From Schmidtea polychroa (taxonomy: Eukaryota), in assembly GCA_044892525.1 (NCBI GenBank), contig CM097885.1, positions 181,226,001 through 181,290,000 of the forward strand: a stretch of DNA of 64,000 nt, read 5' to 3'. Shown one piece after another: positions 1 through 64,000 of the stretch; the first letter of the stretch is position 1, and every line of letters begins with the position of its first letter. The translations under genes were made by a program, and so were the position numbers. The notes under the pieces were generated by a model. That model saw only the letters and a list, made by a program, of their open reading frames with translations, was not told where the DNA came from and searched no databases.

Positions 1-1
1 C

Positions 2-637
2 TATCCTGAAAGTCATTCTGAAAGAAATCAAAGAAAACGCAGAAGAATTTCTAATGTGGAAGAAGAAGAAATGTTTTTAAAAACAAAAGCTCTTAAAGTT
101 GATCCTAAAATTAGAGATGATTTACCTCCTTCAATTAGACCCACATTTAATACTAATACTGAAGGATATCAAATAATAACAATTAATAAACAAAACTTTA
201 CTTTATATTCAAATTCAGAAAATAAATCACGTATTCATTCACAAAATGTTTATAATAATGAATATTTAGACTTTGAATTTACAGATGATTTTTATAGATT
301 ACTTTGTGGATATTCTTCAGATGATGTTAAAGAAATTAAAAAATATTTAAATTTAATAAAATTAATAAGAGCTAGTTCTAAAGCAAAATATATTCAAGAT
401 TTAAAGAATTATTTAAATAAAAATGAAAAGGGTTATGTTGTTACAGAGGGAGAGGGATTAATTAGTGAAGGTGGTAAACCAAATCCCATCAATCTTTTTA
501 TTGAATTAAGAAAACTATTAGCTGCAAGGAAAGCAGGACATAATAATTTAGATTCTGATATTTTAAAGATTTCTAAAGATTTGTTAAAACAAGGAATAAT
601 TTCAAAAGATAAATTTAATAAGTATACGAAGTTATAA
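2..637 (+). CDS. Polinton conserved structural/unknown protein, 5'-truncated by the window edge
   Basis: The frame is open from base 2 (YPESHSERNQRKRRRISNVEEEEM...). The C-terminal LRKLLAARKAGHNNLDSDILKISKDLLKQGII resembles the LxAxxAGNxxxxxEIxxIxxxLxxxGxI motif I recognise from Polinton ORFs. Confidence 0.5.
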   Translation, partial: YPESHSERNQRKRRRISNVEEEEMFLKTKALKVDPKIRDDLPPSIRPTFNTNTEGYQIITINKQNFTLYSNSENKSRIHSQNVYNNEYLDFEFTDDFYRLLCGYSSDDVKEIKKYLNLIKLIRASSKAKYIQDLKNYLNKNEKGYVVTEGEGLISEGGKPNPINLFIELRKLLAARKAGHNNLDSDILKISKDLLKQGIISKDKFNKYTKL

Positions 638-659
638 ATACGAAGTTTTAAAATACAAA

Positions 660-1118
660 ATGACTCCTTCAATATTAGATTTTTTAAAAACATTTGGAAT
701 AAATGCAAAAACAAATTTTGATTTAAAAGATTATGCAAATTATTTAAATTTAAAAATAAAAATATTAATGAATGATGAATTGTCGAGTCTGAAAGAAGAC
801 ACTCCAAAGAATATCATTATAAATTATCAAAATTCAAATGAAAAAGGATCTGATTGGGTTTGTATATATAAGAAATCTATCTACTTTGATTCTTTTGGGA
901 TTAAACCTACTAAAGAAGTTGAAGATTATCTCTTGAGGGGTTCTCCGATTGATTCCCCAAATGGTTATACTTTTAACTCTTTACAAGTTCAACCTTTGAA
1001 TACTAAAATATGTGGTATTTTAAGTTTATATGTTTTGTATAGATTGAATATGGGGCATACGCAGGATTTTGAATCTATATTTCAAGAAATTTATAATGAT
1101 CTAGAATCTCTACTATAA
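660..1118 (+). CDS. Adenain (adenovirus-like) cysteine protease, catalytic His replaced by Asp
   Basis: GS(D)WVC...YFDSFG...QVQPLNTKICG matches the GxHW / FDSFG / Qx6-7CG pattern. Codon 852-854 is GAT where CAT (His) is expected. Confidence 0.8.
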   Translation: MTPSILDFLKTFGINAKTNFDLKDYANYLNLKIKILMNDELSSLKEDTPKNIIINYQNSNEKGSDWVCIYKKSIYFDSFGIKPTKEVEDYLLRGSPIDSPNGYTFNSLQVQPLNTKICGILSLYVLYRLNMGHTQDFESIFQEIYNDLESLL

Positions 1119-1166
1119 GGATTTTTACTATAAGGATTTTTACTATATGAATTTACTACTAAAGAA

Positions 1167-1931
1167 ATGGAGTTTCACAACCCTCCGGAAGATAATTTAA
1201 AAAAAATGGTAAACATAATGTCAGATAAATATTCAAGAACTTTATCTATAAATTCAAAAGAATCAGAGTTTACTATAAACTTTCAAGATTCAATTAAATT
1301 AGATCAAAATTTAAATTATGAATTGGGGCTATTATGGTTTTGTGCTTATAATACTATTTTTAATATAACTAAAGATAATAATAAATTTACTATTCAAACT
1401 CGTGATGGGCATAAACCAGAAATTATAACAATAGAACCTGGGGCATATGAGATAAAAGATTTAAATGATATACTTTCTAAAAAAACAAATGAAGGAATTA
1501 AAATTAAAATGGATATACCAACTTCAAAATGTGTAATGACTTTGAAGAATATAAAAATTAGTTTTTTAGATAATTGTTTCTTTCACACAGTTTTAGGATT
1601 TAAACCTATGGATATAACAATAAAAGAAGATAAAATAATAACATCAGAACATATTATAAAAATAATAAATACAAACACAATAAATATTCATTGCGATTGT
1701 ATAACAGGTTCTTATAATAATGGTAAACAAACAAATGTTTTATATTCCTTTCCCTCAAACACAGTTCCTATGGGATATAAAATAGTTGAAAGAATGAATC
1801 CTCCAAATTATTTACCTTTATGTAAAAAATATATAATGGATATTAATTTTAAAATTCTTAATCAAGAAGGAGAATTGATTGATTTTAATGGAGAAGAGAT
1901 TTCAATGTATTTACATTTGAAACAGGTTTAG
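1167..1931 (+). CDS. Polinton minor capsid (penton-like) protein
   Basis: 254 aa, beta-rich. Motifs YNTIFNI, ITIEPGAYEIKDLN, INIHCDCITGSYNNG, VLYSFP..VPMGYKI and ILNQEGELIDFNGEEI..LHLK are typical of Polinton minor capsid proteins. It lies next to the protease. Confidence 0.7.
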   Translation: MEFHNPPEDNLKKMVNIMSDKYSRTLSINSKESEFTINFQDSIKLDQNLNYELGLLWFCAYNTIFNITKDNNKFTIQTRDGHKPEIITIEPGAYEIKDLNDILSKKTNEGIKIKMDIPTSKCVMTLKNIKISFLDNCFFHTVLGFKPMDITIKEDKIITSEHIIKIINTNTINIHCDCITGSYNNGKQTNVLYSFPSNTVPMGYKIVERMNPPNYLPLCKKYIMDINFKILNQEGELIDFNGEEISMYLHLKQV

Positions 1932-1971
1932 TTCCTCTCAGGGGACTCCGTCCATTTTAAATTATTAATAA

Positions 1972-2883
1972 ATGAGTTCTTATATTCCATGTAATAGAGG
2001 TGGTGGAACAATAAAAACAGGGTTTAATACAGAAGAAATATTAACTTTAACAGAAAATAAATATATTAATGAAAGAGGTGATTCAATGAAGGGTGATTTA
2101 ATTTTAAATGGACACAAGATAAAAGAATTATCTTTTCCAACTGATGAAGCTGATGCAGTTAATAAGAAATATGTAGATGGTGTTAAAAAATATACTGATT
2201 TAACAACAACAAGAATTGAAAGTTCATTAACAACAAAAATTGATTCAATGGAATCAAAGCTTAATAATATCGAACAACGATTTAATGATAAATTTGACAA
2301 GTTACAAAGTCTGTTAACTGAACAAGTTGTAAAGTTAAATACTGCTATATTAAATTCTAAAGATAAACAAATTATGAATACTAAATTTAATACAATATAT
2401 AAAATAATAAATGAGATGATTACATCATTTAATAAAAGAATTTCAAATTTAGAGTCTCATGGAACACACATTAACACCACACATAGTATTAGAAAAAGAG
2501 CTGCTGAATTAGAACAGAATAAAACATTATTACCCCATACATATAAACATTTTATAGAACCAAGTTTAATAACAACAAACAGTAAAGAATGGGGTGTTTT
2601 TATGGTTGTAAAAATTATTGATCCTTATTTCTTTTTGTTTGATGATGATAATGAAAGAATGAAATGGTTTGTGAAATGTGATTATAATAGTAAGTTTGAA
2701 AAGGGTGATGTTATAATGACTAGTTATGATTTACCACACGGAGATTGGTATGTTAATACTCATTCACATGGACTACATAAAGTTAAAAGTAAGAATATTC
2801 ATTTTTCTAGTTCACTTGTACAATATATAGATTTAATATTTTATGAAAAAAGGTTGATGTTGATGAAGTTCGTAAAGCATTGA
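1972..2883 (+). CDS. Fibre/spike-like protein (tail-fibre-type repeat, coiled coil, C-terminal head)
   Basis: GDSMKGDLILNGHKIKELSFPTDEADAVNKKYVD repeat motif, then a ~90-aa heptad-rich segment ending RISNLE, then a ~110-aa beta-like domain. Confidence 0.45.
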   Translation: MSSYIPCNRGGGTIKTGFNTEEILTLTENKYINERGDSMKGDLILNGHKIKELSFPTDEADAVNKKYVDGVKKYTDLTTTRIESSLTTKIDSMESKLNNIEQRFNDKFDKLQSLLTEQVVKLNTAILNSKDKQIMNTKFNTIYKIINEMITSFNKRISNLESHGTHINTTHSIRKRAAELEQNKTLLPHTYKHFIEPSLITTNSKEWGVFMVVKIIDPYFFLFDDDNERMKWFVKCDYNSKFEKGDVIMTSYDLPHGDWYVNTHSHGLHKVKSKNIHFSSSLVQYIDLIFYEKRLMLMKFVKH

Positions 2884-2989
2884 GAGAATTGTATAAAGAT
2901 ATCCTCTCAACAAGAGTTTATTTTGATATCCGAGTATTGGTGCCAGATGGTGCTCAGAAGAATAAAGTCTTATTTTTTTAATTATTAAA

Positions 2990-3598
2990 ATGGAAGAAGT
3001 AAGAGAAGAAAAAATTTACCCAGAATTGAGATCATCAGGATATTATTCCGAAGGTCACAAAGGTTCCAAGGCCTCGGCTCCCACAGAACTTGAAATTATG
3101 AGAGTAAAAGAATTTAAATCAGAAACCTTACATTTACAAGATTTATTAAAGCATTATAAAAAAATTAAAAATAGATGGAATAAAGGGAATACAGTTTTAA
3201 AAGTTATAGGTTATTCTTTAGGATTTGCATCTGCAATATTAACAGTTATTTTACCCATAACTTTACCAGTTGTTACTCTTGCACCTGTAATACTTGGAAG
3301 TATTTCTGTGGCTGATGGTTTCTTAACTGAAATAGTTTCATTATCTTATACTTCTAAAAAGAAAAGTTTATATAGAGAAGTTTGTTTATCAATAGAATTA
3401 GGAATCTCTAAATTATTTTTATTTCAATAAAAAGCTTTGGAAGATGGAATCCTGACAGACGAAGAAATAATGAAATCAAATCAAATAATACAAGATATAA
3501 AGAATGAGGTTATAAGATTAAAAAGTGCAAATATTATAACTAATGAATATTCTAAAAAAATTAAACGAGACAAGTGGTTAAAGAATTCTTACTTATAA
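2990..3598 (+). pseudogene. Polinton small membrane protein with an in-frame nonsense codon
   Basis: IYPEL...SAP, two hydrophobic segments, then TAA (3428-3430). The same frame continues KALEDGILTDEE... to a stop at 3596-3598. The ALxDGxIxxEE motif is recognised from this Polinton gene family. Confidence 0.6.
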
Positions 3599-3684
3599 AA
3601 TGGATGAATTTTTAAAAAAGTAGATCAAGTTGCTATAGTTGCTTAAATTAATTGTCGACATTTTATTATTAAATATCGCTGGTT

Positions 3685-6675
3685 TCAGTTATGGTTGAAA
3701 GCCAACCTATGAATCATTAATTTATGATCTTTAAATTCTTTATCACTTAGACCTTTTATATATTCAGAATCAGTATTAAAATATTTAAGTTCTAAACATA
3801 TAGGATTAAAAACTTGAGAATATAAAGGTTTCTCGATTTCTCTCTCGGGATAAATAATTTCAACATTATAAATATCAAGATCAGTAATCTTTGTATCATA
3901 TAACTTATTCAACTTTTCTAGATTTTTTATTATAGGGATTAAATTATTTCCAATAGGTAGAGTTGTCTTTAAATCACTTAGTATGAATCTCTTATCATCA
4001 TAATTTGATAATGATACTTTTTGAGATTCTATCAAGTGAATATCATGGTTTTCACTTTTAAGCTGATGTATTTCATCAATTTTATCTTTATGATTTGGAT
4101 TCAATGTATCTATATAATCTTGATGAGAAAGATTCTTTGCCACCACTCTCTGTATTCCTTTACATCTGTTATCCTTTACAGGTTTTTCTTCTTTAGGAAA
4201 TATAGGATATCTATGTGTAATGGTTTCTTCTGTTTCTGGAGTTTTAAATATAAATGATCTAGTTATAAATTCAGGGTTTCTAAATGTTTCGTATGAATAT
4301 TGTTTAGCACGAATAAATATTCCATTTTCTATAGGAGTAAAAGGTTTTTCATCTTTAAACGAAAATAGTTCTCCAGATGAATTTATTAAATTTGAAAGTA
4401 TAGGATTTTCTTTCATATCTTTTTGTAAATCATGAGTTCTTATTGTTAAAAACATTGAATCTGTATCCATTGCATGCATTGATATATTTGCTCCGTATAT
4501 AGGTTGTAAGATGTTATAATATGTTTCATACATTTGTAATTTTGAAAGTTCTAAAATTGTAAACCCTATAAATATTGGTTTGTTATATGTTTTCTCATAA
4601 TTTTTTAATTCTACTGCAGTAAGATTTTCAGAAAATACTTGTGCGTTTTTAAATGTAGGCTTTCCTAGCATGCGATTATAACGTTTAATATCTTTGGTAG
4701 TATTTGTTAGGAGTTCAATATGAGTATATTTATCAACATTCTCCATTGTTTTCCCAAATACTGAATTGTTTAAAATTTTATAATTATTATCTTTAAAAAG
4801 GTTACCTTCTCTTTTTGCAATGTTTCGACACCTAATGTTCTCCTCGATAAAAGCTTTCATGAATGGAGCTTGTTTAAATCTTATGACACTATGAACTTTT
4901 TTTAATATCATTCCTCGTGAGAGATAAAATTGGAGGAGTCTATAGTGACAAAGATAAAACCTTCGATCTGTTTGATCACAAAGAAGTTTCATTGTTGGAG
5001 GTTTATCTTGTGAGATTTGCCATTCAGAAAGTTCGTTTATATCAATCTTTCTTCTTATGGGAGCTAAAGGAAAATATCTTGTTCCTGATTTTATATCATC
5101 TGGATAGTCGAGGTCACATTCTATAAAGTAACCTATTGGAGAATCTTTCGATGTTGAAAGTATTTCTTTCATAAGGTCATCTGTTGGGTTCTCTATTTCA
5201 GTGAAATCACTCATTGGTAAATATTGAGTCATAATTCCTGAATATAAAGCTGTTGCATCTATATAAAGTATAAATATAGGATTTTTCATTGTTTCTAATA
5301 ATTCTTTTAATTCCTCATTGTTAATTTTCATATATGGATCATCAGGGTGTTTAGATAGTCTTCGGCTAGTAGTTATTGCATTTCTAGCTTTTATTTCTCT
5401 ATTCCCCATTACTGAAGAGACTCCTCCTCTAATGTTTGTTTTAATTTGGTTAAACATATCGAGGTTAGTTAAAAGATCTATAATTTTATCACCTTCTTCT
5501 ATATTTGAAGTCCAAATGGTATATAACATAGTATCCCAAGCTAAAGAGGGTGCAGTTATATAATTATAAGGTTTAAGAACAAAAGATTTTGTAAATTCTT
5601 CAAAGCAATCTGCTAGAATATAAACATCCAAGGATAAATACATACTTGTATATTCTCCTAAAGTTTTACACTTGAATAATTCCCACATTTTATTTGCTCG
5701 AGAATATTCTTGATTTGTAATATGATTTTTTTGAAGTTGTGAATAGAAATCTTCTTGGCTAGGAAGACTTGTTTCATTATATCTTTCAAACGAGTCAACA
5801 TAGTCATAAGGATATATTCCTTTTGCTAAACATGTAGGATATTCTTCTAGAGGAATATTATTTTTTTCCAAGAATTCTCGAGTGATTTTAAAATTTTCTG
5901 GTTTCATTGTTTTTGCTACTGCATCTAAAGACATTTGGAGAAAGTTTAACGAGTCTATAAATTTTAATTTTCCATATTCAATTGATTTATATTTTTCCTT
6001 TGTTAAGCCGATAACTTTGAAAGAGTTTTTAGCATTTGCTGCGAGGTGTTTAATAAATAGATGTATGTCATATCCAAAAAGATTATGAAATATAACAGGT
6101 ATAAATTTAGGAGTATGGCAATTAAGATTGCAATTTTTATGAGCTGCTCCTCGATAATTATTTTCCTTTTTTAAATGATCATGATCTATAACTTTTTCAT
6201 CAGGAAGAATATTCTGTTTACACATCCAACAGTTGGAAGTATTTTCATATTCTTGTTGTTGTTGATTAGAAATATTTTGAGGATACTTTGTTTTTAATAT
6301 TTTTAATATTTCATGTTCTAGATCATTTATATTTTTAGTAAAATGATTCAAGACTTCTTCAGGGGTACCTCCTAGAATTGAATATTCTCTAGATTCTATG
6401 AGTTCAGGATAATTACTTTTAAATAATAATTTATAAGCAGATGGTAATTGTTTAGTTTTTTTAACACTATTAGGTTTATTTCTTTTTCTTAGAAAGGCTT
6501 TCATCCTCTCTGGTTTCATCTTCTCTCCTGAGGAGTTCCATAAATCCATGAGTTTATTTTTTTCTATTATTTTTAAATATTGATAAACCAAATCTTGTTT
6601 ATGGTTTATAGATTCAAAGTCACCATAAAGAACTCCAACTGTTTGTAGTAAATTTGAAAAGTTTTTCAAATACAT
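3685..6675 (-). CDS. Protein-primed family B DNA polymerase (pPolB), main body
   Basis: YGDFESI (ExoI), EndoVII-like CWMC...DHDHL...RGAAHKNCN, FHNLFGYD (ExoII), YLSLDVYILAD (ExoIII), YIDATALYS (motif A), KILNNSVFGKTMEN (motif B), MDTDS (motif C). Confidence 0.95.
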   Translation of the reverse strand: MYLKNFSNLLQTVGVLYGDFESINHKQDLVYQYLKIIEKNKLMDLWNSSGEKMKPERMKAFLRKRNKPNSVKKTKQLPSAYKLLFKSNYPELIESREYSILGGTPEEVLNHFTKNINDLEHEILKILKTKYPQNISNQQQQEYENTSNCWMCKQNILPDEKVIDHDHLKKENNYRGAAHKNCNLNCHTPKFIPVIFHNLFGYDIHLFIKHLAANAKNSFKVIGLTKEKYKSIEYGKLKFIDSLNFLQMSLDAVAKTMKPENFKITREFLEKNNIPLEEYPTCLAKGIYPYDYVDSFERYNETSLPSQEDFYSQLQKNHITNQEYSRANKMWELFKCKTLGEYTSMYLSLDVYILADCFEEFTKSFVLKPYNYITAPSLAWDTMLYTIWTSNIEEGDKIIDLLTNLDMFNQIKTNIRGGVSSVMGNREIKARNAITTSRRLSKHPDDPYMKINNEELKELLETMKNPIFILYIDATALYSGIMTQYLPMSDFTEIENPTDDLMKEILSTSKDSPIGYFIECDLDYPDDIKSGTRYFPLAPIRRKIDINELSEWQISQDKPPTMKLLCDQTDRRFYLCHYRLLQFYLSRGMILKKVHSVIRFKQAPFMKAFIEENIRCRNIAKREGNLFKDNNYKILNNSVFGKTMENVDKYTHIELLTNTTKDIKRYNRMLGKPTFKNAQVFSENLTAVELKNYEKTYNKPIFIGFTILELSKLQMYETYYNILQPIYGANISMHAMDTDSMFLTIRTHDLQKDMKENPILSNLINSSGELFSFKDEKPFTPIENGIFIRAKQYSYETFRNPEFITRSFIFKTPETEETITHRYPIFPKEEKPVKDNRCKGIQRVVAKNLSHQDYIDTLNPNHKDKIDEIHQLKSENHDIHLIESQKVSLSNYDDKRFILSDLKTTLPIGNNLIPIIKNLEKLNKLYDTKITDLDIYNVEIIYPEREIEKPLYSQVFNPICLELKYFNTDSEYIKGLSDKEFKDHKLMIHRLAFNHN

Positions 6676-6698
6676 CTAGGGATTATTAGGCATTTTAA

Positions 6699-7964
6699 TT
6701 AAAGCTGGATCATCTTTTCACAAAATCTTGTATATTTAATCATAGAGTTTTTAGTTGTTGAATAATGAAGACATCTTTTACATGTTCCTCCTCCACTAGT
6801 TGGATTCTCTGGTGATGTAAAAGCTTGAAAGTTTTTTATTAAAACATAATGTTGATTATTTTGTTGTTCCAAGATTAAAAGATATATCTCGTTGCCCTGT
6901 GCTCCGTTATCCTTGGTTCCACTATCTGAAATATAAATTGGAATAATTTCTTTCCCTATAACATGTTCATAAATATTAAGTTTAAGATTATTTAATTTTT
7001 CAAATTCTGGAATGTCTTCTAGTTTCATTGGGTGTTTGAATCCTTTGGGAAATATTAATTCATTTTCATATTGTTTGTATTTTGAAACTCTTTGGGGATT
7101 TGTTGCTTGAGGATGTAAATGTGCAAGTATTGACCAGATGAAACATTTGTTATCATTATTCTGTACATTTATAACATTTTTAGATTTAAAGGGTGTAGGA
7201 ATATAAGATTTAGGATTGGGTGGTAATCCTCTCCAATAATCAATCACTAAAGTTTGGAAAGAGTTGAATACTAAGTTTGAATCTCCTAATTCATTTTCTA
7301 CTTCCTCTTGTTTTGCTTCTGCTGCTTTAATTATTTCTTTGATGGTTTTATCAAATCCTTTAATTGAAAATAAATATTTAAAAGGTATTCCAATTTCAAC
7401 ATCTAAGGGTGTTGTCTTTTCTTCTGCTCCTCGCCAGTATTTTGCTTTGATTATAATTTTATATTTTATAACATTATACCTTGTCGGTTTATAATTTTTT
7501 AAAGCTTCAGTGAAAGAATTTTTAATATTTTTTTTATTTTTATTTATATATTCTCCAGGAGTTGCAGGCCCATTAATTTTTAATTGAAATTCATCTATAT
7601 GATTAAAATTATCCCAGTTATATTTTTCTCTTTCAACATGATCAGGTTCTCCTTCTGAATGACATTCCTCATCGTCAGAATTTTGTTTTTTATTTTTACA
7701 TTCTTTTATATGTTCTAAATAATAGAAATTTAGTTTTGTTGAAAAGTTACAATGAGGACATGTAAATATTTCTCTATTTTTCCCGATACAATTTTCAAAA
7801 TGTTTATTATATCCAGAATGTAGAAATCTTCCTTTACATTTAGGACAAACTTTTGAATTTGTATCATTAAGATTGTTTTCTTTTAATAAATGAGCTTTCG
7901 ATTTTAAGTGAGAAATTAATCCAGTTTTATTTTTAAAAACTTTATTGCAAATATTACAATTCAT
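6699..7964 (-). CDS. N-terminal portion of the pPolB polyprotein with zinc fingers, separated by a frameshift and a stop
   Basis: Three C2H2/C2HC-like fingers (CNIC..HLKSKAH; CPKC..HFENC; CPHC..HIKEC) and INVQNNDNKCFIWSILAHLHP..RVSKY..HYVLIKNF..CKRCL, which normally precede ExoI in one Polinton PolB ORF. Restoring one base near 6712 gives ..CEKDDPALIKMPNNP*(TAG 6676-6678)MYLKNF in frame with PolB. Confidence 0.75.
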   Translation of the reverse strand: MNCNICNKVFKNKTGLISHLKSKAHLLKENNLNDTNSKVCPKCKGRFLHSGYNKHFENCIGKNREIFTCPHCNFSTKLNFYYLEHIKECKNKKQNSDDEECHSEGEPDHVEREKYNWDNFNHIDEFQLKINGPATPGEYINKNKKNIKNSFTEALKNYKPTRYNVIKYKIIIKAKYWRGAEEKTTPLDVEIGIPFKYLFSIKGFDKTIKEIIKAAEAKQEEVENELGDSNLVFNSFQTLVIDYWRGLPPNPKSYIPTPFKSKNVINVQNNDNKCFIWSILAHLHPQATNPQRVSKYKQYENELIFPKGFKHPMKLEDIPEFEKLNNLKLNIYEHVIGKEIIPIYISDSGTKDNGAQGNEIYLLILEQQNNQHYVLIKNFQAFTSPENPTSGGGTCKRCLHYSTTKNSMIKYTRFCEKMIQL

Positions 7965-8061
7965 TTTTAGAAAAAAATTTTTTATTGGATATCCTGTTTT
8001 GATTTTTTATGTTTTTATATTTATTTTCATAATGTGACAGTCTAAAAAATAACAAATATCC

Positions 8062-8146
8062 AATCCTAGATAGCGCAGTGGGCTAGACTGACACAGTGGT
8101 TCAAAATGCTAGCGGTTCAAATCCTAACTGTGGTTAGTTTTTTTTT
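8062..8146 (+). ncRNA. tRNA-like Pol III unit 1
   Basis: A box TAGCGCAGTGG (8071-8081), B box GGTTCAAATCC (8114-8124), tRNA-like 43-nt spacing, T9 terminator (8138-8146), imperfect terminal stem. No canonical anticodon arm. Confidence 0.6.
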
Positions 8147-8286
8147 CAACATAAAATAATATTAAAAATTTGAAAATAATAGTGTGGGTATCTTATATTT
8201 ATAAAGTACTTGTATATTTTATTTTATTTATTTTATTTTATTTTATTTTTTTATAAATTAAAAATTAAAAAAATGACAAAAATTCA

Positions 8287-8370
8287 AACCTTGATGGCGC
8301 AGTGGGAATAGACTGGCACAGTGGTTCAAATGGATAGTGGTTCAAATCACATCTGAGGTTAGTTTTTTTT
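8287..8370 (+). ncRNA. tRNA-like Pol III unit 2
   Basis: A box TGGCGCAGTGG (8295-8305), B box GGTTCAAATCA (8339-8349), T8 run (8363-8370), terminal stem AACCTTGAT/ATC(T)GAGGTT. Diverged paralog of unit 1. Confidence 0.55.
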
Positions 8371-8537
8371 CAACATAAAATAATATTAAAAATTTGAAAA
8401 TAATATTGAAAATAGTGTGGGTATCTTATATTTATAAAGTACTTGTATATTTTATTTTATTTATTTTATTTTATTTTATTTTTTTATAAATTAATTATTT
8501 TTTAAACATAAATATGAAAAAAAAAATATTGAAACGG

Positions 8538-8610
8538 GTGATGGTGGCGAACCGGTAATTATCGCCACCTGTCTTTCGAACACCCCCGGATCGATCCCGG
8601 TAATGTGCAC
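8538..8610 (+). ncRNA. tRNA-like unit 3 (more GC-rich, different sequence)
   Basis: A-box-like TGGCGAACCGG (8545-8555), perfect 4-bp D stem GCGA/TCGC, partial anticodon arm TGT-CTTTCGA-ACA, T arm CCGG-ATCGATC-CCGG. A-to-B spacing is 43 nt. The acceptor stem is poor. Confidence 0.4.
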
Positions 8611-8845
8611 ATTTATTTCTCAGTTGTTTTCGGACCTCTTTCGAATTCGCTTTCGAATTCATTTGTACTTTCGAGCAGCACACTTAAAACGCCGATGAAA
8701 TCGACTTCGTGAGCGAGAAGCGAATAATAAGGTGTGCTGCTATTATCGGATTGATTCTGATGTATGAGTCTGGCCAGCTTGTATATTGGAAGAGATTCGA
8801 TAAACGAAAGAGGTTGATAAATAAAAAAAATGATCCGGATCAAAA

Positions 8846-8905
8846 AAAACTGTTGAGGGGACAGTGAAAAAAAAAAAAATACCACTGTCCCCTCAGAGCA
8901 GTTTT
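8846..8905. other. Strong hairpin
   Basis: TGAGGGGACAGTG (8854-8866) / CACTGTCCCCTCA (8883-8895) is a perfect 13-bp stem with an A-rich 16-nt loop, extended by AAAACTG/CAGTTTT. Confidence 0.85.
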
Positions 8906-9194
8906 ACTATTTTTCATTTATTTTTTAATTTATATAATTTAAAATCAATAATCTGATAAAGATCAAATAGCCCTCTAACTTTTTCATAATGCCATTTTCT
9001 TTTCTATTCTCTTTTTAGTTTGAAGCTTTTGAGTTTGAGGCTTTAAAGATTAAAACAGTTAGAGTCATTAAGGGTGGTTGTTTTCAAAATATAGGGTTAA
9101 AATACTATAAAAGTATAAGTTTTAGGTTGTTTTTCTAATAGCTTAAGTGATTTGGAGGCATGTTTTTGTTGGGGGGCTGTTTTGGTTGGGTATA

Positions 9195-12100
9195 TAACCA
9201 CACTACTAAACGGCCCCTGCCAGACAACCTCCTTTTCACATCTAATATTGACAATGAATCCGCATGATGGTCACAACACGCAATAAAAGCATACATCTTC
9301 TCCTTTGCCATGAAAAAATCAACCATCTTCGTCGACCCTTTCATCGGAAATGCCCTCATCCAGCATAACTATAAAACGTTCTTCTCAACCTTCCCTTTCC
9401 ATGAATTTGCGGAGTGGCATGAAATCATCATACCCATGTCTAATGGACAAAATAGCTGGTTCTTTTTCTTCCAAGATAAAAAACAAAAACTTCCATTACT
9501 CATCGACCCATTAATTGACAACAGCCTTCTGACGCACTCAAAGCTTGCCAATAACCTACTTGAAACTATCCTCGACCTTCAGAAAATTGTCTTACCCATA
9601 TCCATCGAGCTAAAAGAATCCGAATACCCTTGCTGCAGTGTCCCCGCAGATTCAGCTTTCTTCATCTGTCACCTCATTGAATGCCTCATCACACGACACC
9701 CCTTCACTAAGCCCCACATTCCTTCCATGACCCTTGAACTTAAAACAATTATTAATAATTATATTAAAAATAAAATACCAAATAACGATATACGTAAATA
9801 CAAACAATTTATAAAGGATATTATTTTTAATCTCACTGAAAACAAAACAGACGCCGACTCTGCTATTTCCGAAATGGAAAAAATAAATGCAAACATCCAC
9901 CCTTTAAAATATATAACCAAAAAGCCCTCTGATATCATACATAAAAAAACCCGTAATGAGAATGAATTACTCTTCATTAAAAGAAAAAAATACATCATTA
10001 ACCCAAAGGAGGAAGTCGCCAAGATCCTGAGAAATGCCCCCTCTTTCCAGAAACCGACTATGGATAATATTCTGAAACTCTTTGCTGGAACCCTCTCAAC
10101 TTGCTCACCTAACCCCTTGATTAAACTACCCTCACTTCCTGAAACTCTTTCATGCGACCCCCTTGACACTGACGAAATTAAGGCAATCTTCAGGCAACTC
10201 AGCAATACAGCCCCAGGTATGGATGGCATCTCTTTATCTGACTGGAGAATACTATCACCAGACTTCGAATTCCTTCTATCCCTGTTTAACAACCTCCTTC
10301 GCAACACTACATGCCCTATGTCCTGGAAAACATTTCGCTCTAAACTAATTCTAAAAGCTGGAAAGGCCGAGACAAGCCACGAAGCTAGCTCCTGGAGACC
10401 TATATCTATCATGAACACTTCATACCGTATATTCTCCTCACTTCTTAACAATCGACTTCTGAATTGGATAAAACTTGGCAATCTACTGTCTAACAACCAA
10501 AAAGCCATATGTGCACCCGATGGATGTGCCGAAGACAATTTCACTTTACACCTTGTCAAAGATGCTGCAATCCGCAATAAAACTGACCTCCATATCATAT
10601 GGCTTTATATTTCCGATGCTTTCGGATCCTTACCTCACTCTCTTATATGGCACACTCTTACCAATATGGGACTCAACCCAAACACAATTAAACTTATAAA
10701 TGACATGTACAACGATGTGCAAACTATTTTTGAATGTGAAGGAGAACGCTCCCCATCTGTCCCCATTGTAAAAGGAGTTAAACAAGGTTGCCCCTTATCT
10801 ATGACAATCTTCTGCCTATGTATCGACTTCATACTCCAACATGTCTCAAAAAACCACCCCTTCCTATTCCATGGGCACAACATTAGCATCCTTGCCTATG
10901 CCGATGATATTTTACTGATTTCGGACTCGTACTACTCAATAAACCTGGTACTCTCCGAAACGACACACCTTGCTTCACAAGTTAACCTTCGCTTTAAGCC
11001 TTCGAAATCCGGATACTTTCATATCAACCATGATGATAATTATAGCCCAATCCGTCTATACGACGAACTCCTCCCCAGAGTTGATGACTCTAACTTCTAC
11101 CGATACCTTGGAGTTGATTTCACGTATAAGGTAAGACACAACATTGAGGAGAGACTTGAAAATGCCCTAACTGATACCAAAACGATTCTTGCCTCCCATC
11201 TGCATCCTGCCCAAAAACTTAATGCCTACAAAATATTCATTCACTCTCGCCTTACCTATATCTACCGCAACTGCGAGATCCACCACAGTGTACTCGACTC
11301 CAAAAGAAACCTGAAAAATAATGCAGGCTTAGCCCATAGGGGCGCCACCCAAAGACTAAAATCCATAATCAAAAATGCCATTGGCGATAAAATTTGTGAG
11401 CTCAACAACAACTTCCTATATACATCAATCAAACTTGGAGGACTGGGTATAACATCCCTCATTGATGAATACCTTATCCAGGGAATTGTCCACCTTATAC
11501 GTGCCCTCAACTCAACCGACACTGATTTTCGCAACCTCGTCTTATCTGAACTCTGCCATGCCAGAGGAAATGGCAACATCAACTCTGAATCTCTTGGCTG
11601 AATGGCGACTCCACTAAAACCTTTCCATCCAAATCTCTCTTCTCAAAATTCAGGAAATCATCCATAAGACTGCGGCTCAAATATGGGATCTCTACTAAAA
11701 TAGTCTTTATCAAAAATTCCTACCAACTGGAGATTAAATACAAAGTCCGAATTAATTACTTCACCTCTAACCTTAAAGATACCTCATCTGAAATCCATTC
11801 TATTATTAGCCTCATTTATGCCGATAGATGGTCCAAAATGAAATGCCAAGGACATATAGTCAAAAGCATCGGTAGTAGTAGCATTGCTAGTTTTTTCTTC
11901 AAAACGGACTTTCTAACTGACCCGCAATTTATCTTCCTGATCCGAGCACGCAACAACATCCTAAAATTAAACTATACTCCCCGTCGAATAAAATTTAAGA
12001 AATCTACCCTATGTAGGCGCTGCTACGCTCATCCCGAAACACAAGCACACATCTTTAACCACTGCCCTGCTAAATCCAATGCCCGCCGAAACAAACATAG

Positions 12101-12630
12101 AAATGTCCTCCAAGCTGTCTCTGACTTCCTTCTCGAACATAAATACGATATTGAATCGAACAAACCCCAATGGGCATCAACACCACCCTCATCCCTGACC
12201 TCCTTATCAAAACCCCGCGGAATAAACTCATACATATTCTCGACATAAAGGTCCCTTATGAAAATGAAACAAATTTTGAACAAGCTAGGAATAACAACTT
12301 CGAGAAGTACAAAAATTTAGCAATTGATATAGGTCATGCACACAACTGCAAGACCCCTCTGCTTACCCTTGTTATAGGTACACTTGGAACATGGGACAGA
12401 AAGAACGACAAAGACCTAAGGATAATTGGTCTGAGTAAAGCAGAAATTAAAGCCCTAGCAAAAAAAGCCTGTACAGCAGCCGTAATCAGCAGCTACCACA
12501 TATACAGAGAACACATCTACAAAGACTAACACATACCCCCATATTTCCTTATATATTATCTATCTCTCAAAGCATTACCTTATTTATATCAAATCTATTC
12601 TCTACTATACTAAAATATTAACTATCCCTT
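9195..12630 (+). mobile_element. RLE-type non-LTR retrotransposon (NeSL/Utopia/R2-like), inactive; ends uncertain
   Basis: RT, CCHC knuckle and restriction-like endonuclease in the canonical order, with a C/A-rich plus strand from ~9195. No TSD identified. Confidence 0.9.
9310..12529 (+). pseudogene. Retrotransposon ORF (Ulp1-like, RT, CCHC, RLE) with two frameshifts
   Basis: RT motifs APGMDGI, WRPISIMNTSYRIF, WL(Y)ISDAFGS (catalytic Asp to Tyr, codon 10606-10608), GVKQGCPLS, LAYADD, YRYLG. Frameshift ~11593 (continues WLNGD...RWSKMKCQG). CRRCYAHPETQAHIFNHC. Frameshift ~12168. PDLLI..ILDIKVPYE..EKY..VIGTLGTW. Confidence 0.9.
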
Positions 12631-13679
12631 TGCAATGATGAGATTGATAGATGGTATTGTTTATATTTTGAGTATTGCGTATGACTGCATTGTTATTGAT
12701 AATAGCAATAGGNNNNNNNNNNNNNNNNNNNNNNNNNNNNNNNNNNNNNNNNNNNNNNNNNNNNNNNNNNNNNNNNNNNNNNNNNNNNNNNNNNNNNNNN
12801 NNNNNNNNNNNNNNNNNNNNNNNNNNNNNNNNNNNNNNNNNNNNNNNNNNNNNNNNNNNNNNNNNNNNNNNNNNNNNNNNNNNNNNNNNNNNNNNNNNNN
12901 NNNNNNNNNNNNNNNNNNNNNNNNNNNNNNNNNNNNNNNNNNNNNNNNNNNNNNNNNNNNNNNNNNATTCTTTAATTTTTTAATAATATTAACAATAATG
13001 ACAATAAAAATAAAACTAGTAATACAAATAATAAAATTAATATTGACAATAATAATAAAGAGTAATCCCTTAAACTTAATTGACTAAAATATATTTCTAA
13101 TAACCTATACCATACACCTCCTCGGGCAACCGACTTATTTACTAGAAAGGACCCACCATGATGAATACCCAATGATGAATAGAGCCACTCCGACTGCCGG
13201 ACACTACCTCAATCGCCAATCACTCAAAAACATAGCTTGCTTGAACCCATTAAGATGCACCTGTTGTCCAACAATCAGAAGCTAACCAGCGTAAGAATCT
13301 GAACAGTTATAGACAGGGAAAGGCCATGCTCTGCTCAAAGGACATATCTGACACCTGCCCATCAATCCAGTCAGACTGCGGAGCCCAAACCCGACTCTAG
13401 TGACTGATCTCTCAGGCAATCGGACCAGTCAAACGTTACATATAAACCTCAACCCAGCCAATCCGAACAGAAGGCTATAGTACCATGCGGAGCCCGAACC
13501 CAACTCCAATGAAAGATCTATTAATTTGTGTTTAATCCAAGAAACCTCAACCCAACCAATCCAACCAGAAGGCCATACTCAGTCAAATGTTTCATATGTT
13601 CCAGATTTTTGTGTTGTCTTGCCTCATACCTATATTTTTGTTCATTTATATCTAAATCTTTGTAACCCGACCAATACCA

Positions 13680-14220
13680 CCACCTACTAACCAATACCTA
13701 TATTCCTACCACTACCTCCCCTCCCTTTCTACCTACCTCTACCACCCAAAAACTTCTCATCCACTAGCCTCAAGAAACCTTCACCTTCGAAACAACCTTT
13801 CTTCCAAACTCCTATCCTTCAACCTCTACCTTCCAACCTCTACCCACCTATACCACCCAAAACCCTCTCATTAAATAGCCTCAAGAAACCTTCACCCTGC
13901 AAACTACTCTCAAACCCCTATCTTCCAACCTATTCCTTCCAACCTCTACCTTCCAACCTCTAACTTCCAACCTCTACCTCCCAACCTCTACCCACCTATA
14001 CCCCTCAAAACCTAATCCACTAGTCTCAAGAAACCTTCACCTTCCAACCTACTCTTAAACCCCTATCCTCCAACCCATGTCTTCCAACCTCTACTCTACC
14101 CCTCAAAACCTTCTAACCCCTAACCTCACCCACTAGTCCCAAGAAACCTTCACCTCTCAAACTACCTCTACCTCCCAACCACTTCCTTCCATCCACTATC
14201 ATCTGAACTACCAAAACTCA
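13680..14220 (+). repeat. C-rich compound tandem repeat (possible retrotransposon 3' region)
   Basis: About four units anchored by AG(C/T)C(T/C)CAAGAAACCTTCACC (~13767, 13877, 14022, 14135), each with internal CTCTACCTTCCAAC-type subrepeats. G is nearly absent on +. Confidence 0.85.
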
Positions 14221-14655
14221 CCAATTATATCCTATATATGATACTGTATGTCCATGCATAACCATATTTATACCCAACATATTTTTATTATACAGAATTG
14301 TAGCCTGTTTCAAGAAGCTTCAATTCCCAACATCAACCAATTAGATCTCTCGTTTAACGCTTGAGCGCCTGCTCAGCGTTCGCCAGAATACACATAAAAG
14401 CCTTAGATTTCAGAGGGTCGAGAATCTCTCCCCTAATGTCCGACGGGCCTTATGGTTTATTAAAATAAAATTTGATTTTTTATTTTGTCAAATTGATGTG
14501 CGCACACAGACGCGAGGAATTGGTACGTTTTATTTTTATTTTATGTAAATGTAAAGGAATTGATTTTTGTAAATTGTAGATTTAGACTTTTTCGAGTTTT
14601 AGTGTTTTGTTGTTTAAAAGAGGGTTTTCTAGTAAATATAAAGTTCCTGGTTAAA

Positions 14656-14942
14656 ATGGCTTCAGATGTTAAATGTGATCCTTCAGTTACAACACAGATT
14701 GCAATATGCAATCTGTGGACTCAACGAACAGAAGGATAGAATTATTCATTTGGAAACTGGTGAAATAGGTACTCCTTATGCAAAATTCAGAGTACACATG
14801 ATCGAAACATGCTAAAGAAGGTTCCTATGCATTATATGACTATCAGGGTACTTTGGCGTTTATTTCAAGGAAACCAGAAACAATGAAAATCAATTGTCGT
14901 ATGATTATGGCTGCTTCAAAATCAAAGATCGCAACTAAAATC
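14656..14942 (+). pseudogene. Cofilin/ADF-like pseudogene fragment
   Basis: MASDVKCD...YAICGLNEQKDRIIHLETGEIGTPYAKF...[37 protein letters not shown], read across frameshifts, matches the ADF/cofilin MASGV / RYALYD / FISWxPE / KMxYASSK motifs. Confidence 0.65.
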
Positions 14943-15161
14943 TATCCAAACAGTCTTATTTCTGCATCAAGGGATAAATCCATGATTATTTGGGATGACT
15001 TTGAAAATGATGTTGTTATGTCATATGGTGGTCAATTTGCATTGTCTGAATCATGGGACGGACCTTTAGTGTTGTGGGATTTATCCAAATTTATCTTCTT
15101 GCCAAAAATATATTGGCTATGTGCTGCAACTGGATCGTCTATCCAGATTTGGGAGTCGGAA
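14943..15161 (+). pseudogene. RACK1: RACK1 (GNB2L1) fragments, internally deleted
   Basis: [17 protein letters not shown] (cf. ILSASRDKT.I.W), [25 protein letters not shown] (cf. [25 protein letters not shown]), [17 protein letters not shown] (cf. [17 protein letters not shown]). About 150 aa are missing between the last two. Confidence 0.85.
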
Positions 15162-15298
15162 ATTCTAATTTTCCTTGAAATGTCATTAAATTGTTCTCTT
15201 TCTAAAGAAACTCCTGAAGTTCCAGTTCTTAATAGATTATCAGACATGTTTATGAATAAAGGTTAATCGAAAAACATTTGATGATAAATGATCTAGAT

Positions 15299-15469
15299 CA
15301 GGGGTTTCAAACTCAAACTGGCCTGCGGGCCGCATTAGACTAGTATTATGAGCCGGTGGGCCGCAACATAAATAATTGTTTTTCAGAACATGTGGAGTCT
15401 GAAACTCCGACGTTAATATTTATTTAATTAAAAACTCAACAAAACTAAAAAACATTTTTTTATTATTAA

Positions 15470-15558
<89 letters not shown>

Positions 15559-15703
15559 TGTATAACGTCATATGTATAAATAAAAATAATTAAAAAGATA
15601 AGTTTTAATTTATACAGCCAATTATGATTTTAATTGTTAAATAAGTTTGGTTAAATTACAAATCTATGTTTTCTCATTGCGGGTCGCGTGTTTGAGACCC
15701 CTG
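15299..15703. mobile_element. hAT (Charlie-like) MITE carrying (AAT)n
   Basis: TIRs CAGGGGTTTCAAAC / GTTTGAGACCCCTG; perfect 8-bp TSD ATCTAGAT (15291-15298, 15704-15711). Confidence 0.9.
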
Positions 15704-17132
15704 ATCTAGATCCTTTTCTTGGAACACAGCTTTTTGTAAATGATTTGATTGAAATTAAAGTTCCAATGCATTATTTTTCCTGTATTCACTCGAATCACCG
15801 TTTATTTAATTAAAAACAGATATCAATATAGCGATCTAAATTACCGCAACGTAATATGATATCGACAGGAACTATTGCACAACAGTTTCGTCGTTCGACA
15901 CTTACGCAACAATGTCGCAGTATTTTCTCGCACTATATGTAGTCGTTTTAATTATTTTAATACAAAACGCAGTAAAATATATTTTAAAAGGCCGGAAATA
16001 AAATTATTAAATTTTATATTAATAAATCTTAGTATAAATACCAAGCTAAAATTCAGTTGTTACCCAAAAAAAACAGCGTTCAAGAATTTTTTAAAGGTAA
16101 ATCCCGTGAAATAACTAAAACCAGAAATAGACAAAAACGTTTCAAACTTTTCAATTGCAGTAATTTTTATACAGCACGCACATTTAACAAAACATAACAA
16201 AAAATTTTGTAGGTTATTGTCAAAGCGAATAGTTGGAAAATAATCTTATCGGATTTTAATCGGTAATTTTGAATATTTAATAAAATATTTATATCAATAC
16301 TTCGTCTTCATTTATTTACATAAGAACCAGTAAAATTGAAAATCTCAAATAGTGAGACCTCAACATATGTATTTTATAATATTTATTGCAAAATTCACAA
16401 AAGTTTCAATTTTTTGGCTTTGACTCATTATTTTTAATATTTTTTATTTAGCCACCTTTAAATTTATGATTTCAGCACATGAACATCTATTCTTCATATG
16501 ACATTCTCACACTTTTTACCTCGCACTTTTTATTTCGTACTTTTCTCATACTTTTCTCACACATCATCAAATTTCATCATGGGGAAATTCACGGAAGAAA
16601 ATTTTGGGGCGTGGAAAACATAATGGAAATTTCACAATGAAAAATTATAACCCTAAGTTCAAACTCTGTTGATAGAACAATATTTTTAATTAAATAAAAT
16701 TAATAAATTAAAAATATTATTTATGTATTTTTAATAATTCTTGTAATCTCTTTTTTGTCCTTCTATTTCAGGCTTCATTGGAATTCACAATCGGTTTAAA
16801 ATTAAACTTTGGATTCTTTAAAAATTCTGGTTCAACAATTCCTAATCGATTTTTAATACAATTATTTTCTGCTTGTATATTTTCAATTTCATCTCCTAGA
16901 TTTCCATTACCGTCTATTAAAAGGCTAATTAATTTTTGAGTTGCTGGAATCATGGCAACACGTGGTTCTCCTTTTCAATTTGAATTAGTATATATTCCTT
17001 TAATATTTCAATACTTTTCTTTCTAACCTCGCCATCATTCCTTCTTCCTTCCTACTTCAAATTTTAAATTTCCTGAAAAACTTTGTCAAAATATTCTTCA
17101 TCAAAGGACTTGTTAGACTCAACAATTTTATA

Positions 17133-17518
17133 TCATAAAATTTTTAATTTTAATTTATATTCTTGTTTTATTTGGTTTCTTAACTTTTTTTCTACATCTT
17201 TAGAATATTTAATTTCATTAATATTTTCATTTATATTAATTATTGTTTTATTAAATTCTTCAACTTCATTACTGATTAAAACTCCATCTTCCAATGCTTT
17301 CATTTAATATAGAAACAACTTGTTTATCCTCAAGGATAATTCTTTACACACTTCTCGATAAATCTTTTTCTTTTTAGAAGTTAAACCGAGAGAGTTTCCT
17401 TCGGATAAAAATAAAGCATTGGCTCTATAAAAACTATTGGAACCAATTACACTAACACCAGAAAATACTGCAGATGAAACTTACAAAATACCAGTGATTG
17501 TGAGATAAGCCAATTTTT
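17133..17518 (-). pseudogene. Second, diverged copy of the Polinton membrane-protein gene
   Basis: The minus strand reads ..LTSKKKKIYREVCKELSLRINKLFLY*MKALEDGVL.., homologous to YTSKKKSLYREVCLSIELGISKLFLFQ*KALEDGIL in the 2990-3598 gene. Confidence 0.75.
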
Positions 17519-17548
17519 ATTCCACTATCAGCACTAGTCCATCGGGTT

Positions 17549-18003
17549 TACTTTAATAACCGCGTGCTCTATAATGCGCTGTTAAAAACGCGCACTCAAA
17601 ACCACGACCATCATAACCGGGATAGCGTCGATCATAACCGCGCGTCATATAATAATGTTTATACAGGAATGTTTTTAAGTATGATTATCAAAGAGTTCGA
17701 TTATAGAAGGCTCTGAAGGACGAGCACTAACTACAGGCCCATTGTACAATTTATTTATTAATTTAAAACTGTGTAAAAACATCATCAAAAAGAATTACTA
17801 TAAAATGAAACAAAATAAAACCTAACATTATTTAAGCAAAACTATTAATAATAATATTAAAATTGTTAAATCACTATGATTGAGATTGTAAGTATTTTAG
17901 TTGTATGTATTTTGTTGTTATGTAATCTTTCTGCTCACAAGTCGCGATTTTGTTTTCGCGCGTTTTTTAACAGCGCGGTTGTGGGCGCGCGGATATAAAT
18001 GTA
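17549..18003. mobile_element. Degenerate TIR element (Tc1/mariner-pogo-like MITE)
   Basis: Imperfect CpG-rich inverted ends (..CCGCGTG..GCGCTGTTAAAAACGCGC / GCGCGTTTTTTAACAGCGC..CGCGG..) with TA at both termini. Confidence 0.45.
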
Positions 18004-19068
18004 TACCGTTCATCGAGATTTTATTTTTTTATAATGAACAAGTTTTTCATCTAGTTTTTGCTTTTCTAATAAAAATTCATTGATTCTATTCGGAAATCTT
18101 TTTTGTCTTGAAAGTTCTTTGTTAATGATGGCTACAATTTTTTCTTGCGTAACATGGAAGAAATTTCTCTTCATAAACTTCTAGACAATTCATTTTTAAA
18201 GGAATTTATTCAAGTCGGGAATATTTAGAAATTCTTTATATTTAGAACTGGGTGATTTTTTAAATCATTTCATTATTTTTATATGCAAAATCTGAATGTT
18301 ATAAATTCCTTAATGGGTATACAAAAAAATGATATATTATTTCATCTCCAGTGAATTAAAATTTTGAATTTCCATTGTCTGAATAATAATTATTTACCAA
18401 CATGAGATTTTTATTTAATGATATGAGCCCCATAATTACTTTTTTTTCTTTTGATTTTATTATTGTTCCCAAGAAATTAAATGTCCCATGGAAAACAGTA
18501 ATAATAAAAATCTTTTTTGGTAAATCAATTTGAAACAATCCTGAATAATTAGTAATTAATAAATAATAATCTTTTATTATAAAATAGCAATTTGATTTTA
18601 GAGTGATTTCTATTTCATAATAATTAAAAAAATTATTAAATCTACCTAGACTCTTTTGCCTGTTAATATAATATATATTTTAACAACAATAGTTAACCGC
18701 TTCCTACCAGGAAATAGGTCAACGGACATAACCCTATACTTACTTGTGATTTATCGCTTCTAGCATATGCACTCTGCTTGGATTTTTGACATTTACCGAA
18801 ATCTCAGGGTGTTCGTCATAGTCGTTTGACTCGTGATTATATATCGCAGCAACATGAATTTTGTCATTCTGATCGTTCGATCGATTAAAATTATTAGATT
18901 ATCGATTTTAATTTCCATTTAGTCGATTGGAATTTTGCTTGTAATGATCGAAATCTCTTTGGAATTTTTTCCACAATGATTCTGCATCAGAAAATACCTA
19001 AACTTTGATTGACCTTGCTTACCACAGCATAAACATTGAATATTTAGACATTTACAATCCATATAACC

Positions 19069-19412
19069 CAGTGGTTCTCAACCCGTGTTCCGCGAAAAAG
19101 ATGACATTTTATCTTTAAATTTGCATTTAAGATACTTATCATCAAAAACCTCAATTAATTTTTTCTAAGATGATTCAATAAGAAAGCCGTTACACAGATA
19201 TATAAACATACAAATATAAGTGTTTTTATTGCTTGTTATTGTTGAGCGTGGTATTTTCTTTGCTTATAAGAAGGCATTGTTTACATATACGACAGATTTA
19301 TAGTAATTTGTGATTGGTCACTCATTGTGGGCAAGTATTTTTTTGTCAGTGTTCCGCGTAAAAAAATTACGTGAATGGTGTTCCGCGCTTTTATATTAAT
19401 TGAGAACCATTG
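19069..19412. mobile_element. hAT (Charlie-like) MITE
   Basis: TIRs CAGTGGTTCTCAA / TTGAGAACCATTG; perfect 8-bp TSD ATATAACC. A related lone left end lies at 32845. Confidence 0.9.
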
Positions 19413-21262
19413 ATATAACCAAATTCAGGATAAGAATATTTGAACGTTGTTCTGAATTGTTATTTTGGAAACTGGTTTGAATTGGTTGTCTGCATTTGAA
19501 ATCTTGACTGGAATTTCTTCTTGTTTCTTGAAATCGGAGAATTGAGGATATAAGCAAGATATAACTAAGATAAATATGCAGATAATATGAGAGCTTTGGA
19601 CATGAGAAAGAGAGCTGCATGAACCGCAGAACAGTCACAAAGACGGTTCGCAGTACGAAATTCAATACAAATTATCAATACAAATTATCGAAAAGGAACG
19701 AAAGAAAGAATAATCGAGTGGATGAATATTGGATAAAATCTTAAGAAGAGGGGGGGGGGGGGGGGGGTTATGATATTTAATTACCATTGATGTTTAAATA
19801 ATTTATCGTTGGCGCTCTTATAAAAAAAGAAATTGTAATAAATAAACTTGTGACGGAAATCAAGACTTTTAAAAATGAGTTGGATTTAACTGTACAGAAA
19901 AAAACTATATAGAATAAAAATCATTTGTTTTTATGCATGAACCTTTATCAATGGAATGTCTTGTGTTATTTTGTGTTATTTATTATTCTAATAGTTTTAG
20001 TTAATAATATTTATAACATTACAATTTTGATTTATTTAACCCTTCCTGTGCCGTATGCATCTTAACCGTTCTATATATACGTGCACATCAGAACGACCAC
20101 AAAAATCTCCTTTCAGGAAACATTTTAAATACTTCATTTTTTACATCAGCCATGAAGAATTCTTTGATCAATCGGTCTTATAGCATGGAAATGAAGAAAT
20201 TGCAACGGTAGGAAGTAATCTTTATGCAATACACATCTTTGGAAAGACACTCCTTTCAAACTGTAATGATAACTGCAATAAAAACTCCAGAGCGCTTTAA
20301 AGATCGAGGTCAAATGCTAGCTCTGGGAAGCATCACAAAGTTAATAATTTCATCATATAACAGAATGACTGGACATTTCATTTCCCCAGAAAGTTTTCCT
20401 TCAAGCAGTTTTTCAAAGCTTGTATTAAATTTGTCGCGCCCTTCGTGAAACGCTATCATATACTTGACCTCAATAGTCATAGTTGAAAAATTTACCTTCT
20501 TCCAATTTTTCAAGAATGTTATTTGCCAAGCTGAGTGCATAATTTTTGTTGATTTAAAAAAAAATCCTAAAGTACCTCAGTTATTTCAACTTTTCTTATT
20601 TTCATCAACATGAACGTTACCAACATCTCGGAAACCTGAGTTTCATGGGAAATATCTGGAGTCGATATCAAGTATTTTGCAACCATAATTTCGAAAATAA
20701 TTCTTTTTGACAGTTTCACGAAGAAGATCGAATTTTTCGTTTTAACTTCTTTTGGACAAGTAACAGACACTTTTTGGTATCCATTTCCTTTTCTGAAAGA
20801 TCTCATTTATTCGACGAAAAATCTTATTGTTGCTAAAATGTTTCCTGGAACACTTTGACAAAAGGTTTTAATAACATGACTGTACAGAAAAGGTCATACA
20901 CAAGACAACATCTTAGGCTCCCTTTAACATATTTGCCACTCAAAACGGCCGTGTAAAAACTATAATAAATCAACATAGACAAGTTCAAATACTAAATTTG
21001 TATTTCTCCCTTTGACTGGATGCCTGGGACAGTCACATAATCTGCTATCCTTCTACTCGCTACAGTTTTCATATGTTAAATGCAATTTCTTATGTTTCCT
21101 ATAATCACATTTTGCCTATTGAATTTCTTACAAAATAGTGGGAAATTTTTTTATACCTTTCCCAGTGGAACGGTACAATAAAATATTATTTATAAAATTC
21201 ATCAACTTTGTTTTTGAAATGCATATTTTCACTGTTTCATACGATTATAATAAATTTTATGT

Positions 21263-21593
21263 ATTAATTTTTTCCAGAAATTTTTTTAATATTTTATTTA
21301 AATTCTTTGAAATTCATTTTTTCATTTAATTTTATTGATTATTAATTATTGATTATTTCAAATAAACTGTTTTTCAATTATAATCGATATTTTGAATAAT
21401 CAATAATTTTTAAAATTTTTATTTTAATATTAATTTTTTCCAGAATTATTTTTAATATTTTATCTATATTCTTTGAAATTCCTTTTGTTATTTAATTTTA
21501 TTGATTATTAATTATCAATTTCAAATAAACTGTTTTTCAATTATAATCGATATTTTAAATAATCAATAATTTTTAAAATTTTTATTTTAATAT
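21263..21593 (+). repeat. Tandem duplication, ~166-bp unit x2
   Basis: ATTAATTTTTTCCAGAA...TTCAAATAAACTGTTTTTCAATTATAATCGATATTTT repeated at 21263 and 21429. Confidence 0.85.
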
Positions 21594-21948
21594 TTCTTTT
21601 CTGTTCTAAATTTTTTATTTTCATTTAATGAGAAAATAATAACAAATATTCTCAGACAAATATTGTATCAGGAAGAAATTGTTTACCGATAGCGATGAAA
21701 TGTAAGCATGCTAACTTAGAAAGTAGTACATCTAACACCAATAAATAAACTAGCGCATTTTCAGCCAATCTCCATCTCCAATTAAATAATAAAATATTAA
21801 TAAATAAAAATCACAGAAGAATGAAATGTATTAATGATCGATATTTACACATTAGTTGTCCAATATTTTTTATGTTGAGCATCAATTATTGTGAAAAGGA
21901 ATGTTTTAAAATTTTTTAAGTATCACAGATTTCGAGACGAAAAATTCA

Positions 21949-22817
21949 TCATTCATCATTATTTGACGGGCTGTTGGGGTGGCTTATTAGAGTATCAATG
22001 TTGGATAAATCTGCTTTAATACGTTTCTTTTTTACATTGACTGAATTCTTATCTGTTATCTTATTATTGTCTTCTCTATTGAATAGTTCAGATTCTTGGA
22101 ATTTGTGATTGAAAAAGTCGGACGATTTTGTCAATGAAGCCATCGCGGCTGCAAAGGCCAACGTAGAAAAGTTCGCTTGATTTGTCCTCGGCGATGGCGA
22201 TGGGTGCAAATAAGACGGATGGGTTTTGAATCTGGATTTTAGGATGTTGTTTTGAAACATTGACGGTAGGAAAATGTTGTTTATGGAATTGTGATTAGAC
22301 ATGAAAATCGAGGGAAACTTTTGACTAAGAGAATTGAGAGATAATGTTTTGAAAGAAGAATTCGAATCGTGAAAGTCATTTATATCTTTTTGAATTGAGG
22401 GAATTGATGAATAAGAAAACATAGGAGGTATTAATTTATTTGTCGAATTAATTAAATGATTTGATCGACTCGTGTTCAAACCCGGTGAAATTAGCCAAGG
22501 CTGGTGTATGAAATTATTAGCGGAACTTGGTAAAACTGTTACATTAGGAGGTGGGAAATTGTCTTTAATTGACACTGAATTTACGTTGTGTAGATTATCT
22601 GTCGAATCTGGATGTTCGAATAATTCAGTATTTTTATTTGGGGAAATGTTCCCATGAAGGGATTTTTCGAATTCTAACTGAGTATCTTGTTTGTGTTTTC
22701 CAATTGAAGTTGACTGAGACGACGAATCGGGGGTCAAATTAAAATTTTCCTCTTGATTTTTCAATTTTTTCGACGCTTTATTATGATTGGCATCTAACGG
22801 CGATGCTTCGAAACTTA
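21949..22817 (-). CDS. tbx2/3: Tbx2/3-like T-box gene, exon 6 (last)
   Basis: Acceptor TTTTATTTAG at 22818, phase 1, in frame with the 271-aa ORF. Ser/Asn/Pro-rich with TLAFAAAMASL. Stop at 21949. Confidence 0.75.
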
Positions 22818-24356
22818 CTAAATAAAATTTTTAATAAATAAAATTTTTGCATTTATTTTATAAATATACAAAATCGACTACCAAATTTAATGACGTCATA
22901 AATTAAAAGCAAAACAATTAGTAAAACAAATAATTGATTTTCTTTTGAAAGAAACCAAGACAAGTTGAATAATGAACATAAATTATCACTCTAAAGACGT
23001 GCAAATGAAAGTCAATTTATGTTTCCTGCTTTTCGGTGATATTTCCTTTTTGCTAATCTGTGAGTAAAGGTGTTTCTAGCAATTGTAACAGATCAAGTTG
23101 TGAGCTATCAACAGGAAATTCGGCTGAAAATGCCCATTAGGTTAGCGTAGCTGAGTCTAGATGGAATCTATAGGATTATATTTCTAAGAAGCTATGGGAA
23201 ACAAAGTGAAAGTGATAATGTATTAACCGGTTAAAAGCCAATGACATAAATAAGGAAGCGCTAATGAAAAAAGTAATTTTACAGTCTCATTTCAATGTTA
23301 GGCTATTTTTTTATTTTTTTAAATATTATTCTCCCCTATTTTCCCTGAATCAATATTTACAATCAAACTTATTCGATACTAATTTGATAAATTTCAACAT
23401 GCTTTTTATAGACTAAAAAAAAATTAAATCCGACCACTAATTTATTTTCTTTTCCTTGAAATGGAAATTTTTTCAATAGATTTTACAATTTTCAATTCTA
23501 TAAATCGTTTTATTTTTTTTCTCTCTCTCTCTAATACAATAAAAATGAAATAAGGTTTATTTGAAATATTACTTTACTAAAAATTCGCAAAAAAGCCAAT
23601 TTTGTTTTAATTTGACTTATTAAAAATAAGTGTTTTTTTTTCACTGGGATTCAACTTTAGGCAATAATGAAGAAATAAATATAATCTGATGTCATTTATT
23701 GCTAGGATTTCATTTCTCAATAAATAACTGTGGATAATCTCTATCTATATATTTTGTTTTAATCGGAATTGAAAAGTATGTGCTTCCCCTATTAACCCTA
23801 GACTACCAATTGGACAGTTACAAACGTTTGTAGGGTTTTATTATATTTTTATATTTATTTTGTTGCTGAACAGATATTCATTTAACAGCTTTTTTAAATC
23901 TGATGAGTGATTAATAAATTTAGGATTTTTAAATTGCCAAAAATATAATACAATTTTGTTTATATAATATGATATTGGAATTTTATATTTTAATTATTTT
24001 TTTATTATTTCATAACATAACAAGCTATTTTAGTATTTAATTTAGCACTTGTCATAATAACTTTGTTTATTTCTTTACTATTAAAATATATTTGTTGATG
24101 TACCTAACTAAATTGAAACCCCTTTAATCCCTTACCTATATTGTGCAAAATCAAATATGTTTTCTGTGTGAGTTCAAATTTAAAAATCATTGGGTCCTTG
24201 TTTATAACATTACCCCATAGATAATATTAAATAAATATAATTTATATTAAAAAAACTGTTTATTTTTTGTATAATATGATATATGGAGATGTTCTAAACA
24301 AGTTCATACCCTTTTTTGTCCATTTAATTTGTGTAGAAATGATAAACATTTAATAA

Positions 24357-24477
24357 GAATTTATTAAAAAGAGAGTTTGAAGACTATAAATCAGTAATAT
24401 ATCGATGTTTGTTGAGTATTAAAAAACATCGATATATTACTGATTAATAGTCTTCAAGCTCTCTTTTTAATAAATTC
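24357..24477. repeat. Fold-back inverted repeat (54-bp arms, 13-nt loop) in a Tbx intron
   Basis: GAATTTATTAAAAAGAGAGTTTGAAGACTATAAATCAGTAATATATCGATGTTT and its near-perfect reverse complement (2 mismatches). Confidence 0.9.
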
Positions 24478-24675
24478 AATGTAAAAAATAATCAGTGGTG
24501 AAATTGAAATTGGAGAAATAAAATTTCTTATAATAATATTTAATAAAAAATAAATATATGTAACCTGAAATATATATTTACTATATATTTGCATACATTT
24601 CATTTGTCAATAAATAATTATAATTAAAAATGTGAGTTTATGTCCGAATAATATAAAATAAAATATATTACTTAC

Positions 24676-24887
24676 AATGTTTTCTTTTCAACTTTGAACT
24701 GCATATATTTATGGACAACTCATTGAAATCTGGATTTTTATCATTTATTTGTTTTAAATCGTTTTTATTTAAACATTCCTCAATGTCTATATTAACATCA
24801 CTGCATTCACTGATTTCTTCGCTGTTATCTTTATTTCCTTTATTATCTACATCGGAAGAAGTCGAAATTGCAGAACCATTCAATTTC
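24676..24887 (-). CDS. tbx2/3: Tbx2/3-like gene, exon 5
   Basis: Follows a 48-nt GT..AG intron (24935-24888) that removes an in-frame TGA, giving REKKKL. Donor GTAAGT at 24675. Confidence 0.75.
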
Positions 24888-24935
24888 CTTCGAATGAAAG
24901 TTCAATTGAGTTCTATTAAAACAAATACTAAATAC

Positions 24936-25012
24936 TTCTTTTCTCTTTTTCCTCCGCCAGTATCACGAAATCCTTTTGCAAAGGGGTTATGATCAATTTT
25001 GAGTTGAGTAAT
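24936..25012 (-). CDS. tbx2/3: Tbx2/3-like gene, exon 4
   Basis: [25 protein letters not shown] (end of the T-box); acceptor TTTTGTAG. Confidence 0.92.
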
Positions 25013-25257
25013 CTACAAAAGAAATTAATTTAAACAAATAATAACAAAAAACTCAATTAAATAAAGCAAATAATTATAACGGTTATTGGATTAAACAATA
25101 TTTGACATAACTAAGTATTTTTGTTTAAATAAGGTAATATTACTTACATTTAACTTAAACAAATATTAAATTTGATTCAATTTAGTATGTAAATAATAAT
25201 TTAATTAATATATTTGAGAAAATTTGAGATATTTTTTTCAATAATGAATCACTTTAC

Positions 25258-25404
25258 CTTTTCGTTTTGATAAGCTGTTACGCCTATGAATTGTGTTTCT
25301 TTGAAAACGTATGACCGAAACGTACTGTAAGGTAATCTCATTATATCATTTGCTCTCACCAAGTGGAAACGTGGTTGATATTTGTGCATAGAATTCAGAA
25401 TTGT
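25258..25404 (-). CDS. tbx2/3: Tbx2/3-like gene, exon 3 (not in the ORF track)
   Basis: [49 protein letters not shown]; AG/GT flanks; 147 nt. Confidence 0.95.
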
Positions 25405-27854
25405 CTATAATAAAATTGATAATTAAAACAAAAAATTTCCAAGACAATGTATTGCTACAAAAATTTCGTTATATATTCTTTTATTGGCGGGATTGAACAA
25501 TAACGGATAAAGGAATCGATGACCATGAGCCAAAATTATTTCAAGGGCCCAAAAATTAAAAATTATGTTTATTGCTTGAAAACATTAATATTACATAAAA
25601 GTAAATTCTCTTTTTCTGAGAATGACGTTCATCCCTTTCCCCTTGGTTACACTTTAGAACAAGTGAATAAGCTCGGTGAGTAAGCCGTCATGCGGAGGGG
25701 TGACTTTTTCGGTAGGTTTATTTTTGAAAATATTGTTTCTATTCAAATTTATTGTTAAAGTGCTACTTTTTCAAAAATAATTTTAAATGCAAATCTTTTA
25801 ACAATATTTATTTTATTCATCTACACTACTGGCCGCATTTGGCCCATTCGGTAATTTACTCGTTCGCCATTATTTAAATTCTTAATTCAAAAAATAGACT
25901 CTAATTAGCAGTTTCATTGTTCCGATATCTAGCGCAGCCATTAAAAACTGATGGACTAATGGCCCACATTCTTGTTTAAAAAGAGGTATTCTTGGTCATC
26001 ACTCAAAAAGGTTGCCGACGGTTGACCTGCAGGATCCTTTTTGGGATATTTTGTTAAGCAATTCTGAACCTAGATGTGGTCGCAGTTAGTCGATAATGAG
26101 CAATGGAGATTGTTTATTTATAAATAAATGCTGTTTTTTGTATTTTTTTAAATGAATTAAAAAGTTTATTACTAATAAATTCTGAATTTCCAATTGTCAT
26201 AGTTGTATTGTTTAACTTTATTTATTTAAATTCTTGTTTTTATTAACTCGCGCCCATGGAAAGGAGGAAGGTGGACTAGTTGACATGAGTTTACGACTAC
26301 AGATCAATGTTTAATCCTACTTAAAAGAATTTTTCGGTCTGTCAAATAGAAAAAAACATTGATCTTTAAGTGAAAAATGTAAATGAAATAAAAATAAGGT
26401 CAAAGGTAAACAAAAAAATAAATGATTTTACTGATAACCATATAATGATTTTGAAAAATTAACTTTTCCACTCGACTAAAAATAAAAATTATTATAGATC
26501 TTATTATGTTTGTTATTAATCCTTCATTGATTTCGTGATGAGGAAAATATAGCACTGCATAAAATATTTCCCACTAAGGATCGCAACATGACATGGGGAA
26601 TATAATTGATATCCCATGGTACATGAATATCCAACATATAACAGTTTGAGTCTGATTATAGACAAACAAGAAGTCACATTGTACCTCTAGAGAAATTTCG
26701 ATGAAAAATCACAGGTAATCATCAGCAATAAACGATAAAAGTGCATCAAGTTTCCCCGTAACTCAACTGTATTCGTAGACAGAGAAATGAGCTACTCTCA
26801 TTATTCATATCTTGATGGGGAGTTTTCCACACGCTTTCTGTCAGTTTTGCCAGCTAAATCTAAACTTACTGATGAATTGATGAGAAGGAAAAGAGTAGAT
26901 TTTGCACGCCAATAATAACAAATTGAAAGATTTAAAATTCAACGATAATATAAATAATATCCGTTTTAACAATAAACTGATGATATCTTACTATACCAAT
27001 ATTTTTGTTGATAAATCAATATCAAATAATAAAATTTCTTAAATAAAAACAACCTCTGTAAAACAAAAAAAACATTTTCCTAATAAATTTCCCAAAATTT
27101 CCTATGGAAAAATTTACTACCTCCCCTGATCAATGCTTAATTTTTAGTTTTCAAATGAGGCTTTGAAAATTTAATACAAATTTAAACAACACTGAAAATT
27201 TATTTTTTACCCATTGAAGTGATAAATTCAAAACAGTAAAAATGTCTATTAGTCTGCTAATAATGCCATTAAAATGATTCCTCAATTGATAGATCTTTAA
27301 TTCCAAAAAAATATGAACACCAAAATAGTTAATAAATTTTCTTTTGGGATGTGAAAAAATTAATTAATAATTCGGTTCGTAAAAATTTCGTTTTAATAAT
27401 AACAATAATNNNNNNNNNNNNNNNNNNNNNNNNNNNNNNNNNNNNNNNNNNNNNNNNNNNNNNNNNNNNNNNNNNNNNNNNNNNNNNNNNNNNNNNNNNN
27501 NNNNNNNNNNNNNNNNNNNNNNNNNNNNNNNNNNNNNNNNNNNNNNNNNNNNNNNNNNNNNNNNNNNNNNNNNNNNNNNNNNNNNNNNNNNNNNNNNNNN
27601 NNNNNNNNNNNNNNNNNNNNNNNNNNNNNNNNNNNNNNNNNNNNNNNNNNNNNNNNNNNNNNNNNNNNNNNNNNNNNNNNNNNNNNNNATAATTTATAAA
27701 TTTAATTAGTTAAATTTTGTTTGAACAATTAAAAAACAAAATTTAATTAAAATTAATTATTAATTAAAAATTAAATAAATTTAAAATTTAGACTTGCCAA
27801 TTGAAACAAATTTTTAACAAAATAACTGGTGGTGATTATATTTTATTAACTTAC

Positions 27855-28122
27855 AAAGCCATGTTTGTCTGATATATTGTTCGTAAGTTTCAATTTGTGA
27901 AAAGATATGATCTTTTGCATCCATTGTTCCCCAGTAGTTGGTGAATCGGGGTGGATATACATTCTTTTAGGCATTTCTGGATCGGCTTTGCCAGCTACCA
28001 TCCACTGGTTGTTGTGGAATTTATATCGGCAGTCATCAACTGCTACAACATCCATGAGCATTATATATTTTGCACGCTTATCCAAACCACTAACTTGGAC
28101 TTTGTATGGAGGAAACATTCGT
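27855..28122 (-). CDS. tbx2/3: Tbx2/3-like gene, exon 2
   Basis: [61 protein letters not shown]...[14 protein letters not shown] followed by [22 protein letters not shown] is the Tbx2/3/omb signature. Confidence 0.95.
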
Positions 28123-31011
28123 CTAAAAAATAAACGAAATATTANNNNNNNNNNNNNNNNNNNNNNNNNNNNNNNNNNNNNNNNNNNNNNNNNNNNNNNN
28201 NNNNNNNNNNNNNNNNNNNNNNNNNNNNNNNNNNNNNNNNNNNNNNNNNNNNNNNNNNNNNNNNNNNNNNNNNNNNNNNNNNNNNNNNNNNNNNNNNNNN
28301 NNNNNNNNNNNNNNNNNNNNNNNNNNNNNNNNNNNNNNNNNNNNNNNNNNNNNNNNNNNNNNNNNNNNNNNNNNNNNNNNNNNNNNNNNNNNNNNNNNNN
28401 NNNNNNNNNNNNNNNNNNNNNNNNNNNNNNNNNNNNNNNNNNNNNNNNNNNNNNNNNNNNTAAACTATGGTTGCTAACTTTGAAATATGACTAGAGAATA
28501 CAAATGATTTGTACACTTATTATAGCCAACCCATACTACACAGTAAAATGTGGCGTCAAAGGAACAATATTGTTGAAATATTTGGCAAACAATTGTGAGC
28601 GGTGATTATTTAGATAGTTATCTGATACTGCGAGGCAAAAACCGATTAAACTTGCTCAAAAAACCATTTGACTAGCTCCGAGATTTTTACTTTACGCAAG
28701 AATAGTCAATCTAGTGATCTTGGCGTCCTTTCTGCTAGCACCTGTTTCGTTACTGGCTGGTCTTAGTGACTCAAATTTTATCTATTTTGGCATCGTATTT
28801 GTATTGTTTTGTCGTACAGCGAATTATAGTTACCAGTATGAGCTCTCTAATCACTTATTGGTTTGTTAATGCATGACGCCTTTTAACTATGTATTTCATA
28901 TTTCGCTGTAAACTTAATGGCGACGTTTATTATGTCTTATTATGGCAGATGTATTTGTATCATATTTTTTTTGTGTTTGGCGCCGTTACTTATTTATGCT
29001 GCCTGATTTTTATTATAATTTTGTATCCAATTTAGTTATTTATTATTATAATGTTCAGAACAAGTTTGGAATGTTTTTTTCCATATTCATTAAATCTTCT
29101 TATTTTATTCCAAGTTGAAAGAGAGTCTACTCTTTTGAAATGTGCATTTGTTTGTCAATCTCAAAAGTGTCAATAGTCATTCAAGGATCTCTTATCTATT
29201 TAATAAAAACTCATTAATATAAACTTGAAAATTTCTTTTAAATAAATTATTGCAAAACAAGCGTAACAAATTTTCTAAATTGTCATTTCTACAATAATTA
29301 GAGAATAGGTTCAAGCTCTATTAAAAATAGTTTCTTGGATATTCTCATAGCATTTTTGTATCAGCAAAGTAAACAGAATTTTATTAACGGGATATGGAAA
29401 ACATTTTCTATTACTAAATATCGAATCAAATAGTTTGCTGCAAATGAGTTCAATTTACAATATGTAATCCAAACATTGTGGTGTGCAAATGAATAAATAA
29501 TACCATAAATGAAATTACCAAGCTATTATGTTGACAAATGTTAACATTTTTATTTTTTTGTCATTTATTTTTGATAATTTTGAAACTTTTGTTTTCATTT
29601 CGAATAAATGAGAGCTACTTTTTTTTATAATCTATAAGAGGTTGAAAATAAATACAAATTCTAAAATAGATAATACTAATTAATTTTTGTTTTAAATAAC
29701 CGGAAAATGTTTATTTCTGAAATTTGTGGTGTGAAATAAAATTCGTATAAACATTCATCACTGTTTGACATTATTTACAATTGGGTATCACAGGTAAAAT
29801 CTCAAATAATTACATAATGACGTTATTAAGTCAGTACCACCACAAATGTAAATGTCATAGCAAATCATAAGTGTGGCTATATATTTTTTCATATGGAAAA
29901 AAAACCCTGTAAATTCTTATCTTCATTCAATCATGTGTATAATCCCAATCTAACAATTGAACCAATTTATTTCTGGGTTTTTTTAATACAATTTCTAAAC
30001 CAATTTTCAGTTTATTTTTAAAAAGTCTCATTTAATTTTTTGTTTTTCTTTTTAAGCATTTTGTAATTTTTGTTGAAATTAAAACTAAATTCTTATTTCT
30101 TAAAAAGGACACGCTACGACCACTAGAAATTGCGTTGTATTGAAAATTCTTTCTGCGATAAAAATAATAATAATAATAATTGTCCACCACCAACAATAAC
30201 AACTAAAGAAAAAATCAACATCTGGGGTATCTTAGAGAATTCTAAATGAGTGAAATAATGATTAATTTTCCCAACGCTTCAAAAACTGGGAAATGAGATC
30301 ACGCTACAGCACCAAACTTGTGACAATATATCGCTTTTTCTGTGAACACTGATAATGAAAATCGACCGTTTGTGTTTGGCCAGTGGGCTTTAAAGCTAGG
30401 TAAGATAATTTAGCGAGAGAAATTACTCTCCTGTGACCTGATTATTCTTAGTCGATATCTATATAATTTGTTCATCGCTTGAGCTATCGAATGTGTCAGT
30501 GTTCTCGGGATAAGATTTATGGGATCATCACCACTCTACTGGAGCTGCTCAAGATGTGAAACACTTGATATTTCACAAGCACCAGGCGAACATATTACAT
30601 ACAAACTCACATGCTATATCTCAATGAACACTAATATTATCATTATTACTTATCAGATAATATGCAATAGAGTCTTTAACAGAATTCTTAACTGAAATGG
30701 GTCAAGCTTCTCGTCTCAGGGACGGGGAGGAGAACGATGACAGAGAATCGACACATTATCGGCAAATGATGAATTATTTATCATCAGAAGAAACTGATCA
30801 ATCGGGTTCAGTGCTGAAGGGCCATAAATTCTGGTTTGTAATAACCGAGAAAAAACAACAAGGTTTTATAGGTTCTAACACGTAATTAGTAGAAAATAGT
30901 TATTTTAATTTATTATCAAAAATCGAAAAATTCTTTTAATTATAATTAAAAAAAATTTTTAATTTAAATTATTTTATTAATTTAAAAATTAATAAATAAA
31001 AAGAGATTAAA

Positions 31012-31094
<83 letters not shown>
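31012..31094 (+). repeat. (AAT)n microsatellite
   Basis: Direct reading of the sequence. Confidence 0.98.
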
Positions 31095-31095
<1 letters not shown>

Positions 31096-31203
31096 TGTTT
31101 TGGAATTGTTGTGTTTTATATGAATTAATATTATAAATAAATAAGAGTTAAATTTAAACAAAAATCCATAATTAAAATTTTAGAAAAAAAACATAAAAAT
31201 CAC

Positions 31204-31550
31204 CTTCCGCTTTTTGTAATGACCATTTCGGTTCCATAAGTGTGAAATTGCTCCCACAAGTCTTTGTCGATAAGTTCGACTTTTGGATCGTCTTTGATAT
31301 CTTGATCATTGATTTGGTCGGTAATATTTCTTGAAGCCGGATTAAAAATATCTGGAGGTAGGAATGGATAATTTGCCAAATTCGAAGAATGCGTCATTCC
31401 TTGTTTTCCCATCAATAAGTTGCTGTAATTTAATGGAAAATTCGACAAACTCGGCAGAAACGAAGCCGTTGCCGAATTGATGAATGGATGATCTGTAACA
31501 TTTCTATTTGAGTGGTAAGAATGGATACCCAAAAAAGGATTAAAAGCCAT
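31204..31550 (-). CDS. tbx2/3: Tbx2/3-like gene, exon 1
   Basis: MAFNPFL.. (cf. MAYHPFL) ... [30 protein letters not shown], donor GT at 31203. The six exons sum to 1920 nt = 639 aa plus stop. Confidence 0.92.
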
Positions 31551-33872
31551 TCATAAATAAATTCACTTGAAAATGATATTTACAAAATTCAAATTAAATA
31601 TACATGCTTGACGTCTAAATAGAGTTTCTTCAGATGAGCTAGGAAATAATTTTAGTACGAAGATGTACGCACTGGTGTTCACAGCTGTTTTTCATTGGAT
31701 GCTGAGACTACGAAAATAACCAATGAAATTAACGGCGAGATGCTTATTTGCTGCGCTATAGTGTGATGATGTGTAAGTTGCAGACAGATGATCTATACCA
31801 GGGAGTGTTGTAAAGCTGGGCACTGACACCATATGCAGCAGCTCTCACTCATCAGAGGACTGCCGTGAATTAATGGCATTCCACCCAGCAGTTTTAAGAA
31901 AACTGGCGCCACTTTTGTAGTACTGTAAATGGACCAGATAATGTTACAAATGTATATTCAATAAATTTTAATCATTTTTGGCGTCCATAGTTTACACCTA
32001 AATATGCTCTACAATGGAAAGTGTATGCATGTGACACCAGTTCTATTACATTATATCGAAATACATTTACACTTTTAAGGAACTTTCCGCTTACAGACAA
32101 GTGATTGGAGCTGGAGTTGAAAAGAAAGTTTGCAGCTGATGCTCGTAAGCGCCACCTCGTGTCGTCTATTCGTGTTTGTCGAAGTTCATTAATTACCCAT
32201 CTTTTATCAATTGCCTTTTCTTCAATTGTCGTTTTTCATGAAAGAAATGCGGTTCGCGTTTTAGAGATATTTTCATTCAAATTGAACTATAATTATACGT
32301 TTCTGAATAGATTAATTAGAGACAATTATTTTACGTACACTATAACATTTCACCTAGAAAATATCAGAAATTGCAGTTTCAATTCTTTTCGCTTAACAAG
32401 TTTTCGAAATATTTTTCATAACGATATCAATTGTCATTTCACGAGATTTTGTTTATTTTTTTTAGAAAACAAAATTAAAAATTTCAATGTTTAAAAACAA
32501 TCACGATTCATTTCTTGTCTTTTTCCCAATGCTTTGTCATTCATTTATTAATAAATTTTTATGAATCTTTCCATAGAGGGATTAATTCAAAACTGTGACG
32601 GAAGGAAAAAATAGAATTATTATAAATTTTAATAAAATTACCGATGCCGTCGGGTCTGGTTCAAAAAGTGGGCTTCGTAGCATAGGCTCATAGTGACCAG
32701 ATTTCAGGGGTGGCCAAGTAACCGGAAAATAAAAACATATAACTTCAAAGAGTTCGTAAATAGTGGAAATTTAAGGCCAGGTCTAAAGATGTAGAAGCGA
32801 AAATGTATTTAATGATTTCTGTTCATTAAGCTGACCCTCTAAAACAGTTGTTCTCAACCCGTGTTCCGCGATTACGCTTCCAGTGTTCCGCGAAAAAAAT
32901 GACGGGTGGCGGAACGACGTTCCGGTAGTTTTTAGTAGTCATTTTTTACCTGAACAGGAAACTAAAAAGAGTATGGGCAAATGATGAAATTGTGTGTGAT
33001 CCTATTTGGCAGTTTTTGTATAATATTATAAAAATAATAATATCTTTAAGATTCTTATTTTTATCTTTTTTCGAATTTCTTATTTTTGTGTTTGTTAATA
33101 TTTTGTACAAAAAAAAGAATAAAAAATAATAAAAAACTTACAAGGAAAACAATAGTTTGCTTAAAATAAGATGATCTCCGAAACATTTTCAGGAAGCTGC
33201 TTGTGGAAAGTCGCGGACAATTTTTTTGCTCTCACCATTCGTTCCGTTACTTCTTATTTTACCAATACACCACCGATTTCAATATATTTATTAATTTATT
33301 TATTCGTATATTTATTCAAGAATTTGTCGAATATATCGAGTAAACTAGTTTTTACAATATCGAAGGAAAAAATATCTTTTCTTAAAAGGAGATGTGTACT
33401 AATGAAAGAACGCAATGAACCGTTTAAAATTTTTTCCGATTTCAATGAGTTCTAGGAAATAAATTAAGAAAAAAAGTCAAAAAATCGTAATGAAGCGATA
33501 TTTATAGAAAACGAGATTAACAAAAATGTTGATATCGATGATATATTTTGTAAAATTTCGTTGCCTAAATGCTCGAAAAGTAAAATTATAAAGAAACATA
33601 TCATGTGTATTAATTTGTCATTTCAAAATTTCTAACAGGAATGTGTTCTATTAAAAGGATATAAATTTTTTTTTTACTTTTACTTGTCTGAAAGTCCTTA
33701 GGGGATCACTTAGAACACGAATATTGTGATTAAATTCGCTTATATATATATTTTTATTATGCACATTTAGGACAAAAACATTAAAATTTACAACTGAAAA
33801 ACAAAAAAAATATATTTATATTATTCAAAATGTAGATGAGGCGCCTGCTTCTTGACGGTCGGCCTTAGCGGT

Positions 33873-34313
33873 CAAGGCTGTAACAAGGCATTATTGCGCC
33901 CTGTGCGGTTCATATATCTGGCGCCCCTAAAACCCGAATTCAAATCAGCCTACTATAATAATTATAATATTCATGTTGAGATTGTTGACTATGTATTCAT
34001 CTCCAGCTATTATAATAGGTAGTAATGCTCTTAAAATTCTGTTGCTAATTGAAAAAATGACAGGAACCCATTTTGTGGACTAACATTTTACAAAATACGC
34101 ACCTACGAAGACACGCTAATGGACCAGTCCAATCAACAATGTTAAAGATATGCTAGTTAGGGCGTCGTTTTGCAGTCCATTTGATAATTTCTTTTATTTA
34201 TATTTTGTTATTTTTTGGTAACATTAAAAAAATGTTACATTCCAATTTTGCGCCCCTTTCAGATGTGCGCTCTGTGCGACTGCACCGCTTGCACCATCCT
34301 TGTTACGGCCCTG
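33873..34313. mobile_element. hAT-type MITE
   Basis: TIRs CAAGGCTGTAACAAGG / CCTTGTTACGGCCCTG (14/16); 8-bp TSD TTAGCGGT / TTACCGGT (1 mismatch). Confidence 0.8.
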
Positions 34314-35156
34314 TTACCGGTAACCAAAAAAACTTTCTTTTTGTTTTTGTTTTTTGTTTATTTATTGATATTATAAAAATATTTTTTTAATTCCCAGTTA
34401 ACATAGGACTCATGAGTTTTATTATTTGACCTTTTTCACGGAATCAAAAACTAGACTGGCCAATTGGTTTGAAGGTTTGTTTAAATAAATTCCTTACAAA
34501 AATCTTAGTGTGTTTTTATTTTTGTACACAATAAAGGTAGCCATGATAATTATTGCTTCCGGGAGTCCACAGTCTTAAGCAGGGTCTTTCACTAACTTTT
34601 CTCTTAATAAGTCATCATTCTCAATAATTTCCAATTTTATATTAGAAAATACTAAAAATTATTTATTCAACTCATTTAACAACCATTTTTATTTTTTTTA
34701 AATTAAATGAAGGTGTAAAAAGAATTAAAATGTATCTAAAAATATATTTGTTATGCCCTTTATTCAAAATTGATTTGATGATTTATTATGATTATTATTA
34801 AGTCAGGACGGCCGTCGGACACAAGGGGCAGCAGTCAACTGTATCAAGTTTTATTTATTTTATAATCCTTTTATTGCATATGGAAAAAGGGATAGGATAA
34901 TGTTAGAGCAATTAAAATGCAGATTGGTTTATTAATAACTTTCTCGCTCCAAACATGAAAAGAGTGGCCATGCTTGATCCAGGAAATAAGACAACATTCA
35001 CGCATTTGACAGATCATACAATCTATGAGCTTTTATAGATGTGAAATTCATTTTCACTTGAATTTAAATATTTCTTTTGATATTTAGCACGTTACTTAAT
35101 TTTATTTTTAAATATAAATCATTTTAAAATAATTAAAAATAATGATGAGAATGATG

Positions 35157-35157
<1 letters not shown>

Positions 35158-35242
<85 letters not shown>
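35158..35242 (+). repeat. (AAT)n microsatellite
   Basis: Direct reading of the sequence. Confidence 0.98.
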
Positions 35243-35244
<2 letters not shown>

Positions 35245-35339
35245 TCTTCTTTAAAATTTGAACTAGTGTTTTCATATTATTTTTAAATTATTATTTTTTA
35301 AAAGAAAATATTCTCAAGGTCAATAACAACTAATCAGAC

Positions 35340-36289
35340 TGATGATTTCATTGATCTCCTCTTTAGTGTTGATTGTTGGCCGTCTGTTTATGTTGAGAAT
35401 TGCCCCTTTAAATCTGAAATTTTTCTTTCTATTGGCTAAGATTTTAATTAAATTTTTTTCTTTCTTTCCTTGGTTGACATTGTTAGAGATGTCTGTATAC
35501 CGAGGATTTTCAAACAGGATCTAGACGTTCTTTAATTCTTTGGTGCAAGTTTCTGAACATACTTCCAATGTATATTTCTTTGCATTCATTGCACGTGGTG
35601 CACTAGACAACATTTTTTCAGAAACATAGTTTTTTCAGTGTCTGGCAGTTTTCCATTGTGCAAATGTTTTCTTTTGTTGTGTTGTTTGCCAGAGCTTCCC
35701 TCAATGTCCAAGATTTATGTGCTATATAATTTGGAAAGCCAGTGCGTTAAAGTTCTTTCAGGATCTTGAAATCGAGTATGCCACTGATTAATGGAATATT
35801 CAGATAAAAATATTTCTTAGTATAAAATGATGATTGCTTGGTAGCAGCATTTATTATTTAAAACAATAAAATGATAATTTAAGCCTTTTGCTGCAAATAA
35901 TGTATTTAATGAAAGAATTTTCGACTATACGATAGTCCTTGTCAATTGACAAGGACTATCGTATAGTCGAAAATTCTTTCATTAAATACATTATTTGCAG
36001 CAAAAGGCTTAAATTATCATTTTATTGTTTTAAAAAATATTTCTTCTTTATTGTGTTGTATCTTTAGATTTTTTGGGGTTGAATTCATTTTTTTAATGTC
36101 CTTATTGTGATATCCGTTTCTGTGTAGGACTTTATTGAAGTTTAATTGCTGTTTATAGTGCTCATTTTCTTCAATATATTGACTGGTTATCCTTTGTTTC
36201 TCGTTTTTTATGACATTTACTTTCTGTAAGTATGGAAATGCCGATCTATTGTGCAAAAATATTTCTGTGTGAGCTAGTTTTTTGTAGAA
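35340..36289 (-). mobile_element. Penelope-like element remnant (GIY-YIG end), interrupted by a palindromic insert
   Basis: Nucleotide-level similarity to 61965-62680. FPYLQKVNVIKNEK..FNKVLHRNGY parallels FNKILHRNGY in the other copy. Confidence 0.85.
35857..36034. repeat. Perfect 178-bp spacerless palindrome
   Basis: Centre GTCAA/TTGAC between 35945 and 35946; the arms pair without mismatch out to 35857/36034. Confidence 0.95.
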
Positions 36290-37639
36290 NNNNNNNNNNN
36301 NNNNNNNNNNNNNNNNNNNNNNNNNNNNNNNNNNNNNNNNNNNNNNNNNNNNNNNNNNNNNNNNNNNNNNNNNNNNNNNNNNNNNNNNNNNNNNNNNNNN
36401 NNNNNNNNNNNNNNNNNNNNNNNNNNNNNNNNNNNNNNNNNNNNNNNNNNNNNNNNNNNNNNNNNNNNNNNNNTTTCAATTAAATAAGTAAGTCATTTCT
36501 GCAATTTTCATTAATTGATAATATTTCCCATTACATGATTTCAATAATTAGTGGGTTAAAGAATATTTTAATGAAGATACAAAAGTCATAAAAGGTTTAA
36601 CTACTAATGAAGAAAATTGTTTGGTGGAGATTTCTTGTTAGAATTCCTTAAAATTGTATAGTGTATTATTAAACAAGGAGCTGTAACATTTATTCTTATT
36701 TGTTAAAAATTATTTATATGAACTCTAGCAATTTCATACAAACAGCCAAAATATAGGAAGACCTAGGATGGAACCTGATTTGAGAGTACAAGTAAGCAAA
36801 ATATTTCAGAACTTGTTTCATTCAAATAATCTCATCCTTCAAATTAATTAAAATTTCGTGTTGTATTTTATTTATTGTACTTACATAAAATTTTTTAATT
36901 ATTTTGTTGATCTAAATTTACCCAGGAATTTGGTAATGTTGGTACCAGCTTCATTATTGTATGCTTCTAAGATTCAAGTTTGAAGCGTAGACTACACTGG
37001 TACTGAGATATTATGAGATATTAAACTTGAAATAAACATTTACATTTTAGCTAATTTGATGTCAATATGTCACTATAGTGGGGCTAACTTTAAAGTCTCA
37101 GGGATTTTTGTATTTTATTTAAATCCCAGTATTTTTGAACAGGAATGGTAAGATATTTTCAATAAATGTTTTAACATGAGAAATTACCGTAATATTTTAA
37201 AATTAAGTAAATTAGAGTAAAAATTTTAAAGTAAATATTATTGGGCGCTTAGGGTGTGTTGTGATGGTGGTGGTTAAGGGAAGGGATAACTGCTCAGAAG
37301 AGACTCCTTCCTAAACGGCCATTATGATTATTAACTGTCTGCCACATGTCCACCCATGATATTGAACATGTTGGTGATGTACACACGGGTTGGAATTCAT
37401 GAGCAGGCGAGCCCCTGCGTTAGTATTACTCCTCATGATATTCTCCTTTCGGGTCCTCGAATGCTACGAAACCTCTGGTCCAGTTGAGGTCATTCTTAAT
37501 CACTTTCTTTTTCTTTCACGCAACCGTTCGACCGAAATATCTTACGATCTCTTGACACCGATGAGGCAAACAAAAACATACAACATCAAAATTATATTGA
37601 GACCATTACAGACAAAATACTCATAAATTCCAATACACT

Positions 37640-37850
37640 AAACAAGTTATATAGAATATTCATAAGAGACAGTCGGATCACAAAACAAAAGAAATCGTTA
37701 ATCAAATCATGTACATTGCTCGGATGGCTGTCAACTCTGCCTATTATAAGAACTCACCAGGTTCATTTAAAAGAGCCGTAATATCGAGCTCCAATTGTGG
37801 ATCACGGATCAGTGGAGTGCCGAATATAGGTACGACTCGGTACTCCCAGT
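37640..37850 (-). pseudogene. Possible degenerate RNase H (retroelement) remnant
   Basis: The minus strand gives AELTAIRAMY...FVL*SD, resembling the AELxAI...TD/SD motifs; several stops. Confidence 0.25.
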
Positions 37851-40094
37851 ACTGAGCAGTGCTTGGTTATAGATTCCTTTCTTCCCGTACTAGGGACGGC
37901 AAACAACGAGGCAACATGATATCAAGAATCAAAAAAAGGCTCTAAGACAAATAGTATAGTTTCTGATAGGTTTTGGTTGCATTCAAATAGATCTTGAAGT
38001 TGCAAATGTTTTCAGTCTCACATTCACAAATTATTATCGTATTTTTTGTTATCTTTACCATAAAGGTTCAGAAGCTGATACGTTCTATCTACGGCACCGT
38101 TGATTCATCTAGTGATAACTCTTGTTAGGTATATACAGACTTTGAAATTTCGAAAATAGAGTAATTCGTGAGGCCTAAATTTATAAGCTCTGTCCTCATT
38201 AGATTTATTTTTTCAATTATTACAAAGATGGAAAAATGAAAAAAATTTCTCGAACCTCACACTGCTCATAGTTTTAGGAAATATTGGTGCTTTTAGTATT
38301 TTCTGCCGTCCTATTTTTTATTATATCTCATTAAATATCTTTAGAAGTTTTTATAAAATTGTTCCATTCATCACATGTATAAATTCATTTTAAAATCGAC
38401 TAAATCAAATAAAAGAATATAAAAAAACCGCCACTTCACTGATACCCTTTGAATTTATTAGTTCAACAGTTACTCTAAGGTTGGTGAAGTGACTTTCGCT
38501 ATAAAATTCTGAATTACTCAAAGATTCAGATAAAGTATCTGAATGCAATTCATAGAGAAGATCTTCACCGTCACGACCCATGAAGGTTGAAATTTTTACA
38601 ATATTAAAATCATGATTAATATTCCAAAAATACGTATAAAAATGCAAGCAACTACTAACTAACTAAAATTATTATGAAGCTGTTATATAAGCAAATGTAT
38701 GTGCAAACACGAGTTAAAATTTTATGATATACACCGTAAATAATATCAAAAATAATATCAAAAAAATCAATAAATTATATTATAATAAACATACAAACTC
38801 ACCTCTTTGCTAAACATTCATTAGCAGTTACAACAGTTAATTTATTATAGCATTCCAAAAAGGGTAGAAAATTTAATGATTAGGATTAAATAATCAAACA
38901 AGCGATAAAATACATTACCTAAAATATATATATCCATTTTTAAGAAAATATTTATTAAAATTATTGTTAAAAAATCATTTACACCATATTAAAAAAATAT
39001 TTTACAAAATCTTTGATAAAATATTAAATTATCGGCGGTTGAGTTTTTTTAATTTTATTATTTATTAAATTTAAAAATTAAGAATAACTTACATTTATTG
39101 AAATAACTTTGTCATTAAAACCCATATAAATAATTTAAAATGTGAAATTTCTATAATTTTATATAAAATCATGACAATAATTTATAGGCAGTTACACCTA
39201 ACCCTAACCCTTTTTTTCAGTATTTTCAGTGGATGACTCACCATTTATGAGAAAGTGAAGTTATTTACTTCATTTATTCAATTTTATAAATGGTTTTCAA
39301 GTAAGTTTTTTAAATTTAAGTAAGTTTTAAGGTTTAAAATATGGATTTTATATAATTATGATATCATTATTAGCTCTTAAACATTATTTTTAGTCAACAT
39401 TTTGATGATAAATTATTTTTAATTATTTTTCAGGTTTTTTGTGATTTTTATGAATTTATTTGGAATTATTTCGATATAATGTAAGTCAGATATATTTTTA
39501 ACTATAAATAAATAAAGTAATCACCAAACACATTTATTTTTTAAGACGTTTAGGCACACATTTTAGGAAAGACGAATTTTGTCATTTTTGTAATTATATG
39601 AAAATATTATTTTTTTTAAATAAATTATTAAAATTTATGATTTTTGAATTTTTTTCTGCAAATCCAAAGATGTCGATGAACCTTGTTGAATATTAGAAAT
39701 GCTACCTTCACACAAATGCATTTGACAAGAAATATCTGATATACTGTAAAATATTTTAATTATTTGTAATTAAATGAAAAAGATCTTCACCTTCGCAAAA
39801 AAGTAGTGTTTCCGGAGAAATATCTTAAAATCTAAAGAAATATTAACTTCAAAAATATTTTATAAATAGATCTTACGATGTTTTATCGTCTTTTTATCGA
39901 AAGCTTAATAATTTTTGCATGTGTTAAATTAAGCTTAGAGTTGTACGATTCAAAATCTAATATTTTTTCCGCAATGATTTTTTAATATATTGAAAATAAT
40001 GATATATTAACAATATGTTAATTACTTTTAACTTTCGGAATAAAAAATGCAATAAAAAAATTGCATGTATTTTATAATATGTGTGCTGTGTTTG

Positions 40095-41523
40095 TGTAAG
40101 ACTAAAGACGTTTTTTTGAAATTCTATTTTACAATATTTTCATAATATTTAAACAACATTAATTGTTTAATATTACACTATTCCTACATCCTCACCAGAT
40201 TCATCTGAATTTTCAACCACTTTTTCTAATATAGGCCACGTGCCGCGGCATATCATATCCGTTACACCTGACTAAAAATTTTGTATTTGATAATGGTTTA
40301 ATGATATGCCCGTATTTCCATCTTTCTGTGCATTTTTCATCCAAATTCGGTTTTATCACTATTGGGTCAGCGGCAGAATATTTTACTTCGATTATTATCT
40401 CCTTTTTATTGTAGCTTGGCCGATTCAGTTTTGGATTATATCTAAATATGGCTCTAGATGGACAAATATTATTTTTCTTTGGCGTATTGTTGAACCAATA
40501 CACAGCTTCTGTGGTCGTTCCTGGGGACCTAGCTGCTAGCGATTTGATTGTCCGATGGCTGCGTACAATGATCCCGTTTCCAGCTGGGCAGTTCACTGTT
40601 CTAAATATCAACTCAACATTCCATTTATTTGCTAATTCTTGAAATGTTCTAGATGTAAACATGCTTTTACATCACCAGTTACTTCTAGGAGTCTCACATA
40701 TTCACAATTCTTGGGGCCACACCCGACTCCACATTGTTGATCTTTACCCGACTTGCAAAACCTTGAAAAATGTCCCATAATACCGCATTTTTCCACATGA
40801 TTAGCACTATTGCATATATAGCATTTTCGATTGTCTAGTCTTCCACTATCTGATCTTGGTACTACTAATGCAACCGTTTCATTGTCATAAAATTGATGAC
40901 TTGTGATTTTCTTTGCATGAGCGACTAACCAATTCATTGTTGACATCTTTAGTTGATTTGACAAATGACTTGGTAAGTTATTTACAAAAAATCGGGTTAG
41001 TAGATCACCTGAACATTGACCTTAATTAATTTACATGAACATCCAAGTTATCACAGATTAACCCTTTCGTGGACGCACTTTTTAGTTGCTGTTCCCAGAA
41101 TAGACGTCATGACGGCTATACACGTCATTGTCCATTAAAGGGTTAATAACTTTTTCTGTAAAAGTTGCTTCCTTATACCGAAGGTTTTCAATAATTTCTT
41201 CTTCAGCATTCCCAAATCCATTGTCGTGTTGCTTTTCTTTAACTGTTTGAAAACTGCATAAGATTGCCCTTCAAGTAAAAATGGCATTACATTCATGACA
41301 TCTTTCACATTCTTGGCTTCCAAAATAATTTCGAGTTTGTCAAACCATTCTTTCACATCTATATTTTTGCCATCGAATTTTCCAACATTTTCAATTATAA
41401 TCTTGCTGATTTCCATTGCCCGGATAGCATGTTAGACTAAGCACTTTTTTTTGAAATTATATTTTATAACATTTTCATAATATTTAAACAACATTAATTG
41501 TTTAATATTACACTATTCCTATG
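40095..41523 (-). mobile_element. Ty3/gypsy-like LTR retrotransposon deletion derivative with 94-bp LTRs
   Basis: Direct repeats 40095-40188 and 41430-41523. Gag N-terminus (FDGKNIDVKEWF..PFLLEGQSY), CCHC knuckle remnants, integrase C-half (NGIIVRSHRTIK..YWFNNTP..W..G), and PPT GGTGAGGA abutting the 3' LTR. No RT/RNase H and no TSD seen. Confidence 0.85.
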
Positions 41524-44500
41524 TAAATTTATTTTTCTGTAACTTTCTCAATTACTATATAAAAACTTTTAACTTTAGGAACATTAAATTTTTACACACA
41601 GGTAAGTTTGTGTGTTCCTATACCATAATTTTATCGATTTTTTTTGATTATAGAAACTTTTATATTTCGGATTTAGGTGTATAACTCATTTTTCTTTGTA
41701 TGTAAATCTTGCCAACACAATAAAATATTAATCAAATGCAACGTGGTGTAATTGTAAGTGTTAGTTGTTTTAAATGTGTTGATTGTACCGAAACAGTGAA
41801 TATGGTAAATATACTTTAGGACAATCTACATAAAAATATTCTAAATTTTTTTTAATTATTCTTATGAGTTACTAGCTTTTCTGTTCGGCTTTGCACCGGG
41901 AAGTTAAAAACCGCGCAGCTTACACAGCAACCAGAATAACCTTACACGGTTTGAGAGATATAGTAATGTGAATGAATGTATCGGATTTATCTTTTTATAG
42001 ATATATATTTAAGAAAAATGCCATTTTAGTTTGCGGCTTTATGGTTTGGGCAGTGCGAACAGAAAAAAGTGGTGCATCCACCCGCCCGCCCTCAAACATA
42101 TTTGTTTATAGAAGACATTTTATAATTTAGATAATAAACAATCTTTATAATTTTTAAATCATCATCTTCCTCCACTTCCACTTTTAACAAAAAAAACTTA
42201 CACTAAACTAGAAACAGTACAATTGGTAGAAAAATAAACATTAACTGAACACTTCAATGCTAATTACTCTTGAATCACTCAATTTGAATTTTAAATTCAA
42301 AATATAAAATTGTTATAATGTTAAGATGGCAAATATACCAACAAACATGTTTAGAGTTTTATAGTTTAAATAATTGTAAAATGTGTACATTATAAGGTGA
42401 CAGGGCTGAGATGTAAACTTTTGTCTTCAAATGAGTTCCTTTTCTTCATCATATGTTCTTGTCCTTATAACTCCTTGTCTAACCTTGTAAAAATCATAAT
42501 AAATGGATTTGTTGAAAATATTTCAATTCAAGGAATAAAAAGTAAAGTCAAGTTCGAATTTTGCCCAGCTAATTCAGCTCCAAAATCTTTGTTGACTACG
42601 AATTTATGAGTTTTATGACATTTTTCAATGGGAACAACTTCTTTGAGGTTAATATCACAATTTTGCAGCCCTCTTTACATTTTTGGTAAACTGAGATACT
42701 TATACATTTGTAAGTTCTGACCAAACCAAAATAAAATCTTGACAGGAGCAGGTTATTGGGACGAAAAATCATTTTAAAAATATATAGTAATGTACTATGA
42801 ACACAATCTTCCACCCTCTTCCCCCCCCCCCCAACTCTGTTATTATGAGATTTTAAACTTCCATTTGATGTTAGTGACCATAATCTGAGTATAAATCAAC
42901 CTTTTTGAATTTGATCCTCAATCAAACTTAATGACCTTGTCGACTTATTGAGGACATAAATTGTAATGGGAGCAGAAGAGGAGATTTTCCTTGTAAACTT
43001 AATTTTAAAATAATTAATAATAACACATTACCAAGCCATTATGATTTGTTTGGTGGTGTTAGACATAAAAATAAAAAATAAGATTATAAAAATAAGAGAT
43101 TGTCGGTTTATTGAGAGTCATAAAGGAAACAAAAATTTTATCGGGCTAGATATTGAAATGGTACCTTGAGATTAGAGTATATGACTGATTTGCGTAGAAA
43201 TATATAATCATGATAGAAAGTGCATCCTAGAAAGTTTATTTTCGACTTCACATTCAAAACTAACAAACGACCCAATATAAACAACTAAAAAAACCCCGCG
43301 ATTTAAAGGATTTCCATTGGTTAAAAACAGATCCTTCACTCGCGTTTGTTTTAGTCACACTCATTTCTAAGTTTAATTTCTAAAATTAACTGAAAAAAGT
43401 TAATAAAAAAAAACTTTTTAAAAAACAATAATACAAACAATAAAATCAGAAAATAAAACATTTGAATAAAATGTAAATAATATACAACACAAAAGAATTA
43501 GGTACAAGCTCTAAGTAGTTTACTCGGCGAATTTTCAAACAATTCAAATTGATATTGAATAAGGAAATGGGAACTCATTGAATTAATTATATTTTCTAAT
43601 TTTTAATAAAAATGCAAAAGTAGTTTTTGTAACTTTGATTTTGATGAGGATCGCAATTAGTTACACACAAAATTAGCTGTCTCCCTTGTTACTTTCAACT
43701 GTCACTTCGTCGCTGCGTGTGTGAGATTCAACTGCTTTGAATAATCGGAAATCCAGAGAGCCGATTCATCTTGAAGCGCTCAGTCAACCATTACAATTTG
43801 AGATAAATCACTGCTTGCTTTCTCATCATCATAATTAGCACAATTGACAGAATACTCAATAACGAAAGCATCCTTCGGGGAGGACGCAGGGTAACTGGTA
43901 AAGTGTAATCTCAGAAGAAATAAGGAGCCGACTTGAAATAAAAAAAAACAAATCAAGTTTTAAATGAAGCAACTCAGTGGCCTCGTGCTCACGGAATTTC
44001 TAAAAAAAAAATTTTTTTAACAGAATAATAGCATGTGTGTAGTGGGATCTGATTCTCTCACCTCTGTTCTTGTATTCTGTCGCTTACCTAGCCTATGTAT
44101 CATATCCATAATCGTGTCAGAGCAACAGATAGAGATACTCTATCTAAATGAATCTCAACTCCACACTTAATTTAAAATAAATTAGTGTAAAATTTGTCTG
44201 TGTGCGCCTCAAAGACAAAAAAAGCACAATCATTGAAACGTGCGGAGGAATTGTAATTTGCATAACTTAGTCCAGGAAACCGCCGACAAAGAAACTACTA
44301 ACAGAAACCTTGCTAAATGCTACAATTAGCCTTGATGTTGGCAATTCAGCTTGCTTCAGTACTCAGAACGGAAAAATTAGAACAATTAAAGTGAAACAGA
44401 AATAATTTTAATGTAGTCGTATTTCATTGAAATGTTATTTATTATTGCAAGTGGCAATACAATTACACTTTGCGCTCTTTGAACAGTTCTGAAACCACTT

Positions 44501-45366
44501 TTCATTAATAGTTGTCTTGATTTTTTGTCGAATTTCTTTGATTGAAAAAGTTCATTAAAATTTATATACAGGGATTTTTTTGGTTAATTTCCATGTTTTA
44601 ATAAAAAAATTTATTAGTAAGTTTACTTTCAGACAATCGAAGAAAAATTTATCAAAAAAAATAATTGTAATTTGGTAGCTCATAAAGTTAATATTTTCTA
44701 GAAAAATTAATTTTANNNNNNNNNNNNNNNNNNNNNNNNNNNNNNNNNNNNNNNNNNNNNNNNNNNNNNNNNNNNNNNNNNNNNNNNNNNNNNNNNNNNN
44801 NNNNNNNNNNNNNNNNNNNNNNNNNNNNNNNNNNNNNNNNNNNNNNNNNNNNNNNNNNNNNNNNNNNNNNNNNNNNNNNNNNNNNNNNNNNNNNNNNNNN
44901 NNNNNNNNNNNNNNNNNNNNNNNNNNNNNNNNNNNNNNNNNNNNNNNNNNNNNNNNNNNNNNNNNNNNNNNNNNNNNNNNNNNNNNNNNNNNNNNNNNNN
45001 NNNNNNNNNNAATTTAGGGAGCTTACAAACAACACTATTTGAAACTACACAAAACGATTAAAAAGTTTAAATGCACCTTATTTGAAGTTCTATGAAATTT
45101 TGATTAGATGGATGAGAAGAGCTTAATTGAAACAGATAATTTTTTACAGAAAATATATAAAAATCAAATGAGTGAAGAAATTGAAGAAGAATTTAAATTT
45201 TTTTACAAAGTATATAAATATAATTTTAAAGGCTGCACGAAACTGCGCAAGCTTTAAAAAGATAATTGAAATGGTTTTTTTTAAATATATATCCAAATTT
45301 TGCTACTGCACTAAGAATATTTTTAAAAATTATAAAAGATCAACAATGGTCCAGGATAGCGTAGAT

Positions 45367-45641
45367 CAGTGTTTTCCGACCTTCTTTATACCATGCCCCC
45401 ACCGTAGTATTTTCAAATGTCATATGCCCCACTCGCCCCTTTGAAACTTCGATAATCAGTATTGCCAGTATGCAAAAATAACGTTCGATGAAATTGCTGT
45501 ATGCACGTTGTTATATTTAGTCGTGAATTAACATATATTAAAAAATATATATGTGGAACATTTGATAATTGCTGACGTGTCCAACCTCTGAAGCGGGGTG
45601 CCCCACCTCTGAGGCGTGATGCCCCACCGCCGGAAACACTA
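45367..45641. mobile_element. hAT-type MITE
   Basis: Ends CAGTGTTTTCCG / CGGAAACACTA; 8-bp TSD GCGTAGAT / GTGTAGAT. Confidence 0.75.
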
Positions 45642-46854
45642 GTGTAGATGGTCTGGCTCGAAAGTGCTATTTTAAATTTTCATTAAATTTCCTTTTAGTA
45701 TTTTTATATTTTGAATTACATTTTCTATTTTAATAAATTTTTTTTTCCCAACAGAACAATTTTTGAATTTTTTTCATTATATAGGGGGCCACGTACGTTG
45801 CTTGAACTGGGCCTGAAATTTGCTCTAACAGCCTCTGGTTTTATACATTTTCTTCTTAAATAATATTTTTTAATGATTTTAGGGTAACGCAAAATTTTCT
45901 TATAATTAAACGTTTTGCGTAACGTCAAAAAGATTATTACAGTTTAAAAACAATTTTTGGTTTTTATCTTTTTAACACTTTCAATTAAATGTTTTCAATA
46001 CTTGACNNNNNNNNNNNNNNNNNNNNNNNNNNNNNNNNNNNNNNNNNNNNNNNNNNNNNNNNNNNNNNNNNNNNNNNNNNNNNNNNNNNNNNNNNNNNNN
46101 NNNNNNNNNNNNNNNNNNNNNNNNNNNNNNNNNNNNNNNNNNNNNNNNNNNNNNNNNNNNNNNNNNNNNNNNNNNNNNNNNNNNNNNNNNNNNNNNNNNN
46201 NNNNNNNNNNNNNNNNNNNNNNNNNNNNNNNNNNNNNNNNNTATAATAATGAATATGAATTAGTAATAATTGTATTATAGAAAATAGCTCTTTTCTATTT
46301 TGGGCTTCCTCAAGACACTTGTTTTAATTTTCAAAATTATTCACTTTATTTTTAATTTAAATCCAACATTCATTCTAATAAAGAATTCTCTAATATTTTG
46401 TGGAAAAATCTTCATTTAACCAGCTGGTATTTGGAATACTTTTTTGTTTTATAGAAGTCACTTGAACTTTTTCACGAGATTTCTGGTACTGATCTCACGA
46501 GTCCATTTGATAGCAACTGCATTTTAATCGCATTTTATGTATAAATTGAAATTTTTAATAAAAATTGTTCTTTTTAACAGACTTTATTTCAGATATTTAA
46601 AATTTTTAAACCAAAGATTTTTATGTCAAATCAAAAATTTTGGAAATTCTTCCTTTTCGTCCCTTTTGAAAAACTACGAATAGACGGAACAGATTTTTGT
46701 ATTTTTATAGATAATCGTATGAAACAAGAGAATGGATTTTGATGCTTCCTTCTTAATCTTTTTATTTGAATCAATTACATTAATTTGCGGAAGTGATTAA
46801 AATCAAAATAATTTTATTTAATTTGGTGACTTTAAAGAAATTTAATAACTTTAA

Positions 46855-47034
46855 CCCTTCAGGCACGTATGACGTGCACAGCACGCGAATCACAGGGGCG
46901 TAATCCAACACATAATTTGTGTGTAAGTAGTTAGCCTCGTTTTAATATAATATTATGAATTTCACCATTATCTCTATAAAAAAAGTATCGTCCCTGGGAC
47001 TGAAAATCTGTTTCAGGCATACGAGCCTGAAGGG
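46855..47034. mobile_element. piggyBac-type MITE
   Basis: TTAA on both sides; TIRs CCCTTCAGGCACGTATG / CATACGAGCCTGAAGGG (16/17). Confidence 0.9.
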
Positions 47035-48740
47035 TTAATGAAGATATTTTATAAGTTTTCAATTGAACTAACCTTTCATTTGGAGGATTCTATAAATCTG
47101 AAAATACAAATTTGGATATTTTTGGATATAAAACAATAACGCCTTAAAACAATAATATAAAAATATCTTTAAATTTATACTATAGAAACACAAACTTGGT
47201 TTTTTTCTATTCATGGAATATACCCAGTTCCACTGGTCAACATTTCCTATATTAAAAAAATCAATAAATTTAAAAATATCGATAAAAGATTTAAACTTGT
47301 AATGGTGTAAAAATTTTTTTTTGTTTTTTTTTCGGATGTCTAGCATTTGAATAATATAAACATTACAAGCTTTGAATGTTTTTTGAATGACGCTTGTAAT
47401 GTTTATATTATTCAAATGTTAGACATCCGTAAAAAAAATTTTTTTACACCATTACAAGTTAAAATAGGTAAAGGTTTACGGAAGCACTTGTAAAAAGTCT
47501 CTGTGTATAGACTATTTTGGTCTCCAGAGATGAATATGATTTTTTATACGCCATGTTTACAAGTTTGCAAATATTTTTTTCTGTTAAATTAGCTAATTTG
47601 CAAGTGATGTGATTTCCAGTGTAGCAGGGAAAGTATGCAATAGAGTTGAATCAGCAATATTGTATGGCGCATAGTACTGGTGAGAGCCAAAAGCTCGAAA
47701 CTAGTCTACTATTGGGATTTGCACTGGGTATCACAAAGCTTGTAATGTTTATAAAAGATTTAAAACCTTTATTATTTGAAGAGACAATGACAGATAAAAA
47801 TTTTCAATTTAACGCCAAAATTTCTACTGAAATCCAGTTTACTACTCTGGGAGTTGTCGAGAAAATAAAGATATAAAATATTAAATGATAAAGACGAATT
47901 TTATTCTAAAATCTTATTACGAATACCAAAAAGTTCAAAACTCTATAATTTACAAATTTATATAGATAAACTTAAAAAGTCAACATAAAAACCTAAAAAT
48001 ATTACTATTTCATAAATATTCACCATTTTATTCTCAAAATGCATAAATAAAAATAAAATAAATGGCGAATAATATAAAAAAGTAAATTTAAGTTAAAAAT
48101 TATGAAACTTTACTATAATTGTAAAAATACCAAAAAACCAAATTTTGTAAATTCATAATTGGAAAAAAATTAATTTCGGACAAATTATGACTCATCTATT
48201 GATTTGCACACTGAGCTGTATTATAGACGGGGTTATTCTATGGAGACAGATGTAAATCAGGTTTAGCATGTTTAATTTCTTTTCTAACCATTTGTCTCCA
48301 TCAAAGGGTATAAATAATGCCAGATAAGGAAACATAATATATTCAGATGTATATTAAAATTTATATTTTTCATTAAATTTACATTTTTAAAAGTATTTTT
48401 AAATATATTTTTTATTTTTTAATGCTAATGTTTTATGAAATGGAAATTTCATCTATTAGGAATTTCTGGTTATTTATGATTTTCAAAAACGGTTAATTAA
48501 ATTTCATTAAAATATAGATTTTTAAAACAATTCTAGAATGTTTTCATTTGCAAATAATTCTAGAAAATATTATTTATGTGATTGTAGTAATTTTCCAACT
48601 GCGTTGTGGTTTTGATTAATATTTTTAACCTTTTCCTGAATACCTAAAAATAATTAACTTTAAATTTAATGTTTCATATATAATTATAAGAACTTTTTTT
48701 CAATTTTCACCTCTGATTTCCTTTCAATTGACGTTGTATT

Positions 48741-49172
48741 GGTATCCGGACTATTCGTCCCCGGACGATTCATCCACGGACTGTTCATCCAAAATACCAA
48801 TTTTATATTAGAAAAAATAAATAAAAAAATAAAAATAAATTAATTTACAAATTTAAGCGATGGGAACCATTATGGCTCAGCTACATTTCCAATCCCAATA
48901 TGGAATCAGTACGAGCATTGTGGTGACGGAATCGTGCTGATGCAGGATACGGAAGAACAAATGTGTTTATATATCTTAGGGCAATTATACATTTGTCGCA
49001 CAGTTAACACTTTGTTCAACTATTAAAATTTATTTAGTTCTTTTTTAGTTCCTTTGATTTAAATATGTTAGTAAATTTGTGAATTAATTTATTTTTTTAT
49101 TTCTTTTTTCTAATATAAAATTAGATGAACAGTCCGTGGATGAATCGTCTGGGGACGAATAGTCCTAGAACC
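48741..49172. mobile_element. Non-autonomous TIR element (~110-bp TIRs, 8-9-bp TSD; Merlin- or Mutator-like)
   Basis: GGACTATTCGTCCCCGGACGATTCATCCACGGACTGTTCATC and its reverse complement; TSD GTTGTATT (48733-48740, 49173-49180). Confidence 0.85.
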
Positions 49173-49181
49173 GTTGTATTT

Positions 49182-49260
49182 ATTAAAAACTTGATTATAA
49201 ATCAGTAAAGATATAAAAAAACATCGTTATCTTTATTGATTCATAGTCAAGTCTTTTAAT
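49182..49260. repeat. Small fold-back element related to 24357-24477
   Basis: Arms ATTAAAAACTTGATTATAAATCAGTAAAGATA / TATCTTTATTGATTCATAGTCAAGTCTTTTAAT share TATAAATCAGTAA with the 24.4-kb hairpin. Confidence 0.65.
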
Positions 49261-50150
49261 ATATGTATGTAGGTATTTACTTTCTGAAACAAATATTTAC
49301 AATCTTCAGCAGTTTTTCCAACGAGAGGCGTACGCCTTCTAGAGTGGAAAAAATGTATATTTGTAAAAAAAGTGAAATTTTGAAAAAAATTTTAATTTAT
49401 AATTTAATAAAAATGGAATTTGTTATGTTAGGTAGATAATGTAATCTTTATAATGTTTATATATATTTGTGTGTGTTAATGAGAAATAATCTGTGGTGCC
49501 CAGCAGAGTCACCTCTAAAAATTGTGTCGGGACAGCTGTGGTAATTGTATGTGGTACAACAAATAATAACAATAATGATGATTAACACAGCTTTTATTTA
49601 ATTAAAAACAAATTGTTTACATACATATCTTCTTAATTCAAAATTCATAATATTTTGTAATTCACATTTTTATTTCCACAATATAATTTTCAACTTTTTA
49701 TTTTTTTTTAATTGATTTTTTATTTCGTTTAATTTGTAATTTTCTATAGTGATAATTCACTATAGTGAATTACACTATATAGTTCTTTTATTTTTTCTAT
49801 ATTTTGAACGTAATGATAACAAAAATAACAACACGCTACAAATTTTAGTTAAAATTTCATATAAAATGATAATAATAAAAATAACAATACACTACAGTAT
49901 TATTTAAAAATTTTAAAAAGTCTTTAGTTTCATTATGTATTTAAAGACCCGGAAAAAAATCCGGCGCGACAGACAACATGATAGGTTTTGTTTAAATTCA
50001 GCCAAGATAAGAAAATTAAAATATATAAAAAAATATTTTATATCATTAAAAAAAATATCATTTCATATCTGCAAATAGTCCAAAGTTTTTAAATTGACTA
50101 AAAACGAAAAAGAACTTGATAACAACTTTTAATCGAAGGTTAATAAAATT

Positions 50151-50888
50151 ATGAAATATTCAATTCTGTGCCTTGGAATCTTAATTATTGCAACAATGTG
50201 TCAAATTCACAGAGAAAATAAATATCGGTCTCGTTGCCAAAGATGTAATCACCATTATCAGAAGCGGAGGCATACGAAGAAGTCTAATCCAACTCATAAT
50301 TTTTCGCTCAAAGAATACGAAAAACTTGATCAATCCTTACATAATTCCCATCACCATGACAACAAGAAATTTATAGATCCATTGTCAGAAAAGATTTTCC
50401 GATCCCATTCACATCAGAATCATGAAAATCATAGAAAACCAGAAATAAATCCTGAAAACATAAATACAACGATAAAATTGCAGTTTCCTAATAAAACAAC
50501 GACAATAGTTGGAAATAATCAAAACAATTTTAAGCTTATCTCTTTTCCGGGAGAAAATAAGGAGGAAATGAAATATTCAAAGAAAGAAGATATTTCAAAA
50601 CTAAAAAATGAAATCATTTTCATCGAAAAGGAATTAACCGACATGAAAAGGGCCAAAACTAGCACGGTGCCCAGTCGTAGAAATTTCCTAGAAATCAATT
50701 ATTTCGATAATCTGAAAAGAATTTTAAATAAAATTTACCTGATGAATAAAAAATTAAATCGAAAGATACATTCCATTGACAAGGGTCTGTTCTTTCGAAT
50801 CGTTTTGGATAAATCACAACCTCTTCCAGCCGAAATCATAATCAGACTCTCTCCGCAACTCAAACATCGTAGATACAATCGTAATTAA
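50151..50888 (+). CDS. Orphan 245-aa putative secreted protein (single exon)
   Basis: Long ORF for such AT-rich DNA; signal-peptide-like N-terminus MKYSILCLGILIIATMC; His/Lys/Arg-rich; no family recognised. Confidence 0.55.
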   Translation: MKYSILCLGILIIATMCQIHRENKYRSRCQRCNHHYQKRRHTKKSNPTHNFSLKEYEKLDQSLHNSHHHDNKKFIDPLSEKIFRSHSHQNHENHRKPEINPENINTTIKLQFPNKTTTIVGNNQNNFKLISFPGENKEEMKYSKKEDISKLKNEIIFIEKELTDMKRAKTSTVPSRRNFLEINYFDNLKRILNKIYLMNKKLNRKIHSIDKGLFFRIVLDKSQPLPAEIIIRLSPQLKHRRYNRN

Positions 50889-53800
50889 TTAATTGTAATT
50901 ATTAATTAATAATATTGTTTTCGTGATAAACTGTTGCACACGGTTTCCATTTTCCGATGGAAATGACATTGATTGCAGAAAATGTTGTATAAACATCTAA
51001 ATCTGTCACTATTATCCGGTCAGATCTTCTAAAAAAATTAATATTTTCTTTATTTTTTAAATTAATTTTTTTGTTTTAATTGTTATTATAAGTAATTTTA
51101 GAACTTGAATTTATTAAAAAATTCAATTTTAATATTTTGAAAGCCTGATAAAAAGAAAATTTGAATCAAATGGATTGCAGCAAATATTANNNNNNNNNNN
51201 NNNNNNNNNNNNNNNNNNNNNNNNNNNNNNNNNNNNNNNNNNNNNNNNNNNNNNNNNNNNNNNNNNNNNNNNNNNNNNNNNNNNNNNNNNNNNNNNNNNN
51301 NNNNNNNNNNNNNNNNNNNNNNNNNNNNNNNNNNNNNNNNNNNNNNNNNNNNNNNNNNNNNNNNNNNNNNNNNNNNNNNNNNNNNNNNNNNNNNNNNNNN
51401 NNNNNNNNNNNNNNNNNNNNNNNNNNNNNNNNNNNNNNNNNNNNNNNNNNNNNNNNNNNNNNNNNNNNNNNNNNNNNNNNNNNNTTACCTTGCTGTTTTT
51501 TTTGTTTTAGATTTAGTTTGTTACGATTGAGATCTTTTCTTTTTTTATCTTTTTTTATCTTTTTTTATTGAAATGCACATGAATTATTATCACTCATGGT
51601 TTTTCGAAAATTGGTATCCATATACATTACCGTCTATTCACTTTTGATATTATTTTACACTTTAAAGCCTTTTCAAAATGTTTAGTTTTTGATTCTTCAA
51701 ATAAATTAATTTCCATTACGACTGTAGATAAAATCTTTCTTCAAGTTACTCAAATCTCAAGTTCTTCTTTTCAAGTATTAATAAAAAGAAGAGACAAAAC
51801 TTTAGAAATGGAATGAAAGTAGATGAAATTTTAAAAGAAAATTAAAAGATAAACAAAAAATAATGATTTTACAAATTATTTTTAAATAAGGATTGTGTAA
51901 GACACTTTTGACAAAATAATATGGATATATAAGACTTGAAGATTTACCTTCATAAACTAGTAAACTACATCGTCTTAACCAGGATGTTCTTGTACTTCAT
52001 AACTTTTAAACCTAAACTGAAAAATATAAAGTAAACCTTTTTACTCTCCAATCTGGCATAAATTTTATTGAATATAATCACTACATATTTTGCAAGTACA
52101 TTTGGCAGGTATAAATATATAAATGCATGGTTGCCACGGAAATTAGCTCCATTGTTTCTAAATTATATGTAGGTCATGACATAATATAAATTCATCGGTA
52201 TATTATGAAACATAAACAAACTTATATTATAGAATTAAATTCGAATTCTTTAACACATGAAAAGACTTTAATAGGAACATAACAAATAAAAATGTAGGTC
52301 AACTCATAATAATTAGAAAATATTTGAAAATTATGTAGGTCAATTCAAAATAATTTTTTTTCAGGAAAAAATTACTTGCCCAATTCAAAAATTTCCTAAA
52401 ACTGAAAAATCCCAAAAATAAATTTCCCAAATTTTCCAACTCGCAAAATTTATGAATTCTCCCAACCGGAAAATCTAAAAATCCTAAATGCTTAGATACA
52501 ATTTCTAAGCACTTTATTTTCATAACATTGAATCTTTCGACCCGCCAAAACCAAAATTCAAATTAGTATATACATCTACAACTTTTGAAAAATACTTTTT
52601 CGAGTAAAATTCATTTTTTGAAAATACAAATATCAAATTCAATCACCACCAACGCAAGCCACCGATCTATGGGGCTGGCGCGGTAATTTTTAAATTCAAT
52701 TTATTAATTTTAATATTCAAACTATCTCTCTAGGCGCAAATTTATCTTTCAATTTTTAATTAAAAAAATGAATTATATATTTTATTAAAAAATGACAAAA
52801 TTTTTTCAGACAATTAAGATTTTAATTTTCTTATTTCTTTTCAATGTTAGAGGGACTTCAATAATTCATGGAAATTTTTATTTATATTGTGATATTTATT
52901 TGTAATTTTTTATCGAAATGAATCCGTTCCATTTGATTAATTTTATGATAAAATTATATCAGCATATAATATTTATCAGATTTTTAAACCGGTTTGTTAA
53001 ATTAATATTTTACAATAACTTTTATTTTTAATCAATAACATGGCATTTTTATTTTCAATGTTATCTGAACATCAACTTTCCCAAATTTAATATTGCTTAA
53101 TTTATTCGATTGTTTTAAATAGTTATAAATGTAATACGTTTTGTAAAAATAATTAAATTTTAAATAAATAATATTAATCAATATTTTAATTTTAAAAAAT
53201 TGATTTAATTTTGATAAATTTTATTACTGCAATTAAAATATTTATATTCGAAATTAATTTATTTACTTTTAATAGATAATTATTTTTAAATTGATTAAAA
53301 TTCTGTTTTTATCACCTTGAGTAAAGTTGAACAACCTGACACGGCAAGTGTTCTGGGGGTTCTAATTAAATTAGAAAATGATTATTTTTTTTAAATGTTT
53401 AATTAATGCACCTCAAATGTCAAAAATATCGATTAATATTGATTTTTCACTTAGCACATGACAAAATCTCATGTTAGCCGGCAATTAAAACAAACACTGT
53501 CGAGATGAAACTATCATTAATTATGTTGTTATTATAATAAAAGCATTTATTGATACGATTTGGTCAGTGCATAGTACTCAAATAATGTCATTAAATCTCT
53601 AGCAAAACATTTGAGAGCCTAAAAGTCTAAACTTCGAGGAAGACATGTTTGTTTAAATGAAACCTGATCGCAGCTTGAAACGGAACAACAATGGTGACTG
53701 ATGATGATAGTGAGACCCAGTGTCAGAAACATGATACAGATTTTACCAACAGCGATACACATCTAGAGGACACCAACAAAGCAAACATTTACAAAAAAAA

Positions 53801-56800
53801 ATTTTTAATCTATTACCACAATGTTAACAACGAAAATAAATTAATTGAATATTAGAAGAAGAATCATTACTTATTTACGTTCTCTGAGAGAAGATACAAA
53901 CCGATTTTGTCAACAAATTTTTTGATATTCACAGCGGTTTTTCAATAATGGCATCGAAGGTCGCACTAAAATATTCAAGAAGCAAACAAAGTTGATTTGA
54001 TTTTTCTTTTATCGATATTTTTGTGAAATATATTGATTAATATTTTTTTCTCTGTCATGGAAAATTCAATAGTAGAAAACGATGATTTGTAAAAAGTTTT
54101 TTTTTCTCTTTTCAGTTTTCACTACACGAAAACCGTGAAATTTAGACCCTACAAATTTCTTCGTTTTTTTCTCGACATTTGATATGCTTAAAGTAGCTTT
54201 CTAATGAAATCAAGTATGCACTCTAGTTTTCTCTCTAATCTTCTTTTTCACCATAACTGTCGGTTTTTAATTGAATCGTAATGAACTTGATACACGATAA
54301 GGCATTCACTGGAGCGTGCGATCAAGAATCACAGATTTAGTGGAAAATTTATTCTCACCTTTCTGTGAGATTATTTTTATTATTTTTCGAGATGAAAATT
54401 TAAAAAGAAATTATTATTTTTTCATGAACAGTTTTTTAATTCTTATGAATTTATTCTTAATAATTTTACGGTTGAATAAATTTTAAAGGTTATTACAATG
54501 AAATTTCACTCCTTTTTGAATTTAATTGACGCTTAAATTTCTTTTCTAAGTGCCCTTTACAATACAAATCGAGCAAAGCGACTTGTGTTATAATTTCATT
54601 TATTATTATGATCCGACCGGAGGAAGTTAAATTTCTGCCAAAGAAAATCTATTCTCTTTTAGAAAGACTAGAAAACAATGTGGAGAAAGGAAAATAAACT
54701 GGAAACATATCGAAGTCAATAATAGATAATGTCTTTGCATTAGTTTTATTGCGATTCTTTTAGCAGATAGTTTGGAAGGAGGCTTACTTTGAATAAGGTT
54801 GATATAAGGTTTGTGTTACATTCAAGCATTAAAACAAATTATTTCTTTTGAAGAACTTGATCAAAATTGATGTATTTTTCACGTTAAAGACATTTAATTT
54901 TGAATTTAAGGAATTTGAAAACGCAACAATAATTATTTATATAAAGAAATATAGTTGTGAAAAATGTCTTCGATGGGAGATCATAATAACCACGTCGAAA
55001 TGTCACTAATTAACTATAAAATTAACAGACGTAACAGCTACGATTCTTGACGACGAACAACTATCATCATGTTTGATTCACATTCAACCATCTGCAGAAT
55101 TTCAAGCTCATTGGCGTCAGATTGCGGGCGCCTGGAATCAATTTATATTGGTAGTTATTCGGATGTGTATACAGATCCCGTTGGCACTATTTTATTACCC
55201 ATGGAGTAGATTTACCGTGATTTTACACCAGCATTGCAAATCAAAATTAAGATTTTTCTCTAAACAAATCATAAATGGAAAAAAATTAAAATTGTAAAAA
55301 ATAATAAACCGATTTTCAGACACGTTAACTATTCAATGATGAAATTTAATAATCCCTAATTCCCCCCCGACAAATCAAACGATAACCTTCTTATTCAATA
55401 AACGACATTTCCACCATAAAAGTGACAATATTTGTAAACATATAATTTAATGGGGGTAATCCACCATTTATATAAACAAAAAACGCTTTCAATTCATATC
55501 TCAGTAAAAATATTATATATTGTTTATAAATGCAATGTGAAATTATGATATATTTGCTTACTATTCAANNNNNNNNNNNNNNNNNNNNNNNNNNNNNNNN
55601 NNNNNNNNNNNNNNNNNNNNNNNNNNNNNNNNNNNNNNNNNNNNNNNNNNNNNNNNNNNNNNNNNNNNNNNNNNNNNNNNNNNNNNNNNNNNNNNNNNNN
55701 NNNNNNNNNNNNNNNNNNNNNNNNNNNNNNNNNNNNNNNNNNNNNNNNNNNNNNNNNNNNNNNNNNNNNNNNNNNNNNNNNNNNNNNNNNNNNNNNNNNN
55801 NNNNNNNNNNNNNNNNNNNNNNNNNNNNNNNNNNNNNNNNNNNNNNNNNNNNNNNNNNNNNNNNNNNNNNNNNNNNNNNTTGGAATTGTTATTTCACTTG
55901 ATAATCAAAGTGTATAATAAATACAAAATATAAATATCACCAATTAAAATATTATTCATTTACATTATTTCTACTCAAAATATTATTTCGTTATTTGAAA
56001 AATTATTTTAAAATTACAATTTTTATTTACTAAAGAAATGCTTTGACAACTATTTTGATTACATGAGGAAGTTGAATTGACAAAAATGTTTGGTCTTCTA
56101 ATTGAAATGAAGCATTAGCCTTGTCTGTGTAGGTCTAGACATCGAATATGTTTGTGTTTACTTGTCAATTAAAAGTTTGAAGATAATTTACCAATTATTA
56201 ACTGTTAAATATTCACAAACATTTGTTTGATCTATCATTGAATACAGTGTCACCCAGCAGTCGCGTTTTATCACCTCAACCATCATCACGTCATGCCCAT
56301 TCTAGCTGCAGATAGGGAGCTGTGAAACGGCAAGGCGAGTGTGGAGAGGATTCAGTGATTGTAATCGTATTTTTATTAAGTTTCATTATTGATAAAATGG
56401 AGTTGACACCGTATCTCTCATTCGGGTGCTTGCGTATGGAAGGGAGTTTATGTCAGTAACCGAGGCAGTTTTATCAGAAATATTAGATATATTGGTCAGA
56501 TTTATCACAGCAACTAATTTTGAGTGGTTAACGGCAACTGTTTCGATATGCTCAATGAAGCAATAAATTATCGATTTTATNNNNNNNNNNNNNNNNNNNN
56601 NNNNNNNNNNNNNNNNNNNNNNNNNNNNNNNNNNNNNNNNNNNNNNNNNNNNNNNNNNNNNNNNNNNNNNNNNNNNNNNNNNNNNNNNNNNNNNNNNNNN
56701 NNNNNNNNNNNNNNNNNNNNNNNNNNNNNNNNNNNNNNNNNNNNNNNNNNNNNNNNNNNNNNNNNNNNNNNNNNNNNNNNNNNNNNNNNNNNNNNNNNNN

Positions 56801-56984
56801 NNNNNNNNNNNNNNNNNNNNNNNNNNNNNNNNNNNNNNNNNNATAAATATTTAGAATACTATATATATATTTGACATATTTAAACAAAGTTGATAGTTTA
56901 CTATTTAATTTCAAATCAAAATGTTTTTGGGAGATCTTTGGAAAATCTATTTTATTTGCGGAAATTAATCAGGATGGAACTTGT

Positions 56985-57500
56985 TTACAGTGTGCAATTG
57001 GTTATATATTGGTTATAGATGTAACCAAATGTACAAAATTTTCTTGGACTTTTAGAATAATTTTCTGAATAATAAAAGAGATCTTTCAGACTAGAAATTC
57101 CATAACCAGTTTCGTTCGAAAGCAATTGAGCATTTCCTTCATTCGGTAAACTCGATGCAAATTTTACTGAAATTTGATTTATTTTATCAAAACTCATTTC
57201 TTCCGTATGTTTCATTGTTTGTTTTGCTTCAGCTACTGCAACTTTCTCAACACTTCCTGGATGATTATGACTTACTGCATCAGTTTGATTCTTCCCTTCC
57301 AAATCAAATTTGGCAAAATCTGGGCATTTCTGAGATCCAATTAGAAATTCTTTCATCGTTTCATTCATTAAATAAACCGATAATGCAAATATTTCAATTT
57401 CTAAAAGCTTTGCAAATTGGATAATTGAGTTATTCTAAATTCTTCATTCTATCCGTTTACCATAAACTTGGACCTTTTCATGAGAATTGTATACTAAATA
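56985..57500 (-). pseudogene. Possible Mutator/FLYWCH-type transposase N-terminal remnant
   Basis: C..F...SHNHP...AKQTMK...QI...SLP resembles the HxH / helix / LP region upstream of MULE domains; heavily disrupted. Confidence 0.3.
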
Positions 57501-59338
57501 AATGCTACTATCAGTAAAATCTTGTATTTTCCTCATCACAGATATTTTTTCTTCAATTTCCTTCATTTCCATTTCCTTTAATATATAAATTATATTTAAC
57601 ACAAATTTTGGCGCTGTCTTTTCAGTGTCGAAAATTCGTGTTATATAATAAAACAAAATATAAATTGATAGTCGACATGAAAAGAAATCAAGATAAAGAA
57701 TATAAATATGATGTGATCTAAGGTAAGCAGATTATTTTTTTTAATAGATTTATAAAATAAAGGTCTCATTTTTTAATTTTTCCAATAAAATATAAAATTA
57801 AAGTTTTTTAATCGATAATTGAAATTTTTTTTAATTCAATTGTCATTGATGTGATAACGTGTCATGGTCACTTTCAAATGGAAACTCGACTCATCTAGAT
57901 AATCCTGGGTTTAATGCACAAGTTTCCCCATTTGCACCTGGTCCCGGGGGCATTCGAATAATTACAATGATGGTAGCAAACTTTACCATAGTGATTGAAA
58001 CAATGATGAAATTAGTTTTTTTGTTTTTATCTGCCGCATTATAAATCACTATTTACTATCAGATAAAAATCATAAATTTGACATCAACTTTCAATTAAAG
58101 TACCTTAATCCCTAAATGCGTTTTACGCATGAAAATCATGATGCTTATTGTGGCAAATCTCTCCTATAAAACGAGATTATCAATGTCCCTATATCATTAG
58201 AATTGACAGTAAATAAAATGATTTGAGAATTATTCAATTATTTATTAAAATTAATGTTTTGTCACATAAATTTTATATTTAAGTTTTAGATAAATCATAA
58301 TGCATAGGAATTCAATAAACCTCGTAAATTTCTAAAAATTTATTGAATTTTGAAAAATTTTAATAAATTCTTTTTTTTTAAAAAAATTTCTCTTTTATCA
58401 GATTTATTATGAATAGATATATTAAAGAAAAAATAAATAAAATAAAATAATTACTAACAGAAAAACTGAGAAAATAATAAATGGAAAATAATAATTAATT
58501 AATTAAATGTGTTGTGGATACATAAAATGTTTGAAATAACAAATGAAAATTATAAATTACCAAAATCAATTAAAAATCAATTAAAAATTCGAAAAAAGTA
58601 AAAATCAATATTTTCAGAGGGGAGAAAAGTAAATGAAATTTTGAAGACGTATAAAATAATTTCCTAAAAAATATTCCTAGAAAGGTCAAGAATAAAAAAA
58701 TTGATTAATTGATTTTTAGGGCAATTCCAAAAATCTATCCGAACGTCAGCTAAATTAAATTGGGAAAAAAACAAAATTTAAATAAACATTTTACAAAGCG
58801 GGACATCAGCCTATTTGAATGATAAATTATTGAGGAAAGTTAAACTCAATATTGTATGGGCAGCAATTTGGACAGCCCCAGCTTAAATAGATAATTAATA
58901 GGAGATTCGTTTATATAGGAAAACGAATAAAGTTTAAAGGTCAATTGGTGGACTCAAGAAAAAGGGAAAAGTTGAATTGAATTAAAAAAACTAGAGACGA
59001 AGTGAAACCAATTCTTTCTCCAAACTAGATTGTGTGGTGATAGTAAAGAGGATAAATCCATTGGATGTCTACCCTATCAAAACCAATTGTGAAATTGCCA
59101 AGAGTATTCAGTTTTGTTTGAAATAAAGTTTTATTTGCTTAATTATTGAACACAAGGAGCCAGATTAAGAGCTGATTCCCATCGACAGATTAATAATATC
59201 CCAAAACATGTTAGCTTGTTTAAAACAGAAAATATTCTTTGGTGTAATGAAATTTGCAGTTTCTCTCTGTGGAATTTCTATGTAAAAATTACTAAGATAG
59301 AAATCAAGCATCCTTACTTAGATGTAAAGTTGAGATTG

Positions 59339-59341
<3 letters not shown>

Positions 59342-59407
<66 letters not shown>
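59342..59407 (+). repeat. (AT)n microsatellite
   Basis: Direct reading of the sequence. Confidence 0.98.
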
Positions 59408-59410
<3 letters not shown>

Positions 59411-61618
59411 TTTAATTCTAATTATTATTCATTCAATTTATTAAAAAAAATTTCCGCGCCTCTGCGTTTGGATGGATCACGAAGCTTGGTGCAGCCAGTA
59501 ATTTCTTTTGTATTCTTTTATTATATATAATTTATTAAATGACCGTTCAACACTAGCCTTTTTTACCGGAAGCGTAAACAATAACATAAAAGCGGCAAAT
59601 ATTTCGGAAAATTCATTTTCTAAACAATTGTATTTTGTAAGAAGTAACTCTAAAAATTTCTTTATCGAAATTTTTTAGTTGCCATTTTGGAAAAAAAGAA
59701 ACTAGATTTAAAAAACGTAAAAAATCCCGATAATAGAACTTCCGAATATTTTCGTCGAACATAGCTTTAATGATTTTAAAGAGTCCTGGGAGACCTACAT
59801 ATTCAGAATAATTTACCATCATTTACATTCATGCAAGACATTGATCAATTTGTGCACTTATCTTCGGGGCGTTCATAGAAATTTGAAAAATATTAATGGG
59901 TCCCCATTAAATAAATTATTTGAAATTTTATTGATTTTACCGGTAAAATATAATAAAGTTATGTAATAAAAATTCCAATAAAAATTATCTTGTAACTAAT
60001 TACACAACTTATATTTATTTTGCAAACAATTGTCAATTGCTGTGTAATATTTGACAATTTAGCCTTTTCAATATTTTCATTCATTATAAAATTTTCTGAA
60101 AAAGGCCAAGACCCACAGAATTTGACTTTCGTCCATTTTTGTCTATTTGGGATTTTTCGATTGTTAATTGAAATTTATTACATGAATTACTAGTCCAAAC
60201 ATAAATATAAAATAACCATTACGTGATACGAATAGTAATATCAAAACACTTACTGAGTTAGTTTACTGACTAGTTTGTCAGTAGCTTATTGAAATTCAAT
60301 GAGTCTTATTAAATTTCTTAATAAATCCTTGACCAATTTCTATGAAAGTTTAAATTTATAGCAAACAAAGCACGATTATTTATATTCTAAAAAATATCCA
60401 AAGATTTTCTATATATTTTTCTAAATTAACAAAAAATAAAAATTTTACATAAAAATTTTATTTTATTAATTTAAACGAAATTTAACCCATTATTAATTTG
60501 CTTTTCTTAATTTCATCGCCTCACACTTTTCGTATATATTTTATTTGCGAACTTCAACAGATTACCATCAACCAATACATCATTGCTCTTCGGAGTCATT
60601 TACACGCGATCATCCATTCCATCAAGATCATAAACCTGATATCATTTCCACCGAACACCTCCCAACGCCATTTGGAATAGTATTTATATCCTCACAAAAT
60701 TTCATGCTACGGTTATGTCGCAATTAATTTGACATCGCACGCAATTAGATGATCAGTTTTTGCGAGCTGGCTAAACTGTGCTAACAAAATGATAGTGTCA
60801 GATAAAAAACTCCCGCTTTAAATACCAAAATTCATTTTTACAAATTAAAAAATTATTATTTACATGAAAATAAAAAGCTTGTTTTCAGCACGACCCAGAG
60901 AAATAGGCGCTATTAATCAACGATTAAAACAAATAAAACAAATATAATGATGTTGCATGTGACTTCAATTAAAAAGAATCAAATTAATTTGTTTTAAATT
61001 AAATTTTTTATTTCGTAGTGCAACAGTATTGTCATGGTGAAATAATAATAAAAATAATAATAATAATAATAAATATTGTTAAAATACTTATTTCATTGTA
61101 GGAGTGTATAAAATCAATAAGAAGAGAAGCTAAAAAAGAAAAATGTAATCTAAAATATCAGCTTAATTTTGTATTTGAATGAGACCTATTTTAGGGAGAT
61201 AAACATTGTGAAAAAACCTATTTATTATATATTTATTTATAATAATAATATTTAATAAATATATAATAAATAGTTAAAGATNNNNNNNNNNNNNNNNNNN
61301 NNNNNNNNNNNNNNNNNNNNNNNNNNNNNNNNNNNNNNNNNNNNNNNNNNNNNNNNNNNNNNNNNNNNNNNNNNNNNNNNNNNNNNNNNNNNNNNNNNNN
61401 NNNNNNNNNNNNNNNNNNNNNNNNNNNNNNNNNNNNNNNNNTGCTGCGAATAATGTATTTAATGAAAATAGTTTCGACTATAAGATAGTCCTTGTCAATC
61501 TCCTGGAATTTAGCAATGTTCTTCCCAAAAATATTTTTCAATCTTTTTTTAATTTCATTTTTCTTAATTCTCATTGGTTGTAAATATAATATATACTTTT
61601 GTTTTATGAATTTTTTTA

Positions 61619-61751
61619 TAAAAAACTTTTAAAATTTTACTGAAAATTAAAGTTAAAAATAAAATAAAATAAATACCATTTAAAATTCCAAAATGACACA
61701 AGCTAAAAAATTTTAAATTTTTTTATACAGCTTCTATAATTAGCTTCTAGA
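61619..61751. repeat. Left arm of a long inverted repeat flanking the Penelope element
   Basis: Reverse complement of 63868-64000, roughly 95% identical by eye. Confidence 0.9.
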
Positions 61752-61949
61752 AGCCTAATAAAATATTTGAAAATATTCTAAATAAAGCCTCCAATAACTA
61801 CTTATATATACTATTTAAATATTTCAATAAATGTGTCAATTCTGATTTTTAAATCCTATTTTTTAAAATTTTCTATATTATTTTAATTATTACTTTTTAA
61901 TTTATTATATTTTTTTTAAATTTCTTTATATATTGTCAGTTATTCTCAA

Positions 61950-63835
61950 TGACAACAGATCAAATTCATGATTTCATTGATTTCTTTGATCGTTGATCTT
62001 TGGCTGTCTGTTTATGATGAGAATTGCTTCTTTGAATCTGACATTTTTGTTTTGGATGTTTCCATTAGCTATGATTTCTATTAAAATATTTTTTCTTTCC
62101 TCTGTTGGCTGACACTGCCGGAGATGTCTGCCCAACGAGGATGTTCCACCGGGATCTAGGTGTTCTTTAACTCTTTGGTGCAAGGTCCTGAGTGTACTTC
62201 CAATGTAAATTTCATTGCATACATTGCACGTGATGCAATAGACGATGTTTTTTCTAAAGCACATATCTTTCGGTGTCTGGCAGTTTTTCATTGTGCAATT
62301 GCTGCCAGAGCTTGCCAGAGCCCTTCTCAATGTCCAATATGTATGTGCTATCCGAATTGAAAGACCGGTACGTTTAAGTTCTTTCAGGATCTTGAAGTCG
62401 AGTGTGTCGCTGATGAATGGGATATTCAGATAGAAATATTTCTGATTCTTTTGTGTTAATTCTTGGGGTAGAATTCATTCTTTCAATGTCCTCACCTTGG
62501 TATCCGTTTCGGTGTAGGATTTTATTGAAATTTAATTGTTCTTTAAAGTTTTCGTTTTTTCCGTGCATCGATTGGCTATTCTACTTTCTCGTTTCTTATG
62601 ACATGTACTTTCTGTAAGTATGGAAGCGCTTACCTTTGGTTCATAAACATTTCTTTGCGAGCTGGTTTTCTGTAGAACCCGTATGTTGGAGTATTTGCTT
62701 CTATTTTAATTCTCAAATCCAATAAATTGAGGGATCCATCTTCTTCCGGATATTCGATTTCGAACTTAATATCTCGGTGAGCGGCATTGAATGTATGAAA
62801 TATTTCCTCCGCTTCTTTTCTGCTTTTGGTCGTGATGAAGATATCATCTACATATCTTGCATAGAAACCGATGGGTTGTATGGTCCTCAGTGTCTGTTGT
62901 TCGAGGTTATCCATAAAGATGATTGCTAGCAGTCCTGATATGCTAGAACCCATAGGCAGACCTTTAACCTGTTTATAGATATTTTGCTCAAAGGTAAAAT
63001 AGGTGTTCTCGAGGATAACAGTAAGTAGTTTGGTGATATTCTCGATATTCATTTCCTTTATTAACAAGTTGCTTTTTCTACGACATCAAGACTGAATGGG
63101 TATTTGAATTCCCTATGAAAAGTTATGTTATTATTTAATCTTGTCATGGGGCAGTCGCTGCTTTGAAGATGGTGTGGTATCGTGTCCAATAAAGGTTTCA
63201 AGATCTTTGCAAGGACCCAACTTGTTTTAGTTGTTGGCCCATTTTTGTTGGACACTATAGGTCTAATTTTGATAGCAGGACCCACTTTGAGTTTTAATTA
63301 GGTGGTAGGAGTTGGGAAGATCAGAATTTTTTGTGACGAACCTGCTGGTTATTCTGTTGTTGAGCTTCATTTCCAAAGCTATAGCTTTCCATACTTTGCT
63401 GATCTTCATTTCGATGGTGTTTGGTGACATGCGGCTGACTTTCTTGTACGTTTCGATGTTGCCGAGGTGTTCGTAACCAGCTTCACAGCAACGATTCTTC
63501 TCTATATTGCAAAATTCTCCCCCCCCCCCTTGTCACTTGGTAAGTAAACATATGGTTTCTTTTTAAGGGATTTTAATATTGCTTGTTCGTCTTTCGTTAG
63601 ATTTGAGAGATATGGTTTTCTTCTTTCCTTCTCAACTATTTCCATGATTTTGTGACAGACCTTTGAGAGTGTTGAATCTAATTCTGCATCAGGAATTGGT
63701 TGATAGAGTTTATCTGTGTTCATACTGGGAGCTTTCTTTCGCTATTTTCATTTTCATGAGGTATTGTATTGCTTCATTTGATCTGGTACGCAATGCAACA
63801 AAGAGCTGTTTTAAAATTGAGGATGGCTGTTTCTA
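61950..63835 (-). mobile_element. Penelope-like retroelement (RT and GIY-YIG), frameshifted
   Basis: NLTKDEQAILKSL..PSDKG, KIRPIVS, FSLDV, YFTF..YKQVKGLPMGSSISG, RYVDD, LNLLDL, YRKP; GIY-YIG NIVYCITCNVCNEIYIGSTLRTLHQRVKEH. Confidence 0.93.
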
Positions 63836-63867
63836 TTTATTCAATTCTATTTATTTCAATCTATTTC

Positions 63868-64000
63868 TCTAGAAGCTAATTATAGAAGCTGTATAAAAAA
63901 ATTTAAAAATTTTTAGTTTGTGTCATTTTGGAATTTTAAATGGTATTTATTTTATTTTATTTTTAACTTTATTTTTCAATAAAATTTTAAAAGTTTTTTA
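63868..64000. repeat. Right arm of the long inverted repeat (runs off the window)
   Basis: Pairs with 61619-61751. Confidence 0.9.

Follow-up and report, generated by a model that had tools for sequence, protein, structure and literature searches.

Why would a Polinton end in a tandem array of degenerate tRNA-like units, and do such units belong to the element or to its host? In the window analysed here (64,000 nucleotides of the AT-rich, 781-Mb genome of Schmidtea polychroa), three such units lie near the start of a protein-primed DNA polymerase (pPolB) gene. The original prediction read them as small Pol III RNA genes of the element, comparable to adenovirus VA RNA, and kept a host tRNA-pseudogene or SINE array as the alternative. 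We find that the units are borne by the element, that two of them are conserved as promoters, and that the structured candidate RNA lies behind the third.

The carrier element

The first 9.2 kb of the window come from an adintovirus-type Polinton of 15.3 kb, of which they form the right part. The element has the genes of a Polinton/Maverick: pPolB in the window, and a double-jelly-roll capsid (PF21738), a retroviral-type integrase (PF00665) and an A32 packaging ATPase (PF04665) in the neighbouring stretch, L021. PolB is split in the window copy into frames of 421 and 996 aa and forms a single frame of 1441 aa in another copy. The integrase frame (L021:6898-8310) also carries an N-terminal phospholipase-A2-like domain (PF08398). 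The element starts with AGTAGT and ends at window position 9207 with the canonical ACTACT. Terminal inverted repeats (TIRs), AGT...ACT termini and a 6-bp target-site duplication (TSD), features of Polintons/Mavericks, are all found here. The features to which the text refers are as follows.

3685..6675, minus strand: polymerase part of pPolB (PF03175)
6699..7964, minus strand: N-terminal part of pPolB with a zinc-finger-like start; points away from the cassette
8039..9207, plus strand: right TIR; both ends of other copies share it, with matches that run from 8039 to about 9207-9210
8062..8146, plus strand: unit 1 (type A); A box 8071, B-like repeat about 8099, B box about 8114, T9; no cloverleaf
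8287..8370, plus strand: unit 2 (type A); A box 8295, T8; tandem duplicate of unit 1
8538..8610, plus strand: unit 3 (type B); tRNA-like head with its A box (8545) in an extended D hairpin and a B box at about 8588
8627..8630, plus strand: T4 behind the unit-3 head; intact in 104 of 105 distinct copies
8634..8815, plus strand: multi-branched folded domain with outer stem, small hairpin, hairpin 1 (about 8673-8741) and hairpin 2
8743..8803, plus strand: hairpin 2, a 61-nt G-U-rich stem-loop of pre-miRNA size
8848..8914, plus strand: hairpin 3, with an A-rich loop, then T4 (8902) and T5 (8910), the predicted final terminator
9208..9213, plus strand: 6-bp TSD; its six letters are identical to those before the left terminus
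L021:3889-4817, before the window: left TIR
L021:5440-5510 and L021:5200-5285, minus strand: units of types D and C with A and B boxes; also at L009:772-852 and L009:1016-1094

Whether the cassette lies within the TIR had been proposed as a check, and it does: the repeat at 8039-9207 contains all three A/B-box units, which it is nearly certain are hence carried by the element. Sequence beyond the terminus varies between copies. Directly past it, at 9310-12529, lies a broken non-LTR retrotransposon of R2/NeSL-like type with RVT_1 and zf-RVT domains and a putative restriction-like endonuclease motif. A decayed WD40-like frame at 14883-15266 looks similar to RACK1. Further along the window are a near-perfect 94-bp palindrome (35852-36039) and, from 61619 to 64000, an element with 133-bp inverted arms that is related to the same repeat family.

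A 24-mer from unit 3 has 2,713 exact copies in the genome and a 28-mer of the unit-1 type has 656; reversed controls have none. Among the first 30 matches of each kind along C1, two sets that share many TIRs, internal Polinton DNA (capsid-side or PolB-side) lies upstream in 30/30 unit-3 and 30/30 unit-A places, and the element terminus is also seen in 24 and 27 of them, respectively. Outward-facing pairs 9-20 kb apart number 17 among the 86 listed unit-3 places, against one inward-facing pair.

These places bear directly on the idea that a Polinton inserted into an array of tRNA pseudogenes or SINEs that the host already had. Real host tRNA genes do occur in tandem arrays, which lends that idea some appeal. 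However, the TIR encloses the units and the TSD lies beyond it, the units are mirrored at both ends of the element, Polinton genes flank every sampled copy, and the flanks past the terminus change from copy to copy. A Polinton-free cassette was found at none of the 60 sampled places, and the marks of a tRNA-derived SINE (dispersal independent of other elements, a TSD of its own, a tail) are not seen, Polinton DNA being present in 60/60. For units 1-3 in the sampled copies the host-array reading is refuted, and we leave it virtually no probability. Host tRNA arrays were themselves observed at L030, L053 and L057, with a 424-bp period for Lys-TTT and a 278-bp period for Arg-TCG.

Promoter boxes of units 1 and 2

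The three units are reproduced where they had been placed, with A boxes at 8071, 8295 and 8545, tRNA-like box spacings of 43, 44 and 43, and T9 and T8 runs beginning at 8138 and 8363. The A-box/B-box pattern matches the 64-kb window at these positions only (0 matches in 9208-64000). Shuffling of 8000-8700 gave one match in 3 of 5000 trials and never more, a flattering figure given that the pattern was defined after the units had been viewed. The first A box lies 107 bp from the start of the N-terminal PolB frame (7964, minus strand), in agreement with the predicted placement about 100 bp upstream of PolB and pointing away from it. The units have the A box, the B box placed at tRNA spacing and the oligo-T terminator that mark a type 2 Pol III gene in sequence; unit 3 has a variant B box, and its only T-runs are the T4 and the later T4/T5. 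On the strength of these motifs the units are probably Pol III promoters of the tRNA type. As tRNA genes the window units fail, having no cloverleaf with acceptor and anticodon stems: ARAGORN finds 0 tRNA genes in the window, and Rfam gives 0 matches at E<=1 in 6000-11000. Calls made by ARAGORN at relaxed settings were rejected as noise, since coding DNA scores too.

Units 1 and 2 fold no better than shuffled sequences (z 0.37 and -0.05). Of the terminal stem that both had been said to keep, unit 2 has the paired ends and unit 1 does not. The two differ at 13 aligned positions and their spacers at 0/114, with one 9-bp indel, which bears out the claim that the units diverge more than the spacers between them. 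The tandem duplication that gave rise to the pair is present in some copies only, and type A units have been duplicated repeatedly. Across 108 distinct type A rows, the A box has 0.18 recurrent variants per column, the B box 0.10 and the extra B-like repeat 0.00; the spacer has 0.26, and the remainder of the transcribed sequence 0.35-0.93. Because the boxes vary less than the remaining transcribed parts, selection on type A units is assigned to the promoter and not to the shape of an RNA.

A folded region behind unit 3

Unit 3 heads a region of about 370 nt that is strongly folded to about 8915 and falls largely outside the coordinates first considered. Perfect D and 4-bp T stems had been described for the head; the T stem differs among copies and is broken in at least 50 of 105 distinct ones, and an acceptor stem is absent. 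The idea of element-encoded Pol III RNAs survives in altered form: the units are element-borne and of tRNA type, but the structured candidate is the stretch behind unit 3 and not units 1 and 2.

Folding is stronger than expected over 8538-8832 (z -4.9) and over 8626-8822, where z is -7.0 on the plus strand and -2.7 on the minus strand. Hairpin 2, placed in the multi-branch fold without a long basal stem, folds on the plus strand only (z -5.9 versus +0.9), and its core has 2,927 exact copies. In 105 copies its stem cells contain 794 G-T, 0 A-C and 1 other mismatch; such an excess of G-T without A-C favours a plus-strand RNA over a DNA hairpin. Hairpin 3 folds equally on both strands and is not strand-diagnostic. 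A-rich tracts lie behind the folded domain, and downstream on the hairpin strand within the TIR there is no open frame. The core of hairpin 2 accompanies unit 3 on the same strand, 150-300 bp away, at 83 of 86 unit-3 places.

Variation among copies respects much of this structure. The pair 8682/8733 passes through the series A-T, G-T and G-C, and in hairpin 3 a compensatory swap from G-C to A-T at 8858/8891 is found in 41/105 rows. With rows that are related to one another and a structure predicted from the window copy, the pair at well-paired sites is kept by 14/20 recurrent variants versus 6/26 singletons (Fisher p 0.0025), and common variants in 8634-8815 keep pairing in 8/8 cases (binomial p 0.016 against a transitions-only null); when the test is widened to 8903 the count is 10/12 (p 0.064). 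Recurrent variants keep the pair in only 2/4 cases in the unit-3 D hairpin and 3/6 in hairpin 3. Taken with the predicted fold, these patterns suggest that a hairpin RNA behind unit 3 is probably under selection.

The arms of the hairpins have no match of more than 10 letters to the element's own genes apart from A-rich runs. Identity with a known miRNA was rejected, the weak Rfam matches being chance (for example mir-15 at 13.8 bits against a cut-off of 57). A ribozyme in unit 3 was considered and dropped for want of an Rfam match.

Contigs from four sequencing runs were compared with the natural left end of an element (L009:1-2412). Three runs, under three organism labels, cover the hairpin domain, in runs that were chosen with that very stretch and whose status as RNA is a guess; one covering contig, from organism B, has 252 letters with 31 differences. 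In the fourth run (13 records) no contig matched L009:1-2412. In two runs the summed contig depth of the hairpin domain greatly exceeds that of the distal TIR and of the capsid gene; contig depth cannot rank parts, and we do not count this difference as evidence.

Capsid-side units and the origin of the cassette

Two further A/B-box units, of types D and C, lie between the capsid start and the left TIR. Units sit 50-300 bp from the capsid start, and every unit of the cassette is oriented outward. Type C, which lies outside the window, scores 32.4 bits against RF00005 (cut-off 29); its D and T arms are good, its acceptor and anticodon stems are broken, and around its anticodon loop 12 of 13 letters equal those of a tRNA-Cys(GCA) row in a supplement of PMC7962491. 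To judge by its sequence, type C looks tRNA-Cys-derived, and its Rfam score together with this match points to a tRNA origin of the unit family. Conservation statistics for type D were discarded, type A copies having cross-matched (52 rows).

A piece related to type C also occurs away from the elements, in a 1,245-bp macrosatellite (L206/L207, G000:C1:142001-162000), each unit of which includes about 290 bp that resemble the surroundings of type C at 82%. The B box of that piece is decayed and the unit-3 hairpins are absent; a hairpin domain common to macrosatellite and cassette was accordingly rejected, the shared 290 bp extending over no more than the type C unit. At L021:4743-5039 (minus strand), between units C and A, there is a 98-aa charged, coiled-coil-like ORF whose end overlaps the type A unit and which is present in some carriers and in the cassette-free L114 and L123.

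Distribution among Polinton families

Among distinct loci picked by their capsid, a unit lies upstream in 35 of 51 and is absent in 16, the latter including some that are not judgeable, with letters withheld or with the end outside the locus. Of four cassette-free elements taken whole, three are complete; their TIRs measure about 240-320 bp, and their PolBs share 57-59% identity with that of the window family. On the capsid tree (46 of 54 rows, with 5 duplicates merged and L070, L076 and L096 absent), presence of the cassette requires at least 6 changes. Unit order is shuffled in some copies.

The far ends of seven carriers from the other capsid clade were compared as well. PolB is present in five, in each case 58-60% identical to the window family, and 5/5 of these far ends are without a unit; the other two have no PolB in the stretch. 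In two of the five, matching TSDs mark a single element with short TIRs and a cassette at the capsid end only. One-ended carriers with other PolBs imply that capture into the TIR doubled the cassette in the window family. In other words, the sequences describe a module that sits beside the capsid gene in several families and, in the window family, has been captured into the TIR and so doubled.

Whether the cassette always accompanies this PolB family had been put as a check, and it does not: it is also carried by elements whose PolBs are 58-60% identical, and it is missing from complete sisters. Polinton copies lacking it had been named as grounds for abandoning the link to the element; complete cassette-free elements exist, yet the sampled copies of the cassette are all Polinton-borne.

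Exchange of parts is not restricted to the cassette. In L071, L086, L116, L117 and L089 the capsids are 89-94% identical at the protein level, but the PolBs to which they are joined share only 57-60% identity, and the same group has at least three TIR types, which indicates that Polinton families swap modules strongly. The short TIRs have inverted copies of the terminus as their own boundaries. One locus (L028/L029, G000:C1:258414001-258434000) is rearranged, with three TIR copies, facing PolB starts and other coding pieces between them. Beyond this genome, capsid relatives at 73% identity exist. No A/B unit was found in 22 metagenome relatives (26-52% identity; 62 kb, mostly short contigs without element ends), and no relative was found among viral contigs by protein or motif search.

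Comparison with known systems

The adenovirus comparison holds in part. VA RNA I and II, as far as they are described in the accessible text of PMC7589676, share with the cassette a tandem array of intragenic A/B-box Pol III genes, a proposed tRNA origin, long imperfect duplexes and a carrier lineage with protein-primed PolB. However, a VA RNA has about 160 nt, with box A in the terminal stem, an apical stem and a central domain, whereas the cassette has unstructured units of about 80 nt, or a predicted unit-3 RNA of about 90 or 370 nt in which box A lies in a local hairpin and the folded region follows the boxes. The paired GGGU-ACCC core of VA RNA has both its parts in unit 3 (8536, 8582), where they are unpaired in the predicted fold. 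The cassette, unlike VA RNA genes, is located at element ends, and it matches no Rfam family. VA RNA also blocks PKR and competes with other substrates for Exportin-5 and Dicer. An identity with VA RNA is not supported, since neither the length nor the terminal and central stems fit.

Gammaherpesvirus TMERs are closer. The MHV68 genes, in the account of PMC4337559 that was available, are several tRNA-like Pol III genes clustered at the left end of a DNA virus genome, each beginning with a tRNA-like part at the 5' side and continuing into hairpins at the 3' side, with an alternative stop separating the two. Clustering at a genome end is seen here too, and in neither system are the units ordinary tRNAs, but the layout of tRNA-like head, stop and hairpins is found in unit 3 only, so that hairpins occur in one of four unit types. 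The RNase Z-cleavable tRNA-like fold of TMERs is not seen. The carrier is an integrated Polinton with thousands of copies, no sequence relation to TMERs is seen, and the hairpins of TMERs give mature miRNAs, whereas in our case the hairpin products are predicted only. By this comparison of layouts the cassette resembles TMERs more than VA RNA and is a member of neither family.

Other viral Pol III and tRNA genes differ in further ways. In the accessible parts of the reports, 8,300 PLV/virophage genomes yielded 558 tRNA and 10 miRNA Rfam matches (PMC12220804), and tRNA flags are reported for MELD viruses (PMC8502044). Rfam and ARAGORN detect those genes, which have been interpreted as aids to translation; units 1-3, in contrast, fall below the thresholds of both programs, cannot be tRNAs and are accompanied by a conserved hairpin domain. 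The Pol III pre-miRNA cluster of bovine leukemia virus (PMC12498455, as far as its text goes) likewise belongs to an integrated virus with Dicer-sized hairpins and type 2 Pol III promoters, but its A boxes lie within the hairpin and its B box behind the terminator, whereas in the cassette a tRNA-like head ahead of the hairpins contains both boxes. TFIIIC boundaries, as outlined in the available part of PMC4502379 (fission-yeast IR-L/IR-R and tDNA clusters), are also B-box clusters, which in fission yeast lie in inverted repeats on either side of a silenced domain. Those IR elements do not recruit Pol III; the cassette keeps A boxes, spacing, terminators and an RNA-type fold, and can be one-ended.

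In the literature we did not find degenerate Pol III units or structured RNAs at the ends of animal Polintons, although Repbase reports, subscription papers and supplements may contain them. Short cassette motifs are absent from the accessible content of 8 supplements of PMC5671611, and the unit-3 motif from that of 3 supplements of PMC7962491, both planarian studies.

A proposed function and its alternatives

We propose that the cassette is an accessory, tRNA-derived module that recruits host Pol III, and that the unit-3 RNA acts as a decoy or Dicer substrate against RNA silencing, a reading to which we give a probability of roughly 0.45. TFIIIC and Pol III would load on the A and B boxes and start near 8538. 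The T4 at 8627 is predicted to be a leaky stop; partial read-through would extend transcription to 8902-8914 and yield an RNA of about 370 nt (the tRNA-like head with three hairpins) besides a short form of about 90 nt. As a full stop this T4 may instead separate the head from the hairpins, and VA RNA terminates at four U according to the available text of PMC7589676. Release by RNase Z, as in TMERs, is unsupported because the acceptor stem is absent and the T stem often broken. Units 1 and 2 and the two capsid-side units would be selected as promoters and not as RNA shapes, and the box-only units could serve as extra landing sites for TFIIIC and Pol III or give by-products of about 80 nt. In the weakest step, double-stranded-like RNA from thousands of copies would load or saturate Dicer/Argonaute-type machinery and so aid the spread of the carrier. 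An anti-silencing role of the RNA, taken by itself, is a tentative suggestion. Any benefit must be conditional, because complete elements without the cassette exist. The boldest version, a VA/TMER-style RNA programme of animal Polintons in which some 2,700 promoters produce G-U-rich hairpin RNA that becomes miRNAs or jams Dicer/Argonaute, with the cassette traded between families, we regard as somewhat unlikely.

Much of what is seen at units 1 and 2 would also follow if the cassette acted as DNA, its clustered B boxes binding TFIIIC and, as a chromatin barrier or an open window, shielding the capsid and PolB promoters from spreading heterochromatin, with RNA a by-product. Type A keeps its boxes only, has an extra B-like repeat free of recurrent variants and is repeatedly duplicated, and the distance from the units is about 100 bp to the start of PolB and 50-300 bp to that of the capsid gene. 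The available sections of two papers add that five B boxes in the fission-yeast mating-type inverted repeats, as well as tRNA clusters, form boundaries (PMC4502379), and that planarian Polintons are piRNA/chromatin targets (PMC8532177). Such a barrier accounts well for units 1 and 2 but not for hairpin 2, whose strand-specific, G-U-based conservation it leaves unexplained, together with the kept A boxes, the tRNA spacing and the T-run terminators. A two-sided fence is moreover not general, five elements with other PolBs having no unit at their PolB end, and we consider a barrier function unlikely.

Conservation of hairpin 2 could be explained without Pol III if the RNA belonged to a transcript that Pol II makes outward, or served the element in structure or replication, and the A/B units were mere neighbours. 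The conserved T4 between head and hairpins would fit, as would the equal folding of hairpin 3 on both strands and the A-rich tracts behind the folded domain. Such neighbours would hardly be expected to co-travel at 83/86 places, and the T4/T5 behind the hairpin closes the stretch, with no open frame beyond it on that strand within the TIR; a transcript of this kind seems very unlikely. The patchy occurrence of the cassette (35/51 capsid-picked loci, at least 6 changes on the capsid tree), its sometimes shuffled order and the decayed type C piece in a host macrosatellite would all suit a passenger, selfish or neutral, that passes from one Polinton lineage to another through recombination or TIR conversion and brings its carrier no benefit. 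However, conservation specific to boxes and pairs among shared variants implies selection in replicating elements, and the cassette is never Polinton-free in 60 sampled places, making a mere passenger quite unlikely.

Implications for Polinton biology

Polintons are read almost solely through their proteins and may carry a non-coding accessory layer that standard annotation has missed, since a structured RNA behind a tRNA-derived promoter falls below the reach of ARAGORN and Rfam. Families that carry the cassette at both ends, at one end or not at all coexist in one genome, and its units range from one that still scores as a tRNA (type C) to units reduced to their boxes. If the RNA proposed here does counter silencing, it would help to explain how the element reached thousands of copies despite piRNA/RNAi control, and the path from tRNA to viral non-coding RNA that has been proposed for VA RNA would be visible at several stages within one element. 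An integrated DNA transposon-virus would then possess RNA-encoded counter-silencing, and the cassette would be a living model for the origin of VA RNAs and TMERs from tRNA genes.
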